Source: Candidatus Latescibacterota bacterium (lineage in GTDB: Bacteria > Latescibacterota > UBA2968 > GCA-2709665). Taken from it: 64,000 bases of DNA. This document shows, piece after piece, positions 1 to 64,000 of the stretch (position 1 is the first letter of the stretch; every line of letters begins with the position of its first letter). The DNA lies in the NCBI GenBank assembly GCA_965248435.1, contig OZ252100.1, forward strand, positions 704,001 through 768,000. Direction: 5' to 3'. The notes under the pieces are model-generated. The model did not search any database. It was not told the DNA's origin and saw only the letters and a program-made list of their open reading frames with translations. A program made the translations under genes and the position numbers.

Positions 1-2
1 TC

Positions 3-524
3 CGCCAGATCAAAACACTGGAACACGAGGGCTACGTCTTCGAGGGCGCGGAGGCCTCTTTTGAGATGCTTGCTAGAAAGGCCCTGGGAACCCACCGGGA
101 CCCCTTTCAACTGATCAGTTTCCGGACCATCAATCGAAAGACCTCGGAGGGAACTGAGGTGGAGGCCATCGTCAAAATCAGCGTCGATGAGGAGACCTAC
201 CACACGGTCGGCGAGGGAGACGGACCGGTCAACGCGCTCGACGCAGCCCTCAGGCATGCCCTGGAGGAAGTCTATCCCACCTTGAAAGATGTCCGCCTGG
301 AAGACTACAAGGTGCGTGTCCTTTCGAGCCAGGAAGGGACCGCTGCCAAAGTCCGAGTCCTGATCGAATCGTCGGACGGGACATCGATCTGGAGTACGGT
401 CGGCGTTTCTGAAAACATCATCGAGGCTAGTTGGATCGCCCTGGTGGATAGCCTGACTTACAAACTCTTCAAAGACGGTGTCCTCTCATCCCACGCTTCA
501 AAGACCGAGAAGAGACTGGCTTAA
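3..524 (+). CDS. cimA: Citramalate synthase (LeuA/CimA family), C-terminal part; gene starts before the window
   Basis: Frame open from base 3 (RQIKTLEHEGYVFEGAEASFEML). LeuA allosteric-domain motifs GEGDGPVNALDAALR, DYKVRVL, VRVLIES, WSTVGVSENIIEASW. Confidence 0.8.
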   Translation, partial: RQIKTLEHEGYVFEGAEASFEMLARKALGTHRDPFQLISFRTINRKTSEGTEVEAIVKISVDEETYHTVGEGDGPVNALDAALRHALEEVYPTLKDVRLEDYKVRVLSSQEGTAAKVRVLIESSDGTSIWSTVGVSENIIEASWIALVDSLTYKLFKDGVLSSHASKTEKRLA

Positions 525-548
525 CCCTCAAGAACGCGGTTGCTGTGT

Positions 549-1721
549 ATGGAAATCACATCTAGAAGAATCGAACGTCTGCCGCCCTATGTGTTTGAAG
601 AGGTGAACGCATTGAAGATGAGGCTGAGGCGGAGAGGCATTGACATCATCGACCTGGGCATGGGGAATCCGGACCAACCGACCCCAGCACATATCGTCGA
701 AAAGCTCAACGAAGTCTCTCAGGACGGCAAGACACACCGGTATGCCCCTTCCGCCGGCCTCATGGCCCTGCGACGCGCCATCTGCCGGCACTACAAGCGC
801 CGCTACGACGTAGACCTGGACCCGGAGACGGAGGCCATCGTGACGATCGGTTCCAAGGAGGGCCTCTCTCATATCTGCCTCGCGCTGCTCGATCCGGGCG
901 ACCTTGCCGTCGTACCGAATCCGGCCTACCCTTTGCACTTATATGGCGTAGCCATCGCAAACGGAAACGTGGTCAGCCTTCCTCTGAGGCCGGAAAAGGA
1001 ATTCGTGCCCGAGATTCAGATGATCTCACGGGAGCTCTGGCCAAAACCGAAAATGATGATCTTCAATTTCCCACACAACCCAACCACGGCGACCGTGGAT
1101 ATCGCTTTCTTCGAAGAGATCGTGGATTTCGCGAGGCGTCAGCAGATCATCGTGATTCACGACCTGGCCTACGCGGATATCGTTTTCGATGGATACCAGG
1201 CCCCAAGCCTCCTGCAAGTCAAAGGGGCAAAGGAAGTTGGCGTCGAGTTCTTCACGATGTCCAAATCTTACAACATGGCCGGGTGGCGTGTCGGGTACTG
1301 CCTGGGCAACCCGGACGTGATCAAAGCGCTGTCCGTCATCAAACAGTACTATGACTATGGGGTCTTTACTCCGATACAAGTAGCCAGCATTGCCGCCCTG
1401 GACGGCCCCCAGGACTGCGTCGAAAAGGCGGCGAAGACCTACCAGGAACGCAGAGATACCCTCGTAGAGGGCCTTGACCGAATCGGATGGCCTGTTCCCA
1501 GCCCCAAGGCGTCCATGTTCGCCTGGGCGCCCATACCGGAGAAACATCGGCACCTCGGGTCGATGAAATTTTCTCTCAAACTCATGGAAGAGGCCGAAGT
1601 CGCGGTCGCCCCCGGCATCGGGTTCGGAGATATGGGAGAAGGCTACGTCCGCATCTCCCTGATCGAGAACGAAGACCGGATTCGTCAGGCGATCCGAAAC
1701 ATCAAGCGAGCGCTGTTTTAA
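549..1721 (+). CDS. alaC: Class I/II PLP aminotransferase, AlaC (YfdZ)/LL-DAP aminotransferase-like
   Basis: RIERLPPYVF, IIDLGMGNPD, NFPHNPT, HDLAYAD, SKSYNMAGWRVG (PLP lysine), LIENEDRIRQA. ATG at 549. The symbol is a best fit and substrate is not certain. Confidence 0.75.
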   Translation: MEITSRRIERLPPYVFEEVNALKMRLRRRGIDIIDLGMGNPDQPTPAHIVEKLNEVSQDGKTHRYAPSAGLMALRRAICRHYKRRYDVDLDPETEAIVTIGSKEGLSHICLALLDPGDLAVVPNPAYPLHLYGVAIANGNVVSLPLRPEKEFVPEIQMISRELWPKPKMMIFNFPHNPTTATVDIAFFEEIVDFARRQQIIVIHDLAYADIVFDGYQAPSLLQVKGAKEVGVEFFTMSKSYNMAGWRVGYCLGNPDVIKALSVIKQYYDYGVFTPIQVASIAALDGPQDCVEKAAKTYQERRDTLVEGLDRIGWPVPSPKASMFAWAPIPEKHRHLGSMKFSLKLMEEAEVAVAPGIGFGDMGEGYVRISLIENEDRIRQAIRNIKRALF

Positions 1722-1733
1722 AGGGGCTGCTTC

Positions 1734-2927
1734 TTGGAGTTGATCGAAGGTTCTATCGTCTCGCCAACTGGATTTAAGGCTGCAGGCGTTGCCTGCGGCC
1801 TCAAGCCCGAAGGCAGAGACCTGGCGTTGATCGTTTCGGACCGGCCTGCCAACGCGGCGGGGATGTTCACGACGAATCAGGTGACCGCCGCACCCATACG
1901 ACTGAACAGGACACACCTTCAGGACGGTCAGGCGCAGGCCATCGTGGCGAACAGCAAAAACGCAAACGCCTGCACAGGAGATCAGGGACTCATAGATGCG
2001 CGGAGAATGGCTGAGCTGTCCGCTGACACGCTCGGCCTGACACCGGAGCAGGTGCTGGTCAACTCGACGGGCGTGATCGGTGTTCCGCTGCCCGTGGGCA
2101 AGATCGAATCGGGCATCCCCGAAGCGGCCGCGCAGTTGTGCGAAGAGGGCTGGGAGGCGGCTGCAGAGGCGATCATGACCACGGATACCGTCACCAAGAT
2201 GGCAACCGTAAGAGCGGAGTGGGCCGGTCGAGCCCTCACGCTCTGCGGCATCGCCAAGGGTGCGGGGATGATCGCCCCCAACATGGCCACGATGCTCGCC
2301 TTCCTAGCGACAGATGCAACCCTCTCCCCCGAGGACCTCAAAACCGCTCTCGGCGAAGCCGTGAGCAAGTCCTTCAACTGCATCACTGTCGACGGAGACA
2401 TGAGCACGAATGACACCGTTCTCATCCTCGCAAACGGGGCAAGCGAAGGAGACAGATTTTCAGGGCAGGAAAACGAGGCTTTTCAGGAAGGACTGGACGC
2501 CGTTTGCATCAGTCTTGCGAAACAGATTGCGCGCGACGGCGAGGGGGCCACGAAACTGATCACCGTCCGGGTCGGCGGCGCCAGGTGCGAAGATGATGCC
2601 AGAAAGATCGGACTCTCTGTCGCCAACTCCAACCTCGTGAAGACGGCTGTCTTCGGGAGGGATCCCAACTGGGGCCGCATCCTCTGTGCCGTGGGTTACG
2701 CAGGTGTGCCGATCGAGGAAAACAGGATCTCTGTCTCCGTGGCCGACATCCCTATCTATGAGAAGGGCGCGGGACTTCATTTCGATAACGACACCGCGGT
2801 GGATGCGCTCTCAAATGGTGAGGTAGAGATTCGCATCGACCTGGGGGAGGGGAGCGAAAAAGCGGAAATTTACACGTGCGATCTCACCTACGACTATGTC
2901 AGAATCAACGCGGAATACACAACTTGA
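1734..2927 (+). CDS. argJ: Bifunctional ornithine acetyltransferase/N-acetylglutamate synthase
   Basis: NSKNANACTG, STGVIG, IMTTDT, KGAGMIAPNMATML (autocleavage site), DGDMSTND, DGEGATK, DPNWGRI, YVRINAEYTT. Confidence 0.96.
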   Translation: MELIEGSIVSPTGFKAAGVACGLKPEGRDLALIVSDRPANAAGMFTTNQVTAAPIRLNRTHLQDGQAQAIVANSKNANACTGDQGLIDARRMAELSADTLGLTPEQVLVNSTGVIGVPLPVGKIESGIPEAAAQLCEEGWEAAAEAIMTTDTVTKMATVRAEWAGRALTLCGIAKGAGMIAPNMATMLAFLATDATLSPEDLKTALGEAVSKSFNCITVDGDMSTNDTVLILANGASEGDRFSGQENEAFQEGLDAVCISLAKQIARDGEGATKLITVRVGGARCEDDARKIGLSVANSNLVKTAVFGRDPNWGRILCAVGYAGVPIEENRISVSVADIPIYEKGAGLHFDNDTAVDALSNGEVEIRIDLGEGSEKAEIYTCDLTYDYVRINAEYTT

Positions 2928-2966
2928 GTCTCTTGTAAGCGTCGCAACAGACGGGAGGGAAAACAA

Positions 2967-4187
2967 TTGAGCGATGTTGAAAGGAATTGGTTCGCCAGTC
3001 GCGTCCTGGGCATCGAGGAATCGATCACGATCGCGACCAGCGCGAGGGCCGGGCAACTCAGACGCGAGGGGATCGACATCATTTCCCTGAGCGCGGGTGA
3101 GCCCGATTTCGATACTCCCGGGAACATCAAGGAAGCCGCCCTTCAGGCCATCAAGGATGGAAAGACCAAATACACACAGCCGGCCAGCGGGATCCCCGAA
3201 CTCAAGGAAACCATCTGCGACAAACTTAAACGGGATAACGGGCTCTCCTACGATCCCCCTCAGATCGTCGTCGCCTGCGGCGCCAAGCAGGTCATCTTCG
3301 ATGCCATCATGGCCCTGATCGAAGATGGAGACGAAGCGATCATACCGGCACCCTATTGGGTGAGTTACGCGGATCAGGTCAAGCTGTTCGACGGGAAGCC
3401 GGTGATTGTAGAAACGACCGCCGAGTCCGGCTTCCGGATTTCTCCCGAGCAACTTCAGAATGCCATCTCACCCAAAACCAAGTTCGTCCTGTTCAACAGC
3501 CCGAACAATCCCACCGGCGAAGTCTATACCAGAGACCAGCTCCAAAAACTGGCCGATGTGATCGCCGACGCCGGCATCTATGTGATCTCCGACGAGATCT
3601 ACGAAAAGATCATCTATGACGGTTTAGAGCACATCTCCATCCCCTCTCTTAATCCCGCACTTATTGATAAATCCCTAGTTATAAATGGGTTATCCAAAGC
3701 CTATGCCATGACAGGCTGGCGTGTCGGCTACGGGGCGGGGCCGCCCGATCTCATGAAATTGATCGCGAAAGTTCAGAGTCAGGAGACGACGAACACCTGT
3801 TCCATCTCACAGTACGCGGCCCTAGAGGCCCTTCGCGGCCCTCAGGCAAGTGTGGAAATGATGCGCCAGGCATTCGAAGAGCGACGCGAGGTCATCGTGA
3901 ACGGCCTCAACCAAATCTCAGGCATCGCGTGTCGGAAGCCTCAGGGCGCCTTCTATGTTTTTCCTGATGTTTCAGAGCTCTACGGTCGGTCCGATGGCAA
4001 AACCGTGATTCAAAACGACGTCGATTTCTGCGAATTCCTCCTCAATCAGGCGCGGGTCGCCGGTGTGCCCGGAAGCGGGTTCGGTGCCGACGCCCACATT
4101 CGACTTTCATACGCGACATCGACGGAATTGATCGAGGGCGCCCTGGACCGGATCGAGAAGGCTGTCGGCCAACTCGAGCCGGCCTGA
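2967..4187 (+). CDS. Aspartate aminotransferase (class I PLP)
   Basis: SAGEPDFDTP, GAKQVIF, PAPYWVSY, NSPNNPTG, SDEIYEK, SKAYAMTGWRVGY. Confidence 0.9.
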   Translation: MSDVERNWFASRVLGIEESITIATSARAGQLRREGIDIISLSAGEPDFDTPGNIKEAALQAIKDGKTKYTQPASGIPELKETICDKLKRDNGLSYDPPQIVVACGAKQVIFDAIMALIEDGDEAIIPAPYWVSYADQVKLFDGKPVIVETTAESGFRISPEQLQNAISPKTKFVLFNSPNNPTGEVYTRDQLQKLADVIADAGIYVISDEIYEKIIYDGLEHISIPSLNPALIDKSLVINGLSKAYAMTGWRVGYGAGPPDLMKLIAKVQSQETTNTCSISQYAALEALRGPQASVEMMRQAFEERREVIVNGLNQISGIACRKPQGAFYVFPDVSELYGRSDGKTVIQNDVDFCEFLLNQARVAGVPGSGFGADAHIRLSYATSTELIEGALDRIEKAVGQLEPA

Positions 4188-4230
4188 GGGAAGGTCTGCC
4201 GGATAATTCGCCTTTGGAGAGTATTTGTCT

Positions 4231-5190
4231 ATGAAGAAGAATGCCTATCTCGATTTTGAGCGACCTATCGCCCAGCTCGAAGAGAAGATCGATGAGATCA
4301 AGGCACAAGCGGCCGCGGAGAACTTAGACGTGCGGGCCGAACTGGCCTCTCTCGAGGCCAGGGTTAAGAAGGTGCAGGAAGAGATCTATTCCAACCTGAC
4401 GCGCTGGCAAAAATACCAGCTCTCCAGACACCCACTTCGACCGCACACCCTCGATTACGTCGAGCTTCTTTTAACAGACTTCGTGGAACTGCACGGAGAT
4501 CGCTCCTTTCGAGACGACCCTGCGATGGTTGGAGGATTCGGGCGAATCGACGGTGAGCCCATTATGATCGTAGGCCATCAGAAGGGTCGGAACACCAAGG
4601 AAAACCTTCAGAGAAACTTTGGCATGGCCAACCCCGAGGGATACCGTAAGGCATTGAGATTAATGCAATTAGCTGCGAAATTTTCGTGCCCCGTCCTCTG
4701 TCTGATCGATACACCCGGCGCCTACCCGGGGCTGGGCTCCGAAGAAAGAAGTGTCTCCGAAGCGATCGCTCGAAATCTTTTCGAGATCTCCAGTCTGCCG
4801 ACCCCAGTCATCGTTGCCATCGTGGGAGAAGGGGCCAGCGGTGGCGCAATTGGAATAGGAATCGGGGATCGTATCCTGATGCTCGAAAACGCATGGTATT
4901 CCGTGATCAATCCCGAGTCCTGTTCACTCATTCTATGGCGCAACCGTGATTACAAAGAAGAGGCAGCCGAAGCCATGAAGATCACGGCGCCCGATCTTTT
5001 GGAATTGGGGATCATCGACAAGGTCGTACCGGAACCCTTTGGAGGGGCCCATCGAAATCACGACGAAACGGCCGGGGCATTGAAGCGAGCGGTAGTGGAA
5101 GGCCTGGACCAACTCAGACAGGTTCCCTTGGACCAGCTCGTTCGAATGCGGCGAGAAAAATTCTATCGCATGGGAGTATGGGAAGAGTGA
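4231..5190 (+). CDS. accA: Acetyl-CoA carboxylase carboxyltransferase alpha subunit
   Basis: [60 protein letters not shown]. Confidence 0.97.
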
Positions 5191-5213
5191 TGGATTTTTC
5201 GATTCCCGGAGAG

Positions 5214-5246
5214 CAAAAAATGGGCCACGTCAGGTCCATTTTTTTG
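5214..5246. terminator. Intrinsic terminator after accA, bidirectional form
   Basis: AAAAAATGGGCC (5215-5226) pairs with GGTCCATTTTTT (5233-5244), with A and T tracts flanking the hairpin. Confidence 0.8.
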
Positions 5247-5457
5247 TTGTCGGCAGAGATACTACCCTCTTGCCCGACTAACCTATTGTGGCTTCATCTG
5301 CTACTTGAGATTACATTTCACAAACTATTTGAGGCGCGTCCAAAGCCGATTCTCCGTCACGTTTACACTTAAAAATACTTTTTGTATCGATTCGCTTAAG
5401 TTTCAAGATGTTATCTCACCGAGCTTCTTCTTAAGCGAAATTTGTCTCAAATAAGTC

Positions 5458-5486
5458 TTGACTGAAGGCTGTTGTGCATATATATT
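5458..5486 (+). promoter_or_regulatory. Sigma70-type promoter facing the gene-free structured region
   Basis: TTGACT (5458-5463), 17 nt, TATATT (5481-5486) in an AT-rich tract. A second candidate TTGTAT-17-TATTAT lies just downstream. Confidence 0.65.
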
Positions 5487-5576
5487 CTGACTGTTCTGAA
5501 CAAGCCAAAAGCTTGTATGTTATTGTGCAACAATCTATTATAACATAATATGTACGTCCGTTACAACGTTACTCCA

Positions 5577-6182
5577 CTGGGAGGGAAAACGGGGAATCTG
5601 GGTCACCTTTGATTCATCGATGCGGTCGTCTTCCGAAACTGTTGTGATGATCGTAGGCAATCCCTTATCTGTGAACCGGAGGTCGAGACCCTTTGTCTCA
5701 CGAGTACTACCGCAAGTGATTCCAAGGTCAACCTCCCTTAGTCATCGTTTCTCCAACCGACGTTTTCTCACTCACAGAAGTTGATTCAGAAGGCGTTTCT
5801 TGTAGGCTCGGATCTTCATTTGCCTTTTCAGTTTGAATTGGGCGGAATGGAGCGCTGAGGGTCTATCAGGTAAGATCTGTCTCCGGAGGGAGGCAGGGCA
5901 GGTTCTCTGCCGGTCAGCCAAGGCATTATTGGGGGAGATAATTCCTTGAACCAGACCGATAAAATCAGAGAGCTTGGTCTCTCTTCCGATACGTCACAGT
6001 CGAACCTGGATGATGACCCGAAGCCAACTCCATCCGCCCTTTTTTTTTGCCGGATCTGCGGGTGACGAAATCTCTGACATAAGCGACCCACCGGAGTGGC
6101 CTCGTTCGTTATGACGAGAGATGGGGTTCGTGACCAGCGGGTTTGCGGGGTCGAGTGGGGATGGGACGCTGGGCCCCTTTTT
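5577..6182 (+). ncRNA. Candidate large structured non-coding RNA (or tandem ncRNAs), family unassigned
   Basis: No credible ORF. Consecutive stem domains found by eye at 5577-5777, 5783-5839, 5840-6039 (long rod followed by T9) and 6051-6145, then a terminator-like hairpin 6147-6182. Many G-U pairs on the + strand. Promoter upstream. Confidence 0.55.
6147..6182 (+). terminator. Putative intrinsic terminator closing the structured region
   Basis: GGGGTC (6147-6152) pairs with GGCCCC (6172-6177), plus an inner AGTG/CGCT pair, followed by TTTTT. Confidence 0.45.
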
Positions 6183-6375
6183 AAAGCTTTCTAGAAGCCT
6201 GACCGAGATGTCGAAAGACGATCCTATCAGACTGTCCTATTATATGTAAAGCGATTGAAATCGCTAATACTGGCGATTTCTGGCCGATCTGTAACTCATA
6301 AGAATTTGATGGTGAATGAGTTGTATGCCCAAAAGACCCCGAGGGCCAAACGCAAGGCCCCCCAGGCCAGGCCAC

Positions 6376-6407
6376 AAAAAAACCGGCTGAGATCTCAGCC
6401 GGTTTTT
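6376..6407. terminator. Bidirectional intrinsic terminator downstream of the receiver-domain gene
   Basis: Perfect inverted repeat AAAAACCGGCTGA-GATC-TCAGCCGGTTTTT. Confidence 0.85.
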
Positions 6408-6751
6408 CTAAAAGCAGGGTTTACGCTGGAACTAGGAGGTTTCGCCCAGCACCTCATCCACCTTGTAGCTCGCGGACCCAGAGGTTTGAAATCCACCTCT
6501 TCAGCCGTAGAGGAGACCACGATGAAAGGAAGCGAAGGAAAACGCTCCTGAGCAGCCTTCATGAGCTCGAGACCCGTCATGTTCGGCATCTGATTATCCG
6601 TGACGACGAGGTCCACGGCTCCACCCTCTAAAACCTTAAGGGCTTCACGCCCATCTTCAGCCTCAAGGATTTGGACCTCCTCTTCTTCCAGCAACGACCT
6701 GATTACCAGCCGCACTTCAAACAAATCATCTACGATAAGAACCTGTTTCAT
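6395..6751 (-). CDS. Single-domain response regulator (CheY-like receiver), 3' end probably disrupted
   Basis: VLIVDD, EAEDGREAL, DLVVTDNQMPNMTGLEL (phospho-Asp), PFIVVSS. The C-terminus departs from the REC consensus, and an alternative frame gives KVDEVLGETS* ending at 6432. Confidence 0.75.
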   Translation of the reverse strand: MKQVLIVDDLFEVRLVIRSLLEEEEVQILEAEDGREALKVLEGGAVDLVVTDNQMPNMTGLELMKAAQERFPSLPFIVVSSTAEEVDFKPLGPRATRWMRCWAKPPSSSVNPAFRKTG

Positions 6752-6828
6752 GTATCTGCTCCCGTTTGGATTGCCGCCAAGCTTCCAATAAAAATAATAT
6801 AGCCACGGTCCCTAAAAAAAGCAAGGAT

Positions 6829-9213
6829 TTAGGGCCTCGGCAACCAGCCTTCGGCCTTGATGGCCTCCTTACCGACATCGATTCGAATCGCCCCTCTTAG
6901 GTCCGTGCGATAGGTTGTGATCCCCATCACGTCGAACCTTTGAATGACTTCCGGAGCCGGGTGTCCAAAGCGGTTGTTCGTTCCGCAGGAGATGGTCGCG
7001 AGGCTAGGATTCACGGCTTCGAGGAATCTGCGGGTCGAGGAAGTACGTGATCCGTGGTGCGCAACCTTCAGGACCTCGGAATGGAGCCGATCACCCCATC
7101 CAAGGAGGTCTGGGTCCGTCTCTTGTTCGATATCTCCAGTCAGGAGCACCGCCTTCCCTCCATAGGTCAGCCTCAGAACAACAGAGCCGTTGTTCAACCC
7201 ATCCAGCGATACACCCGCTTCCGAGACAAAGTGTGGGTTCGGGTGAAGGACGAGCCCCCCCACCCCACCAAGCCCGACCAGGCTGTCCCCGGCCGCAACG
7301 GCGTAGTACGAGATACCTCTCTCCTGAATCAGGGTCCTGATCCTCTGAGCGGTCCAGGAATCATAACGTTGCCCTGAATCCAGGTAGGCACCGATTTCGA
7401 GCGTCTCGAGCAGCGTCACCAGTCCTCCGATGTGGTCACCGTGCGGATGCGACGCGACCACTACATCGATCCGCTCGATGCCCAGTTCCCTCAGAAAAGG
7501 GACCAGGACACGCTCCCCCACGTCATATCCTTGTTGTCGCACCCCGCCGTCGACAAGCATCGTCCTTCCGCGAGGAGACCTGAGAAAAACCGCATCTCCC
7601 TGACCGACATCCAACACAGTGATCTCCAGATTAGACGGGCGACGAATCAGGTCTTCCCAGACCCAGAGGTTCGCGAACGCGAGCGCACAAAAGGCAATCC
7701 ATTTGCCCACTTTCGGCTGACGAACCTCGGGGAGAACGGTCGTGAGGACGCAGAGGTAGAGTCCAACGAACGCCCACGATGGCTTTGGCACTTCCACGAG
7801 CGCCCAGTCCGGTTCGCCCAGCAGACCGGCACAGGCAATCGCTGCCTTCAACACTGCCCAGATCGCGCCATTTATCAGGATCGCGACCTGTACAAGAGAG
7901 ACCGAAAGGATGGCTGAAAGCAGCCCGAGTGACACTGCAGCTCCAACAAGGGGTACCACAACGAGATTTCCCAGAATCGAAATCGGGGACAGATGTCCAA
8001 AATAGGTCGCGACAAATGGGGCGGTCCCTGCCTGAGCAGCGAGCGAAACGGCAACAGGCATAGAAATCCACTTCTTCCAAACCTGCCTCCCCTGGGGCAC
8101 CCACTCCTGAATGGCCGGGCAGAGTGCGAGGATGGCCGCGGTGGCCGCGAACGAAAGCTGAAAGCCGACGTCGAAAAGCTCCTGCGGCCGATAGGCGAGC
8201 AAGCCCAACCCAGCGACACCCAACGTGTTCAGCCCATCCCCGTCCCGGTCGCTCAGTGCCCCCAGGACAACCAGGGACCCCATGATCGAAGCCCGAAGAA
8301 CCGAGGGGCGAAGTCCCGTCACGAGTGCATACATCAAGACCCCGGCCACAGTCATCACGCCGGTCCATCGCTGCCCTAGGCCGAGGCAGCGCAGTCCAAA
8401 GAAGATGGACGCCGCAACCAGGCCCACGTGCAGTCCAGAAACGGCCAGTACGTGATTGACGCCCGACCTCGCGAACGCCTCTCGGACCTCCTCTGGCACG
8501 CTCCGCTTCTCTCCAAGAAGGAGACCTTTGAGAAGGCCGGCAGGCGCGCCAGAGAGATTCTTATCTACAGATCGACGAACCGTTCTTCTAATGGGCAGGA
8601 TGACCTGCTTCCAGAGCCCATTCCTTCTTCCAGGCCGGATTTCGACGATCTGTCCGGGGTCTCGTACTTTGGCCGTCCCATATATCCCCTTTCGCTCCAG
8701 GTGGCTCCGATAATCGAAGCCTCCAGGATTCCTCGCAGGCTCGGGCCTGCGCAGCCGGACACGGAGGTGTAACGAATCTCCGTATTCGATCTCAGGACCG
8801 GGTGCCTTAAATCGAATCAAGACGGAGCCACAGGTTGAAAATTGCTTTGTGTCCAGCAGGGCGCGTTCAACGTCTAGAACGAGGCTCAAATCATCCCCCA
8901 CCCATTCGGGCTCTCGAGAAACCTCACCGATGATCTCGACCTCACCCCGGGGATCGATCCAGTGGACGATGTGGCGTGGAGGAAGCAGCGTTGCCATTTC
9001 GTAACGCATCATCCCGGAGGAACAAAGAAGAAAGCCGATGTTCCATCCTATCCACCGACCTCTCCACTTTGAGATCGAGCCAACAAGGAGGAGTGAAAAC
9101 GATACCGTTGTAGTGGCGACAGCAGCGGCACCCGGCAATGCCCAGGAATTGCCCAGGGCGATTCCCAGTCCAAACCAGACGGCTGCCTCGAGTGCAGGAC
9201 GTCGACGTCCCAT
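6829..9213 (-). CDS. comEC: DNA-uptake competence protein ComEC/Rec2
   Basis: RNPGGFDY, HVLAVSGLHVG, PSVLRASIM, GFQLSFAAT, LDVGQGDA, SHPHGDHIGG, KVAHHGSRTSS, NRFGHP. ATG at 9213 with GAGGA RBS. Confidence 0.95.
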   Translation of the reverse strand: MGRRRPALEAAVWFGLGIALGNSWALPGAAAVATTTVSFSLLLVGSISKWRGRWIGWNIGFLLCSSGMMRYEMATLLPPRHIVHWIDPRGEVEIIGEVSREPEWVGDDLSLVLDVERALLDTKQFSTCGSVLIRFKAPGPEIEYGDSLHLRVRLRRPEPARNPGGFDYRSHLERKGIYGTAKVRDPGQIVEIRPGRRNGLWKQVILPIRRTVRRSVDKNLSGAPAGLLKGLLLGEKRSVPEEVREAFARSGVNHVLAVSGLHVGLVAASIFFGLRCLGLGQRWTGVMTVAGVLMYALVTGLRPSVLRASIMGSLVVLGALSDRDGDGLNTLGVAGLGLLAYRPQELFDVGFQLSFAATAAILALCPAIQEWVPQGRQVWKKWISMPVAVSLAAQAGTAPFVATYFGHLSPISILGNLVVVPLVGAAVSLGLLSAILSVSLVQVAILINGAIWAVLKAAIACAGLLGEPDWALVEVPKPSWAFVGLYLCVLTTVLPEVRQPKVGKWIAFCALAFANLWVWEDLIRRPSNLEITVLDVGQGDAVFLRSPRGRTMLVDGGVRQQGYDVGERVLVPFLRELGIERIDVVVASHPHGDHIGGLVTLLETLEIGAYLDSGQRYDSWTAQRIRTLIQERGISYYAVAAGDSLVGLGGVGGLVLHPNPHFVSEAGVSLDGLNNGSVVLRLTYGGKAVLLTGDIEQETDPDLLGWGDRLHSEVLKVAHHGSRTSSTRRFLEAVNPSLATISCGTNNRFGHPAPEVIQRFDVMGITTYRTDLRGAIRIDVGKEAIKAEGWLPRP

Positions 9214-9393
9214 ATTCCTCCCCACTGCCCACCGATCCCGTGTACTCACACCCCTCGCACGAACGTGCAATTCCCATACCGCCTCGAAACCTCCCAAAAT
9301 AGGCCGATTCCGAGCCACATAGGGAGGAACATCCCTTTCACTCCCTGAACAGGTCTTTCCCCCTCATCCAGCGAGCGTTTTCCCAATAATTGT

Positions 9394-9422
9394 TTGACAA
9401 TCCTTACACCTGATGGTATATT
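9394..9422 (+). promoter_or_regulatory. Strong sigma70 promoter for the ecfT-truA operon
   Basis: TTGACA (9394-9399), 17 nt, TATATT (9417-9422), with extended -10 TG. Confidence 0.8.
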
Positions 9423-9499
9423 TTCGACCACAGGAAGCGCCCAAATATCTGCTTTTACGAAAGGTTACAGCAAACTGTGAGGATCCGGTCCTGCCGATC

Positions 9500-10297
9500 T
9501 TGAAGGATATCACGCTGGGTCGCTTCATCCCGGGAGACTCGACACTGCACGGCCTGGATCCTCGCGCCAAGCTCTTCGTCACGGCAGTCTGGATGATCAT
9601 CCTTTTATCGAGCAGCTCTGGCTTGATTCCTGTACTGGTTCTGGGGCTGAGTCTCCTGCTTGGAAAGGTGTCCGGATTTCCCCTGAGATTTCAGCTCAGG
9701 AACTTTCGGCCGCTCATTCCCATCCTTGTCCTAACGTTTATTCTGAACGCGATGCTCACTCCCGGGGAGAAGCTCTATGCACTTCCGGGAGGCACGGGTG
9801 AGCTTTCTTTCGAGGGCATCCGGCGTGGTCTTTTCCTTCTCTTGCGGCTCTGCGCACTCGTGTTGATGACGACGCTCCTGACGCTTTCAACATCCCCTCT
9901 GGAACTTGCCGATGGGCTGGAATCCATTCTTCGCCCTCTGAAACGGTTTGGTCTACCCGCTCACGAACTGGCGATGACGATCACGATAGCGCTCCGGTTT
10001 GTTCCGATTCTGATGGACGAGGCCGATCGCCTGCGCATGGCGCAGCTGGCCCGGGGAGCGGACTTTGGAGGAGGTCCCATTCGGCGTGCCAAGAGCCTGC
10101 TTCCCATTCTCCTGCCCCTTTTTCAGTCTGCCTTCGGACGAGCGGATCGGCTCGCAGTAGCGATGGAGGCACGTTGCTATCAAGGCGAGAAAGGACGCAC
10201 CCACTACCGCAGACTGGCCATGTCTTTCACCGACTACAGTGTGCTGACGGTTTCCCTCCTGGCAGCAGGCCTGATTATGGGCCTGGGGGGATTCTGA
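9500..10297 (+). CDS. ecfT: Energy-coupling factor transporter transmembrane component T
   Basis: KDITLGRFIPGDSTLHGLDPRAK, IALRFVPILMDEADR, AQLARG, AMEARCY. Start placed at TTG 9500 because ATG 9413 lies inside the promoter. Confidence 0.92.
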   Translation: MKDITLGRFIPGDSTLHGLDPRAKLFVTAVWMIILLSSSSGLIPVLVLGLSLLLGKVSGFPLRFQLRNFRPLIPILVLTFILNAMLTPGEKLYALPGGTGELSFEGIRRGLFLLLRLCALVLMTTLLTLSTSPLELADGLESILRPLKRFGLPAHELAMTITIALRFVPILMDEADRLRMAQLARGADFGGGPIRRAKSLLPILLPLFQSAFGRADRLAVAMEARCYQGEKGRTHYRRLAMSFTDYSVLTVSLLAAGLIMGLGGF

Positions 10298-10306
10298 TCC
10301 TCCGGT

Positions 10307-11056
10307 ATGCGGCGCAATATTCGGCTTGTCCTCGAATATGACGGAACGGAATTCAAGGGATGGCAGATTCAGCCGGGCCAGCGCACGGTGCAGGCGGAGC
10401 TGGAGTCCTGTTTATCGAAGATCTTCGGTGATCGAATCCGTGTGGTTGCCGCGGGTCGTACGGACTCCGGTGTCCATGCCCTTGGACAAGTCGTCAACTT
10501 TAGTGCGAACGGCTCGATCAGCGTAGATCGGGTCCCTCGCGCCTTAAACGGCATGCTCTCATCGGATATCGCGGTTCGAGGTGCCGATGAAGTGCCGCTT
10601 ACCTTCCACGCGCGGCGGGATGCCGTTAGGAGAAGATATTTTTACAGAATCGGATATGGCAGGCGTGCGGTTGGTCGGGCATACAAATGGTGGATGCGAT
10701 CCAGGCTGGAAGTAGAGGCCGTAGAAGATGGACTTTCAAGGCTTCTGGGCAGCCACGATTTTTCTTCTTTTTGTGTGGCGGTGTCTCAGTGCAGGAATCC
10801 AGACTGTCATCTGTATGAATCTCGCCTGGAAGAAACCGAAGGCGAAATCTGTTTCCACTTCGAGGCCAACCGCTTCCTGAGATCTATGATCAGGGGCATC
10901 GTCGGAACATTGGTCCAGGTCGGTCGTGGAGATCGATGCTCGCAGGATATATCCAGAATCCTTGAGGCGAGAGATCGGAGATTCGCGGGACCGTCCGCGC
11001 CTCCACAGGGCCTGTTCCTCGACCGGGTGATCTACAATGACACAGTAGGGGGGTAA
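10307..11056 (+). CDS. truA: tRNA pseudouridine(38-40) synthase
   Basis: EYDGTEFKGWQIQP, AGRTDSGVHALGQV, FHARRDA, HDFSSF, FLRSMIR, APPQGLFL. Confidence 0.96.
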   Translation: MRRNIRLVLEYDGTEFKGWQIQPGQRTVQAELESCLSKIFGDRIRVVAAGRTDSGVHALGQVVNFSANGSISVDRVPRALNGMLSSDIAVRGADEVPLTFHARRDAVRRRYFYRIGYGRRAVGRAYKWWMRSRLEVEAVEDGLSRLLGSHDFSSFCVAVSQCRNPDCHLYESRLEETEGEICFHFEANRFLRSMIRGIVGTLVQVGRGDRCSQDISRILEARDRRFAGPSAPPQGLFLDRVIYNDTVGG

Positions 11057-11062
11057 CTCGAT

Positions 11063-12163
11063 TTGTGGCGGTTCATTTTCAGCATACTCTGGATCGCCCT
11101 CCTCTTCGGCGCGCACCCGGTCTGGTCGGCGAAATCGTTACAGGAGGAAATAAACGACACCAGACGAAACGCGATTGTTCGAGCCATTGAGAAAGTCGCG
11201 CCTTCTGTTGTCAGCATCAATACCACCTCGCTTGAAGAGTATGCCATTCGACATCGATATCCGGTGTTTGATTTCCTCTACTACTTCCCCGAGGAGGTCC
11301 CCGGTATCGGCTCGGGATTTATCATTCGGAAAGATGGTTACATCCTGACGAATCACCACGTGGTGGAAGGAGCCCGAGAGGTTTCCGTCACCTTTTCAGA
11401 CGGAAGAACCTTCAACGTTACGGATGTCGCACGAGATGTCTTGGTCGACCGGCAAACAGATCTTGCGGTGATCAGAATAGAGGCGAAAGACCTCCCGGTT
11501 TCTAAATTCGGAGACTCGGACAAAGTCATTATCGGGGAATGGGCGATCAGCATCGGCAACCCCTTCGGGCTTCTCATAGAAGACCCGAAGCCAACTGTTA
11601 CCGTCGGCGTGATCAGTGCGGTAGATCGCAACTTTCGTCCAGACGATGGCGGCCATATCTATCAGGGCATGATCCAGACCGATGCCTCCATCAACCCGGG
11701 AAACAGCGGCGGACCGCTCGTCAACAGCATTGGAGAGGTTATCGGGGTCAACACATTCATCCTTTCCAAGAGTGGCGGTTCTACAGGGATCGGGTTCGCG
11801 ATTCCAATAAACCGCGCCGTTCAGGTGGCCAGGAATCTGATCGACAGCGGCACGCGGGAGTTCTGGACCGGATTCTGGTTGCATCCGAACCTCACTCCCT
11901 GGTTGGCCCGCGCGGTGGGTCTCCCTATTCATTCTGGCGCGTTAATCACCCGAATCGAGAAAAACAGCCCGGCGGCGCGGGCAGAAATCGACCCGGGCGA
12001 CCTGATCGTTGAAGTGAACGGTCTCCGCGTGAAAAGCGATCAGGACGTTGCCGGGGCCTTCCGTACGGGAAGGGTCGGTGAGGCATTCACGCTCAAGGTG
12101 TTGCGGGGTCGAGTTTTCAGGAATGTGGAGCTTGTCCTTGAGGAGGCCCCTGAGGTTCAGTGA
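11063..12163 (+). CDS. HtrA/DegP-family serine protease with one PDZ domain
   Basis: Signal peptide, GSGFII, TNHHV, DLAVI, IQTDASINPGNSGGPL, C-terminal PDZ. Confidence 0.93.
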   Translation: MWRFIFSILWIALLFGAHPVWSAKSLQEEINDTRRNAIVRAIEKVAPSVVSINTTSLEEYAIRHRYPVFDFLYYFPEEVPGIGSGFIIRKDGYILTNHHVVEGAREVSVTFSDGRTFNVTDVARDVLVDRQTDLAVIRIEAKDLPVSKFGDSDKVIIGEWAISIGNPFGLLIEDPKPTVTVGVISAVDRNFRPDDGGHIYQGMIQTDASINPGNSGGPLVNSIGEVIGVNTFILSKSGGSTGIGFAIPINRAVQVARNLIDSGTREFWTGFWLHPNLTPWLARAVGLPIHSGALITRIEKNSPAARAEIDPGDLIVEVNGLRVKSDQDVAGAFRTGRVGEAFTLKVLRGRVFRNVELVLEEAPEVQ

Positions 12164-12801
12164 TGGCAAAGGAAGCCTGGCCGATCCTCATCCCGATCGG
12201 CATCTGCTCCGCAATCACGCTGGGTCTGTTCTGGGTTTACTCGCAGCCCGGGTTTGGGTATCTTGGGGGTATCCTGGCCGTCGGGACGGGATTCGTGGCC
12301 GCTTTTTTCCGAGACCCGAACCGTGTTCCGCCCGCTGACGGAGGGGCGATTGTCTCGGCCGGAGATGGCAGGGTCGTTGCCGTTCAACCGATTAAAGCAG
12401 ACCCGTGGCTTGAAGGCGACGGGATTCAGGTGAGCGTCTTCCTCTCAATCTTTAACGTTCACGTCAATCGGATCCCCGTCTCAGGACTTGTGGACGCCTT
12501 TGAGTATCGGTCTGGGAAGTTCAGACTGGCTTTTTCGCACCAAGCTTCCGCCGAGAACGAACAGGCCGTTGTCCGTATCCAGGGGTCCGACTTCACGATG
12601 GTCGTTAAGCAGATCGCAGGGTTTTTGGCGCGTAGAATCGTGTGCCGGCTGTCCAAGGGTGATGAGGTCAGCATCGGACAGCGTTTCGGGCTCATCAAGT
12701 TCGGATCCAGGATAGATCACCTCCTTCCGCCAACAACGAGCATAAAGGTAAAAGTCGGCGATCGGGTGAAGGCCGGCGAAACCATCATCGGAGTTGTCTA
12801 G
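12163..12801 (+). CDS. psd: Phosphatidylserine decarboxylase proenzyme
   Basis: FFRDPNR, FLSIFNVHVNRIP, QIAGFLARRI, GLIKFGSR (self-cleavage GS). Adjacent to pssA. Confidence 0.93.
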   Translation: MAKEAWPILIPIGICSAITLGLFWVYSQPGFGYLGGILAVGTGFVAAFFRDPNRVPPADGGAIVSAGDGRVVAVQPIKADPWLEGDGIQVSVFLSIFNVHVNRIPVSGLVDAFEYRSGKFRLAFSHQASAENEQAVVRIQGSDFTMVVKQIAGFLARRIVCRLSKGDEVSIGQRFGLIKFGSRIDHLLPPTTSIKVKVGDRVKAGETIIGVV

Positions 12802-12802
12802 C

Positions 12803-13525
12803 ATGAAAAAACGCACCGTACTGCCCAACCTGTTTACCGTGTGCAACCTCCTTTGCGGGTTTCTTTCTATCGCATACGCCAGTCAGGGCAGGCTCGTTCC
12901 GGCTGCCTGGCTGATCGTGATTGCGGGCTTTCTGGACGCGTTCGACGGGAAAATCGCGCGCTTGCTCGATGCCCCAAGTAGGTTCGGGGTTCAGTTCGAC
13001 TCTCTCGCCGACGTTTGTTCCTTTGGTGTCGCACCCGCTGTACTGATGTTTAGCTATTACACGGATCTACTGGCCATTCGGTGGCTGCCCTTTACGGTCT
13101 GCTTCTTCTTCCTGTTGTGTGGCGCGCTGCGCTTGGCCAGATTCAACACGCAGCAGGAGGGCTTCGATAAAGATGATTTCAATGGACTTCCGACGCCCCC
13201 GGCGGCCGCAACACTCGCCGCCTTCATTGTGTTCACTCAGCGCGTATGGGAGAGCTCGCACGAACCACAGGTCGCGGTTCCCCTCTGTGTGATGGTCTCC
13301 CTGTTGATGATCAGCCCGTTCGACTATCCCGCATTCCCAAAATTCAGTTTTGAAACACGCAAGGATCGCGCTCGCTTGATATTAGCATTGACGGCCGCGG
13401 TGCTCATCATTCTTTTCACGGACGAGGCCTTTTTCCCCATCGCGCTTTGTTTCGCGCTCTCAGGTGCTGCTCGGTGGCTGTTTAACCTGATCACCCACCG
13501 AGAGGTGGCTGACGCCGGATCCTGA
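12803..13525 (+). CDS. pssA: CDP-diacylglycerol-serine O-phosphatidyltransferase
   Basis: LPNLFT, DAFDGKIAR, FDSLADVCSFGVAP, LRLARFN, GLPTP. Confidence 0.93.
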   Translation: MKKRTVLPNLFTVCNLLCGFLSIAYASQGRLVPAAWLIVIAGFLDAFDGKIARLLDAPSRFGVQFDSLADVCSFGVAPAVLMFSYYTDLLAIRWLPFTVCFFFLLCGALRLARFNTQQEGFDKDDFNGLPTPPAAATLAAFIVFTQRVWESSHEPQVAVPLCVMVSLLMISPFDYPAFPKFSFETRKDRARLILALTAAVLIILFTDEAFFPIALCFALSGAARWLFNLITHREVADAGS

Positions 13526-13547
13526 AGTAACTCGAAAGACAAAGGCC

Positions 13548-13829
13548 ATGGGCAAAAAGAGTATCGGTGTGCTGATCATCGCCCTCTTCATCGGGGTGTT
13601 GGCGGCGAGCGTTTTCGCGGCGGTACTGAATGTGATTTTCGAGAGCCTTGGTCTCCAGAACAATGTTGTCCAGAAGGTCCTCGTCGATCCTTTGGTACAG
13701 TATGAATTTGGCCCCATTCCCCTGAACCTGATCGTCATGTCCCTTACCTTTGGAATTTCATTTGATTTCAACGTGCTGAGTCTCCTCGGGATCGGCACGG
13801 CCTGGTACTATGTGAAGTACTCTTACTGA
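13548..13829 (+). CDS. Small membrane protein (DUF4321-like)
   Basis: 93 aa, hydrophobic N-terminus, LNLIVMSLTFGISFDFNVLSLLGI. Sits in the operon. Confidence 0.65.
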   Translation: MGKKSIGVLIIALFIGVLAASVFAAVLNVIFESLGLQNNVVQKVLVDPLVQYEFGPIPLNLIVMSLTFGISFDFNVLSLLGIGTAWYYVKYSY

Positions 13830-13845
13830 AAAGGAGGTGACAACC

Positions 13846-14106
13846 ATGCTGGGGGGAATTGGAACGTGGGAAATCCTGCTCATCTTCCTGGTCTTACTGC
13901 TCCTCTTTGGAGCCAGACGGATCCCTGAGATCGCCAGGGGCTTGGGCAAGGGCGTCACTGAGTTCAAGAACGCCGTCCGCGACGTGAAGGAAGAGATCGA
14001 GACGGCAGACTCGCCATCAGTCTCAAACCCTTCACCAGATTCGCCTTCGTCCACGACAGAATCGAAGGTTGAGACCGGAGAGCAAGCGTCAAAGCAGGCA
14101 CAGTGA
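13846..14106 (+). CDS. tatA: Twin-arginine translocase TatA/E subunit
   Basis: GIGTWEILLIFLVLLLLFGARRIPEIARGLGKGVTEFK. AAGGAGG RBS. Confidence 0.95.
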   Translation: MLGGIGTWEILLIFLVLLLLFGARRIPEIARGLGKGVTEFKNAVRDVKEEIETADSPSVSNPSPDSPSSTTESKVETGEQASKQAQ

Positions 14107-14145
14107 TCGATCTGGCCAAGCCATAGAAGGGTGGTTGAAGCCTCA

Positions 14146-15594
14146 ATGAGGCCCTTGAACGAACGATCTGCTTGTGACCTCATTGAAGCCCTCAGGGGTC
14201 AGCAGGTCACCGCCCGCCAGTTGACCGAATCTGTATTCGAACGGATTCAGGAAAGAGATTCGGAGATCAATGCGTACATCACGCTCGACAAAGATGGCGC
14301 ACTCCGGAAGGCCGATGAAGTTGATCGCAAGATCGCCGCGGGAGACCCCGTGGGATCGTTGGCCGGAATTCCGATAGCCCTCAAAGACCTACTCTGTACA
14401 AAAGGCCTCCCTACCACCTGCGCTTCTCGCATCCTCGAAACGTTTATCCCTCCTTACGATGCAACCGCAGTCGCTCGACTCCACGAAGCAGACGCCGTCA
14501 TCATCGGCAAACTCAACATGGACGAGTTTGCGATGGGGTCCTCCAACGAAAACTCGGCGTTTGGATCCGTGCGCAATCCGGTAAGCACCGACAGGGTGAC
14601 GGGGGGGTCGAGCGGAGGTTCTGCTGCTTCGGTTGCAGCCGGCGAAACAGTCCTCGCGCTCGGAACGGACACGGGTGGATCCATCCGCCTCCCCGCTTCC
14701 TTTTGCGGTGTCGTCGGTCTGAAACCTACATACGGAAGAGTCTCCCGTTTCGGCCTAGTGGCTTTTGCCTCTTCCCTGGATCAGATCGGCCCGATCACCC
14801 GAGACGTCTCCGACGCAGCGCTGCTCCTGGGCGTCATCTCCGGCCACGACCCCCTCGATTCTACATCGGTTGATCTCCCTGTTCCCGCCTACACAGCGAA
14901 CCTTCGAGCGGGCGTGGAGAATTTGAACGTGGGGCTCCCGAAGGAGTACTTTACCGATGGCCTTGATCCAGATGTCCGCGAAGCCGTGATGCGAGGGGTC
15001 AAAATTCTGGAAGGCGCTGGCGCCCACATTGAAGAGGTCTCACTCCCCGTCGCCGGGCATCCCGAGTACTCGATCGCCTCCTACTACATCATTGCGACAG
15101 GAGAAGCCTCTTCCAATCTGGCACGGTACGATGGGGTGAGATACGGCCTCAGGACTGAGGACAAAGACCTGACCCAAATGTACTGCAATACGAGACAAAG
15201 TGGATTCGGAGCGGAGGTCAAGCGTCGGATTATGCTGGGAACCTACACACTCAGTGCAGGCTACTATGACGCCTACTACCTGAAGGCCCAACGTGCCCGG
15301 ACGCTCATCAAAGAAGACTTTGACCGCGTTCTTGAGGGTTGCGATATCGTAGCCGCCCCGGTTGCGCCAACGACGGCGTTTAAAATTGGAGAAAAGATCG
15401 ACGATCCTCTTCAGATGTATCTTTCTGACATTTATACCGTTTCCGTGAACCTTGCCGGAATCCCGGGAATCTCGGTACCCTGCGGTTGCTCAGCGGAAGG
15501 GCTCCCCATCGGGTTGCAGCTCATGGGTCGGCCATTCGACGAGGAAACCCTGCTCCAAGCCGCATACGTTGTAGAAAAGGGACAATCCACTTGA
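14146..15594 (+). CDS. gatA: Glu-tRNA(Gln) amidotransferase subunit A
   Basis: [60 protein letters not shown]. Confidence 0.97.
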
Positions 15595-17039
15595 ATTTTG
15601 AGCCCGTGATCGGCCTGGAAGTTCACGCCCACCTGGCGACACGGACAAAGATATTCTGTGGCTGCAGCACTGCGTTTGGAGCCGAGCCGAACAGCCATGC
15701 CTGTCCCGTCTGTCTCGGTCTGCCGGGCGCATTGCCCGTACTGAATCGAAGCGTCATAGATCTCGCGATGCGAATTGGCCTGGCGGTTGAATCCACGATT
15801 CAGCCGCGCAGTCGATTCTTGAGGAAAAACTATTTCTATCCTGACCTTCCCAAGGGCTATCAGATTTCTCAATTCCAGTCCAACGAGGAGATGCCTCTGG
15901 CCACAGGCGGTGGGATCGAGATCCCAACCGAGGGGGGCACAAAATCGGTCCAGTTGGTTCGCATTCACGTTGAGGAGGATGCAGGCAAGAGCATCCACGA
16001 TGAAGCCTTTGTGGCGGCAGACGAGTCTCTGGTGGATGTGAACCGGTGTGGCGTGCCCTTGATAGAAATCGTCACCGAACCGAAAATATTCTCGCCCCAG
16101 GAGGCCTCCGATTTCCTGACCCGTCTCAGACAGCTTCTAATCTATACGGGCGTATCCGAAGGTGACATGGAAAAGGGGCATATGAGAATAGACGCAAACG
16201 TCTCGATCAGGCCGATTGGAGCATCCGAACTTGGGGTGAAAACCGAAATCAAGAACATGAACTCCATTCGTAATTGCCACCGCGCGCTCGAATCCGAAAT
16301 CCACAGACAGATCGATGTATTGGAAAGCGGAGGCGAGATCGTCCAGGAGACGCTACTTTACGACGCAGACCGAAACGAGCTGCGCCCGATGCGGAGCAAA
16401 GAATATTCTGACGATTATCGCTACTTCCCGGAGCCCGACCTCGTGGCCATCGTCCTGGACGATGCCTGGATCGAACGCGCCAGGGCCGACCTGCCAGAGC
16501 TGCCGGAGGCAAAGCGCTCACGCTTCATTTCCGACTACGGATTGACAGCCGGCCAGGTGGATGTGATTACTGCCTCGAAGGGTGTTGCAGACTATTACGA
16601 AGCTACGATTACCGCCGGGAGCCCTCCACACGAGGCGTTGAACTGGGTCCAGGGTCACGTCCTTCGCGCAACGAACGAACGAAGGATTTCCCCATCAGAA
16701 CTGCGTGTCACGCCCAAGCACCTGGCAGAACTGATAGAGATGATCGAGGCAGGCACCATCAGCAACAAGATCGGCAGGACGGTCTTCGACGAAATCGTAG
16801 AGTCTGGAGAGGCGCCAGCAGCCGTCATCGAAAAGAGGGGCCTGGTCCAAATCAGTGATGAGGGCGACCTCGAGGAACTCATCGAAACTGTCCTGTCAGA
16901 ACACGCCGATGAGGTGGAGCGCTACAAGAGCGGCCAGAAACAACTCGCCGGCTTTTTTATGGGTCAAGTGATGAAAAAGACCAAAGGTCAAGCTAATCCG
17001 AAGCTTGCCGACAAGCTGCTTAAGGAGAAGCTTGGGTAG
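15591..17039 (+). CDS. gatB: Asp/Glu-tRNA amidotransferase subunit B
   Basis: [60 protein letters not shown] start overlaps the gatA stop. Confidence 0.97.
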
Positions 17040-17090
17040 TCGCCTGCGCCTGGGCTTGAATGTGGGCCGGGATGTCCGCACGACATTCCC

Positions 17091-17756
17091 ATGACCGCCC
17101 ACCTCATCCTCTTTGCCAAGAATCCAACCCCTGGCACGGTCAAGACCCGCCTCCAGACCCGCTACACGCCTCAACAGGCCGCTGAAGTCTACCGTGCGTT
17201 TATCCAGGACAGCCTGGAGAGCGCCCAGGGCCTCTCAGTGGACCGCTGGATCCTCGCGTACACACCATCCGATGCCGAATCGCAGATCCGCTCTATCGCT
17301 GGCCCGAAGTGGGACTTGCTGCCGCAGACAGGCAGTGATCTGGGCGAGCGAATGCGCCACGCCGCCCTTCAGAGCTTTGCGCAGGATGCCACCCGGGTCG
17401 TCATTTTGGGCACGGATCTGCCCTCCCTCCCCCCGAGTTATGTCGAAGAAGCCCTGGAACTGCTCCGAGAGAACGAGATCGTGCTGGGCCCCACTGTGGA
17501 CGGAGGGTACTATCTCGTGGGGCTCTCCAATCCCCACGAATCGATATTTCAGGGAATTAATTGGGGAACCGAAAAGGTGTTTTCCCAAACGCTGGAACTG
17601 ACAAAGCGCCTCTCGCTCGGCCTGATTCCTGTCTGGTACGACGTCGATACACCTGATGATCTCGATTTTCTCCTCGCACATGCCGCTGCACTGGAGCAGG
17701 CCGGGCATCCACCCCTGCTGCGCCATACCCGACGCCTCTGCTCAACCTACACCTGA
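17091..17756 (+). CDS. GT-A-like glycosyltransferase (DUF2064/TIGR04282 family)
   Basis: FAKNPTPGTVKTRL, QTGSDLGERM, GTDLP, LGPTVDGGYYLVG, WYDVDTPDDL. Confidence 0.85.
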   Translation: MTAHLILFAKNPTPGTVKTRLQTRYTPQQAAEVYRAFIQDSLESAQGLSVDRWILAYTPSDAESQIRSIAGPKWDLLPQTGSDLGERMRHAALQSFAQDATRVVILGTDLPSLPPSYVEEALELLRENEIVLGPTVDGGYYLVGLSNPHESIFQGINWGTEKVFSQTLELTKRLSLGLIPVWYDVDTPDDLDFLLAHAAALEQAGHPPLLRHTRRLCSTYT

Positions 17757-17766
17757 GTTAGCCGCC

Positions 17767-19122
17767 GTGCCTGACACCCAGAAATTCGACCCGACCCTCG
17801 TTCCTCGAGTGCTCTCTCTTTCGGTCCCTCTCGCCCTCGCCGGACAACTGGAGAACCTGGTCGGATTCGTGGATATTTACATGGTTGCCGCACTGGGTCC
17901 CGCTGCGATCTCCGCCGTGGGAATCTCGCGCGTCGTTATTATGGTCATCGGCGTCACGATCATGGCCGTGCTCACCGGCACATTCGCGATTGTCGCTCAG
18001 GCCTTCGGCGCAGAATCTTTGAGAGATGCAAGTAGCGCAGGAAAGCAATCCTTGACCCTCGTTGCCATCTTCAGCATCTGCGTTTCTTTCGTGGGCATTC
18101 TTGGTTCTCCGTTCCTTCTGGCCACACTCAGTGGGGATCCCGAGGTCGTTGCCCAGGGTATTTCTTACCTCAGGGTCTTCTTTGCCGGCCTGATTTTGAT
18201 GGCACTCAATTTCACGATCACGACCTGTCTTCACGGAGCGGGCGACACGAGGACCCCCCTGTTCATCAGCCTGTTTTCAAACACCATAAAGATTGGAGCC
18301 AGTTACCTCCTGATCTTTGGAATTTGGGGCCTCCCCAGGCTGGGTGTGATGGGAGCAGCGCTCGGAACGGTCGTATCCCGATTCTTCGGCTTGTCAATCG
18401 GCCTCTGGGTTGCTCATTCGGGCCGCTACCGCTTCACCTTTGTGCCCGGTACGTCCTTTCGTCCCCAACCTGAGCTCACGCGCCGAATCCTGAAAGTCGG
18501 TGTCCCCTCCGCGCTGCAGGGTCTTTTCCGAAACGGTTCCAACCTCGTCTTCGTCAAGCTTGTTGCGCTAACGGCCTCCTCGACGACCGCCGTGGCCGCA
18601 TTCTCAATCGGAAACCAGATGGAGCGGGTCCTTCGGAGGACCTCCCTCGCATTCGGGACTGCCGCGACTGCTCTGGTCGGACAGGACCTCGGCGCAGGCC
18701 TGCCGGACAAGGCGAACCAACAGGGATGGACTACGCTTTTCGTCGCGGTGATCTTCGCCATGGGACTTGGACTCGCCGTATCGCTCCTGGCTCACCCGAT
18801 TATGGGCCTGTTTACGGAGGACCCTGGCGTCACCGCAATCGGTGTCCTTTACCTCTATGCCATGGCCCTGGCGGAGCCATTTATGTGCACAGCCATCGCG
18901 AGCGGAGGCGGGCTTAGAGGAGCCGGCGACACCCTTCCCCCGCTTTACCACACCCTGATCGCTCAATGGCTCATTCGACTTCCGGTTGCCTATCTGCTGG
19001 CATTCCCTCTTGGCCACGATATACTGGGCATCTGGACCAGTCTCGTCGTCTTCAGCGCACTTCAGGGCGGGCTTACTTTGAGAAAGTACGCGAAGGGCGA
19101 ATGGAAGGGAAAAACGATCTAG
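17767..19122 (+). CDS. MATE-family efflux transporter
   Basis: Many TM segments, GFVDIYMV, GAGDTRTP, GVMGAALGT, GLRGAGDT. Confidence 0.9.
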   Translation: MPDTQKFDPTLVPRVLSLSVPLALAGQLENLVGFVDIYMVAALGPAAISAVGISRVVIMVIGVTIMAVLTGTFAIVAQAFGAESLRDASSAGKQSLTLVAIFSICVSFVGILGSPFLLATLSGDPEVVAQGISYLRVFFAGLILMALNFTITTCLHGAGDTRTPLFISLFSNTIKIGASYLLIFGIWGLPRLGVMGAALGTVVSRFFGLSIGLWVAHSGRYRFTFVPGTSFRPQPELTRRILKVGVPSALQGLFRNGSNLVFVKLVALTASSTTAVAAFSIGNQMERVLRRTSLAFGTAATALVGQDLGAGLPDKANQQGWTTLFVAVIFAMGLGLAVSLLAHPIMGLFTEDPGVTAIGVLYLYAMALAEPFMCTAIASGGGLRGAGDTLPPLYHTLIAQWLIRLPVAYLLAFPLGHDILGIWTSLVVFSALQGGLTLRKYAKGEWKGKTI

Positions 19123-19154
19123 TTGAGTAGCAGAAAGCCTCCCAACAAGAGGAC

Positions 19155-19182
19155 TTGATAGACCGGCAAAGAGAATTATATT
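19155..19182 (+). promoter_or_regulatory. Putative sigma70 promoter for trxB
   Basis: TTGATA, 16 nt, TATATT. Confidence 0.5.
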
Positions 19183-19236
19183 AGTGCGACAACACGGTGA
19201 GGATGAACTTCAGACCAAAGAGGGAATTTTTGGAAG

Positions 19237-20181
19237 ATGGGAAATCACGAAGTTGAAAACGTAGTGATTATGGGAACGGGCTGTGCCGGGTTGACCGCGG
19301 CGCTCTATGCGGCCCGGGCGAACCTCAGTCCGCTCATGGTTGAAGGAGACCTGGCGGGGGGGCAACTTGGGACGACGACGCTCGTCGAGAACTATCCCGG
19401 ATTCCCGGAAGGTGTCGACGGGCCCGTATTGATGGAACAAATGCGTGAACAGGCCGTCAAGTTTGGCGCCAGAATAGAAAGGGGCCTCGTTGCCCGTGTG
19501 AATGGAGAATCTGCGCCTTTCCAACTCGAATTAGACGATGAGAGGACGATCGCAACCAAAACGGTTATTGTAGCAACCGGAGCCAGTCCGAGATACCTGG
19601 GCATCGAGTCCGAGCGTCGCCTTCTGGGCTACGGTCTCAGCTCCTGCGCAACGTGCGATGGCGCCTTTTTCCGCGATCAGGAGGTCGTTGTCGTAGGCGG
19701 TGGGGACACCGCGATGGAGGATTCGCTCTTCCTCACCCGTTTCGCTTCCAAAGTCACGATCATCCACCGCCGCGATCAGTTTCGTGCATCAAAGATCATG
19801 CAGGAACGGGCTTCTGAAAATTCGAAGATCGATTTCCTCTGGAATTCAATCGTAACGGAGGTTCTCGACCCTGAGAAAAAAGAGGTGACCGGAGTAAAGA
19901 TTCAGAACGTGATCAATAAGGAAGCAGAAATGTTCCCATGCCAAGGCGTGTTTATTGCGATCGGCCACGAACCGAATACGAAGATCTTCAAAAATAAGCT
20001 GGATCTGGACGATCAGGGATACATCCAGGTGAAATATCCGAGAACGTGGACGAATGTTCCAGGTATCTTCGCGTGCGGAGACTGTGTAGATCACACATAC
20101 CGTCAGGCGGTAACGGCCGCAGGCACCGGCTGTGCTGCCGCGATCGATGCGGAACGTTTTTTGGCCGAGAGCGGGACTTGA
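19237..20181 (+). CDS. trxB: Thioredoxin reductase
   Basis: GTGCAGLTAA, GGQL, VENYPGF, CATCDG, GGGDTAME, IHRRDQFRAS, YRQAVTAAGTGC. Confidence 0.96.
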   Translation: MGNHEVENVVIMGTGCAGLTAALYAARANLSPLMVEGDLAGGQLGTTTLVENYPGFPEGVDGPVLMEQMREQAVKFGARIERGLVARVNGESAPFQLELDDERTIATKTVIVATGASPRYLGIESERRLLGYGLSSCATCDGAFFRDQEVVVVGGGDTAMEDSLFLTRFASKVTIIHRRDQFRASKIMQERASENSKIDFLWNSIVTEVLDPEKKEVTGVKIQNVINKEAEMFPCQGVFIAIGHEPNTKIFKNKLDLDDQGYIQVKYPRTWTNVPGIFACGDCVDHTYRQAVTAAGTGCAAAIDAERFLAESGT

Positions 20182-20208
20182 AGCTTGCAACAGCAAAAGG
20201 ATGACTCG

Positions 20209-21486
20209 ATGAGATCCCTGGGCAGACACATCCTTGTAGAATATTTCGGGTGCTGTCAGACAGCCCTAAACGACGTAGACCACGTCGAACAAAGTATGAT
20301 AAAGGCAGCCGAGGCTTCTGGTGCGACAATCATCAATACCACCTTTCACCACTTTTCTCCGTATGGCGTTTCCGGCGTGGTCGTCATTCAAGAGAGCCAC
20401 ATGTCCATCCATACCTGGCCGGAGTATGGATTCGCAGCTGTGGACCTGTTCACGTGCGGAGATCAGATCGACCCACAGGCCTCATATCGCACCTTATGTG
20501 AGTTGCTGCAGGCGGAGAGAGGATCCACGCTGAACATGCGGCGAGGCCATCTCGGGCAACTGAAGAAGATCGATGATGGTAGTGGGTTCTCTCCAAAACG
20601 CAACGCAGCGCCAGAACCGCCCGAGCCGTATTCAAGAAATATCTGGTTTACAGATCGGGATGATGACATTGCCCTGTCCCTTCGGCACGCCGGAATCCTG
20701 TTTTCCGAGGAATCTGAGTTCCAGAAAGTGGAGATCCTGAACACCTATGGGTACGGGAAGATGCTCGTCTTGAACGGGGCGGTCATGTGCACAGAGAGGG
20801 ATGAGTTCGTTTATCACGAAATGATTACCCACGTGCCCATGCTCACGTCGCCCGATGTGGAACGGATTCTGGTTATCGGAGGGGGTGATGGAGGCGCCGC
20901 CAGGGAGGTCCTCAGACATCCCCAGGTGAGCGAAGTCGTCGTTGCAGAAATCGACGAAGTCGTTGTAGACGCCTCTAAGACTCACCTGCCAACCCTGGCA
21001 GAATCCTTCAATGATCCCAGGGTGAAACTCGAAATCCGGGATGGTTCAGACTACATCCAGGCGTGCCAGGACGGGTCCTTCGACCTGATTATCGTCGACT
21101 CCACCGACCCCGTGGGTCCCGCCAAAGGTCTGTTCTCCGACCAGTTTTATTCCGAGGTCTATCGCTGCCTCAAACCGGACGGGCTCATGGTCGCCCAGAC
21201 TGAACCCCCGTCGCTTTATTCTGAAATCTTCAAAGAGATCTACCGGCGTCAGCGGAACATCTTCGGGGCGGGGAAGGTCCACTGCTACCTTGCTTCGATC
21301 CCGACGTACACGACGGGAACGCTGAGCTTCTCATACGCCTCGAAGGGCACAGCCCACCCCGTCGAGAATTTCGATCGTGAGAAATCGACGGCGTTTGCAC
21401 GAAAAAATCGTCTGAAATACTACAATGAGGAAGTCCACCCGGCCGCCTTTTCCCTTCCGACCTTCATAAAAGATCTGCTCAATTAG
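20209..21486 (+). CDS. speE: Fused S-adenosylmethionine decarboxylase (SpeD/SpeH type) and spermidine synthase (SpeE)
   Basis: N-terminal LGRHILVE...GVSGVVVIQESHMSIHTWPE (pyruvoyl E|S). C-terminal SEFQKV, DEFVYHEM, LVIGGGDGG, IIVDSTDPVGPA. Confidence 0.92.
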   Translation: MRSLGRHILVEYFGCCQTALNDVDHVEQSMIKAAEASGATIINTTFHHFSPYGVSGVVVIQESHMSIHTWPEYGFAAVDLFTCGDQIDPQASYRTLCELLQAERGSTLNMRRGHLGQLKKIDDGSGFSPKRNAAPEPPEPYSRNIWFTDRDDDIALSLRHAGILFSEESEFQKVEILNTYGYGKMLVLNGAVMCTERDEFVYHEMITHVPMLTSPDVERILVIGGGDGGAAREVLRHPQVSEVVVAEIDEVVVDASKTHLPTLAESFNDPRVKLEIRDGSDYIQACQDGSFDLIIVDSTDPVGPAKGLFSDQFYSEVYRCLKPDGLMVAQTEPPSLYSEIFKEIYRRQRNIFGAGKVHCYLASIPTYTTGTLSFSYASKGTAHPVENFDREKSTAFARKNRLKYYNEEVHPAAFSLPTFIKDLLN

Positions 21487-21529
21487 GGTTTCGGCTGCGC
21501 AAAGGTTTATCCGACCACGGAGGGCGTAC

Positions 21530-22654
21530 TTGAGCTTTTCTCGACCTGAGGGCCTAGAGGGACCCCGCGCGTGCGGTCCCTACGAACTCCCCGGGGTGCT
21601 GGATCTCGCGAACCTGGTCATGCGGACCCTGGAAACGCCAAAGGACCGTCCTCCTTCTCGCCCGACCATCGGCTTCGATTATCCTCACGTCTTTAACCCC
21701 CACAACCTGGATAACATCAGGATCTTCGTTCACCACGGACACGTCGTCTGCTCCCTCGGAATCTACCCGACGATCGTCCGCACCCCTCGCGGTGAAATAT
21801 CGGTCGGAGGCATCTGCTGCCTGGCGACCCATCCTGAATACCGAAGGCTGGGTCTGGCCACACAGATTATGGAAGATGCCCACGCAAAGATTCAGAGCAA
21901 CGGCCATCATATCGGCCTGCTCAGCACGCTGATTGTCGACTATTATCGCAAGCTGGGCTGGGAAACGGCCGGACGTCAGCGCTTCTTTACGTTTGACCGG
22001 GGCAATGTCCGATTCCTACCCGGTGGTGATGACATCGAACTGACTGAGGACTGGCGATCGCGGGCAAAGGAGCTCAACCTCTTACATCTCGAAGAACCGA
22101 TCAGTTCACCCAGAAGTGATGAACGTTTCCACCTGCTGATGGAGCGAAAAGCTGAAAGCGTCTTCGTTGGCCTTCGGAAGGGCGAGGCGGCCGCGTATGC
22201 GTGTGTCAAGGGCCATCTCGTTAAAGAATACGGGGGCAAACTAGAAGATGTCGGCGCCCTTCTCAAGGCGGTATTCGCTGAATTGGATGAATCCGACACA
22301 TCCACGACAGAACGCCTTCCAGGTCACCGAGCGACGATCCAGATGCAGGTGCAAACGCCGGATACCCTCGGTGGACTGCCCGGCTTCCTCTTACAGAATG
22401 GCGTTGCCAGCCACTTCCAGGATATGGGCATGATCAAGCTGATCGATGTTCAGGGGTTGCTCGGCGCCATCCAACCCCATCCGATTCGGGCGACCCAGAC
22501 CGGTCAACACTGGCAGATATCGAACGGAGAGGTCGAGCAAACCTTGAGCGAACGAGAGCTTGTAAAGCTGCTCTTCGGACCAGAGAGACGGCCTGGCTTT
22601 GCCCCCGACCTGTTTCCCATCGATTTTTATCAGTGGCCCACCGATCGGGTTTGA
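21530..22654 (+). CDS. GNAT-family N-acetyltransferase (Eis-like length)
   Basis: GGICCLATHPEYRRLGLA (acetyl-CoA motif A), YYRKLGWE. Confidence 0.8.
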   Translation: MSFSRPEGLEGPRACGPYELPGVLDLANLVMRTLETPKDRPPSRPTIGFDYPHVFNPHNLDNIRIFVHHGHVVCSLGIYPTIVRTPRGEISVGGICCLATHPEYRRLGLATQIMEDAHAKIQSNGHHIGLLSTLIVDYYRKLGWETAGRQRFFTFDRGNVRFLPGGDDIELTEDWRSRAKELNLLHLEEPISSPRSDERFHLLMERKAESVFVGLRKGEAAAYACVKGHLVKEYGGKLEDVGALLKAVFAELDESDTSTTERLPGHRATIQMQVQTPDTLGGLPGFLLQNGVASHFQDMGMIKLIDVQGLLGAIQPHPIRATQTGQHWQISNGEVEQTLSERELVKLLFGPERRPGFAPDLFPIDFYQWPTDRV

Positions 22655-22681
22655 AGCCCCTCACGGCAGACCTCCCTTCCC

Positions 22682-23422
22682 GTGCCCCGACACCTTACTC
22701 GCCAGTCACTCGCCGAAGACCTGAGCAATCTCGGGATCGAGTCGGAAGATCTACTGTTCATCCACTCTTCCTTCAAGAGCCTCGGGCCCGTGGACGGCGG
22801 CGCAGACACCGTCATCGGCGCCCTTGAAGATGTGGTCGGCGCGCGGGGGCTCATCCTGATGCCCTCCTTCAACCTCATAGACAAGGAACTACGGACAAAG
22901 GTCTGGGATGTAGAGACCACCCCGTCGACCGTAGGTTGGCTGACTGAATACTTTCGTAAAATGGCCGGGACTTACCGCTCCGATCACCCCTCCCATTCCG
23001 TCGCTGCTCGCGGGAAGGGCGCCTCCGAGTTTGTGACCGGTCATCTCCTCTCTGAGGGTTTTAAGTCGCCCTGGGACCGAAATGGCTGGGGACGGACCTA
23101 CGGGACCCATTCCCCGATGTTCAAGGCCTACGAGGAAAACGGGAAGTTGCTGATGCTGGGGGTCGACTACGAATCGTCAACCTACGTGCATTTCGTTGAA
23201 GTCGTCAGATGGAATGCGCGCCTCGCTCGAAACTCGGCGGCGGAATACCCCAAGCTTGATCGCCCGGCCCTGGGGGCATTCTGGGACCGAGCAGGCAACC
23301 TGAGGCGGGGCCTTCTGGGAGATGCGGATTGCAGGCTCTTCAACGTTCGGGACTACGTGGACACGCTCCTTCACGAAGTCCAAGGCAACCCACACCCGTA
23401 TCTCCTGAAGAGAAAACAATAA
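22682..23422 (+). CDS. AAC(3)/YokD-family N-acetyltransferase
   Basis: FIHSSFKSLG, ILMPSF, VGWLTEYFR, RSDHPSHSV, LLMLGVDYESSTYVH. Confidence 0.87.
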   Translation: MPRHLTRQSLAEDLSNLGIESEDLLFIHSSFKSLGPVDGGADTVIGALEDVVGARGLILMPSFNLIDKELRTKVWDVETTPSTVGWLTEYFRKMAGTYRSDHPSHSVAARGKGASEFVTGHLLSEGFKSPWDRNGWGRTYGTHSPMFKAYEENGKLLMLGVDYESSTYVHFVEVVRWNARLARNSAAEYPKLDRPALGAFWDRAGNLRRGLLGDADCRLFNVRDYVDTLLHEVQGNPHPYLLKRKQ

Positions 23423-24381
23423 TGAGTCTACTCGAACAGGTCCGGGTCCGATGCAACGCGGTCGCGGATAGGGCAGGGTCCGTTCAGATCGACACCGATC
23501 GCATCGCATCCTACGCCGCCTCTCTGCCGATAGACCGGTTGCGGAACCCCGAAGTCGATCCGGGCTGCCACTATTTGGGTCACGGGGTCGAGACCATTGC
23601 TTTTTTTCTGACCTTGAACACGGTCAACTTTGGGTCGGGCTACTTCCCAATCCTGAAGAAGCGACCCGGGATGTCGGGCTATTTCACGATCGCATCGTCC
23701 CTGAACGATTACTTCAGGGAAAACGGCCCCCTCTCGGCGGAAAAACTTGCGCAAATTTCTCCAGAGGCGTGTGCAAGACTGTTCGGGCAGGATGCCGAGA
23801 GCGAACCCATCCGAGAGCTGATGCAGCTTTTCGCAACAGCCCTCGGTGATCTGGGTCTTCACCTTCTGAATCGGTTCGAGGGCAAGTTCGACGCGCTCGT
23901 CGAATCGGCGCAATGTTCCGCAGATCATCTGGTCAGGCTCCTCTGCGAAATGCGCTACTTCAACGATGTGGAATCCTACAAAGAGCTACAGGTCCCTTTC
24001 TTCAAACGGGCGCAAATCACAGCCGCCGACCTCTCTCTCGCATTCGATGGTCAGGGTCCGGGACAATTCAATGACCTCCATCATCTCACGATGTTTGCCG
24101 ACAACCTCGTTCCTCACGTGCTCCGGATCGACAACGTCCTCCGCTACGACGATGCGCTGGCCGCGCGAATAGATCAAGCCGAATTGATTCCCGCGGGTTC
24201 AACAGAGGAGGTGGAACTCCGCGCCTGCGCCGTCCACGCCGTCGAACTCCTTGTCTCTGAGCTTGCATCGTTAGGTCAAAGGCTCACGTCGATGGAAGTG
24301 GACAATCTGCTCTGGAACCGGGGACAGCAGTCAGAATACAAGACTTTTCCACGTCACCGGACCCGCTCCGTTTTCTACTAA
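23422..24381 (+). CDS. Queuosine salvage N-glycosylase (Qng1/DUF2419 family)
   Basis: TVNFGSG, FFKRAQI, LTMFADNLVPHVLR, EVELRA, DNLLW, HRTRSVFY. ATG overlaps the upstream TAA. Confidence 0.85.
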   Translation: MSLLEQVRVRCNAVADRAGSVQIDTDRIASYAASLPIDRLRNPEVDPGCHYLGHGVETIAFFLTLNTVNFGSGYFPILKKRPGMSGYFTIASSLNDYFRENGPLSAEKLAQISPEACARLFGQDAESEPIRELMQLFATALGDLGLHLLNRFEGKFDALVESAQCSADHLVRLLCEMRYFNDVESYKELQVPFFKRAQITAADLSLAFDGQGPGQFNDLHHLTMFADNLVPHVLRIDNVLRYDDALAARIDQAELIPAGSTEEVELRACAVHAVELLVSELASLGQRLTSMEVDNLLWNRGQQSEYKTFPRHRTRSVFY

Positions 24382-24397
24382 CCGCCCTGACCGTTAC

Positions 24398-24426
24398 TTG
24401 ACGCGAGCTGAGCTTGGCATTATATT
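24398..24426 (+). promoter_or_regulatory. Sigma70 promoter for a small monocistronic gene
   Basis: TTGACG, 17 nt, TATATT. Confidence 0.7.
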
Positions 24427-24460
24427 TCATAAGTTAAAAAATTTGCCAGGAGTTAACTAC

Positions 24461-24712
24461 GTGACGACCGAACAGGCCACATCTCTCAAAAAAACCTTAG
24501 AAGTGATGATGAACAAGATCTCCCAGAAGGAGATCGTCATCGAACAATTGACTCAGATCGGCCGACTACAAGAGGAGATTTCACCGACCGCGCCGGCCGA
24601 ACTCAAGCACTATCTCCAGAATCGAAGCTATACGAAGGCGCTTCAGTATTTGAACACAGGATTTGTGATCGAAGACCCTGATAGACCTGATTGTGACGAA
24701 GACCACCCATAG
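24461..24712 (+). CDS. Small hypothetical protein (83 aa)
   Basis: AGGAG RBS and GTG start, own promoter and terminator, helical LKHYLQNRSYTKAL segment. Confidence 0.75.
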   Translation: MTTEQATSLKKTLEVMMNKISQKEIVIEQLTQIGRLQEEISPTAPAELKHYLQNRSYTKALQYLNTGFVIEDPDRPDCDEDHP

Positions 24713-24732
24713 GTATTCAGGAAGCATCAAGC

Positions 24733-24769
24733 AAAAAGGCCCCTGCGTCCATCGCAAGGTGCCTTTTTT
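24733..24769 (+). terminator. Intrinsic terminator
   Basis: AAAAAGGC-CCCTGCG pairs with CGCAAGG-T-GCCTTTTTT. Confidence 0.75.
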
Positions 24770-24808
24770 CGCTCTACGTACTTCCAGTCGAGTTTGTTGG
24801 TAGCGTAA

Positions 24809-26008
24809 GTGGCCGTTCGCGGGAGGACGTTTTTGGCAACCATTGTGGACGGAAAACGGCGAATCCCGTTCATGCGTGGAATGCTAACCCACTATCTGAT
24901 CGAACAGGGATTCTCATTCAAGGAGGCTTACGCGGTCGCCGACCGGGTCCGAACGGCGATCCAGGACAAGGCCACCGTCTCCTCAAAGACAATGAGACGC
25001 CTCATTCGTGCCCACGTGAAGGAGCTTTTCGGGGATCGATCGGCCGGCGACGCCAAATTCTGGTCGCCGACGTTAAAGCAGGTGCTTGTGGAAGATGAGG
25101 AGGGAAGCGCCCCCTTCTCTCGGGAGCATCTATCCCGATCCCTGGTCGTTACTGGCGTAAGCGAGGAGCGGGCTTACCCGATCGCGGAGCGGATAATGGT
25201 CCGCTTTGTCCAATCGAACAAAACGGTCGTCAGCCGGGACGAGATTCGAAGGGCAGTCCTCAAGCTCCTGCAGGACGAATATGGAGAGGAGTTCGCACAG
25301 CGCTACAGGACGTGGAACTGGTTTCGGAATCGTGAGCAAACCCGGCCTCTGATTCTCATGATCGGCGGTGCGACCGGAGTCGGAAAGACGACCGTTGCGG
25401 TGGCCCTGGCAAATCTGCTCAGGATCTCGAGAGTCGCATCCACAGACGAGATTCGCCAGGTAATGCGTCTGATGATCGCGCCGGACCTCATACCTGTCCT
25501 TCACGACTCTTCCTATCAGGCCTGGGAGCATCTGACCATTCCCCCTCCAGGAAAGGTGGATGCGGTCGTCTACGCCTTCCGCGAACAGGCGACCCGTGTC
25601 GCCGTCGGGGTAAAGGCCGCGATCGATCGTTCGATTGAAGAAAATGTAAACCTCATCATAGATGGCGTTCATCTCTTGCCCGATCTTGTCGAGGTGGAGC
25701 CTCGTTCAAAGCAGGCACTGTTCATAAGGGTCAACCTCTATCTATCAGATCCTGAGCCCTTTGTAGAACGGTTCGAACTGCGCGGACAGGAGGCTTCGAG
25801 GCGGTCTCAACATCGATATATAGAACACCTGGACGAAATCCTCAAGATTCAAAAACATATTCTCAAGGTCGGCAAGGCAAACGGCGTTCCTGCGATCGAA
25901 AACAACGACATGGACGAAACCGTGCAATCTCTCTCTCTACAGATAATGGATAAGCTCCAGGAGGAAGCGAAAGCCCCCAGGGCACGGAAAACTTCCAAGA
26001 AATCCTAG
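24809..26008 (+). CDS. 2-phosphoglycerate kinase-like protein (two ATP-cone-like repeats plus P-loop)
   Basis: PFMRGML and PFSREHL cone-like starts, LMIGGATGVGKTT, STDEIRQVMR, LHDSSY, IIDGVHLLP. Confidence 0.75.
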   Translation: MAVRGRTFLATIVDGKRRIPFMRGMLTHYLIEQGFSFKEAYAVADRVRTAIQDKATVSSKTMRRLIRAHVKELFGDRSAGDAKFWSPTLKQVLVEDEEGSAPFSREHLSRSLVVTGVSEERAYPIAERIMVRFVQSNKTVVSRDEIRRAVLKLLQDEYGEEFAQRYRTWNWFRNREQTRPLILMIGGATGVGKTTVAVALANLLRISRVASTDEIRQVMRLMIAPDLIPVLHDSSYQAWEHLTIPPPGKVDAVVYAFREQATRVAVGVKAAIDRSIEENVNLIIDGVHLLPDLVEVEPRSKQALFIRVNLYLSDPEPFVERFELRGQEASRRSQHRYIEHLDEILKIQKHILKVGKANGVPAIENNDMDETVQSLSLQIMDKLQEEAKAPRARKTSKKS

Positions 26009-26045
26009 GGGTCGCTTGCTGAGGTAATCAAGAGAGGCGATTAAG

Positions 26046-26702
26046 ATGATCAGGTCTATTACTATTTTCGGAAGAATCGGATTGCTGGCCTTGCTGTTCT
26101 GTTCGGACAGCGAAGGGCAGACGCGACTCGAAGGGATAGGCGAGGTCGGTGGGGGCATATTCCTGCCGACGGGGTCAGAGGGAGACGTTGCACAGCTCAG
26201 TCCAGCCCTGCAGCTCGTGGCGAGCGTTAGGTTTGCGAACCATCTGGGAGCTGAAGCGGAATTCCTTTACGTGCCGATCGTTTTCGAGTCCGACGCCCTC
26301 CCCTTTTCCGCTTACAGGCGGAGCTCGCAGATATCTGCGGTCGCGGGTCCCCGATTTATATCCGGTGCGCTCCTCGGATCTACACGGGCCGCGGTCGCGT
26401 ACCTCTCCCTCCGAGCGGGCTTCGCGAGGATCGTAACCGAGACGAACACCCTCTTATTCGAAGGCGGATGGATTGGACGCTCTGCACAAGCAGTTGAAAA
26501 TCCAGGGCTTACAGGAACTTCCTACACTTCCAGACGGGAGGCTTTTGTCCTTTCCCCTAAAGTGGGCACCCTCTTCCGCCTTACCGAAAGATCTGCCTTC
26601 AACATCGCTTTCTTCCCCATCTTCGTATTCGATCAGGATGAAGTAAGCACCCAGTTCTACATCACCGTAACCTTCGCCCTTTCCGCCTGGCAAATCTTCT
26701 AG
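26046..26702 (+). CDS. Exported hypothetical protein, probable small outer-membrane beta-barrel
   Basis: Signal-peptide-like N-terminus, amphipathic beta strands, terminal Phe (WQIF). Confidence 0.55.
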   Translation: MIRSITIFGRIGLLALLFCSDSEGQTRLEGIGEVGGGIFLPTGSEGDVAQLSPALQLVASVRFANHLGAEAEFLYVPIVFESDALPFSAYRRSSQISAVAGPRFISGALLGSTRAAVAYLSLRAGFARIVTETNTLLFEGGWIGRSAQAVENPGLTGTSYTSRREAFVLSPKVGTLFRLTERSAFNIAFFPIFVFDQDEVSTQFYITVTFALSAWQIF

Positions 26703-26729
26703 CGTAATTGCCCTGGATGAGGACAGGTA

Positions 26730-27710
26730 ATGACGAAAGCTAAGATTATAGCCAAAACACTGGCAGCACGATTTGGCAAACCTTCACCGCTTGCCCTCAC
26801 TTACGAACTCACACATCTCTGTAATCTCGAATGCATCTACTGCGACCGTCACACACCCCTACCGAAAGAATTGTCTCACGATGTCATTTTTGGGGTTCTT
26901 GAAGAATTCATTGAATTGGGGATGTGGAAGATCAACCTGGATGGTGGTGAGCCTTTGGCCCATCGGCATATCGACGAGATCGTCTCGTGGCTTGCCGAAC
27001 GCGACATATCGGTCCGGATAAACACGAATGGCATTCTTGTACCCAAAAAGATTGAATCCATAAAGAAGATGTCGGTAGTGAAGATAAGTCTGGATGGGCC
27101 GAGAGAGAACCACTCCATGCGCGGAAAGGGATCATTCGATAAGGCGATTCACGGGGCCACCGCGGCCAGGGAGGCGGGCGTCCCGAAGGTGGCGTTTACG
27201 TGTGTCCTGGGACAACACAATGCCAGTGCGATCGATTCCCTCATCGATTTGCTTGAGGAACTTAACTTCCCCGTAATTTTTCAGCCCCTGCGCAACAGTC
27301 TGTTTCAAGGAATGGACCGGGACGGCTCTGAATTTCAGTTACAGGACTTGGAGCTAAAGACCGCATTCGCAAAGATCGAAGAACGGAAACGGTCGAGTGA
27401 AGTCATCAACAACAAGTGGTCCAGTCTCCGCCACTTCAGGACGTTTCCTGATGACACATCACTGCCTTGTTCAGCGGGCTGGATTTCCGCGACCATGGAC
27501 CCAGAAGGCAACCTTTATCATTGTGGGCAGATCAACCGGGGGGATAAAACGAAGAACGTTTTACGGCGCGGCGTTCGGGCTGCGTTCGAAAATTTGAACA
27601 GAAACGGATGTCCTCAGTGCTGGTGCGCTCGAACCGTTGAAGGCAATTACAAGTGGGGCGGTCGCATTGACAAACTGATTCCCCTTACGGCGCGACGAAT
27701 ACCTGCCTAG
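26730..27710 (+). CDS. Radical SAM protein with SPASM/Twitch-like C-terminus
   Basis: CNLECIYC, GGEPL, NTNG, ISLDG, CSAG...GNLYHC, CPQCWC. Confidence 0.88.
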   Translation: MTKAKIIAKTLAARFGKPSPLALTYELTHLCNLECIYCDRHTPLPKELSHDVIFGVLEEFIELGMWKINLDGGEPLAHRHIDEIVSWLAERDISVRINTNGILVPKKIESIKKMSVVKISLDGPRENHSMRGKGSFDKAIHGATAAREAGVPKVAFTCVLGQHNASAIDSLIDLLEELNFPVIFQPLRNSLFQGMDRDGSEFQLQDLELKTAFAKIEERKRSSEVINNKWSSLRHFRTFPDDTSLPCSAGWISATMDPEGNLYHCGQINRGDKTKNVLRRGVRAAFENLNRNGCPQCWCARTVEGNYKWGGRIDKLIPLTARRIPA

Positions 27711-27791
27711 GTTCTCTTAAGAGCAGCAGCTCTACTATTGGCCAGCCGGGGATTCGGGCTGCGGTAAATGCTGGTATACGCTACTTCGCTT

Positions 27792-27822
27792 TTCCTACCT
27801 TCCTACCTTCCTATCTTCTACC
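27792..27822 (+). repeat. Short tandem repeat, TTCCTACC-like x4
   Basis: TTCCTACC TTCCTACC TTCCTATC TTCTACC just upstream of the methyltransferase gene. Confidence 0.7.
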
Positions 27823-27839
27823 GATCCCGGAGTTGACTC

Positions 27840-28580
27840 ATGTGCTTCGACCGACTGCGCAGCTATTTTGCAGTGCGCGTCCGAAAAGACTTGCACTTTC
27901 GAAGAGTCATGGAAACAGATTTGGCGATGCGGTGGCTCAACTCCGGAACCGGGCAGCGTATATTAGACATCGGCTGTGGGGATGGGACCTACGACTATCG
28001 CCTCGTTCGCCAGGGAGCGACTGTGGTGGGGATCGACATCGATCGGCAGAGACTTCTGAGAGCGTCACACCATCATTTAGGTCGCGGTCTTGTATTCCTC
28101 GAAGCCCGCGCCGAGTCCATTCCTGTCAGAAGCGGATCTTTTGATTCGGTGATGAGCCTCTGTGTTTTCGAGCATCTGGCCCACGACGATCAGGTGCTGG
28201 CGGAGGCACGCCGTGCCTTGCAATCCAAAGGACGATTGCTCCTGACGCTCGACAGTTTCAGCCGACCCGACGTATCGGAGTGCTGGCGTAACCGCCTCCG
28301 AAAGACACACGGTGTGCGCCAATTGTACACGATCTCCGCCATCGAATCGAAGTTGCAACAACAAGGCTTTCGGTTGCTTCGTTCTCGCTATGTCATGTCC
28401 TCACCCCTCGACCTCCATCTCATCAAGCTGAGCTATGATACAGAACACATGAAACCGATCTGGGCTGCCCTGATACGCACATTCCTGGTGACCGCCGGGA
28501 GATTGATAAGCCATCTCGCCAATACCGGACTGAGTGCGGACAGTGGATGGACCTTGATGGTGGAGGCTTCTCTGGCCTGA
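27840..28580 (+). CDS. Class I SAM-dependent methyltransferase
   Basis: ILDIGCGDG, VVGIDID, SFDSVMSLCVFEHL. Start uncertain. Confidence 0.85.
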   Translation: MCFDRLRSYFAVRVRKDLHFRRVMETDLAMRWLNSGTGQRILDIGCGDGTYDYRLVRQGATVVGIDIDRQRLLRASHHHLGRGLVFLEARAESIPVRSGSFDSVMSLCVFEHLAHDDQVLAEARRALQSKGRLLLTLDSFSRPDVSECWRNRLRKTHGVRQLYTISAIESKLQQQGFRLLRSRYVMSSPLDLHLIKLSYDTEHMKPIWAALIRTFLVTAGRLISHLANTGLSADSGWTLMVEASLA

Positions 28581-28655
28581 GGTCGATGCCATTCACGAAT
28601 GGTTACAGTTTCACCGGAAACCTTGAACGACTGACCCGTAACTTCTGAGTTCACC

Positions 28656-29768
28656 GTGCCGGATACCCGAATCGAGCGAATTGCCGAAGTTCTCGTCAAC
28701 TATTCCCTGGACATTCAGCCCGGGCAGAAGCTGCTGATCAGGGGAGGCGCGGCGGCCGAGGCCCTTATACGTGAATCCTATCGGAAGGCCATGCACGCTG
28801 GCGCTCTTGTTTCACTTCAGGTCGGTCTCCCGGGCCTGTCAAAAATCTTCTTCGAAGAAGCGAGCGACGAGCAGCTCGAATGGGTCCAGCCGCTCTACCG
28901 CATGGCTGCCGAAGAGTACGATGCCTATCTCGCCATCCAGTCTGAGGTCAACACTCGGGAGGGAAGTGGTTTCGACAGCGAAAAGGAGGCCAGGTTCGGT
29001 CGAGCTGTGGAACCGGTGCGTGAAACGTTCTTCGAAAGGGCGGCAGCCGGAAACCTGAAATGGTGTGTCACGATCTTTCCGACGAACGCCTACGCACAGG
29101 ATGCAGGGATGGCCCTGGAAGATTACGAAGACTTCGTTTTTGGCGCTTGTCTGCCTGACCCGGACGACCCGGTCGGATTCTGGAAAAAGATGGAGGAACG
29201 GCAGGATCGGCTTGTGAACTATCTGTCAAAAGCGAAGCAACTTCGTGTGCAGGCCGAGGACACCGATCTCAGGGTCGGCGTAGCGGGTCGTACGTGGATC
29301 AACTGCTCAGGGCGAGAGAATTTTCCCGACGGGGAGGTCTTTACGGGTCCGATAGAAACGGAGACGGAGGGCGCGGTCAGGTTTTCCTACCCTGCCGTTC
29401 ACGGGGGCCGTGAAGTGACCGATGTCCGCCTGCAATTCAAAAAAGGTCGCGTGGTGAGTGCCACAGCGGATCGGGGTGAGGAATTCCTGCGGGACATGCT
29501 TGAACGAGACGAGGGCGCGAGTGTGCTCGGGGAATTTGCGATTGGCACCAATCCGGGCATCGATCGGTTTACGCGCAATACGCTATTCGATGAGAAGATT
29601 CAGGGAACCGTCCACATGGCCCTTGGGAACTCCTATCCCGAAAGCGGGGGTGTGAATAAATCTCAGATCCACTGGGACATGGTCTGTGACCTCAGGAAAG
29701 GCGGTCGGCTCTTTGCGGATGGCGAGCTGATATACGAGGACGGGTCTTTTCTGATCGACCTGGATTAG
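28656..29768 (+). CDS. Aminopeptidase, M29 family (AmpS/AmpT-like)
   Basis: NFPDGEVFTGP, LGEFAIG, LFDEKIQGTVHMALG, SQIHWDMV. Confidence 0.93.
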   Translation: MPDTRIERIAEVLVNYSLDIQPGQKLLIRGGAAAEALIRESYRKAMHAGALVSLQVGLPGLSKIFFEEASDEQLEWVQPLYRMAAEEYDAYLAIQSEVNTREGSGFDSEKEARFGRAVEPVRETFFERAAAGNLKWCVTIFPTNAYAQDAGMALEDYEDFVFGACLPDPDDPVGFWKKMEERQDRLVNYLSKAKQLRVQAEDTDLRVGVAGRTWINCSGRENFPDGEVFTGPIETETEGAVRFSYPAVHGGREVTDVRLQFKKGRVVSATADRGEEFLRDMLERDEGASVLGEFAIGTNPGIDRFTRNTLFDEKIQGTVHMALGNSYPESGGVNKSQIHWDMVCDLRKGGRLFADGELIYEDGSFLIDLD

Positions 29769-29813
29769 CCCACCGATTGGGGAATGCAGTTTTTATGATC
29801 ACCCAACGGGGAT

Positions 29814-29839
29814 GAGACGCTCCGCCGGGGCGTCTCTAC
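29814..29839 (-). repeat. GTAG-type REP-like palindrome between convergent genes
   Basis: Minus strand GTAGAGACGCCCCGGCGGAGCGTCTC: GTAG foot plus GAGACGC/GCGTCTC stem. Adjacent CACGATC x2. Confidence 0.55.
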
Positions 29840-29859
29840 ACGATCCACGATCCACGGGT

Positions 29860-30915
29860 TCACGCCCACTTCTCGGGGTCCAGGCCAAGCTCTCTGGCTG
29901 CTTCACACATATCCGCCCACGTAGGCTCCTCCACTTCAATACCATCTGCCTCCAACTGTTGCGCCTTCCGAAATTCAGGCTCTCCAGGAAGCAGGATCTC
30001 CTTGAAACCGGGAGCCAGACGGCTGCTCCTGACGTGGAGAATCAACGCCTCGACTTCCTCGTAGTAATAATCCATTTCAGCGAAGTGTTCAATGTTGTAG
30101 GCCGTTAGCAGCACCCCATTGCTCACCATCGCACGCTCGCCCGCCGCACACCCCTGGCCGCTCAATATCCCTCCAAGTAGCTCAACGACGAGGCCAAGCC
30201 CGAATCCCTTGTGCGCCACCACGCCTCCCAGTGGAAGGATTGCGCCCGGTGGATCGGCCTTGAAGTCGTTGGGTTCCGTCGTTGGGTTGCCGTCAGAGTC
30301 GATTAGCCACCCTTCGGGCACCTTCTCGCCCCGATTTATCGCCACGCGAATCTTTCCCTCGGCTACTACGGAAGTCGTCATGTCCACGAGGATGGGATCT
30401 GCCTCGCGACGGGGTGCCGAAAAGGCGATTGGATTCGTGCTCAGCCGCCCGTCCATACCTCCAAACGGGGCGATTTGGTAGCCAAGATGCCCTGCATTCG
30501 CGAAGATCAACCCGATCATGCCCTCGCGGGCGATTTTGAGTGGATAGGCCCCGACGCGGCCAATGTGGCTCGTGTTTCGAAGGCTCACCGCCGCAACGCC
30601 GTGCTGCCGGGCCTTCTCGATTACAACGTCGGTGGCGAATGTAGCCCCGACCTGGCCGAGGGCGCCCCCAGCATCCACAACGGCACTACACGGGTTTTCA
30701 CTGACGAGTTCGGGTTTTGCACGCGCCTGAAACACGCCGTCACGCATAGACCTGACATACTGACCGAACCGAATGACGCCGTGCGAATCGTGGCCGAACA
30801 GGTTTGATTCTATCAGGTGGTCGACGACGGCCTTTGCGTCCTCCTCTGTACACCCGGAGGCTTGAAAAAGCTCGTAGCCGATTTCTCGCAGCAGGTGAGC
30901 ACTCACTCTTGGCAC
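29860..30915 (-). CDS. Ldh2-family (type 2 malate/L-lactate dehydrogenase-like) oxidoreductase
   Basis: GHDSHGV, SHIGRVGAY, STNPIAF, DMTTSVVAEGKI, HKGFGL, LPGEPE. Confidence 0.9.
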   Translation of the reverse strand: MPRVSAHLLREIGYELFQASGCTEEDAKAVVDHLIESNLFGHDSHGVIRFGQYVRSMRDGVFQARAKPELVSENPCSAVVDAGGALGQVGATFATDVVIEKARQHGVAAVSLRNTSHIGRVGAYPLKIAREGMIGLIFANAGHLGYQIAPFGGMDGRLSTNPIAFSAPRREADPILVDMTTSVVAEGKIRVAINRGEKVPEGWLIDSDGNPTTEPNDFKADPPGAILPLGGVVAHKGFGLGLVVELLGGILSGQGCAAGERAMVSNGVLLTAYNIEHFAEMDYYYEEVEALILHVRSSRLAPGFKEILLPGEPEFRKAQQLEADGIEVEEPTWADMCEAARELGLDPEKWA

Positions 30916-31051
30916 AGGAACTCCTTTCTTGTTGAAGGATGCGGGTTTAACCGCGGATCAAACAATTCCGCTTGACTCTCTCGCTTTAATGGGTATTATG
31001 CTCATGTGCTCCCCTGTATGCATGATAAGCCTCATAATTAAAGGCAGTTAA

Positions 31052-32422
31052 GTGACAGAATCTGAATTCAGACATCTCCTGGAAATCGAAGCTTTTCCCC
31101 CGCTTCCTGGGGTCACCTCGGAAATCCTTAAGGTGACGAAAGAGCTGGGCGCCCCGATCAAGGCAATCGCCAAATTGCTGCAAGCGGATCCGCCCCTCCT
31201 CAACAAAATCCTGACTGTGATAAACGCGCCTTTCTACCAGTTCACAGAACCGATATCCGAGATTGAACAGGCGCTTTCCATTCTGGGTTACAGGAAGGTG
31301 TCCAGCCTCGCCGTTGGCCTTTCCCTCTTAGATCTGTTCCCTCCCGAGCAGGCCCATGGCTTCGATTACAGGGGCTTCTGGGAACGCTCGCTTGCGACGG
31401 CGATCGCAGCTGGGGAAATCACGACGCATTTGCACGAAAATATGCTCGAGGAGCCATTCGCTGTCGGACTCATGCAGGACGTCGGTACCCTTCCTCTGGT
31501 CCGCTACAACGCCTTCAAGTATGGGCAGGCCATCGGACTCGCTCGGGGCATGGGCACACATATCGTGCACGGAGAACGAGAGCTCCTGGGCATAGATCAC
31601 GCCACCGCAGGGGCCATTCTTTGCAAATACTGGAACCTCTCTGCTCAATTCGCAGAAATTGTAGAACACCAGCACTACTCCGAGTTTAACGCCGATGTCG
31701 CCGTGGATCTAAAGGAGACCATCCAGGTTGCAAACCTTTCCAACCTTATGACAGACTCGCTCTATAAGTCGGACTCCGAATCCCAAAGAGAAATCCTCTA
31801 TGAGAGAGCTCAGACCTTCTTTTTCCGGTTCAGTCGCAGTCTGGTCGATGAAATCCTGGAAAAGATACCGAACCATTTGAAAAAAATTGCTCCAGTATTC
31901 TCTCTGGACGTCGGCCGTACCGATGAAGCAGAGGCGCCGGCTGCCGAAGAGTATCACGAAAAGTGCCCGGAGTGCGGCGCAGACGGATCGAGCAAGTTCT
32001 GCGCGGAGTGCGGGGCTCCACTTGGTGTCACGCCTGAACTACCGGCCCTGAGCAGCAGCAAGGTCCTGATTGTAGAAGATTCCTCGGCTACCAGGCTGGC
32101 GCTCTCCATCCTGATCAGAAAGCTGGGTTACGATCCCTTAGAGGCCTCGAACGGGGTCGACGCCGTAAGACTTGCCCGGAAAGAGCTGCCGGGAATGGTC
32201 CTGATGGATATGATAATGCCTGCGATGAACGGCCTGGAGGCGCTGAGGAAGATCCGGGAAAGACGAACGACGTCACACATTCCGGTAGTGATGCTCACCT
32301 CGATCACGAACGCCGAAACCGTATTAGAGTCGCTCCAGGCCGGTGCCAACGACTATGTGGTCAAACCTTTTACCGCGGCGACCGTCCACGACCGCGTCAA
32401 GAAATACATGGCGACGGCCTGA
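31052..32422 (+). CDS. HDOD domain, zinc ribbon and C-terminal receiver domain signalling protein
   Basis: FPPLP, DPPLLNKIL, FWERSL, GLMQDVG, GIDHA; CPECG...FCAECG; VLIVEDS, LMDMIMP, VVMLTS, YVVKPF. Confidence 0.87.
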   Translation: MTESEFRHLLEIEAFPPLPGVTSEILKVTKELGAPIKAIAKLLQADPPLLNKILTVINAPFYQFTEPISEIEQALSILGYRKVSSLAVGLSLLDLFPPEQAHGFDYRGFWERSLATAIAAGEITTHLHENMLEEPFAVGLMQDVGTLPLVRYNAFKYGQAIGLARGMGTHIVHGERELLGIDHATAGAILCKYWNLSAQFAEIVEHQHYSEFNADVAVDLKETIQVANLSNLMTDSLYKSDSESQREILYERAQTFFFRFSRSLVDEILEKIPNHLKKIAPVFSLDVGRTDEAEAPAAEEYHEKCPECGADGSSKFCAECGAPLGVTPELPALSSSKVLIVEDSSATRLALSILIRKLGYDPLEASNGVDAVRLARKELPGMVLMDMIMPAMNGLEALRKIRERRTTSHIPVVMLTSITNAETVLESLQAGANDYVVKPFTAATVHDRVKKYMATA

Positions 32423-32505
32423 TCTTGGGTTCGCCCTAGCAAGCTTTCCAACTAAAGCCACCCGAATCTCGGCGGAGTCTGTTCACTTCGCTTCAGCCAC
32501 TCTAA

Positions 32506-33387
32506 ATGGGAGATAGGTTCGTGGAATGGAAGTTCGAGCCAGTCGCCGGACCCTATAAATTCACTGAAGGACCGGTATGGGATGGGACCTTTCTGTTCTT
32601 TACCCACATTCTCGGCAGTCGGGTCATGCGTTACGATCCCAAAACGAATCTTTGTGAGGAATATCGCACCGGAACCAACGGAGCCAATGGACTCGTGTTG
32701 GATGCGGAGGGCCGCCTGTGTGCGTGTGAAGGTGAAGGGGATGGCCGCAGGATCGTACGTTACGAAACAAAAGAAAGCACCGTTGTGCTGGCGGATAGAT
32801 TCGAAGACCGCCGACTGAACAGCCCGAACGATCTTGTGATAGACGCCCTGGGCAGAATCTGGTTTACGGACCCAAGATACGGGGATGATCGGGACGACAT
32901 GGAACTCGATCACGAGTCGATTTTTAGACTGGATCCGTTAGAGGACGGATCCTACACAATCCTACGGAAAACGTACGATACGACTCGTCCCAACGGCCTG
33001 ATCGTAACGCCAGATATGAAGACGCTCTACGTCGCCCAAAGCGAGTACGGAGAGGGGAAGCAGCGTGAATTGAGGGCCTATCCCATCCTCGAGGACGGCA
33101 CGCTCGGTGAATACGAGGTGCTGCACAACTTCGTCCCCCACCGGGGTATCGACGGCATGACGCTCGACACCGAGCTGAACATCGTTGCGACCGCCGGCTG
33201 GGAAGTGAGCGGTCCGGGTCCTATGATCTACGTCTTTTCCCCCTCGGGGCGTGTCCTTGAGACCCATCCCGTCCCTGCCAGTCCGACCAACTGTACTTTC
33301 GGAGATGACGACCTACAAACGCTTTATGTAACGGCGCACGACGGTCATCTCTACCGCGCCCGTACACAACGAAAAGGGCTTGGATGA
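32506..33387 (+). CDS. SMP-30/gluconolactonase family protein
   Basis: FTEGPVW, LNSPND, WFTDP, RPNGL, IDGMTLD, PTNCTFG. Confidence 0.92.
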   Translation: MGDRFVEWKFEPVAGPYKFTEGPVWDGTFLFFTHILGSRVMRYDPKTNLCEEYRTGTNGANGLVLDAEGRLCACEGEGDGRRIVRYETKESTVVLADRFEDRRLNSPNDLVIDALGRIWFTDPRYGDDRDDMELDHESIFRLDPLEDGSYTILRKTYDTTRPNGLIVTPDMKTLYVAQSEYGEGKQRELRAYPILEDGTLGEYEVLHNFVPHRGIDGMTLDTELNIVATAGWEVSGPGPMIYVFSPSGRVLETHPVPASPTNCTFGDDDLQTLYVTAHDGHLYRARTQRKGLG

Positions 33388-33395
33388 AACGGTCT

Positions 33396-35537
33396 TTATT
33401 CCCCGGACGCCGCTTTTCTCAGAAGCTCCAGCGGGTGCAGGACCTCAAGCCCGGTGCCCTCATCCAGGTGAATCGTGCAAACGCTGCTTTCGGTAACGAT
33501 CGCCTCCACGCCCGAATCCTCGAATGCCGCAAAGAGGGGTTCGCCGACCGCCTGAGACAGCTCGTAACCCAGCAGCCCTTTCTTCAGTCCGAACGTACCC
33601 CCCATTCCACAACACGTTCCTGTCTCGATTAACTCCAGCTGAGCACCTTTCCTTTTCAGATAGGCGATCGTGTGCGCTCCAGCCCCAAGCGGGCGTTGGT
33701 GACACGGCAGATGGAACCCGAGGCGCCGTCCACTCAAAGAAAGATCAGGGTGCGACACTCCGGATCCTTCCTGCTGGAGCATCTCCAGGAACTCGAACAG
33801 CTCATACGTCCGTTTCGCGACAGCAAGCGCGTCCTCACGCGCTTCGAGGAGCTTTGGGTACGACTTCTTCAGACAGTAGGCAGCCGTTGGCTCGGCCGTC
33901 ACGATGTCGTATCCCTGTGCAACATAGGGCGCCAAAAAGCGCACGTTGTCGTCCGCAGCGGATCTTGCCTGCTTCAAATCTCCATATCCGATGTATGGGT
34001 AGCCGCACGCTTTCTGCTTCGGTAACACGACCTCGCAGTTTTCAGACTCCAGCAGCTCGATGGCGGCTATCCCCAACTCAGGCGCGTTGTAGGCGAAGTA
34101 GATATCGGCGAAGAAGGCCACACGGCGGACCGAATCGGCCTGCGAAGGGACGTGTCGACCCTTGAACCGCTTCCACAGGGTCCTGCGATCGAATGGCGGC
34201 AGCCGTCTTCGCCTGTCAATACCAACCGTATGCTCCAAAGTCCACCTGAAAGCCCCGTTTTTCAGAACCCAGTTGGAAACCGGGGCCGTAGCACAGCCGA
34301 ACTTCGCGAATGACTCAGCGGCCATCAATGCCCGATTGGCAAACGGGTGCGGATGAGCCTCGCTGTCGCGGTCCTTCACGGCCGCAATCATCATCGGGAT
34401 GTCGATCTCCGCAGGACAGATCTCCTGGCAGAGACCGCACGAGATGCACAACGGAGCGAAGTCACCGGCCTTCTCGAGGCCGTGCACCTCCGCCGTCCAC
34501 GGAATTCCGATCGGACCGGGATAGATATGACCGAACGCGTGTCCCCCGACGACACCGTAGGTGGGGCAAATGTTCATGCAAGCACCGCACCGGATGCAAT
34601 TGAGTGCATCGCTAAACAGCGGATCCTGCTGCATTCGGGAACGTCCATTGTCCAGAATAATGATATGCGATTCTCTTCCGTCCTCGTTCGCACCCGCGCC
34701 CAGGGGCGATCGGCCCCCCATCACGGTCACATAGGTCGTCAGGTGTTGGCCCACTGCACTGATGGGATGGGCCTGCATCATTTCGAGCGCATCTTCCACA
34801 GTCTCCACGATCTTTTCACGACCCATAATACAGATGTGAACGTCTGGAATGCTGCTCACAAGACGGGCGTTGCCTTCATTCGTTTCGATCACGATCGAGC
34901 CAGTCTCGGCGATTCCAACGTTTGCCCCTGTCATCCCGATATCCGCATTCAGGAAGATCGGTCTCAGGTACTCGCGGACCGTCTTCATAATGATGTCCAC
35001 GTCCGTGGGTACGTCCTTTCCCGTCGTCTCCTCGAAGATTTCTGCGACCTCTTTTATCGTCTTGTGCACCGCAGGAAAGACCAGATGGAAGGGTTTTTCG
35101 TGGGCCTTCTGAATGATCAACTCCCCCAGATCCGTTTCGACCACTTCCATCCCTGCCGCCTCTATGGGCTCGTTGACCTGGATTTCCTCGCTGGTGAGAG
35201 ATTTCGACTTGGCCACGACCTTCGCCCCACAGTCCCTGGCGATGCGGAGGATATAGCCGATCGCTTCCGGCCCGTCTTTCGCCAAAAACACCTGCGCTCC
35301 GCGCTGCCTGGCCTTTTCTGAGAACTGATCCACCAGGTCCCCGAGTTTCTCCTGGCATCGGAGCTTGATGGACCTCACTTCCTTCCGAAAGGCCTCCTGC
35401 CTTGGGAGAGCGGCCACGGCCCTGTTTCTGCTGTCGCGACCCCGTTTCATCACTTCGTAGAGTGCGGAGCGCCTAGGTTTCTCTTTCAGGGCCCGATCGA
35501 TCTTTTCATTTAGGCGCGAGTAGCGTCCATCAGCCAT
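33396..35537 (-). CDS. LutB/LldF-type LUD and 4Fe-4S protein fused to Cys-rich (CCG) domains
   Basis: KSKSLTSEE, ETDLGE, PAVHK, NEGNARL, CIRCGACMNICP, CISCGLCQEICP; C-terminal HLPCH, CCGMGGTFG. Confidence 0.88.
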   Translation of the reverse strand: MADGRYSRLNEKIDRALKEKPRRSALYEVMKRGRDSRNRAVAALPRQEAFRKEVRSIKLRCQEKLGDLVDQFSEKARQRGAQVFLAKDGPEAIGYILRIARDCGAKVVAKSKSLTSEEIQVNEPIEAAGMEVVETDLGELIIQKAHEKPFHLVFPAVHKTIKEVAEIFEETTGKDVPTDVDIIMKTVREYLRPIFLNADIGMTGANVGIAETGSIVIETNEGNARLVSSIPDVHICIMGREKIVETVEDALEMMQAHPISAVGQHLTTYVTVMGGRSPLGAGANEDGRESHIIILDNGRSRMQQDPLFSDALNCIRCGACMNICPTYGVVGGHAFGHIYPGPIGIPWTAEVHGLEKAGDFAPLCISCGLCQEICPAEIDIPMMIAAVKDRDSEAHPHPFANRALMAAESFAKFGCATAPVSNWVLKNGAFRWTLEHTVGIDRRRRLPPFDRRTLWKRFKGRHVPSQADSVRRVAFFADIYFAYNAPELGIAAIELLESENCEVVLPKQKACGYPYIGYGDLKQARSAADDNVRFLAPYVAQGYDIVTAEPTAAYCLKKSYPKLLEAREDALAVAKRTYELFEFLEMLQQEGSGVSHPDLSLSGRRLGFHLPCHQRPLGAGAHTIAYLKRKGAQLELIETGTCCGMGGTFGLKKGLLGYELSQAVGEPLFAAFEDSGVEAIVTESSVCTIHLDEGTGLEVLHPLELLRKAASGE

Positions 35538-35575
35538 CGTGTTGACCTCTTTGTGTATTGTGCGGCAGGCAACTC

Positions 35576-36160
35576 TTAATCCATATTTTGAACGATCACG
35601 GCGTGCGCAATCTCCGGGCCGTGCACACCCAGGGTCAGGCGCATCTCGATATCTGCCGACCGACTCGGACCGGAAATGAACGTCGCGGCTGCGTGTCGAG
35701 GGTGGTCGGTGAAGAAGGATCGAATCCGTGGAGCTGCTTCCATAAGCGTTTCGATGACCTGACGCGATGAAACCAGACCCACGTGCGTCCTGGGCAGGGT
35801 TGAGATGAGGCGCATGGCGTCGTCTACCGCAAACTCCACCAAAGTCCCCGACTCGGCAATGGCGAAATCCGCTTCCGAGATGCCCACGTCAGCCTGATCG
35901 ATAAGGTGAGGAAGTTCCCCTCGGTCAAACGGTGGCTCAAGGACCTGGACCCCTCGCTCCACGAGTCCCTCTTTCAAGGCATCGTGGAAGACCTTCGGAA
36001 GTTTTCCGAACGCAACACACCGGGCATTCGCTCCCGCGACAATCCCGGTTACGCGTTCTGCTGCGTCTCTGAGGTCATCGGTCACCTGGACCTTTCCGGC
36101 GAGGGTCTCATAATTCTGTTTAAATTTGTTTACCTGCTCAGTTGACACCGCGTCCTCCAC
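35576..36160 (-). CDS. LutC/YkgG-family LUD-domain protein
   Basis: IAESGTL, STLPRTHV, FISGPSRSADIEMRLTLGVHGP. Confidence 0.9.
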   Translation of the reverse strand: MEDAVSTEQVNKFKQNYETLAGKVQVTDDLRDAAERVTGIVAGANARCVAFGKLPKVFHDALKEGLVERGVQVLEPPFDRGELPHLIDQADVGISEADFAIAESGTLVEFAVDDAMRLISTLPRTHVGLVSSRQVIETLMEAAPRIRSFFTDHPRHAAATFISGPSRSADIEMRLTLGVHGPEIAHAVIVQNMD

Positions 36161-36259
36161 GATTGATGTCTGGCCGGCTCAAAAGTAAATCGATCCACCG
36201 AGCAAATCAAGTTTCCTTCTTGGCCACCCAGATCCGTAACAAAGTTGACTCGAAACCTG

Positions 36260-36288
36260 TTGCAAAAAAGATACATCTGTGTTATTAT
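36260..36288 (+). promoter_or_regulatory. Putative sigma70 promoter for the Omp85-NtrYX operon
   Basis: TTGCAA, 17 nt, TATTAT, with extended -10 TG. Confidence 0.5.
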
Positions 36289-36475
36289 TCCACTATGGGG
36301 CAAACAGCCCCTTCACCATCCGGTGACCTTAAAAACATTAAAAGTTGTTTATATATAGTATCTTATGCCATGTGTATCCGAATCGTTTTCCGGCCTGACT
36401 GCGGGTACGGTTCTTGCGAGACCAAGAGGGAGCGCATATTTTAGGTACGTACCTCCTCGGAAGGGGTAAACCCTC

Positions 36476-37765
36476 ATGCACCGGATACTCTCGCCTCTCC
36501 TGATCTTCGCTCTCCTCTTGTTGTGCGGCGGCACTGCGCTGGCCCAAGAGGGTTTTGTCGTCGAACGGATCGAGGTTCGAGGCAACCAGAAGACCAAACC
36601 GGAGGTCATCCTCCGCTCCCTGGGCTTCCAGCAAGGAGACCGACTGACGCAAGAAGGGATGCGAGCCAGCCGCGAAGCGCTCTATCGTACACGACTGTTC
36701 AGGACAGTTCATCTGGCCCCAAAGCCCGGATCAGAGATGGGCAGGGCCGTGCTCATGGTCTACGTCGATGAAAAGCGGTTTGGGGACCTCGGAGTCAGCG
36801 TCGTCTACACCGAGCTGGACGGATTCGGCATCGCCTCAGACGCATACCACGTCAATCTGTGGGGAGAGGGAGAAGTGATCGGGGCCGAATTCAATAGCGG
36901 AGAGCGCCTCAGGCACCTGGGATTCACCTACACTGACCCCTGGCTGTCCGGTTCAAAGCTCTCGTTGTATCTGCAGGCTTCGGTATCCTCTTCAGATCGA
37001 GACCTCTACCGTAGCAAAGACCAGGAGTCCCGCGGACGCTACGACCTCGAGCGGACCGGAGGGTCGATCGGGATCGGAAGGCCTGTACGTGGTGATTACC
37101 GTCTGATCTTCAAATACGGCTACACAGACGTGAAAGTTGCTAGCTACCGAGCACCCCTCCTGCAGACAAACGGCGGCCTCTTTGCCGACGAAGTCGGTTC
37201 GAGGGTAGGTAGGGAGCCCGTCGCTTTTCTCGGGCTCGATCTACGCCGAATTCCTTCCGCACTCCCGTGGGGAAGCGAGGCAGGGGTGGATCTTAATTTT
37301 CAGCTGGATCTCTCGACCATACACCTTGGATCTACGGCAAACTTCCTTCGAGTGAAGACGGAAGTCTACAAGCACTTTCAGGCGTTTTCTGGACAGACCT
37401 TCTCCCTGGGAGGAAGGGCCGGAACGATCCTGGGCTCCCCCCCCTTCTACGAGCGATTCTATCTTGACGGCCCGAACCAGCTCCGGGGGTTCGAACAGAG
37501 AGAAATCGGACCAGAAGGGGGAACGCAGTTCGTGTCCGCAGAGGGCATCTATTTGATCACCCTGAAGAAACTCGGCAGGTTCTACTTCTTTGCGGAGGGG
37601 GCCGGGGTCAGGCGCTCAGTGAACGACACGGTCCACAAAGGTGTCGATGGGACGTTTGGAATAGGTTTGCTCCTGTTCAACCGGGTTGATATCAGCCTGG
37701 GGCTGGGGACCGGGACCTTAATCGTCAAGTCCCACCGCTTCGGGGGGATTAACGTAGGTCTTTAG
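36476..37765 (+). CDS. Omp85/BamA-TamA-like outer membrane protein with a single POTRA domain
   Basis: Signal peptide, IEVRGNQKTKPEVILR (POTRA), FYLDGPNQLRGF (variant VRG(Y/F) motif). Confidence 0.8.
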   Translation: MHRILSPLLIFALLLLCGGTALAQEGFVVERIEVRGNQKTKPEVILRSLGFQQGDRLTQEGMRASREALYRTRLFRTVHLAPKPGSEMGRAVLMVYVDEKRFGDLGVSVVYTELDGFGIASDAYHVNLWGEGEVIGAEFNSGERLRHLGFTYTDPWLSGSKLSLYLQASVSSSDRDLYRSKDQESRGRYDLERTGGSIGIGRPVRGDYRLIFKYGYTDVKVASYRAPLLQTNGGLFADEVGSRVGREPVAFLGLDLRRIPSALPWGSEAGVDLNFQLDLSTIHLGSTANFLRVKTEVYKHFQAFSGQTFSLGGRAGTILGSPPFYERFYLDGPNQLRGFEQREIGPEGGTQFVSAEGIYLITLKKLGRFYFFAEGAGVRRSVNDTVHKGVDGTFGIGLLLFNRVDISLGLGTGTLIVKSHRFGGINVGL

Positions 37766-37826
37766 AGGCTTCAGGAGGAGCAGGCAAGGTTCTTAGAATC
37801 ACAAAAGGGATCGTGTGAAAGAGGCG

Positions 37827-38426
37827 ATGAGACAGCGATGCATCATCTGGCTAGGCCTCTTTTTTTTTATTGCGATGCCGGAGAGTGTGCACTCCCAGAA
37901 CATTGCGATCTCAGAAAAGCTGGTCTATCTCGAGCGGGACACCCTCAAACTCGACCTTGTTCTGGACAGGCTCTTCTCCGACCGCACGCTCGACGCCATC
38001 GAGTCGGGAATGACGACCTCGGTGCTCTTGGAGTTTCGGGTTGTATCAGGGAGAAATAGGGACACGGGCGTGCGTGGAGTCGAGACTCGCCTGGAGCACG
38101 ACATATGGGATGGACAATACCGTGTGATTCGGTACGCCAGCAGCCCAGACACGCTCGAGACGACCGCATTTGACAGCGCAAACGTATTCTGCTCTAGATT
38201 GAAGGGCCTGCCGCTTGGCGTTTTTCCCTTGAAAGACGAGCTGTTCAACATTCGCGTCCGGATCGGCGTAAACCCCATCTCTCCAGAGCAGCAACAACGA
38301 ACTAGAAAATGGCTCAATTTGCTCGAGCGCGGGAGCTTCCTGGAGCTCTTCGTCTCCCTGGACCAACCCGCAGAGCGAACGCCGTGGATCGAAATCTGGA
38401 ACTCGCCACCGGAGAAACCTGAATGA
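37827..38426 (+). CDS. DUF4390-like exported protein
   Basis: Signal peptide, DAIESGM, HDIWDGQYRV. Sits directly upstream of the NtrY-like kinase. Confidence 0.6.
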   Translation: MRQRCIIWLGLFFFIAMPESVHSQNIAISEKLVYLERDTLKLDLVLDRLFSDRTLDAIESGMTTSVLLEFRVVSGRNRDTGVRGVETRLEHDIWDGQYRVIRYASSPDTLETTAFDSANVFCSRLKGLPLGVFPLKDELFNIRVRIGVNPISPEQQQRTRKWLNLLERGSFLELFVSLDQPAERTPWIEIWNSPPEKPE

Positions 38427-39910
38427 AACCCATACCCCTTCGGTGGAGAATCATCCTTGCATTGATCATCCTTGCACTGGGTACGACACTCGCCCTCTCG
38501 CTCGTCACCCAGCACTTCCTTGATCGATCCCGATGGGTAAGTGTCAACCCGGAAATGGGACAGGCCCTGAACGATGCTCTTTCCCTGGCAAAGGAGGGCT
38601 ACGACAGGCGCAAGGCTCTGCTGGGCAGGGCAGGTGAACAGCTGTTGAACGCTCCCGACCTGACTCAGGCCTTCCAGGCCCGAGATCCGGAACGATTGAA
38701 GCCTTTCTTGAGTCAGCTGGGGCTCCTGGATCACACGTTGCGCTTCGTTTTTTCCGGCGACGGCCTTTCCGCTTCGATGACCGAACGTTTGCGTACGGGA
38801 CCTCTGGTACTCAAGGAACAGGACGACCTGCTGAACCTCGTCGTTCCAGTTCGGGACCAGGGAGACATCGTCGCAGCCCTCATCGTCACGGAACACCTTG
38901 ACAAACTATTGAATGTTGAGCGAGGCGTTCAGACCTACAAGCACCTTGAAATGATCGAAGAGGAACTCCGTCAGGATTTTCTACTCGCGTTCTTGTTTGC
39001 GGCAGCTGCAGTCGTCTTGCTTGCGTCGCTCATCGGGGTTCGAGTCGGCCTGGGCATCACCAGACCGCTTTACGCCCTCATTCAAGGCACGCGAGAACTC
39101 GCCAGAGACAATCTGGATTACCGCATTACCGCCGGTCGAAACGACGAAGTGGGCCAGGTGGTTGAATCTTTTAACCAGATGGCCGAGGACTTGAAACAGA
39201 ATCGAAGGCAGAGAGTCGAGGCCGAGAAAATTGCAGCGTGGCGTGAAATCGCCCGCCGGCTTGCCCACGAGATCAAGAACCCCCTCACGCCGATTCAGCT
39301 TACAGTTCAGCAAATGAAGGACAAATATCGCGGGACTGATCCGATCTACCAGAAGCTTGTGGATGACTGTACGGAAATCGTCACTGAAGAAGTGGAAAGA
39401 CTTAAAGCGCTGGTACAGGAATTTGCGGACTTTGCTCGCATGCCTTCCTTGTCGCTTGCGCGCAACGACCTGAACAATCTCGTCTTAGACGCCGTCCGTC
39501 TGTATCCTGAGCTGAATATCGAACTCGACCTAGATCCGAGCATGCCAGAGATGAACCTGGACGTAGAGCAGATGCGTCGGGTGATCATCAACCTGATCGA
39601 GAACGGGAAGGATGCAGCTGGGGATGGGGCGACACTGGACATCCGAACTCACCTTACAAACGAGACGGCAAGACTCGTCGTGATCGACTCGGGCCCAGGC
39701 GTGCCTGAGGCGGACAGAGAGCGAATCTTCCAACCCTATGTTTCCACCAAAGAGACCGGGATGGGTCTCGGGCTTGCGGTAGCCAGAACCATCGTTGAGA
39801 ACCACGGCGGAAGCGTCACAGTCACTGACGGACCTGGAGTCGGAGCCCATTTTGAAATCAGCTTGCCCGTTGCCCCCGAGCCGGTTCAGCGACCGGAGGT
39901 GAGGAGATGA
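38423..39910 (+). CDS. NtrY-like sensor histidine kinase (HAMP, HisKA, HATPase)
   Basis: AAWREIARRLAHEIKNPLTPIQL, NLIEN, DSGPGV, TKETGMGLGL. Confidence 0.93.
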   Translation: MKPIPLRWRIILALIILALGTTLALSLVTQHFLDRSRWVSVNPEMGQALNDALSLAKEGYDRRKALLGRAGEQLLNAPDLTQAFQARDPERLKPFLSQLGLLDHTLRFVFSGDGLSASMTERLRTGPLVLKEQDDLLNLVVPVRDQGDIVAALIVTEHLDKLLNVERGVQTYKHLEMIEEELRQDFLLAFLFAAAAVVLLASLIGVRVGLGITRPLYALIQGTRELARDNLDYRITAGRNDEVGQVVESFNQMAEDLKQNRRQRVEAEKIAAWREIARRLAHEIKNPLTPIQLTVQQMKDKYRGTDPIYQKLVDDCTEIVTEEVERLKALVQEFADFARMPSLSLARNDLNNLVLDAVRLYPELNIELDLDPSMPEMNLDVEQMRRVIINLIENGKDAAGDGATLDIRTHLTNETARLVVIDSGPGVPEADRERIFQPYVSTKETGMGLGLAVARTIVENHGGSVTVTDGPGVGAHFEISLPVAPEPVQRPEVRR

Positions 39911-41286
39911 AAGAACGGACCGTGCTCGTCGTCGATGACGAGCGAAACATCCGACGATCGCTGGAGATGATCCTTGCCGGAGAAGGTTACACTGTCGTTT
40001 GCGCTTCCTCGGCCCAGGATGCCATCCAGAAACTGGCGAAGCTACCGATTCACGCGGCCCTGGTCGATATCGTGATGCCGGGGATGAGTGGGATCGATCT
40101 CCTCCAGAAGGTCCACGAGGACCACTTGGACGTGCCCATCATCATGATATCCGGGCACGGAACCGTCCAGGATGCCGTGAAGGCCACCAAACTGGGGGCC
40201 TACGATTTCCTGGAAAAACCCCTCTCATTGGACCGGGTCCTCCTGGCCGTTTCACACGCCATGGAGACCGCGGTGTTGGCAGAAGAGAACCGAACGCTCA
40301 GAAAGGAAGTTGAAGGGCGGTTCGAAATGGTCGGCGAGAGCCCGAAACTCGAAGTCGTCCGTGAACAGATCGAAAAGGTGGCACCCACAAACGGCCGGGT
40401 GCTCATCCTGGGTGAAAGCGGGACAGGAAAAGAACTGATTGCCCGGGATATTCACCGAATCAGCACACGAAGCCGGAGTCCTTTCATCAAGGTAAACTGC
40501 GCCGCTATACCGGAGGAGTTGATCGAAAGCGAGCTCTTTGGAAGCGATCGAGGCGCATTTACCGGTGCCGTGAAGACCAGAGACGGAAAGTTTCTACTGG
40601 CCGAGGGCGGTACGCTGTTTCTGGATGAGATCGGCGACATGAGTGTGAGCGTTCAAGCCAAAGTGCTGCGCGCCCTCGAGCAGGGTGAATTCGAACGGGT
40701 CGGCGGTTCTGAAACCATCCGAGTGGACGTGCGCGTGATCGCCGCTACGAATAAAGATCTCCAACATCTCGTGGAGGAAGGCCAATTTCGCGAGGACCTT
40801 TTCTTCAGACTCAGCGTCATCCCGATCGTCGCGCCCAGTCTGCGGGAGCGTCGGGAAGACGTCCCCTCCCTGACCTCGCACTTCCTCAACCTCTACGCCG
40901 AGGAGAACGGTTTTCGGCCGAAGACGATGACGCCTGAAGCGATAGACGTCCTCTGCCGATACGAATGGCCTGGGAATGTGCGCGAACTCAAAAATCTTGT
41001 CGAGCGCGTCTCCATCATGGTGACCAGAGACGACATCCGGGAAGAGGACCTTCCCGGCCTGAAGGGACCGACAATAGTCCGACACGAAGAGGCGGATGGC
41101 GCCTCAGCGCCGTATCGCCTCGACCAGGGGAAGACACTGAAAGAGGTCAAGGAGACGGTCGAGAAGGCCTATATTGCAGATGCCCTTGGGAACAGCGGCT
41201 GGAATGTGACCAAAGCGGCCAAAGTCCTCGGAATCGAACGCACCAATCTACACAAGAAGATCAAATACTACGAGATTGGACGCTAG
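39907..41286 (+). CDS. NtrX/NtrC-family sigma54-dependent response regulator
   Basis: REC domain, [14 protein letters not shown], intact [22 protein letters not shown]-terminal HTH. Confidence 0.95.
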
Positions 41287-41309
41287 GTCCTGAATCGGAA
41301 GGTGAGTCC

Positions 41310-42452
41310 TTGGGAAGATTGGGTTTGATTCTGAGCCTACTGGCCATCTTTTTACTTTATGAGGAAGCACGGGCGCAAGCCAAGGATCAGAAGGAACTCC
41401 GCCAGCTTTCAAGGTCCGTTCGGCTCCGTCACAACCGGGTCGAGGGACTCTTCCTCGGTTATCGGATCGAGGGCAGCCCCAAGACCGGGGATTCTGTCTC
41501 GCTCTTCGCCGAGTCCGGATACGGCCTGCACAGCAGATCGTTCCGGTGGGAAGCAGGCGCGGAGTGGCGTGGAGACCGGGTCACAACGACGGCGACTGCC
41601 TTCGACCGCACTGAATCTCCGAATCGTGAACTCATTCGCACCGAAGAGAATTCGATCTTTTCCCTGATGTTTAAGGGGGACTATCGAAACTACTTTCGGG
41701 CAAAGAACGGATTCGAAACGAAGACGATCTACAGGCTGCGTCCCAGCTTCCATCTCCTAGGCAGCTTTACCGCGTTTGCATACGAGAGCATGCCCATAGA
41801 AACAGAGTGGAGCATCCTGTATCCGGACAAACGATTCAGGGCGAATCCTGAGGTCCGGCCTGGAAATTTTGGTCGCATTCAGTTTGGATTCATCACAGAT
41901 ACGCGAGTGAAAAGCCCTATCTTCCGAAACGCTTGGTTTCTGAAGGGGGTCTACGAGCGGGGGTTCAGAGAATTCAGCTACGACGGCATCATCCTGACCG
42001 TTAAGCGTTATCAGAAGGTCATCTTTGGAAATCAGGCCTTCGTCCTCCACGCCCGAGTCGGCACACGCGAAAGCTCGGCCGAACAGCACCGGTTCTATCT
42101 GGGCGGCGTGGGCACCCTTCGCGGTTTCGGCATCAAAGAGTTTTTCGGAAATCGAATGATTCTGATCAACTGGGACTACCTTTTCAGGGGAGATCTGTTT
42201 TCTCGCCTCCCGATTCGAGCGCTGCATCTCCTCAATCTCATCCTCTTTGTAGATACGGGATGGATCTCGCCTCAGCTGAGCGACAAGCATCTCTTTGAAG
42301 GCTTTCAGGATGTTCGCCTGCAGGATTTCAAGACGGATGCCGGGTTGGCCCTCGCCTTTTCGCAGCAGCTGTTCCGAATCAACGTGGCCCGAAGGCTCGA
42401 CAGAAAATCCGATCCCTGGACGTTTTCTCTTAGGCTGATGCGCAAGCTCTAA
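41310..42452 (+). CDS. Outer-membrane beta-barrel (DUF5686/Omp85 surface-antigen-like)
   Basis: TTG start with signal peptide, RHNRVEGLFLG, FYLGGVGTLRGF, FVDTGW. Confidence 0.7.
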   Translation: MGRLGLILSLLAIFLLYEEARAQAKDQKELRQLSRSVRLRHNRVEGLFLGYRIEGSPKTGDSVSLFAESGYGLHSRSFRWEAGAEWRGDRVTTTATAFDRTESPNRELIRTEENSIFSLMFKGDYRNYFRAKNGFETKTIYRLRPSFHLLGSFTAFAYESMPIETEWSILYPDKRFRANPEVRPGNFGRIQFGFITDTRVKSPIFRNAWFLKGVYERGFREFSYDGIILTVKRYQKVIFGNQAFVLHARVGTRESSAEQHRFYLGGVGTLRGFGIKEFFGNRMILINWDYLFRGDLFSRLPIRALHLLNLILFVDTGWISPQLSDKHLFEGFQDVRLQDFKTDAGLALAFSQQLFRINVARRLDRKSDPWTFSLRLMRKL

Positions 42453-42470
42453 AGGAGCCCGAACGCTTCC

Positions 42471-44045
42471 GTGCCTCGACGCACTTCGCTAACAGGGGCC
42501 TTCGCCCTTTCCATCCTGGTTGGACACCCCAGCACCCTTCAGGCATCCCAGGAACACTTCCAGGTCTTCGACCTCCGCCTGCCGGACAGACCTTCACTCT
42601 ACAGGCCTGCAGACCTGAACGGAGACGATCGGACAGACCTGCTCATCGTCTACACCCGAAAGGAAGGGCGGGATCGGGAACGCCGTTTCGCCATTTTCTT
42701 CCAGACCGCTCAGGGCTTCGCCGAAACCCCGGACCTGGACTTCCCGCCCCCCCCAGATGCTGTCGTCTTCGACCTCGCCGATGTCGACTCCCTTCCCGGT
42801 TCGGAGATCGTCTACTTCACGCCTCGCGGCGTCTCCTACCTGACTGCAGGCTCCAAAAATCCAACACGGAATGTTCTCGTGGAAGCGCCCTCGGTCTTCC
42901 TCGCGGCGGAACCGGAGAAATTGCCCTACTGGGACTTCGTACGGGACCTCAACGGCGATGGGACGCCCGAACTCATCCTCCCGCAGGTGGGGCGATACTT
43001 GATCTACTCCACGGCAGACACTCGGCTGCCCTCGGGGGTCCTTCTTGCCGGCCTCCAAATCGGAGTTCGCGGACAAGGATTGAACCGATTTGCCGTCGGC
43101 GGGAGCGTTTCCACGACCATTGGGACACCCCACTTCCTCTTCAGGGATCTAGATCAGGACGGTCAGACCGACATCCTAGCGGCCTACGCGGACAGCCTCT
43201 GCTTCTTCAATCAGGACGCATCCGGCCGTTTCGGAGGACCACCGGACAAGGTCATCCACCATGGGTTCGGTGCCCTTGCTGACGGAACAGAGACCATACG
43301 AGAGGGTGAACCCTCCAATCAACTGTTCAAGTATATTTCAGAGGTGAGGGATTTAAACGGAGACGGGCAGATCGACGTGACAGTGATAAAGGCTTCCGAT
43401 GAGACTGGCCTGGATGTTCGTACGGAGATCCAGGTATATTATGGGCGCAGCGAAGACGATCCTGCGAAGTCGCGCTCCCTCTTCGACCGCCCCCCCGACC
43501 AGGTCATCGCTTCTCAAGGCGCACAGATCCTGCCCGACGCAATCGACCTAAACGCAGACGGCCGCATGGACCTGGTCGTCCCGACCATCAAGACCGGTCT
43601 GACCAGCCTGATCCAGATGTTCCTCACAAGAACCGTGAACGTCGATGTGCTCTTCTACATCATGGGAGAAAATGGTCGATATCCCGATCGGCCTTCGGCC
43701 CGCAGGAAGCTCCAGGTGGCGATCGACTTCCGCCGAGGCAACACTCAGCCCGTCTACGAATTCGCGGATTTGAACGGCGACGGGGTAACCGACGTCCTGA
43801 CGAGTGAGGATACGAATGAACTGGTGGGATTTTTGGGAAGCAAGCGGGAAGTCTTTGACGCGAAGCGTGACCTCGCGTTTCGGGTCCATCTTCCCGGGAA
43901 TGGGGATCGGGCGAAGGCGATGAATCTCAACGGAGATGGAAAGGCAGACGTCGTGATGACCTATGAGCGATTGGACGGGCCGGAGCTCACAAACCTCATT
44001 CGAGTGCTCCTTTCCTCGGGGGAGGTCCCGGCGATTCTACGGTAA
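42471..44045 (+). CDS. Secreted FG-GAP/VCBS-repeat (beta-propeller) protein
   Basis: Repeated DLNGDG-like Ca-binding motifs (DLNGDDRTD, DLNGDGTPE, DLDQDGQTD, DLNGDGQID, DLNADGRMD, DLNGDGVTD, NLNGDGKAD). Confidence 0.85.
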   Translation: MPRRTSLTGAFALSILVGHPSTLQASQEHFQVFDLRLPDRPSLYRPADLNGDDRTDLLIVYTRKEGRDRERRFAIFFQTAQGFAETPDLDFPPPPDAVVFDLADVDSLPGSEIVYFTPRGVSYLTAGSKNPTRNVLVEAPSVFLAAEPEKLPYWDFVRDLNGDGTPELILPQVGRYLIYSTADTRLPSGVLLAGLQIGVRGQGLNRFAVGGSVSTTIGTPHFLFRDLDQDGQTDILAAYADSLCFFNQDASGRFGGPPDKVIHHGFGALADGTETIREGEPSNQLFKYISEVRDLNGDGQIDVTVIKASDETGLDVRTEIQVYYGRSEDDPAKSRSLFDRPPDQVIASQGAQILPDAIDLNADGRMDLVVPTIKTGLTSLIQMFLTRTVNVDVLFYIMGENGRYPDRPSARRKLQVAIDFRRGNTQPVYEFADLNGDGVTDVLTSEDTNELVGFLGSKREVFDAKRDLAFRVHLPGNGDRAKAMNLNGDGKADVVMTYERLDGPELTNLIRVLLSSGEVPAILR

Positions 44046-44147
44046 AGACGCGAGGTGATCTTACATCTAGGCAAAAAACACAAAATCCTTTTTTGCTTAT
44101 CGCAATAAGCTGCTTTAGTGGGCATTTCCAACAGGAGTCGGACTAGT

Positions 44148-45950
44148 ATGGATATAAGAAATATTGCGATTATCGCACACGTTGATCATGGAAAGACAAC
44201 CATGGTGGATCGAATTCTACATCAAGTGGAATTGTTCAGGGATAATCAGGAAGTGCAGGATTTGATTCTGGATTCAAATGATCTGGAACGGGAGAGAGGG
44301 ATAACCATTCTATCCAAGAACGTATCAGTAAGATATAATGGAACAAAGATCAATATTATCGATACTCCGGGACACTCGGATTTTGGAGGAGAAGTGGAGC
44401 GTGTCTTGAATATGGCTGATGGTGTGCTGTTACTTGTCGATGCTTTTGAAGGGCCAATGCCGCAGACACGATTCGTTCTGCAAAAAGCGTTGGAACTGGG
44501 CTTAAAACCGATAGTCGTGATCAATAAAGTCGATAAACCGAATTGTAATCCGGAAGCGGCGAATGAGCTTGTTTATGAACTGATGTTTTCCTTAGATGCG
44601 ACAGACGAACAACTGAATTTTCCAACTGTTTACGGTTCTTCAAAAGAGGGATGGATGGGAGCCGATTGGAAAACACCAACCACCGACGTCACCTATTTGT
44701 TAGATACCATTATTGAATACTTTGATCCGCAAAAAGATAACCCTGGAACTGTACAATTACAGATCAGTTCATTGGATTACTCGTCATATACAGGGAGGAT
44801 TGCGGTAGGAAGGGTGCATAGAGGAAGTATCAAAACGGGTGACCAAGTCTCTGTTGTTCAAAGAAACGGTGAAATCAATAAATCAGTCGTCAAAGAACTT
44901 TTTCTATTCGAGGGGCTGGGAAAAGAGAAAACAAAAGAGGAAGTGAAATCTGGGGAAATAGTCGCGATCCTCCTAGGACTCGATAACTTTGACATCGGAG
45001 ATACCATTGCTGATTGCAATGAACCCGAATCTCTAAAGCCGATCTCAATAGATGAACCTTCTATGAGCATGCTATTTACGATCAACACCTCACCGTTCCT
45101 TGGCAGAGAAGGGAAATTCGTCACGTCAAGGCACGTTAGAGAGAGACTATTCAAAGAAACAGAGAAGAACCTTGCACTGAATATTGAAGAGTCTGACTCA
45201 CCTGATAGACTCATAGTCTATGGTAGAGGCATTCTTCACTTATCTATTCTGGTAGAAACCATGAGGCGAGAAGGGTATGAGATCCAACTAGGTCAGCCAA
45301 AGGTGGTTACGAAGGAAATCGATGGATTTCTGCACGAACCCATAGAACTGTTAAATGTCAATGTTCCAGAAAAGTTTTCCAGCAAAATCGTAGAAATAGC
45401 CACCAGGCGCAAAGGTGATATTCTGAACATCGAGAAAAAGAGTGACAGGATATTTCTCGAGTTCAAAATACCGGCCAGGGGCTTGATCGGCTTTGTCAAT
45501 CCAGTATTAACGGCTACCGAAGGGGAAGCTGTGATCTCGCATCGGTTCAATGGGTATGAGCCGTGGAAAGGTGCAATACAGGGTAAGAGGAATGGTGCGT
45601 TGATAGCGATGGAATCAGGAACATCGATTGCGTATTCCATTAACAAATTGCAAGACAGGGGTAAATTCTTCATCGAGCCAAATGAAGAAGTATATGCAGG
45701 TCAGGTGGTAGGAGAGAGTACGAGGTATGATGACCTGGTAATAAACGTAACCAAGACTAAAAAATTGTCTAATCTGCGCGCTGCTGGTTCAGATGAAAAA
45801 ATGTCGATAGCTCCGGCAATAAAGTTCTCATTGGAAGAAGCTATGGAATACATTGGAGAGGATGAATATGTTGAAGTAACCCCGAAATCCATTCGCTTAA
45901 GAAAAATATTGCTTGGTGAGCTTGAAAGGAGGAGGCAGACTATTCGCTAG
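44148..45950 (+). CDS. typA: Translational GTPase TypA/BipA
   Basis: RNIAIIAHVDHGKTT, LERERGITI, DTPGHSDFGGEVER, NKVD, GRGILHLSILVETMRREGYE, EVTPKSIRLRK. Confidence 0.97.
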   Translation: MDIRNIAIIAHVDHGKTTMVDRILHQVELFRDNQEVQDLILDSNDLERERGITILSKNVSVRYNGTKINIIDTPGHSDFGGEVERVLNMADGVLLLVDAFEGPMPQTRFVLQKALELGLKPIVVINKVDKPNCNPEAANELVYELMFSLDATDEQLNFPTVYGSSKEGWMGADWKTPTTDVTYLLDTIIEYFDPQKDNPGTVQLQISSLDYSSYTGRIAVGRVHRGSIKTGDQVSVVQRNGEINKSVVKELFLFEGLGKEKTKEEVKSGEIVAILLGLDNFDIGDTIADCNEPESLKPISIDEPSMSMLFTINTSPFLGREGKFVTSRHVRERLFKETEKNLALNIEESDSPDRLIVYGRGILHLSILVETMRREGYEIQLGQPKVVTKEIDGFLHEPIELLNVNVPEKFSSKIVEIATRRKGDILNIEKKSDRIFLEFKIPARGLIGFVNPVLTATEGEAVISHRFNGYEPWKGAIQGKRNGALIAMESGTSIAYSINKLQDRGKFFIEPNEEVYAGQVVGESTRYDDLVINVTKTKKLSNLRAAGSDEKMSIAPAIKFSLEEAMEYIGEDEYVEVTPKSIRLRKILLGELERRRQTIR

Positions 45951-46055
45951 AACCCGAGTTTGGGCTCAGCGGCCGGCCCAACGATCGCACCAGATCTTCA
46001 CTGGTCAAAACGAGCCGGACGATGATGGGGTTAGGCCTCGGAGTTCCTTTCGCTT

Positions 46056-48764
46056 TTAAAACATGAACCCTGCGCGCAGATAGAATCCCGTGAGGTCGTC
46101 GCCGTTCACGAACGCCGCGCTCAGCGTCTGTGTGCGCTGGAGGAAGGACATCCAGATGCCGCCGCCCACGCCGGTGTGGAACTTATCCGCATCGGAAGGA
46201 TCAGCGTCGAGGAACACTCGGCCCGTGTCGATACCGCCGAACACGCCGAACTCACCCGGCAGGAGAAACCTGATTCGCGAGAGCTTGAGCCGCAGCTCAG
46301 CATTCCCGTAGACCGAGGACTCGCCGCCAAACCGATCCTTCCGGAATCCACGCAGTGTGCCGGGGCCCCCCACGAACGCGGCCTCGTGAAACGGAAATCT
46401 ACCCCAAACGTTCTTTCCGCCCCCCCGAAGCGCCAGGGTCATCGCCCCCCCGGCCGACAGATACGTCGAAATCTCACCCTCCAGATGACCGAATGCGGAC
46501 GCCACGTCCCACGCCTCCGGGTAGACGGCACCCGAGACGTCGATCAAGAAACCGCGGCCCGGAAAGGCGAGGTTGTTGCGTGTATCGATTTCGACCTGAC
46601 CGCGCGCGCCGATCTGACCGAATGATCCCGTTCCATACGGTGGGGTCGGCAGAGAACTGATGTATCTTTCCGAATTATCTTCTAGGGGTGTGTCGGCGTA
46701 CTTCGCGATCGGACCCACCGAAATCGTGAGTGTCGTACGGACCTTCGGCCCCTCCGGCGCACCTGGTCCGTACGCACCCTCCACGGCGGGACCGGGATGT
46801 TTGCCGGCGCGGAAGACAAGGCCAGGGGTGAACCGGAACTCTTTCTGCTCGACCTTGTAGAACGATGTCGACTCGGGGATCTGGGTGTCGTTGCCGAACC
46901 CGTTGAACCGGATCACGTTGATGCCGGAATACTCCAGGTGAAGCGACCCATCCACTCCGGGCCAAATGTGACGAAATGCGCCCGTGTAGGCGACGAAGGG
47001 TTCGGCACCCTCGCTGGCAACGCCGAGGCTGATAGAATGCTTCGACGAGTACGGATCCCTCCGATATCCGAAATGCTGTCGGCTGCTGATGACCCCGCCA
47101 TAGATGCCCAAATCCGGACTGGTAGACACGACAGGGAGAGTGATCCTCTGGCTGCCCCAGTCGAGCCACCGTCTCGAGTTGCTCGTTGTCGTGCCGCGAG
47201 GTCGCTTGTAGGGACGCTCATTAACTTTCGCGCCCCTACCCTTCTCGAACCGATTCTTTCCGCTAGCGTCGAAGAACCGCGTCTTTCCGCTTCCCGCCTC
47301 TGACGTGTTGACGAACGTGTCGTCTCCATCCCCGCCGTCGGCCAGGATGTTGATCCGCCCGTTCCCGCCTGACACCTCCACGTAGTCGTCACCGCCGTGA
47401 GCATATAACCGAATTTCTTTCATCTCCGTGTGGTGATACGTCCTCCGGAAGTAAGGGGGCCTCCGGCCGTCCGGATCAGCGCCACCCAGGCCGATCCGGA
47501 GCGCGAGATCGCCATTGGCCTTGTGTTCGAAAAGGATATACTCATCCTTATCCGTCGCCCGGACTTCGGCCTGCCGGGTGATCAGACGGTAGTATCGGTC
47601 GGCGAACGCGGACAGGCTGTTGCGGCGTGTTTTGAGCGTGCGCGTGAGGAAGTCACCCACCTGGTCGTAGAACGATGGGGGAAGCCTGCGAACGGCGTCT
47701 TCGATCACGGCATCCGGCAGTTCACGCTGCAAGGCCGTGGCCATCGAGTCCCACACCGACCTCTCGAGCTCGGACAGGTATTCCCGATCCAGCTCCCAAC
47801 CGTTCGTCGTCAACCCGACGACACTGGGATACCTGGCTTCGAACCTGATCTGCTTCGGAATGGCCCTTCGCGCAAGGAACATCGCAAAACCGTCGAAATC
47901 CACGAAGGCCTGGTCACGATCTTCGGGGATCGGGTACCAGAAATAGCCGTCGCCATCGGGGAACCGGGCCCACCGCCACTGACCGAAGTGGCGGTCCTTG
48001 TCGTTGATCAGGATGTCCAGCAGCCGTGCCTTGAGGAATGCCCGCGCATTCACCCGGTGCTCGGGGCCCGCTTCCAGGTCTGCCCAGAGGCGCTCCGATC
48101 CCTTGACACTCCGCGAGCCGGCGAAGCCCGGCGTCTCGTCGGCCCCGTCAACCGGATACTCATGGAACGCCCCGATGAGGCCGGCGAATTCCTTACGGTA
48201 GTCGCCCAGCCGGGGGTGGTCCGGAATCACCACAAGCGTATGTTTCGCGTGGAGGATTCCGGTCACTTCCATCAGGCGATCGACGACGAGTCCGCCGGTA
48301 GGGAGCATGGCGCTGATCTGATCCTGTAGGATGTCCTCGACGAACGTCTGTTTCAGCTCACCCCACAGGCGCTTCGTAGGGTCTTTGTCCAAGGAACGAA
48401 CCGAATAAGGCCGACCATCCTCCCCCGCGAGGTGCAGAGAGATCGACTGCCCGAACCCTCCGGTCCCAACCGGCTTCAGCCCGCCGGCCACGGTGTCAAG
48501 GTCGAGGACTTCGACCTGGATGGGCGTGATCCAGAGGTCGCGGTAATCCCTCCCGTAGAGCCACTTGTGGAAGCCGCCCGCCCGGAACCGTTCTCCGAGC
48601 ACAACCGTGTGCGTCCTGGCCCCGGGCGGCGGAATCGACCGGCGGATCAGGTGGCCTGGAGGGGGCGGGTCTTCATCGGCTCTCGATTCTGATGCTACGA
48701 AGCAGACCAGCGCAGCAGCCAGTAAGATAAGGCTCCAGCACCTCTTTCTATGCGCTATGTACAT
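46056..48764 (-). CDS. Omp85/BamA-TamA-like outer membrane protein with an N-terminal kinase-like domain
   Basis: Signal peptide, YRDLW, GGFGQSISL, RSLDKDP, RLLDILINDKDRHFGQW, PEDRDQAF; barrel with LRGFRKDRF and terminal GFMF. Confidence 0.75.
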   Translation of the reverse strand: MYIAHRKRCWSLILLAAALVCFVASESRADEDPPPPGHLIRRSIPPPGARTHTVVLGERFRAGGFHKWLYGRDYRDLWITPIQVEVLDLDTVAGGLKPVGTGGFGQSISLHLAGEDGRPYSVRSLDKDPTKRLWGELKQTFVEDILQDQISAMLPTGGLVVDRLMEVTGILHAKHTLVVIPDHPRLGDYRKEFAGLIGAFHEYPVDGADETPGFAGSRSVKGSERLWADLEAGPEHRVNARAFLKARLLDILINDKDRHFGQWRWARFPDGDGYFWYPIPEDRDQAFVDFDGFAMFLARRAIPKQIRFEARYPSVVGLTTNGWELDREYLSELERSVWDSMATALQRELPDAVIEDAVRRLPPSFYDQVGDFLTRTLKTRRNSLSAFADRYYRLITRQAEVRATDKDEYILFEHKANGDLALRIGLGGADPDGRRPPYFRRTYHHTEMKEIRLYAHGGDDYVEVSGGNGRINILADGGDGDDTFVNTSEAGSGKTRFFDASGKNRFEKGRGAKVNERPYKRPRGTTTSNSRRWLDWGSQRITLPVVSTSPDLGIYGGVISSRQHFGYRRDPYSSKHSISLGVASEGAEPFVAYTGAFRHIWPGVDGSLHLEYSGINVIRFNGFGNDTQIPESTSFYKVEQKEFRFTPGLVFRAGKHPGPAVEGAYGPGAPEGPKVRTTLTISVGPIAKYADTPLEDNSERYISSLPTPPYGTGSFGQIGARGQVEIDTRNNLAFPGRGFLIDVSGAVYPEAWDVASAFGHLEGEISTYLSAGGAMTLALRGGGKNVWGRFPFHEAAFVGGPGTLRGFRKDRFGGESSVYGNAELRLKLSRIRFLLPGEFGVFGGIDTGRVFLDADPSDADKFHTGVGGGIWMSFLQRTQTLSAAFVNGDDLTGFYLRAGFMF

Positions 48765-48861
48765 GCAATGCCCCTGTGCGGCTTCAAAACCGACTTCACT
48801 GTGGTTGTCACGTTTGATGTGTCCACAATATAGCCCTGCGAACGGCCTCCGCGTACAAAAC

Positions 48862-48896
48862 AAAGGCGGGGCGAAAAGATGTTCCGCCCCGCCTTT
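48862..48896. terminator. Intrinsic terminator
   Basis: AAAGGCGGGGCG pairs with CGCCCCGCCTTT. Confidence 0.75.
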
Positions 48897-49020
48897 CTAT
48901 TCATCAGGCGCCGATGGCTCAAATGATCATCCACTGACAAATCTACTCGTCTACCCATGCCCAAGCATCTTACATATTTCTCCTACTCCGGCTTGAGTGG
49001 CCGTTCGCCGGCACACTGAC

Positions 49021-50307
49021 TCAGAATCCGAATTTCAGTTCAGCGGCCAACCCGCCGCCGCCTGCCCTGTTCGGAACGATGCCGTCCCTGAGCCTAAGGG
49101 CCACATCAAAGGCAATCAACTTCACGCCGATGCCGAAGCCGGCGGAATAGGAGGTCGGTCTCCCTCCGCCGACAGAGATGCCCGCTCTAACTGGAAACCA
49201 TCCGGTCATCTTGTATTCGCTTCCCACGGAGAGCCGAGATTGGGTCGTCGACCCTGGCGCATCGTTGAGCCCGTGCTGCCAATCGACGTTGAAGAGCGAG
49301 AGTTTCGTCTTCTTTGAGATCCCAATGCGGACCGTCGTGGGCAAAGAAGTCGAAAAAGAGTCAAGCCTGCGCTCCTGATCTTCCGCATTGAAAAGGTCGT
49401 CGAATTCCTCGACGTCCGCAATGTCCTGAACCTGTATCGCGCCGGCAAACATCTGTCCTCGGTTCTCCCTAGCATTCTTGTCCCAGGATAGGCGTCCGAT
49501 CTGCAGGATGGAAATTCCCGCACTCCACTCCCTGCCGAGCTGAGCCGCCAATCCCAGGTCGAACGAAAATCCACGCCCACCCTCGGCGCGTCTGGCCAGT
49601 GAGGAGCCCTCCAACTGCCAGCCCGAATCCAGTGTAACCAGTGTGCCCTGAGCGTCCTGAAGTTCGAAGAACCCCAGACCTCGAAGATATCGGACCGTCA
49701 CCCCAACCGATACGACCCTGGACCCCCTCCGGCGGATTGGATGTCCCGCTGAGAATGATATCGACCAGGCCGCCTGCGCTTTCCCCTCTGTGTCCGCGAC
49801 GTTGTAGACGCGGTCGCGCTCGTTTCCAAAGAGGGCCAGCTCCAGTGGATCTCGTGGAAACCGTGCACGGCCGGCACCGAAAGCAGTAACGCGCACCGCA
49901 TACCTCCCTATGGAGATCCCCAGTGCCCGTGCCTCTCCAGAAGCGTTAGCGCGGATGCCTTCGGGCGGCAGCTTGTCCAGGATTTCCTGCCTTACCTCCT
50001 CGTTCCACGCCTTCCCGTTGTATCGATTATAATCGTCTAAATCGAATGCGTCATTCCTCCCATTAAACCCAAACGAGAAGATCGCGATCGATAGAGATCT
50101 GTCGCTGGGAAGTGCCAGGTTTGCTGGATTCCATCCAACGGCATCCAGATTCCGTGCAGCTGCCGTGTAGGTGCCTGCCATCCCAGCGGCGCGCGCGCTC
50201 GATTCACCCAGCGCAGATGCCGGAGTTGACCACAGCAGCACTCCGCAGAGAAAGAACCCTGCCATGAACTCGTTCTGATTCTTGAGGTTCCACAATCTCT
50301 TAGTCAT
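49021..50307 (-). CDS. Outer-membrane beta-barrel (DUF5723/FadL-TraF-like)
   Basis: Signal peptide, ARAAGMAG...WNPANL, GFSFDLG, LPTTVRIG, terminal LKFGF. ATG overlaps the stop of the upstream lipoprotein gene (alternative ATG at 50265). Confidence 0.72.
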   Translation of the reverse strand: MTKRLWNLKNQNEFMAGFFLCGVLLWSTPASALGESSARAAGMAGTYTAAARNLDAVGWNPANLALPSDRSLSIAIFSFGFNGRNDAFDLDDYNRYNGKAWNEEVRQEILDKLPPEGIRANASGEARALGISIGRYAVRVTAFGAGRARFPRDPLELALFGNERDRVYNVADTEGKAQAAWSISFSAGHPIRRRGSRVVSVGVTVRYLRGLGFFELQDAQGTLVTLDSGWQLEGSSLARRAEGGRGFSFDLGLAAQLGREWSAGISILQIGRLSWDKNARENRGQMFAGAIQVQDIADVEEFDDLFNAEDQERRLDSFSTSLPTTVRIGISKKTKLSLFNVDWQHGLNDAPGSTTQSRLSVGSEYKMTGWFPVRAGISVGGGRPTSYSAGFGIGVKLIAFDVALRLRDGIVPNRAGGGGLAAELKFGF

Positions 50308-51829
50308 CCAGTCTCTCGTCCACCAGGATTCGGATCTTTGCACTCATCTTCACCTGTGCAAAATCGTCCTGCTCGATCTGGACTGTCTTGCCTCCTGTTC
50401 CGGGTGTCCTGATGGAAACGACCGAAAACAGCGGAAACCGGGCAAAGACTGCCGTCTCCTCTTTTGTGAGTTCGACCTTTGTCTGACTCGTCACCGACTC
50501 CTGGACCGCCCCAGCACCGTCAACCGGAGCCGCCGGCAGCAGGATCTCCCCCTGACTCGGAAGAACGAGATCGGCATTCGTTTCAAGCTGCTCGCGGTCG
50601 GACCCGATAAGGAGCCTCACGCCGATCGCCACCGGAAGGTGATTGATCAGGTCCAGCGTCACGGTTGCCGCGCCGACGTTCGTCGCCAACCGTTTCCTGG
50701 CTTCGGGATCGTCGATGCCGATATCCTCGGGATCGCTCAGAACCTGAGACTCAGAAACGACCATCTTCAGCGGCGCCCTGAAAAAGAGTTTTATATCCAC
50801 GCCATCCGTCCTGCCCACGCGCGCGTCTCCGTCGTCAATCAAAATCCCGCCACTGACCCGGATGCTGCGCGGGATGATTTCCAGAAATTCCAGGATGTTG
50901 CTGTTTGTCTGATCGAACCGGATGAGGGTCACGGCGGGGTTTCCCGGTGCGCCCGCGGCCAGCGCTCGCTGCCCGGACGGGATGCTCAGGACGACGGAGC
51001 GCCCTCCCTCCCCGATGCCCACGACCGAAATATCCAGCTCGCTCGAGGCCCCGATTTCGCTCGTGGCCTGTATCTCTACCGCGGCCTCGGAGAAGGCCAC
51101 GTCGATCTCGCCATCTGGAAAGTCGACCGAGAGGGAGCTGGTTTCGAACCCGACAGGAAGATCTCGAATGGCGCCCTGAATCTCTTCCAGGAGGAGTGCA
51201 TCAGGTTGCATTACCACGCTCACCGATCCGTCCTGTCCCCCGACACCAGATTGTATCCTCGCGTCGATTCGAAGCAGTTCCGGTGCGGATGGAGAAAAGT
51301 TCGATCCGTTCAGCGAGACCAGCAGCGAAGCGGTAGACCCGCCTTGTACGCTCGTGGCCTCCCGGATCACACTGCCCTGGCTGGAGAAATCCGGAAGTGT
51401 GATCTCGATATCGAGCGACCGCCCAGAGCCATTCGAAAAATCGAAACGCATTGATCCCGATCGAATTTCGGCATTGGTCACCCGGATCTCGTCAGGCAGC
51501 GTGAGGCCCAACACATCCGAGCGCACCCCCCCCGATTGGGGAACCGGAAGCGCGAAGTTTCCGTCTGGCGGCGAAAGCTGAAGGTTGTCTCCGACCGTGA
51601 AACGGTCGACATCCTGTTCGATGTCCAGGCCAACTGTCCCGGAGGGCTGAATCGTCAGGTAATCCTCTCGGTCCTCGATCAGTTCCTGCATCGTGACGAC
51701 TTCGTCCGCCAGCGACATCTCCACGTCGATCTCGTAGGACGGCGCCTTCGGTTTGCCGGGGAGCGAGCATCCGAAATTTGTGATCAGAATCACCAGGATC
51801 ACGACCCATTCGAACGGTCTGTGCTGCAT
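50300..51829 (-). CDS. Large uncharacterised lipoprotein, acidic and beta-rich
   Basis: Lipobox ITNFG|C followed by SLPGKPKAPSY. GGAG RBS-like sequence upstream of ATG 51829. Confidence 0.75.
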   Translation of the reverse strand: MQHRPFEWVVILVILITNFGCSLPGKPKAPSYEIDVEMSLADEVVTMQELIEDREDYLTIQPSGTVGLDIEQDVDRFTVGDNLQLSPPDGNFALPVPQSGGVRSDVLGLTLPDEIRVTNAEIRSGSMRFDFSNGSGRSLDIEITLPDFSSQGSVIREATSVQGGSTASLLVSLNGSNFSPSAPELLRIDARIQSGVGGQDGSVSVVMQPDALLLEEIQGAIRDLPVGFETSSLSVDFPDGEIDVAFSEAAVEIQATSEIGASSELDISVVGIGEGGRSVVLSIPSGQRALAAGAPGNPAVTLIRFDQTNSNILEFLEIIPRSIRVSGGILIDDGDARVGRTDGVDIKLFFRAPLKMVVSESQVLSDPEDIGIDDPEARKRLATNVGAATVTLDLINHLPVAIGVRLLIGSDREQLETNADLVLPSQGEILLPAAPVDGAGAVQESVTSQTKVELTKEETAVFARFPLFSVVSIRTPGTGGKTVQIEQDDFAQVKMSAKIRILVDERLDD

Positions 51830-51874
51830 TTTCACACCTCGTCTCCGTGGGTTAAAATGTTCAGGGACCATAAA

Positions 51875-51891
51875 GGCAAACGAAATGCCAA
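51875..51891 (-). promoter_or_regulatory. Putative sigma54 (-24/-12) promoter
   Basis: Minus strand TTGGCATTTCGTTTGCC: GG-N10-GC spacing exact, about 45 nt upstream of the lipoprotein ATG. Confidence 0.6.
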
Positions 51892-51956
51892 CGGTCTCAA
51901 CCTAAAGCGGAAGGGGCAGTAATCTCTACAACCATTTGTGGCACAGAAAAATAAAA

Positions 51957-51987
51957 GGACAGGGCGAAATTCGATTTCGCCCTGTCC
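51957..51987 (-). terminator. Intrinsic terminator of the ...metK-ahcY operon
   Basis: 14-bp perfect stem GGACAGGGCGAAAT/ATTTCGCCCTGTCC followed by TTTTATTTTT on the minus strand. Confidence 0.85.
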
Positions 51988-52060
51988 CTGTCATCCTTCG
52001 GGTGCCGGTAGTACAAAATGACCGTCTCCGGACAAATCCTACCACCGCACCTGCTCTACA

Positions 52061-53521
52061 TTAATACTTGTAATGCTCAGGCTTGTAGGGACCGCCTACG
52101 GGTACCCCGATATAATCGGCCTGGTCCCTTGTGAGCTCGGTCAGCTTCACGCCCAGTTTTTCCAGGTGCAGGCGCGCAACCTCTTCGTCCAGCTTCTTTG
52201 GCAGTCTGTAGACGTTCACTTCCCTGGCCGTGCTCCACAGATCCATCTGGGCAAGGACCTGATTCGTGAACGAAGCCGACATCACGAAGGATGGATGTCC
52301 CGTTGCGCACCCGAGGTTCACCAGACGTCCTTCGGCGAGAAGGTAGATCGAGTTCCCCTTGGGAAACGTATACTTGTCGACCTGTGGTTTGATGTTTAGG
52401 TGTTCGATCCCCGGATGCGTGACCAGCTTGTCGACCTGGATCTCGTTGTCAAAATGGCCGATGTTGCAGACGATCGACTGATCCAGCATTTTCTCCATAT
52501 GCTCCACGCGAATGATATCGCGGTTTCCCGTGGTTGTCACGTATATGTTCGCCTCACTGAGCGCGTTCTCCAAGGTCGTCACTTCCAGACCTTCCATGGC
52601 AGCCTGCAGCGCACAGATCGGATCCACTTCCGTGACAAGGATGCGGGCACCCATTCCGCGCATCGACTGTGCGCACCCCTTTCCGACGTCTCCATAGCCA
52701 CAGACGCAAACGACCTTCCCGGCGAGCATGACATCCGTGGCCCGCTTGATTCCATCTGCCAGGGACTCCCTGCATCCATACAGGTTGTCAAACTTCGATT
52801 TTGTCACGGAGTCGTTCACGTTTATCGCCGGAAATAGGAGCGATCCCTCTTCCCTCATTTGGTAGAGACGGTGTACACCCGTTGTGGTCTCCTCCGAAAC
52901 CCCCCGTATCCCCTTGGCCAGATCGTGCCAGAATTGAGGATCCCTTTCCAGCTGGCGCCGCAAGACCGTATCGATAACGCCCTGTTCCCTGTTCTCTGTC
53001 GGACCTTCCAGGATCGTCGGGTCATCTTCAACCTGGTATCCGCGGTGTATAAGCAGCGTGGCGTCCCCTCCATCGTCCACGATCAGATCCGGGCCCTCCT
53101 TGCCCGGGAAACTCAGCGCCTGGAGCGTGCACTCCCAGTACTCTTCGAGCGATTCACCCTTCCAGGCAAAGACCGGCGTACCTCCGGGTCGCCACGATGT
53201 TTCCGCTGCGATGGCCGCTGCGGCGTGGTCCTGCGTCGAGAAGATGTTGCACGAGGCCCATCGGACATCTGCGCCCATGGCCTGAAGGGTCTCGATCAGC
53301 ACGGCCGTCTGCACGGTCATATGAAGAGAACCGGTGATCCGGGCACCCTTCAGCGGCTTCTTATCGCCGTGCCTCTCTCGCAGCGACATCAACCCCGGCA
53401 TCTCCTTTTCAGCGATCGTAATCTCCTTGCGACCGAATTCCGCGTCAGAGATGTCGGCAACCTTGTGGCTCAGCCGGGAGTAATCTGGAATCAAAATTTC
53501 TGTAACAGGGTTCTGCGCCAT
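52061..53521 (-). CDS. ahcY: S-adenosylhomocysteine hydrolase
   Basis: [66 protein letters not shown]. Confidence 0.98.
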
Positions 53522-53540
53522 GCTTTTTCCTTTCTCAGGT

Positions 53541-54710
53541 TTACATTCCGAGGCGCTTGGCGGCACGGCGAAGTGCCTCGGCCTTGTCTGTCTTTTCCCA
53601 CGTGAAAGCAGCGCCCTTTCGGCCGAAATGTCCGTATGCGGCCGTCTGCTCGTATATGGGGCGCAGCAATTCCAGCGACTGGATAATCGCCCTGGGCGTG
53701 AGCTTGAAATGCCTGCGGATAAGGTCCGAAATCACCTCACCCTCCAGCTTTCCCGTCCCGAACGTGTCTACGGAAATCGAGACCGGCTCAGCCAAACCGA
53801 TTGCGTAGGCCAGCTGAACTTCACACCGGTCGGCGAGCCCGGCCTTTACGACATTCTTGGCCACGTAACGCGCTGCGTAATTCGCGCTCCGATCCACTTT
53901 TGACGGATCCTTGCCCGAGAAGGCGCCACCCCCGTGTCGCCCCATTCCGCCATACGTGTCCACGATGATCTTCCGGCCCGTAAGCCCGGTGTCTCCACAG
54001 GGTCCCCCAACCACGAAGCGTCCGGTAGGATTCACGTGGTAGATCGTATCCTTGTCCAGATAACGGCTGGGGACAACTGACTTGACCACCTGCTTCATCA
54101 GGTCACTGGTGATCTTTTTGTGGGTCGCCTTCGGATCGTGCTGGGTCGACAGGACCACCGTGTGCACGCGCAGGGGCTTGCTGTCGTTGTACTCTACGGT
54201 AACTTGCGACTTGCTGTCGGGTCGAAGGTAGGGCAGTGTGCCCCGCTTCCGCAGGCTGGCCAGCCGCTGAACCATCTTGTGGGCCATCATAATCGGCATT
54301 GGCATCAGTTCGGGGGTTTCGCGGCAGGCATAGCCGAACATCATCCCCTGGTCCCCGGCCCCCTGCTCGGCGTGCAGCCCCTGGCCCTGGGTCACCCCCT
54401 GGGAGATGTCGGGTGACTGGCGGTCGAGTGTGACCATCACGCCGCAGGAGCGATAGTCAAACCCGTAGTCCGGATCTGTATAGCCGATCTTTTTCACGGT
54501 CTTCCTGACCAGTCCCGCAATATCGACGCTGGCCCGGCTGGTCACCTCGCCTGAAACGATCACCTGTCCCGTCGTGACGAGCGTCTCGCAGGCAACACGA
54601 GACTTGAGATCCTGCTGAAGCATCGCATCCAATACGGCATCCGAAATCTGGTCAGAGATCTTGTCTGGATGCCCTTCCGAAACGGACTCAGAGGTGAAGA
54701 GATGTCGCAT
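53541..54710 (-). CDS. metK: S-adenosylmethionine synthetase
   Basis: [48 protein letters not shown]. Confidence 0.98.
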
Positions 54711-54794
54711 CTACTTGAGTTCCCCTCCTGATTGAAAACCTGAACCTGACGGCCAACCCAAACCACGCTCGACTTCCTAGCTCACGCATTCACA

Positions 54795-55772
54795 TCACGA
54801 TGATTCAGCAACATTCAGCCCGCGGGAATCAGACTCGACCTTCGTATTCTTGCCGACGAGCGATTCCTCCAGATCACACCCCGTGACCTCGGCCCGATCG
54901 CCGATGATCGAATTCCGGATGTGGGCGTCGGTGATCCTCGCCCGTTCACCCACGGATACGTAGGGCCCCAAAACGGAGTTCTCCAGGATAGCAGATTCTG
55001 AAATGAAGACAGGAGGCTTCAGAATGGCCCCTTCCGAAGGTGAGGGTGGCGGAAGCCGGTCCAGCAGGTACCGGTTCGTTTCCAGCAGCGTCTCCGGTGT
55101 CCCGCAATCGAACCACTTTTCCACGATGAACGTCTCCAGGTGGGCGCCTTCGGCAACCATTTCGTTGAACCCATCCGTAAGTTGATACTCACCTCGAGTC
55201 CTGACTCCGTCCTTGATCAGTCTTTCCAGACTCGAGAAAAGCAGCCTACTGTTCCGAATCAGGTTAATGCCCGCGATGGCGATGTCGGAGACGAAGGTTT
55301 CCGGTTTCTCGACCAGCCGAACGATTCGGTTTCCGTCCAGCTCGACCACACCGAACCGCCTCGGATCATCCACGCTGCGGACGCCAATCACGCCGTCCGC
55401 AGCGGTCTGCACGGCGCCGGACAGGTCAGCCTCGAAGACCGTGTCGCCATAAACGATCAGAAGGAAATCACCGTCCGCCAATTCCCGCGTCAAATATACG
55501 GCGTGTCCGAGACCCAACTGCTCGGTCTGCCGGATCGCCGCGATTTCGCAATCCCCATAATGATGCTCGGCGAACTCGACGATCTGTTCGCCGAGGTGGC
55601 CGACCACGAGCGCCAGTTTGCGAATCCCAACCCGGATGACCTCGTCCAGGATGTGCCCGAGAATGGGCTTTCCAGCGACGGGCAGCAGGGCCTTTGGCGT
55701 TGTGTGGGTTTGAGGGCGCAGACGGGTGCCCTCACCGGCCACCGGAATGATCGCCCAGCCGTCTGCGATCAC
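54795..55772 (-). CDS. Sugar-phosphate nucleotidyltransferase (glucose-1-phosphate thymidylyltransferase-like, with left-handed beta-helix tail)
   Basis: IIPVAGEGTRLRP, PKALLPVAGKP, LGLGHAV, YGDT, VEKP, WFDCG. GTG start overlaps the ptsI stop. Confidence 0.88.
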   Translation of the reverse strand: MIADGWAIIPVAGEGTRLRPQTHTTPKALLPVAGKPILGHILDEVIRVGIRKLALVVGHLGEQIVEFAEHHYGDCEIAAIRQTEQLGLGHAVYLTRELADGDFLLIVYGDTVFEADLSGAVQTAADGVIGVRSVDDPRRFGVVELDGNRIVRLVEKPETFVSDIAIAGINLIRNSRLLFSSLERLIKDGVRTRGEYQLTDGFNEMVAEGAHLETFIVEKWFDCGTPETLLETNRYLLDRLPPPSPSEGAILKPPVFISESAILENSVLGPYVSVGERARITDAHIRNSIIGDRAEVTGCDLEESLVGKNTKVESDSRGLNVAESS

Positions 55773-57586
55773 ACGCCCTCCCCCTGGAGGCCCTCCCGAG
55801 TGGCCCCCACCGGTTCTGCCCCTCCGCCTATCTCCTGTGCAACAGCAAGCTCTGCTGTTCGTAGAACATCGACAGGCATGGTTTCCTGTAGGAAATTCCA
55901 GATATCCTCTCGAGTCTTGAGGGACAGCACGTGATCGGCCAGCTGCCTGGCCTGATCCATCGTCACAGATCGAATCGCGTGCTTGACGCCCGGCAGCGCT
56001 CTCGGGCCCATGCTGAAACCGTCCACGCCCAGTCCAAGCAGAAGGATGCTGCTCCACGGGTCACCGGCCATCTCGCCACACAAGGTCACAGGGATGCCCT
56101 GGAGATGCCCCACATCAACGACGCTTTTGATCAACCGGAGCACGGCCGGGTGGTAGGGATCAAAGAGGTAGGCCACTCGCTCGTTGCCTCGGTCCACCGC
56201 GACCGTATACTGAATCAGATCATTCGTCCCGATGCTGAAGAAGTCCACCTCTTCCGCCAGCTGGTCGGCCACGATGGCTGCGGCCGGCACCTCGACCATC
56301 ACTCCCACAGGACAGTCTTCATCAAACGGAATGCCTTTAGACCTGAGTTCTGATCGGGCCTCTTCGAGCACCTCGTTCGCCTCGATCACCTCTTCGACGC
56401 TGGAAATCATCGGATGCATGATCCGAATGTTCCCGCTTACGGTGGATCGGAGGATGGCCCGCAGCTGAGCCCGAAACACGTCCTTGTTGGCGAGGGAGAC
56501 GCGAATGGCACGCCACCCCAGAAACGGATTGGTCTCGGACCCGTGGGCGTTCAAAGGCAGTTTGTCTCCACCCAGATCGAGGGTCCTGATCACGAGAGGT
56601 TGCGGCGCCACCCGCTCGGCCAGGCGGGAATAGGCTTCGATCTGTGCTTCCTCGGAGGGTAGTTCCTCACTGGCGAGATACAGATACTCCGTGCGGTAGA
56701 GACCGATCCCCTCTGCGCCATAGGCGATCGCGGATTCGATCTCCTCCGGCAGTTCGATATTCGCCTGCAGGCTGACTCTGACCCCATCCCGGGTTTCCGC
56801 TGAAAGATCCTTCGACGCGGAGAGGTCCTTCTCGTGCTCCTGAAATCGCTCCGCTTCCCCTTGATATCGCTCCAGCGTCTCGGGATCCGGGTCGATGAAC
56901 ACCAGCCCCCTCCCCCCGTCCACGATCGTCAATCCGCCGGGCTCCGCCGATGCAATGGCAGCGTCGACGCCCAGCACGGCCGGGATTCCGAGCCCGCGGG
57001 CGATGATGGCCGCGTGAGACGTCGTTCCGCCGACTTCCGTCACCAGGGCCAGCACGTCTCCTCGCTGCATGTGAGCCGTATCCGACGGCGTGAGGTCGTG
57101 AGCGAACACGATGGAGTCCGGGTTCAGCTGTTCCAGCGACGCGTCTTCGTGTTGACACAGCTTGGCCAGGACCCGTCTCTCGATATCCAGAATGTCGGCC
57201 TTCCTCGCCCGAAAATATTCGTCTTCGATCGCGTCGAACTGATGGCGTAACTTTTGAAGCGTCTGCCAGAAGGCGTACTCTGCTGTTGCTCGCTCCTCGC
57301 GAATCAGCTTCACCGTCGGATCTTTCAGTGCTACGTCTTGCAGGATCAGCAGATGTGCGTCGAAAATCTGTGCGTAGTCCGCGCCCAGCTTTTCGGCCAC
57401 CTGCTTCCGCAGCAGTTGGACGTCTCTGGCCGCTTCCTCGAGCGTAGCGAGATACCGCTCGACCTCCGCCTCCACCTCACCACCCGAGATCCTGCGGTAG
57501 TCGAGCCAGGGATCGTCCGGGTCGTGAAGGTAGGCAGCACCGATGGCGATGCCGGGTGAGCCCTGTATGCCGGTAAGTTTTCTCAT
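55769..57586 (-). CDS. ptsI: PTS enzyme I (phosphoenolpyruvate-protein phosphotransferase)
   Basis: GGTTSHAAI (phospho-His), GLYRTEYL, RTLDLGGDK, NPFLGWRAIR, SIGTNDL, CGEMAG. Confidence 0.97.
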   Translation of the reverse strand: MRKLTGIQGSPGIAIGAAYLHDPDDPWLDYRRISGGEVEAEVERYLATLEEAARDVQLLRKQVAEKLGADYAQIFDAHLLILQDVALKDPTVKLIREERATAEYAFWQTLQKLRHQFDAIEDEYFRARKADILDIERRVLAKLCQHEDASLEQLNPDSIVFAHDLTPSDTAHMQRGDVLALVTEVGGTTSHAAIIARGLGIPAVLGVDAAIASAEPGGLTIVDGGRGLVFIDPDPETLERYQGEAERFQEHEKDLSASKDLSAETRDGVRVSLQANIELPEEIESAIAYGAEGIGLYRTEYLYLASEELPSEEAQIEAYSRLAERVAPQPLVIRTLDLGGDKLPLNAHGSETNPFLGWRAIRVSLANKDVFRAQLRAILRSTVSGNIRIMHPMISSVEEVIEANEVLEEARSELRSKGIPFDEDCPVGVMVEVPAAAIVADQLAEEVDFFSIGTNDLIQYTVAVDRGNERVAYLFDPYHPAVLRLIKSVVDVGHLQGIPVTLCGEMAGDPWSSILLLGLGVDGFSMGPRALPGVKHAIRSVTMDQARQLADHVLSLKTREDIWNFLQETMPVDVLRTAELAVAQEIGGGAEPVGATREGLQGEGV

Positions 57587-57626
57587 CGTTTCGATTCTAA
57601 CGGCTTCATATGAAGAAGCCATCTAG

Positions 57627-57704
57627 GACCACGGACCGCAGACCACAGACCGCCAAATCTAAAACCTATTTCATCCGGCGGTCTGCCGTCGGTGGTCCGC
57701 CGTC
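57627..57704. repeat. Inverted heptamer-array element between ptsH and ptsI
   Basis: GACCACG GACCGCA GACCACA GACCGCC, 22-nt spacer, then GGCGGTC TGCCGTC GGTGGTC CGCCGTC. Confidence 0.75.
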
Positions 57705-57709
57705 TGCCT

Positions 57710-57982
57710 TCAGGCCATCCCATCCTCAAATACGCCCTCGATCACACCCACCACTTTGTCTGCGGCCGCTTCCTCATCTTCGCCTTCGGTCCTAACGAGG
57801 ATCGTCGAGCCCTGTTCGGCGGCCAGCATCATCACGCCCATAATGCTCTTCCCGTTGATCTCGAGTCCATCCTTAACGAGTAGGATCTCGCACTTGAACG
57901 TTGCGGCGGCCTTGACCAAAAGGGCCGCGGGACGGGCGTGAATTCCCAGTCTGTTTTTTACGGCCGCATTCCGTTCCACCAT
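57710..57982 (-). CDS. ptsH: Phosphocarrier protein HPr
   Basis: GIHARPAA (His15), INGKSIMGVMMLAA (Ser46). Confidence 0.96.
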   Translation of the reverse strand: MVERNAAVKNRLGIHARPAALLVKAAATFKCEILLVKDGLEINGKSIMGVMMLAAEQGSTILVRTEGEDEEAAADKVVGVIEGVFEDGMA

Positions 57983-58021
57983 CAAACGGTCCTGGAGATA
58001 TCGATTTCGGCGATTCCCGAC

Positions 58022-58768
58022 CTATGAAGCCGAGTGAATGGCGTCTGCAAACGCCAGCGCGAGTGAGGCCTCACGCTGGTCCTCCAGGGCGCTCCCAATC
58101 ACGACAAATGATGCCCCCGCCGCCACCTTCGACGCCGCATCCTCCGGGCGACGAATACCTCCCCCAACGATCCTGGGAATAGAGATGTAGTCCCTTACGG
58201 CCTGAATCATCTCTTCGGGCACCATTTGTTCCGCGCCACTTCCTGCATCCAGGTAGACGCACTGCATTCCCAGGTATTCCGCGGCCAATGCGTGCGCCAT
58301 CGCGATGTCTGGCTTATCCCGCGGAACCGGCTTTGTGTTGCTTATGTATTCCACGGTCGTCTGTCTTCCGGAGTCGACCAGGATGTAACCGGTTGAAATC
58401 GGCTCCAGCCCGTAGGCCTTCAGAACCGGCGCCGCCCTCACGTGCTGCCCGATCAACAGTTCCGGATTCCGTCCACTGATCATAGAGAGAAAGAAGATCG
58501 CGTCAGCGGACGAAGAGATCTGGTTGGAGCCCGCGCCGAAGATGATGACGGGGACTTGAACGGTATGCTTGATGAGGCGGATCATCCGGTCGAATTCTGT
58601 CGAGACCAGGAAACTCCCACCGACGAGGATGGCATCAGCACCGCACTCCTCGAAGGTTGCCGCCGCCCGGACCAGATCTTCCTTGTCTGAGTGGTCCGGG
58701 TCCAACAGCACGAAGAATCCCGCTCCGCGCGCCTCACGAACGTCCATGAGTTTTTGAAAGACCGACAA
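58022..58768 (-). CDS. Geranylgeranylglyceryl/heptaprenylglyceryl phosphate synthase (GGGPS/PcrB family)
   Basis: VLLDPD, ILVGGS, ADAIFFLSMISGRNPELLIG, YLDAGSGA, IVGGGIR, VVIGS. Confidence 0.9.
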   Translation of the reverse strand: MSVFQKLMDVREARGAGFFVLLDPDHSDKEDLVRAAATFEECGADAILVGGSFLVSTEFDRMIRLIKHTVQVPVIIFGAGSNQISSSADAIFFLSMISGRNPELLIGQHVRAAPVLKAYGLEPISTGYILVDSGRQTTVEYISNTKPVPRDKPDIAMAHALAAEYLGMQCVYLDAGSGAEQMVPEEMIQAVRDYISIPRIVGGGIRRPEDAASKVAAGASFVVIGSALEDQREASLALAFADAIHSAS

Positions 58769-58773
58769 GAAGC

Positions 58774-61383
58774 CTACCTCCCTTCCAGGTGCGACCTCAC
58801 AATGTCTTTCACCGCGGCCAGCGCCTCGTCCATCCTCTCGGGATGCTTTCCACCCGCCTGAGCCAGGTGTGGTTTTCCGCCTCCACCGCCCCCGACGATC
58901 TTGGCCACATCCTTCAGCACGGCCCCTGCCTCTACCCCCCGCTTCACCAGGTCATCCGTGACGACTGCGATCAGGTTCGCCTTGCCGTTCATCGTCGCAC
59001 CCAACACACCCACACCGGTCCCCAGGCCATCCCGAAGACGATCGGCCATCTCCCGGAAGCCCTCCATATCCTGAGGCTCCGCTTTCGCGGCGACCACGCG
59101 AACGCCTTCGACTTCGAAGGCACGGTGGACCAGATCTTCCATCTCTGACCCTGCCTGATCGCGGCGCAACCCGTGCAGCTCACGTTCCAGTTCCCGATTC
59201 CGAGAGATCAGATCCGACACTTTCTCCGGCAGATCGGGGACCGGCGCGTTCATCAGTCTCTCGAGCTCCGAGAGTGTCTTCCGCTCACGACGCAGCAGAC
59301 GCTCCGCCTCTCTCCCGGTGAGGGCCTCTATTCGCCTCACACCCGCAGCCGTCCCCGTCTCTGCGGTCAGCTGGAGGAGTCCGATCTGACCTGTGGATGT
59401 GACGTGTGTTCCCCCACAAAGCTCCAGGCTCACCTCACCGATTCTGACGGTTCTGACGACATCCCCGTACTTTTCGGTAAACAGCATGGTGGCCCCCATC
59501 TCACGCGCCTTGTCCAGCGTTACGTGCGAGATATCCACTGCCAGATCTGCGCGGATGGATTCGTTCACGATGACCTCGATCTCCTCTTTTTGAGCCAAAT
59601 CCAGGCCATGAAAGTGTGTAAAATCGAACCTGAGGCGATCTGGCGATACGAGAGATCCGGCCTGGTTCACGTGATCTCCGAGCACGCGGCGAAGGGCGGC
59701 GTGAAGCAGGTGTGTCGCGGTATGGTTTCGAGCCGTGTCTGTCCTGCGGTCGCGATCTACCTCGGCCTTCACGGACGCATCCGTTAGGACGTCTTTCCCA
59801 CCGCCTTCCAGTCGCCCCCTGTGAACGACTGCAGAACCCTGCCGAAGCGTGTCATCCACTCTTAATGAAAAGGAATCGTTATAGACCCTGCCAACGTCTC
59901 CAACCTGCCCTCCCGACTCCCCGTAAAATGGCGTGACATCCAGATAGACGTCGATCAACCCATCCGGGCCTGCCTGCGTGGCCACCACGGTTGCCTCCGA
60001 ACTCAGGGTCTCGTAGCCCACAAACTCTGAATGCCTCTCTGGAAGGCCGATCCGATCCTGGGCGACAAAGAGACCGCGTGTTGCCTCGCGCGACCGCGTG
60101 CGCTGTCCGGCCATCTCCCGTTCAAACCCCACTTCATCCACCTCGAGGCCCTTTTCAGACGCCATCAACTGGGTCAGGTCCAGAGGAAATCCGTAGGTGT
60201 CGTAGAGCTGAAAGGCATCGGCCCCGGAAATCCGGCCCCGCCGGCTGACCGATTCGAAGATCTCGATCCCGCGATCCAGCGTCTTTCCAAACCCCTCCTC
60301 CTCCGACTGGATCACCTGGGCGATATGAGGGGCCTGCTTCCGGACCTCTGGAAAGGCGTCCCCCATCGTGTCCGCCAAGGTTTTCGTCAGCCGATAGATG
60401 AAGGGCTCGTGGAGATCCAACGTTCGCCCGTAGCGAGCCGCGCGCCTCAAGATCCGCCGAAGGACGTAGCCCCTCCCCTCGCTCGAAGGAAGGGCGCCGT
60501 CGGCGATCGTGAAGGCAAGCGCGCGAATATGATCGGCGATCACGCGCATGGCCACGCCGCTTTCCTCAGTATATGAGGTTTCGCTTATCTCGCTGATCGT
60601 TTCGATGATGGGCACGAACAGATCTGTATCATAGTTGGAGTCCACGCCCTGAAGGATGGCACTGACCCGCTCGAACCCCATTCCGGTGTCGACGTGACTG
60701 TCCGGGAGGCGGTGGAGGCGGCCGTTCGAGTCCCGGTCGAACTGTATGAAGACCAGGTTCCAGATCTCCGTGTAGTCCGGCCCCTCCAGATCAGGGTTTG
60801 CCGACTGGGCTCCGGGATCCTCCCCAAGGTAATAATGGATCTCTGAGCAGGGACCGCACGGCCCGGTCTCTCCCATCTCCCAGAAGTTGTCTTTCTTTCC
60901 CAGACGGAGAACGCGCTCGGGCCGGATGCCGGTCATCTCGGGCCAGAGGACCTCTGACTCTTCATCCGGATCCAGCCCGTCACCCTCGTGCCCCTCGAAC
61001 ACCGTCGCCCAGAGGCGCTCGTTCGGGAGCTTCCACACATCCGTGAGCAGTTCCCAGGCCCACGCGATGGCCTCCCGCTTGAAATAGTCGCCGAAGGACC
61101 AGTTCCCCAGCATCTCGAAGAAGGTCTGGTGCTTCGTGCTGATTCCCACTTCCTCGAGATCGTTGTGTTTACCCGATACGCGGAGACACTTCTGGGAATC
61201 CACCGCGCGCCGGTAATCTCTGCTCCCGGTCCCCAGAAACACGTCCTTGAACTGGTTCATCCCCGCGTTGATGAAGAGCAGGGTCGGATCGTCTTGAGGA
61301 ACGATGGGTGCACTCGCAACCCGCGCGTGACCCTTTCCTTCGAAGAAACTCAGAAAACCTTCTCGAACTTCGTCTGAGGTCAT
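58774..61383 (-). CDS. alaS: Alanyl-tRNA synthetase
   Basis: DPTLLFINAGMNQFK, FFEMLGNWSFGDYFK, GPCGPCSE, DTGMGFER, HTATHLL, ELCGGTH, GGGGK. Confidence 0.98.
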   Translation of the reverse strand: MTSDEVREGFLSFFEGKGHARVASAPIVPQDDPTLLFINAGMNQFKDVFLGTGSRDYRRAVDSQKCLRVSGKHNDLEEVGISTKHQTFFEMLGNWSFGDYFKREAIAWAWELLTDVWKLPNERLWATVFEGHEGDGLDPDEESEVLWPEMTGIRPERVLRLGKKDNFWEMGETGPCGPCSEIHYYLGEDPGAQSANPDLEGPDYTEIWNLVFIQFDRDSNGRLHRLPDSHVDTGMGFERVSAILQGVDSNYDTDLFVPIIETISEISETSYTEESGVAMRVIADHIRALAFTIADGALPSSEGRGYVLRRILRRAARYGRTLDLHEPFIYRLTKTLADTMGDAFPEVRKQAPHIAQVIQSEEEGFGKTLDRGIEIFESVSRRGRISGADAFQLYDTYGFPLDLTQLMASEKGLEVDEVGFEREMAGQRTRSREATRGLFVAQDRIGLPERHSEFVGYETLSSEATVVATQAGPDGLIDVYLDVTPFYGESGGQVGDVGRVYNDSFSLRVDDTLRQGSAVVHRGRLEGGGKDVLTDASVKAEVDRDRRTDTARNHTATHLLHAALRRVLGDHVNQAGSLVSPDRLRFDFTHFHGLDLAQKEEIEVIVNESIRADLAVDISHVTLDKAREMGATMLFTEKYGDVVRTVRIGEVSLELCGGTHVTSTGQIGLLQLTAETGTAAGVRRIEALTGREAERLLRRERKTLSELERLMNAPVPDLPEKVSDLISRNRELERELHGLRRDQAGSEMEDLVHRAFEVEGVRVVAAKAEPQDMEGFREMADRLRDGLGTGVGVLGATMNGKANLIAVVTDDLVKRGVEAGAVLKDVAKIVGGGGGGKPHLAQAGGKHPERMDEALAAVKDIVRSHLEGR

Positions 61384-61419
61384 ATCAATCTCAACCGCGC
61401 TTCGAGCCACGTAGACCTT

Positions 61420-61905
61420 TCAGCGCCTCTCATCGGAGATCTCCGTCCACATCTGATCCGAAGCCCCCCGGGAAATGGAGCCGTCGAAGCCTCTCCGCAC
61501 GAGAAATCCATACATCCGGGATAGCGCCTGCATTCGATCCAACCCTTCGTAACGGCGACGTCTTGATTTCAGCAGGTCGAACGCAACCTCACCCGGATCG
61601 ACGTCAGCCATCATTTCGTCGAGCACCTGACCGACGATCTCCTGTTCCACGCCGCGCCGGGTCAGCTCCCGAAAAAGTCTGGGCCTGCCCATCGGGCGAA
61701 GCCGCATCCGCTCCTGGACCCAGCTTCGAGAAAAGGTCCGATCGTCGATGAGACCGACCTGCTCCAACCTCTGGAGGGCATCCTCGATCGCCTGCTTGCG
61801 GAACTGTCTGCCTCGAAGCTTGCGAACGATCTCACGACGCGTGTAGCTCCGCCTGCCCAGCAGACGCAGGGCGACGTCCTTGGCTTTGTCGACATCGGCT
61901 GTCAT
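61420..61905 (-). CDS. recX: Regulatory protein RecX
   Basis: ALRLLGRRSYT, GLIDDRTF, GRPRLFRELTRRGV, FLVRRGF. Downstream of recA. Confidence 0.9.
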   Translation of the reverse strand: MTADVDKAKDVALRLLGRRSYTRREIVRKLRGRQFRKQAIEDALQRLEQVGLIDDRTFSRSWVQERMRLRPMGRPRLFRELTRRGVEQEIVGQVLDEMMADVDPGEVAFDLLKSRRRRYEGLDRMQALSRMYGFLVRRGFDGSISRGASDQMWTEISDERR

Positions 61906-61923
61906 GTAAAACCCGCTATGCTC

Positions 61924-62052
61924 GACCGCGGACGGCTGACCGCGGACAGCTGCTGGAGACAAACAAGCTATTAACGATAGCAGAAAACGAACGACTCAAA
62001 CTCGAAAAATCACGCTGTTCATCCCGCCGTCTGCCGTCTATGGTCTGCAGTC
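61924..62052. repeat. Inverted heptamer-array element between recA and recX
   Basis: GACCGCG GACGGCT GACCGCG GACAGCT, then CGCCGTC TGCCGTC TATGGTC TGCAGTC. Confidence 0.7.
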
Positions 62053-62057
62053 CGCTT

Positions 62058-63104
62058 CTACGCTGTCTCCTCGGCCACCTTGGGGGCCGATTCGTTGGCC
62101 GGCAGGCCGACCGCTTTCCTCACCTCTTCTTCGATGGTCTGGGCAACCTCGGGATTCTCTCTAAAGTACCGCTTCGCGTTCTCTCTACCCTGCCCCAGGC
62201 GATGCTCTCCGTAGGAGAACCACGTCCCGCTCTTGCTGACGATGCCGTGCAGTTCGGCCACGTCCAGGATGCTCCCCTCGCTCGATATCCCTTCCCCGAA
62301 CATCAGGTCGAATTCGGCCTCCTTGAAAGGTGCTGCCATCTTGTTCTTTACGACGCGCACGCGCACGCGATTTCCGAGTATATTCTGGCCTTCCTTGATC
62401 GCACCGATGCGCCGGATGTCCATCCTGACGGAAGAGTAGAACTTCAGGGCATTCCCTCCGCTCGTCGTCTCCGGGTTACCGAACATCACGCCGATCTTCA
62501 TCCGCATCTGGTTCGTGAAAATGACACAGGTCTTCGACTTGTTGATCGAGGACGTCAGCTTTCGCAGCGCCTGCGACATCAGCCGGGCCTGCAGCCCCAT
62601 GTGGGCCTCTCCCATCTCCCCCTCCAGCTCCGCCCTCGGTACAAGCGCCGCGACGGAATCGATGACCACCACGTCGAACGCCCCGCTTCGCACAAGGGTA
62701 TCCGTAATTTCGAGGGCTTCCTCACCGGTGTCCGGCTGAGAAATCAGCAGGTTCTCCAGGTCTACACCGATCCGCTCTGCGAGTTCCACGTTGAGTGCGT
62801 GCTCCGCGTCTACGAATGCCGATACGCCACCGCGCTTCTGTGCCTCGGCAATCACGTGAAGGGCGAGGGTCGTCTTCCCCGACCCCTCGGGCCCGTAGAT
62901 TTCGACCACACGGCCGCGAGGCACCCCCCCGGCACCGAGCGCGATATCCAGCGCGATGGATCCGGTAGGAATCACCGGGACCGGCTCATACCCGGCGTTA
63001 TCGCCGCCCAAACGCATGATGGCCCCCTTGCCAAACTGCTTTTCGATCTGGGTGATGGCCAGTTCCACCGCTCGCTTCTTTCCGTCTACCTCTTGCTTCG
63101 CCAT
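62058..63104 (-). CDS. recA: Recombinase A
   Basis: [46 protein letters not shown]. Confidence 0.99.
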
Positions 63105-63198
63105 TTCACCGCCCCTCCTCTACAGACGACAATCGAATTGTGTGTTCGTGTTGGCCGGCGGTCAACTCTAACCGGTCAACTTGGGAATTCAGTGTCCA

Positions 63199-63227
63199 AA
63201 TATACTGAACATATGTATATCGGTCAA
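63199..63227 (-). promoter_or_regulatory. recA promoter with a LexA (GAAC-N4-GTTC-type) box in the spacer
   Basis: Minus strand TTGACC, 17 nt, TATATT. GAACATATGTAT at 63207-63218 lies between the -35 and -10 hexamers. Confidence 0.72.
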
Positions 63228-63241
63228 GCGCCGGCCGGATT

Positions 63242-63805
63242 TCAGGCCGGGTCGCCGAACATGCCACAACCCAGGGTCGTATACCTGGCCCCATCCCGGT
63301 GGAGATCACTCCTGATCACCTGGACGCGGTCTACGGAAAAGGGGTCGCCCTCAGACAGGTCGACGCACGCCCGTGCCAGCGACACGGGTCGACGCGAGAC
63401 ACGCCCCAGCGTGACGTGAGGGTGAAACTTTCGCTCCTCGCCCGAGAATCCGAGCGGATCCAGGGCCTGCTCGACCCTCTCCTGAATGCTGGAGAGGGCC
63501 TCCAACTCCCCCTCGATCCCAACCCATACAACCCTTGCGCGATCGGATTGAGGAAAGCCGCCAATACCCGCGACACGGAGTGTAAGAGGGCGAAGCCCGC
63601 CGGCAACCGCATTGACCGCCTCCACGACGTGTGGAACGCGCTCCTCTTCCACCTCCCCCAGAAACTTCAGAGTAAGGTGAAACCCGTGAGGTCGGACCCA
63701 CCGAATCCCCGGCAGGTCGCTGCGGAGCCGTTCGATCGTGTAATTCAGGTGTTCGCGAACCTTCTCAGGCAACTCAATCGCAACGAACGTCCGCAGGCCA
63801 GCCAT
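63242..63805 (-). CDS. thpR: RNA 2',3'-cyclic phosphodiesterase (2H family)
   Basis: RTFVAI, HLTLKFLG, HPHVTLGR (two HxT motifs). Confidence 0.92.
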   Translation of the reverse strand: MAGLRTFVAIELPEKVREHLNYTIERLRSDLPGIRWVRPHGFHLTLKFLGEVEEERVPHVVEAVNAVAGGLRPLTLRVAGIGGFPQSDRARVVWVGIEGELEALSSIQERVEQALDPLGFSGEERKFHPHVTLGRVSRRPVSLARACVDLSEGDPFSVDRVQVIRSDLHRDGARYTTLGCGMFGDPA

Positions 63806-64000
63806 TCACGCCACCCAGACGAAGATCAGGCCTCGCAAAATCAAGTTTCCGTAGATCCCCGCTACCACGTCGTCTAACACGATACCCCAACCTCCCGGAA
63901 GGGCCTCAGACTGAGCTGCCGGGAAGGGCTTGATGATGTCCAGGACGCGAAAGACGAAGAACCCCACCACCCCCAGCAGCACGGAAGAGGGCAGAAGACA
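63806..64000 (-). CDS. pgpA: Phosphatidylglycerophosphatase A, 3' part; gene starts beyond the window
   Basis: Manual translation: GFFVFRVLDIIKPFP...LPGGWGIVLDDVVAGIY...VWVA*. Confidence 0.88.
   Translation of the reverse strand, partial: CLLPSSVLLGVVGFFVFRVLDIIKPFPAAQSEALPGGWGIVLDDVVAGIYGNLILRGLIFVWVA

Follow-up and report, generated by a model that had tools for sequence, protein, structure and literature searches.

A conserved rod-shaped RNA from an order of Latescibacterota, proposed as a new RNA family of 6S-like build

6S RNAs are about 180-200 nt long according to the passages on these RNAs in PMC9130861, and the consensus fold given in PMC4064990 combines a closing stem and a terminal stem-loop with an internal loop that has G-C pairs beside it. 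The same passages of PMC9130861 describe 6S-Flavo and Ms1 as lineage-specific, structurally 6S-related RNAs that are missed by the general 6S model, and give the core of RNA polymerase, not the holoenzyme, as the binding partner of Ms1. As portrayed there, 6S-Flavo and Ms1 are a precedent for a divergent 6S analogue. In the papers searched, Latescibacteria or Latescibacterota are not linked to 6S RNA or to structured RNAs. A 2026 preprint on noncoding sequence space touches on 6S RNAs once, in passing, and its supplements could list the family described here.

The RNA is encoded in a 64,000-nt stretch of a Candidatus Latescibacterota genome (assembly GCA_965248435.1, contig OZ252100.1, positions 704,001 to 768,000), which was analysed at its full length and is called the window below; the genome is referred to as G000 and its sister species as G001. 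A first-pass annotation, made from the sequence of the window, had pointed out about 1.1 kb without a credible ORF between two terminators and had read into it a promoter-to-terminator unit making a structured plus-strand ncRNA. The gap is bounded as described, by a hairpin with a T7 run and a perfect hairpin with a T5 run (Table 1), and its longest ORFs are 87, 64 and 54 aa. The unit is supported by its promoter, by a U9 terminator and by the fold of a 200-nt rod, and the promoter-to-terminator outline of the region is correct. Pfam has no family for four ORFs of the region (87, 98, 64 and 54 aa). Coding by the 54-aa ORF at 5620-5784 was considered and rejected, because indels of 4, 5 and 7 nt put it out of frame in G001. 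A repeat or mobile element was likewise rejected, as a 761-nt query occurs in single copy in the G000 genome. The A run, hairpin and T run on the 3' side of accA are also present in the aligned genomes of genus g3. The gene order accA, rod, and then comEC on the opposite strand is kept in genera g1, g3, g4, g6 and g11; in g2 the gene upstream of the rod is not accA.

Table 1. Features of the RNA locus and its surroundings, in window coordinates.
Feature	Positions	Strand	Remarks
accA	4225-5190	+	Pfam ACCA, E 9e-142
Hairpin and T7 run ending accA	5214-5246	+	upstream limit of the RNA unit; read in the sequence
A/T-rich block abutting the -35 box	5438-5457	+	conserved; no difference between G000 and G001, still discernible in g2, g3 and g4
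Sigma-70-type promoter	5458-5486	+	-35 TTGACT 5458-5463, 17-nt spacer, -10 TATATT 5481-5486
5' leader (domains 1 and 2 of the first-pass annotation)	5493-5839	+	co-transcribed with the rod; length variable between lineages
Core rod (domain 3 of the first-pass annotation)	5840-6039	+	200 nt; ten short helices, small internal loops, unbranched
Internal loop, 5' strand (candidate bubble)	5881-5887	+	C-rich; 3-7 nt across lineages; largest conserved loop
Apical hairpin	5925-5942	+	loop GGGGGAG 5931-5937 then AU, invariant
Internal loop, 3' strand	5988-5995	+	8-nt motif, family consensus GAUGCAUC; here GAUACGUC
U9 run	6040-6048	+	terminator and 3' end together with the G+C-rich closing stem of the rod; G000/G001 similarity ends here
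Domain 4 and last hairpin of the first-pass annotation	6049-6186	+	outside the conserved unit; behind the U9 terminator; not alignable with G001
Perfect hairpin with an A run on one side and a T run on the other	6376-6407	.	ends the response-regulator and comEC genes
Response regulator (receiver-domain protein)	6395-6751	-	3' neighbour
comEC	6829-9318	-	beyond the response-regulator gene

Taken as a whole, the locus is very probably an independent gene for a structured ncRNA, in which the promoter would direct a transcript of about 550 nt made up of a variable leader and the conserved 200-nt rod and ending at the U9 run. The near-consensus promoter TTGACT-17-TATATT noticed at first pass is present, matches 10 of the 12 consensus positions, and predicts a start at about 5493. 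All 17 genomes examined carry the pattern TTGAC-N17-19-TAnAnT on the 5' side of the rod, at a distance of 99-610 nt (99 nt in g6, about 270 in g3, 380 in g1 and g11, 428 in g4, 560-610 in g2, and 200 in the sister family f3). The A/T-rich block that abuts the -35 box may be an UP element or a regulator site. The exact form of the promoter has two occurrences in the 5.67-Mb genome; the second serves a GntR-like gene and an ABC-transporter gene and no RNA gene. In five genomes of family f4 the promoter pattern is found at three places, two of which front tRNA genes and none of which has a rod. A terminator directly follows the rod on the plus strand in all 33 sequences inspected, and terminators follow it in every lineage. 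The T run abuts the closing stem directly in g1 and g3, and in g2, g4 and g6 to g11 a separate G+C hairpin with a T run lies about 10-40 nt behind the rod. The limits 5577 and 6182 given at first pass are not the ends of the unit, which starts at the promoter (about 5493) and whose similarity to G001 stops at 6048.

Six sequencing runs recorded as RNA contain part of this region. In four of them, from four studies, RNA contigs that share 95-99% identity with the window extend over 5525-6033 (depth 17), 5773-6035 (16), 5562-6016 (20) and 5586-5912 (49). The first, third and fourth of these bridge leader and rod, and two contigs run into Illumina adapter right after 6033 and 6016. The presence of leader and rod on one RNA contig (5525-6033) argues that they are transcribed together, with the qualification that assembled contigs carry no strand, exact ends or abundance and may include carried-over DNA. 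No contig of the four runs covers 5300-5494 or 6041-6073, a finding that contigs cannot turn into proof of absence. Two contigs of low depth (about 5) cover 6074-6278 and 6237-6389, and none of the RNA contigs joins 6049-6186 to the rod. The contig limits are in accord with the predicted start and with the U9 terminator, and the assembly of the RNA in libraries of four studies only hints at its abundance. Among DNA runs, those in which a fifth to a quarter of the sampled words recur bear the label of marine or seawater metagenomes; no habitat is concluded from them.

The rod is the part of the transcript whose fold stands out. For 5838-6050 the folding z-score is -5.33 on the plus strand and -5.27 on the minus strand, and on either strand none of 200 shuffles folds as well. 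The longer stretch 5577-6182 reaches z -2.62 on the plus strand (0/20 shuffles as good, from 20 shuffles only) and z -1.81 on the minus strand (1/20), and its folding signal comes almost wholly from the 200-nt rod. Of the extensive pairing read over this stretch at first pass, the rod at 5840-6039 thus holds up against shuffled sequence, and the leader 5493-5839 is near chance (z -1.30; 10/100 shuffles as good).

Comparison with relatives points the same way. In an alignment of 34 sequences, 88.6% of the cells of 66 rod pairs are paired, and sliding the 3' partners by 1-3 columns brings this down to 35-48%. Double-sided changes occur in 57 of the 66 pairs, and none of 500 shuffles reaches the observed values; the alignment was fitted to the structure of the model, which favours pair counts, and related sequences are not independent, and the margin is still large. 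A MAFFT alignment of five sequences already contains 8 compensatory pairs. The 66 pairs hold 372 G-U against 126 A-C cells, which, together with the plus-strand terminators behind the rod in every lineage, speaks for the plus strand, already favoured at first pass on account of G-U rather than A-C pairs.

Three elements of the rod are nearly fixed in sequence, namely the ends of the closing stem, a UGC in the internal loop, and the apical loop. All 51 distinct rod sequences contain GGGGGAG, and every position of the apical GGGGGAGAU (5931-5939) is at least 98% conserved. The internal loop is asymmetric, sits at roughly a quarter of the rod's length from its base, and is flanked by G-C pairs. 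Within the 8-nt motif on its 3' strand the UGC is nearly fixed, and the six bases in the middle are complementary to themselves. In the 51 sequences, positions 2 and 7 of the motif form AU in 30 cases, GC in 13 and GU in 7, and one sequence leaves them unpaired; complementarity at 3/6 and at 4/5 holds in 50 of 51 each. The self-complementarity would fit either a mini-hairpin of two pairs or intermolecular pairing.

The rod stretch is single copy in G000. In a BLASTN search of 40 relatives, the genus's one further species aligned over 5440-6046 with 73% identity, and three genomes of other genera aligned over the rod only. Two covariance models of the rod were built, R1 from five rods and R3 from 34. 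R1 finds the rod in 51 of the 53 genomes of the order, with one sense match each; a second match in genome G004 is the antisense of the first, and genome G048 has two rod copies that lie near both contig ends. The two genomes with no R1 match belong to g5 (80% and 94% complete), a genus outside the R3 sample. In a phylum sample of 151 genomes, R3 matches 18/18 genomes of family f1 and 30/30 of f2, which are the order's two families, and 0/102 others. Comparison across the order shows a rod kept in single copy, with helices that appear to be maintained by compensatory changes.

In one genome of sister family f3, synteny leads to accA, the same promoter, a 165-nt leader and a 168-nt rod with z -4.9 and the same GGGGGAG apical loop, which scores 20.8 bits with R3 (E 1e-4 in a small search) and is a weak relative. 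In the larger sister family f4 neither R1 (0/76 genomes) nor R3 (0/64) gives a match under strict filters, and in four f4 genomes other genes lie 3' of accA and no rod was seen. A sequence-pattern scan of named genome records picked out 39 loci; in 32 the title reads Latescibacterota or Latescibacteria. Nine of the 39 were run against the models; seven match, and the loci titled Chryseobacterium and Spirochaetota do not. The same kind of scan on metagenome contigs gave nine loci, comprising three full rods and six chance matches to the apex only.

Known RNA families do not account for the rod. At first pass the stretch could not be matched to tRNA, tmRNA, RNase P, SRP or group II intron motifs. 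Rfam 15 gives no match at gathering score in the whole window. At E<=10 the region (1.25 kb) yields chance-level hairpin matches only, for example to mir-725 and RMST_8, and 17 homologous loci yield none at E<=1. SRP RNA, RNase P RNA and tmRNA were rejected as candidates, since all three are encoded elsewhere in G000 (72.1, 303.4 and 205.6 bits, respectively) and none matches the region. The RNA resembles bacterial SRP (4.5S) RNA as a rod-shaped RNA of apparent housekeeping type with conserved internal and apical loops, and differs from it in having no GNRA tetraloop, no SRP loop motifs and no Rfam match.

The general 6S model is equally silent. RF00013, whose gathering score is 46.4 bits, finds nothing in the region (E<=10) or in the G000 genome, and at E<=1 it matches none of the 53 genomes of the order and none of 17 homologous rod loci. 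The 6S-Flavo model (RF01685) finds nothing in the G000 genome, nor in the region in the scan with all of Rfam. Canonical-looking 6S RNAs do occur in two families of the phylum that are only distantly related, f9 (5 of 6 genomes) and f12 (1 of 1); these score 22.7-43.2 bits over the full length of RF00013, below the Rfam cut-off. A model built on these 6S-like RNAs, R2, finds nothing in other families and nothing in G000, where an empty answer from R2 is uninformative. Conversely, R1 with filters off gives only terminator-level matches (14 bits or less) on the six 6S-like loci of f9 and f12. The f9 and f12 RNAs resemble the rod in belonging to the same phylum, in size (176-180 nt against 200 nt) and as rods that end in a U run. 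They differ in having a wide central bubble with a small hairpin on each strand and no GGGGGAG loop, and models R1 and R2 do not cross-match.

Likeness to 6S RNA lies in the overall build rather than in model scores. Both RNAs are about 200 nt long, single copy and apparently abundant, abundance being only hinted at for the rod; both form a long irregular hairpin with a closing stem, a G-C-flanked internal loop and a terminal stem-loop; and both have a strong promoter and a 5' leader. The rod's internal loop sits 41-48 nt from the 5' end, and the 5' strand of the canonical 6S bubble lies at a similar distance from its 5' end. E. coli 6S RNA is also cut from longer precursors. 6S RNA is, moreover, the one common housekeeping RNA for which the G000 genome has no match.

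Our favoured though tentative reading, to which we give somewhat less than an even chance, is that the rod RNA works by a 6S-like mechanism. It would be a trans-acting, abundant housekeeping RNA that binds a conserved partner, and this partner would most likely be the RNA polymerase holoenzyme, as it is for 6S RNA. Its two long irregular helices would occupy the place of promoter DNA, and the internal loop formed by 5881-5887 and 5988-5995, flanked by G-C pairs, would act as the open bubble. A housekeeping type is favoured by the tRNA genes that lie behind the exact promoter form in f4, and by SRP RNA, RNase P RNA and tmRNA all having genes elsewhere in G000 while searches for 6S RNA came back empty.

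Several features set the rod apart from 6S RNA. The 6S bubble is large, whereas the internal loop here measures 3-7 by 8-10 nt and the adjoining helix covaries, so that the rod has no large single-stranded bubble. The neighbour of 6S RNA is ygfA, in contrast to accA and comEC here. Ms1 is about 300 nt long with extra end hairpins, against the 200-nt rod. The rod has no RF00013 score, and its apical loop is invariant; an invariant apical loop is not known to be a feature of 6S RNA, and the loop therefore points to another or an additional partner. The argument that the rod fills the place of a missing 6S RNA is weak, because family f4 (0/64 and 0/76 genomes) is without a match to 6S as well as to the rod.

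A second reading takes the rod for a trans-acting RNA that would bind and sequester, or else scaffold, a different conserved protein; that protein would read the apical loop and the UGCA-centred internal loop, with no part for RNA polymerase. The invariance of GGGGGAG(AU) in 51/51 sequences and the nearly fixed 8-nt loop motif are of the sequence-specific kind that, in single-stranded parts, is typical of protein recognition, and the failure of the rod on 6S models suits this reading as well. We hold it to be rather unlikely; no candidate partner gene adjoins the rod, and accA and comEC have no known RNA partner of such a kind. CsrA (PF02599), the classic binder of GGA loops, was not found at E<=0.01 in G000, a genome that is 97.5% complete. 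The RNA is not a CsrA sponge, because there is no CsrA in the genome; a CsrB/RsmZ-type sponge was rejected on this ground and because the rod has only one conserved GGA-bearing loop, a single hairpin being a poor sponge.

A third reading, which we regard as clearly improbable, goes further and holds that the whole order exchanged a canonical 6S RNA for an unrelated rod RNA of a new class. Its fixed parts, an apical loop resembling a Shine-Dalgarno sequence and an internal-loop motif complementary to itself with covarying positions 2 and 7, would work by a mechanism undescribed for housekeeping RNAs. Two rods might pair with each other through the palindromic motif of the internal loop, or the RNA might dock on the 3' end of 16S rRNA and so form a new link in the control of polymerase or ribosome.

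The first-pass annotation had taken 5577-6182 for a single multi-domain RNA of OLE/ROOL size (about 600 nt), or for a processed tandem set. The transcript here, of about 550 nt in this genus, is non-coding and structured, like OLE, ROOL and GOLLD RNAs. RNA contigs do join leader and rod (5525-6033), leader hairpins covary within g3 (8 sequences), and leader blocks are common to family f1. OLE, ROOL and GOLLD RNAs have a fold of many domains, whereas the conserved part here is one unbranched 200-nt rod. The leader ranges from about 65 nt in g6, where it is nearly absent, to about 580 nt in g2; it can be aligned, and then partly, only within f1, and differs from that of G001 (about 73% identity) by indels of 6, 4, 5 and 7 nt. 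Domains 1 and 2 are consequently retained as parts of the transcript and not as parts of a conserved structure, since their fold in G000 is no better than that of shuffles and their length varies with lineage. Domain 4 and the GGGGTC/GGCCCC hairpin drop out of the unit: they lie behind the U9 terminator, are absent from sister species G001, and are joined to the rod in no RNA contig, and 6049-6186 folds with z -2.28 (5/200 shuffles as good). Only the 200-nt rod is conserved order-wide, and Rfam gives no match to OLE, ROOL, GOLLD, HEARO or any other large RNA. A single conserved RNA of that class is not what the comparisons describe, and the large-RNA proposal in its full form is quite improbable.

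It is very improbable that the apical loop is a Shine-Dalgarno mimic that pairs with the 3' end of 16S rRNA and acts on storage or silencing of the 30S subunit or on maturation of the 16S 3' end. The 16S rRNA of this genome ends in ...GGAUCACCUCCUUUCU (3' end as read in the genome, ...CACCUCCUUUCU), and GGGGGAG can be set against CUCCUUU by hand with four Watson-Crick pairs (GGAG/CUCC) and three G-U pairs; an invariant loop would also suit an invariant partner. Many chance G-rich loops would pair as well as this short match with its many G-U pairs, and the 200-nt rod and the second conserved loop are left unexplained by it.

It is scarcely credible that the rod is a cis element, be it an extended structured terminator or insulator that separates the convergently transcribed accA and comEC units, or a 3' UTR of the accA message. 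The conserved order accA-rod-comEC in five genera and the terminator at the end of the rod would agree with this. But the rod is not the 3' end of accA, because it has its own promoter, conserved 99-610 nt upstream, and accA stops at a separate terminator. Further, RNA contigs are absent from 5300-5494, the upstream gene in g2 is not accA, and a terminator needs neither 66 covarying pairs nor invariant loops.

We place the rod in a new RNA family whose build resembles that of 6S RNA, a description set against the lack of any 6S model score, the small internal loop and the weakness of the gap-filling argument. The Latescibacterota are a phylum without cultured members, and their RNA biology is unexplored. 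An RNA that is single copy, driven by a strong promoter, present order-wide, found in RNA libraries and uncatalogued is a new family for RNA databases and for genome annotation. If the rod is not a 6S analogue, it would be a housekeeping-type RNA with another partner, and its two invariant single-stranded motifs offer a handle for binding work. If it is the 6S analogue of this lineage, it would show how far the promoter-mimic design can drift, to a small bubble and a fixed apical loop, and would explain the apparent absence of 6S RNA from most of the phylum.

The promoter of the rod RNA gene is preceded by blocks (window 5290-5457) that are identical or nearly identical between this genome and that of the sister species, G001, and that are still recognizable across genera g2-g4. 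These blocks may be UP-element or regulator sites of the RNA gene. TTGAC-N16-TATATATT, the exact form of the promoter, has just 0-2 copies per genome and is thus very rare. In genomes of f4, the larger sister family without a rod match, it precedes tRNA gene clusters at two of the three sites found. From this placement, the exact form seems to mark stable-RNA genes in this class. The other copy in the genome under study leads into a 131-aa ORF that looks, by eye only, like a GntR-type regulator and is followed by a second ORF with the appearance, also by eye, of an ABC-transporter ATPase.

Locations of features associated with the rod RNA gene, its promoter form, and 6S-like RNAs.
Feature	Locus or window coordinates	Genome	Location
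Upstream block	5438-5457	G000	adjoins -35 box directly
Only other exact-form promoter in this genome	L124	G000	contig 1, ~4080305-4081700
Exact-form promoters before tRNA clusters	L125, L127	G062, G094	family f4
Rod copies	L098, L099	G048	contig 1 (5.94 Mb), at about 34 kb and 5.92 Mb
6S-like RNAs	L100-L105	G145, G141, G160, G136, G153, G149	families f9 and f12

The 8-nt motif on the 3' strand of the main conserved internal loop of the rod (positions 5988-5995 of the window, with the equivalent sites in alignment A10) is a palindrome. Motif positions 2 and 7 covary in this alignment, being AU in 30, GC in 13, and GU in 7 of the 51 distinct rod sequences; the center is UACG instead of UGCA in G000 alone. 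The palindrome and the covariation could reflect a mini-hairpin or pairing between two RNA molecules.

Two copies of the rod occur in G048 alone among the genomes. These are nearly identical and lie close to opposite ends of one contig, and they may be a leftover overlap of a circular assembly, not a true duplication. The sequence 3' of the RNA terminator (window 6049-6390) is mostly absent from the sister species. Its first part, 6049-6186, folds moderately well (z -2.28), and two RNA-library contigs of low depth (6074-6278 and 6237-6389) cover the region.

Canonical-looking 6S RNAs of 176-180 nt, with a wide central bubble and a terminal U run, are present in two distant Latescibacterota families. 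Their scores against the Rfam 6S model (RF00013) are only 22.7-43.2 bits, below the cut-off of 46.4 bits, and they would therefore be overlooked by standard annotation.
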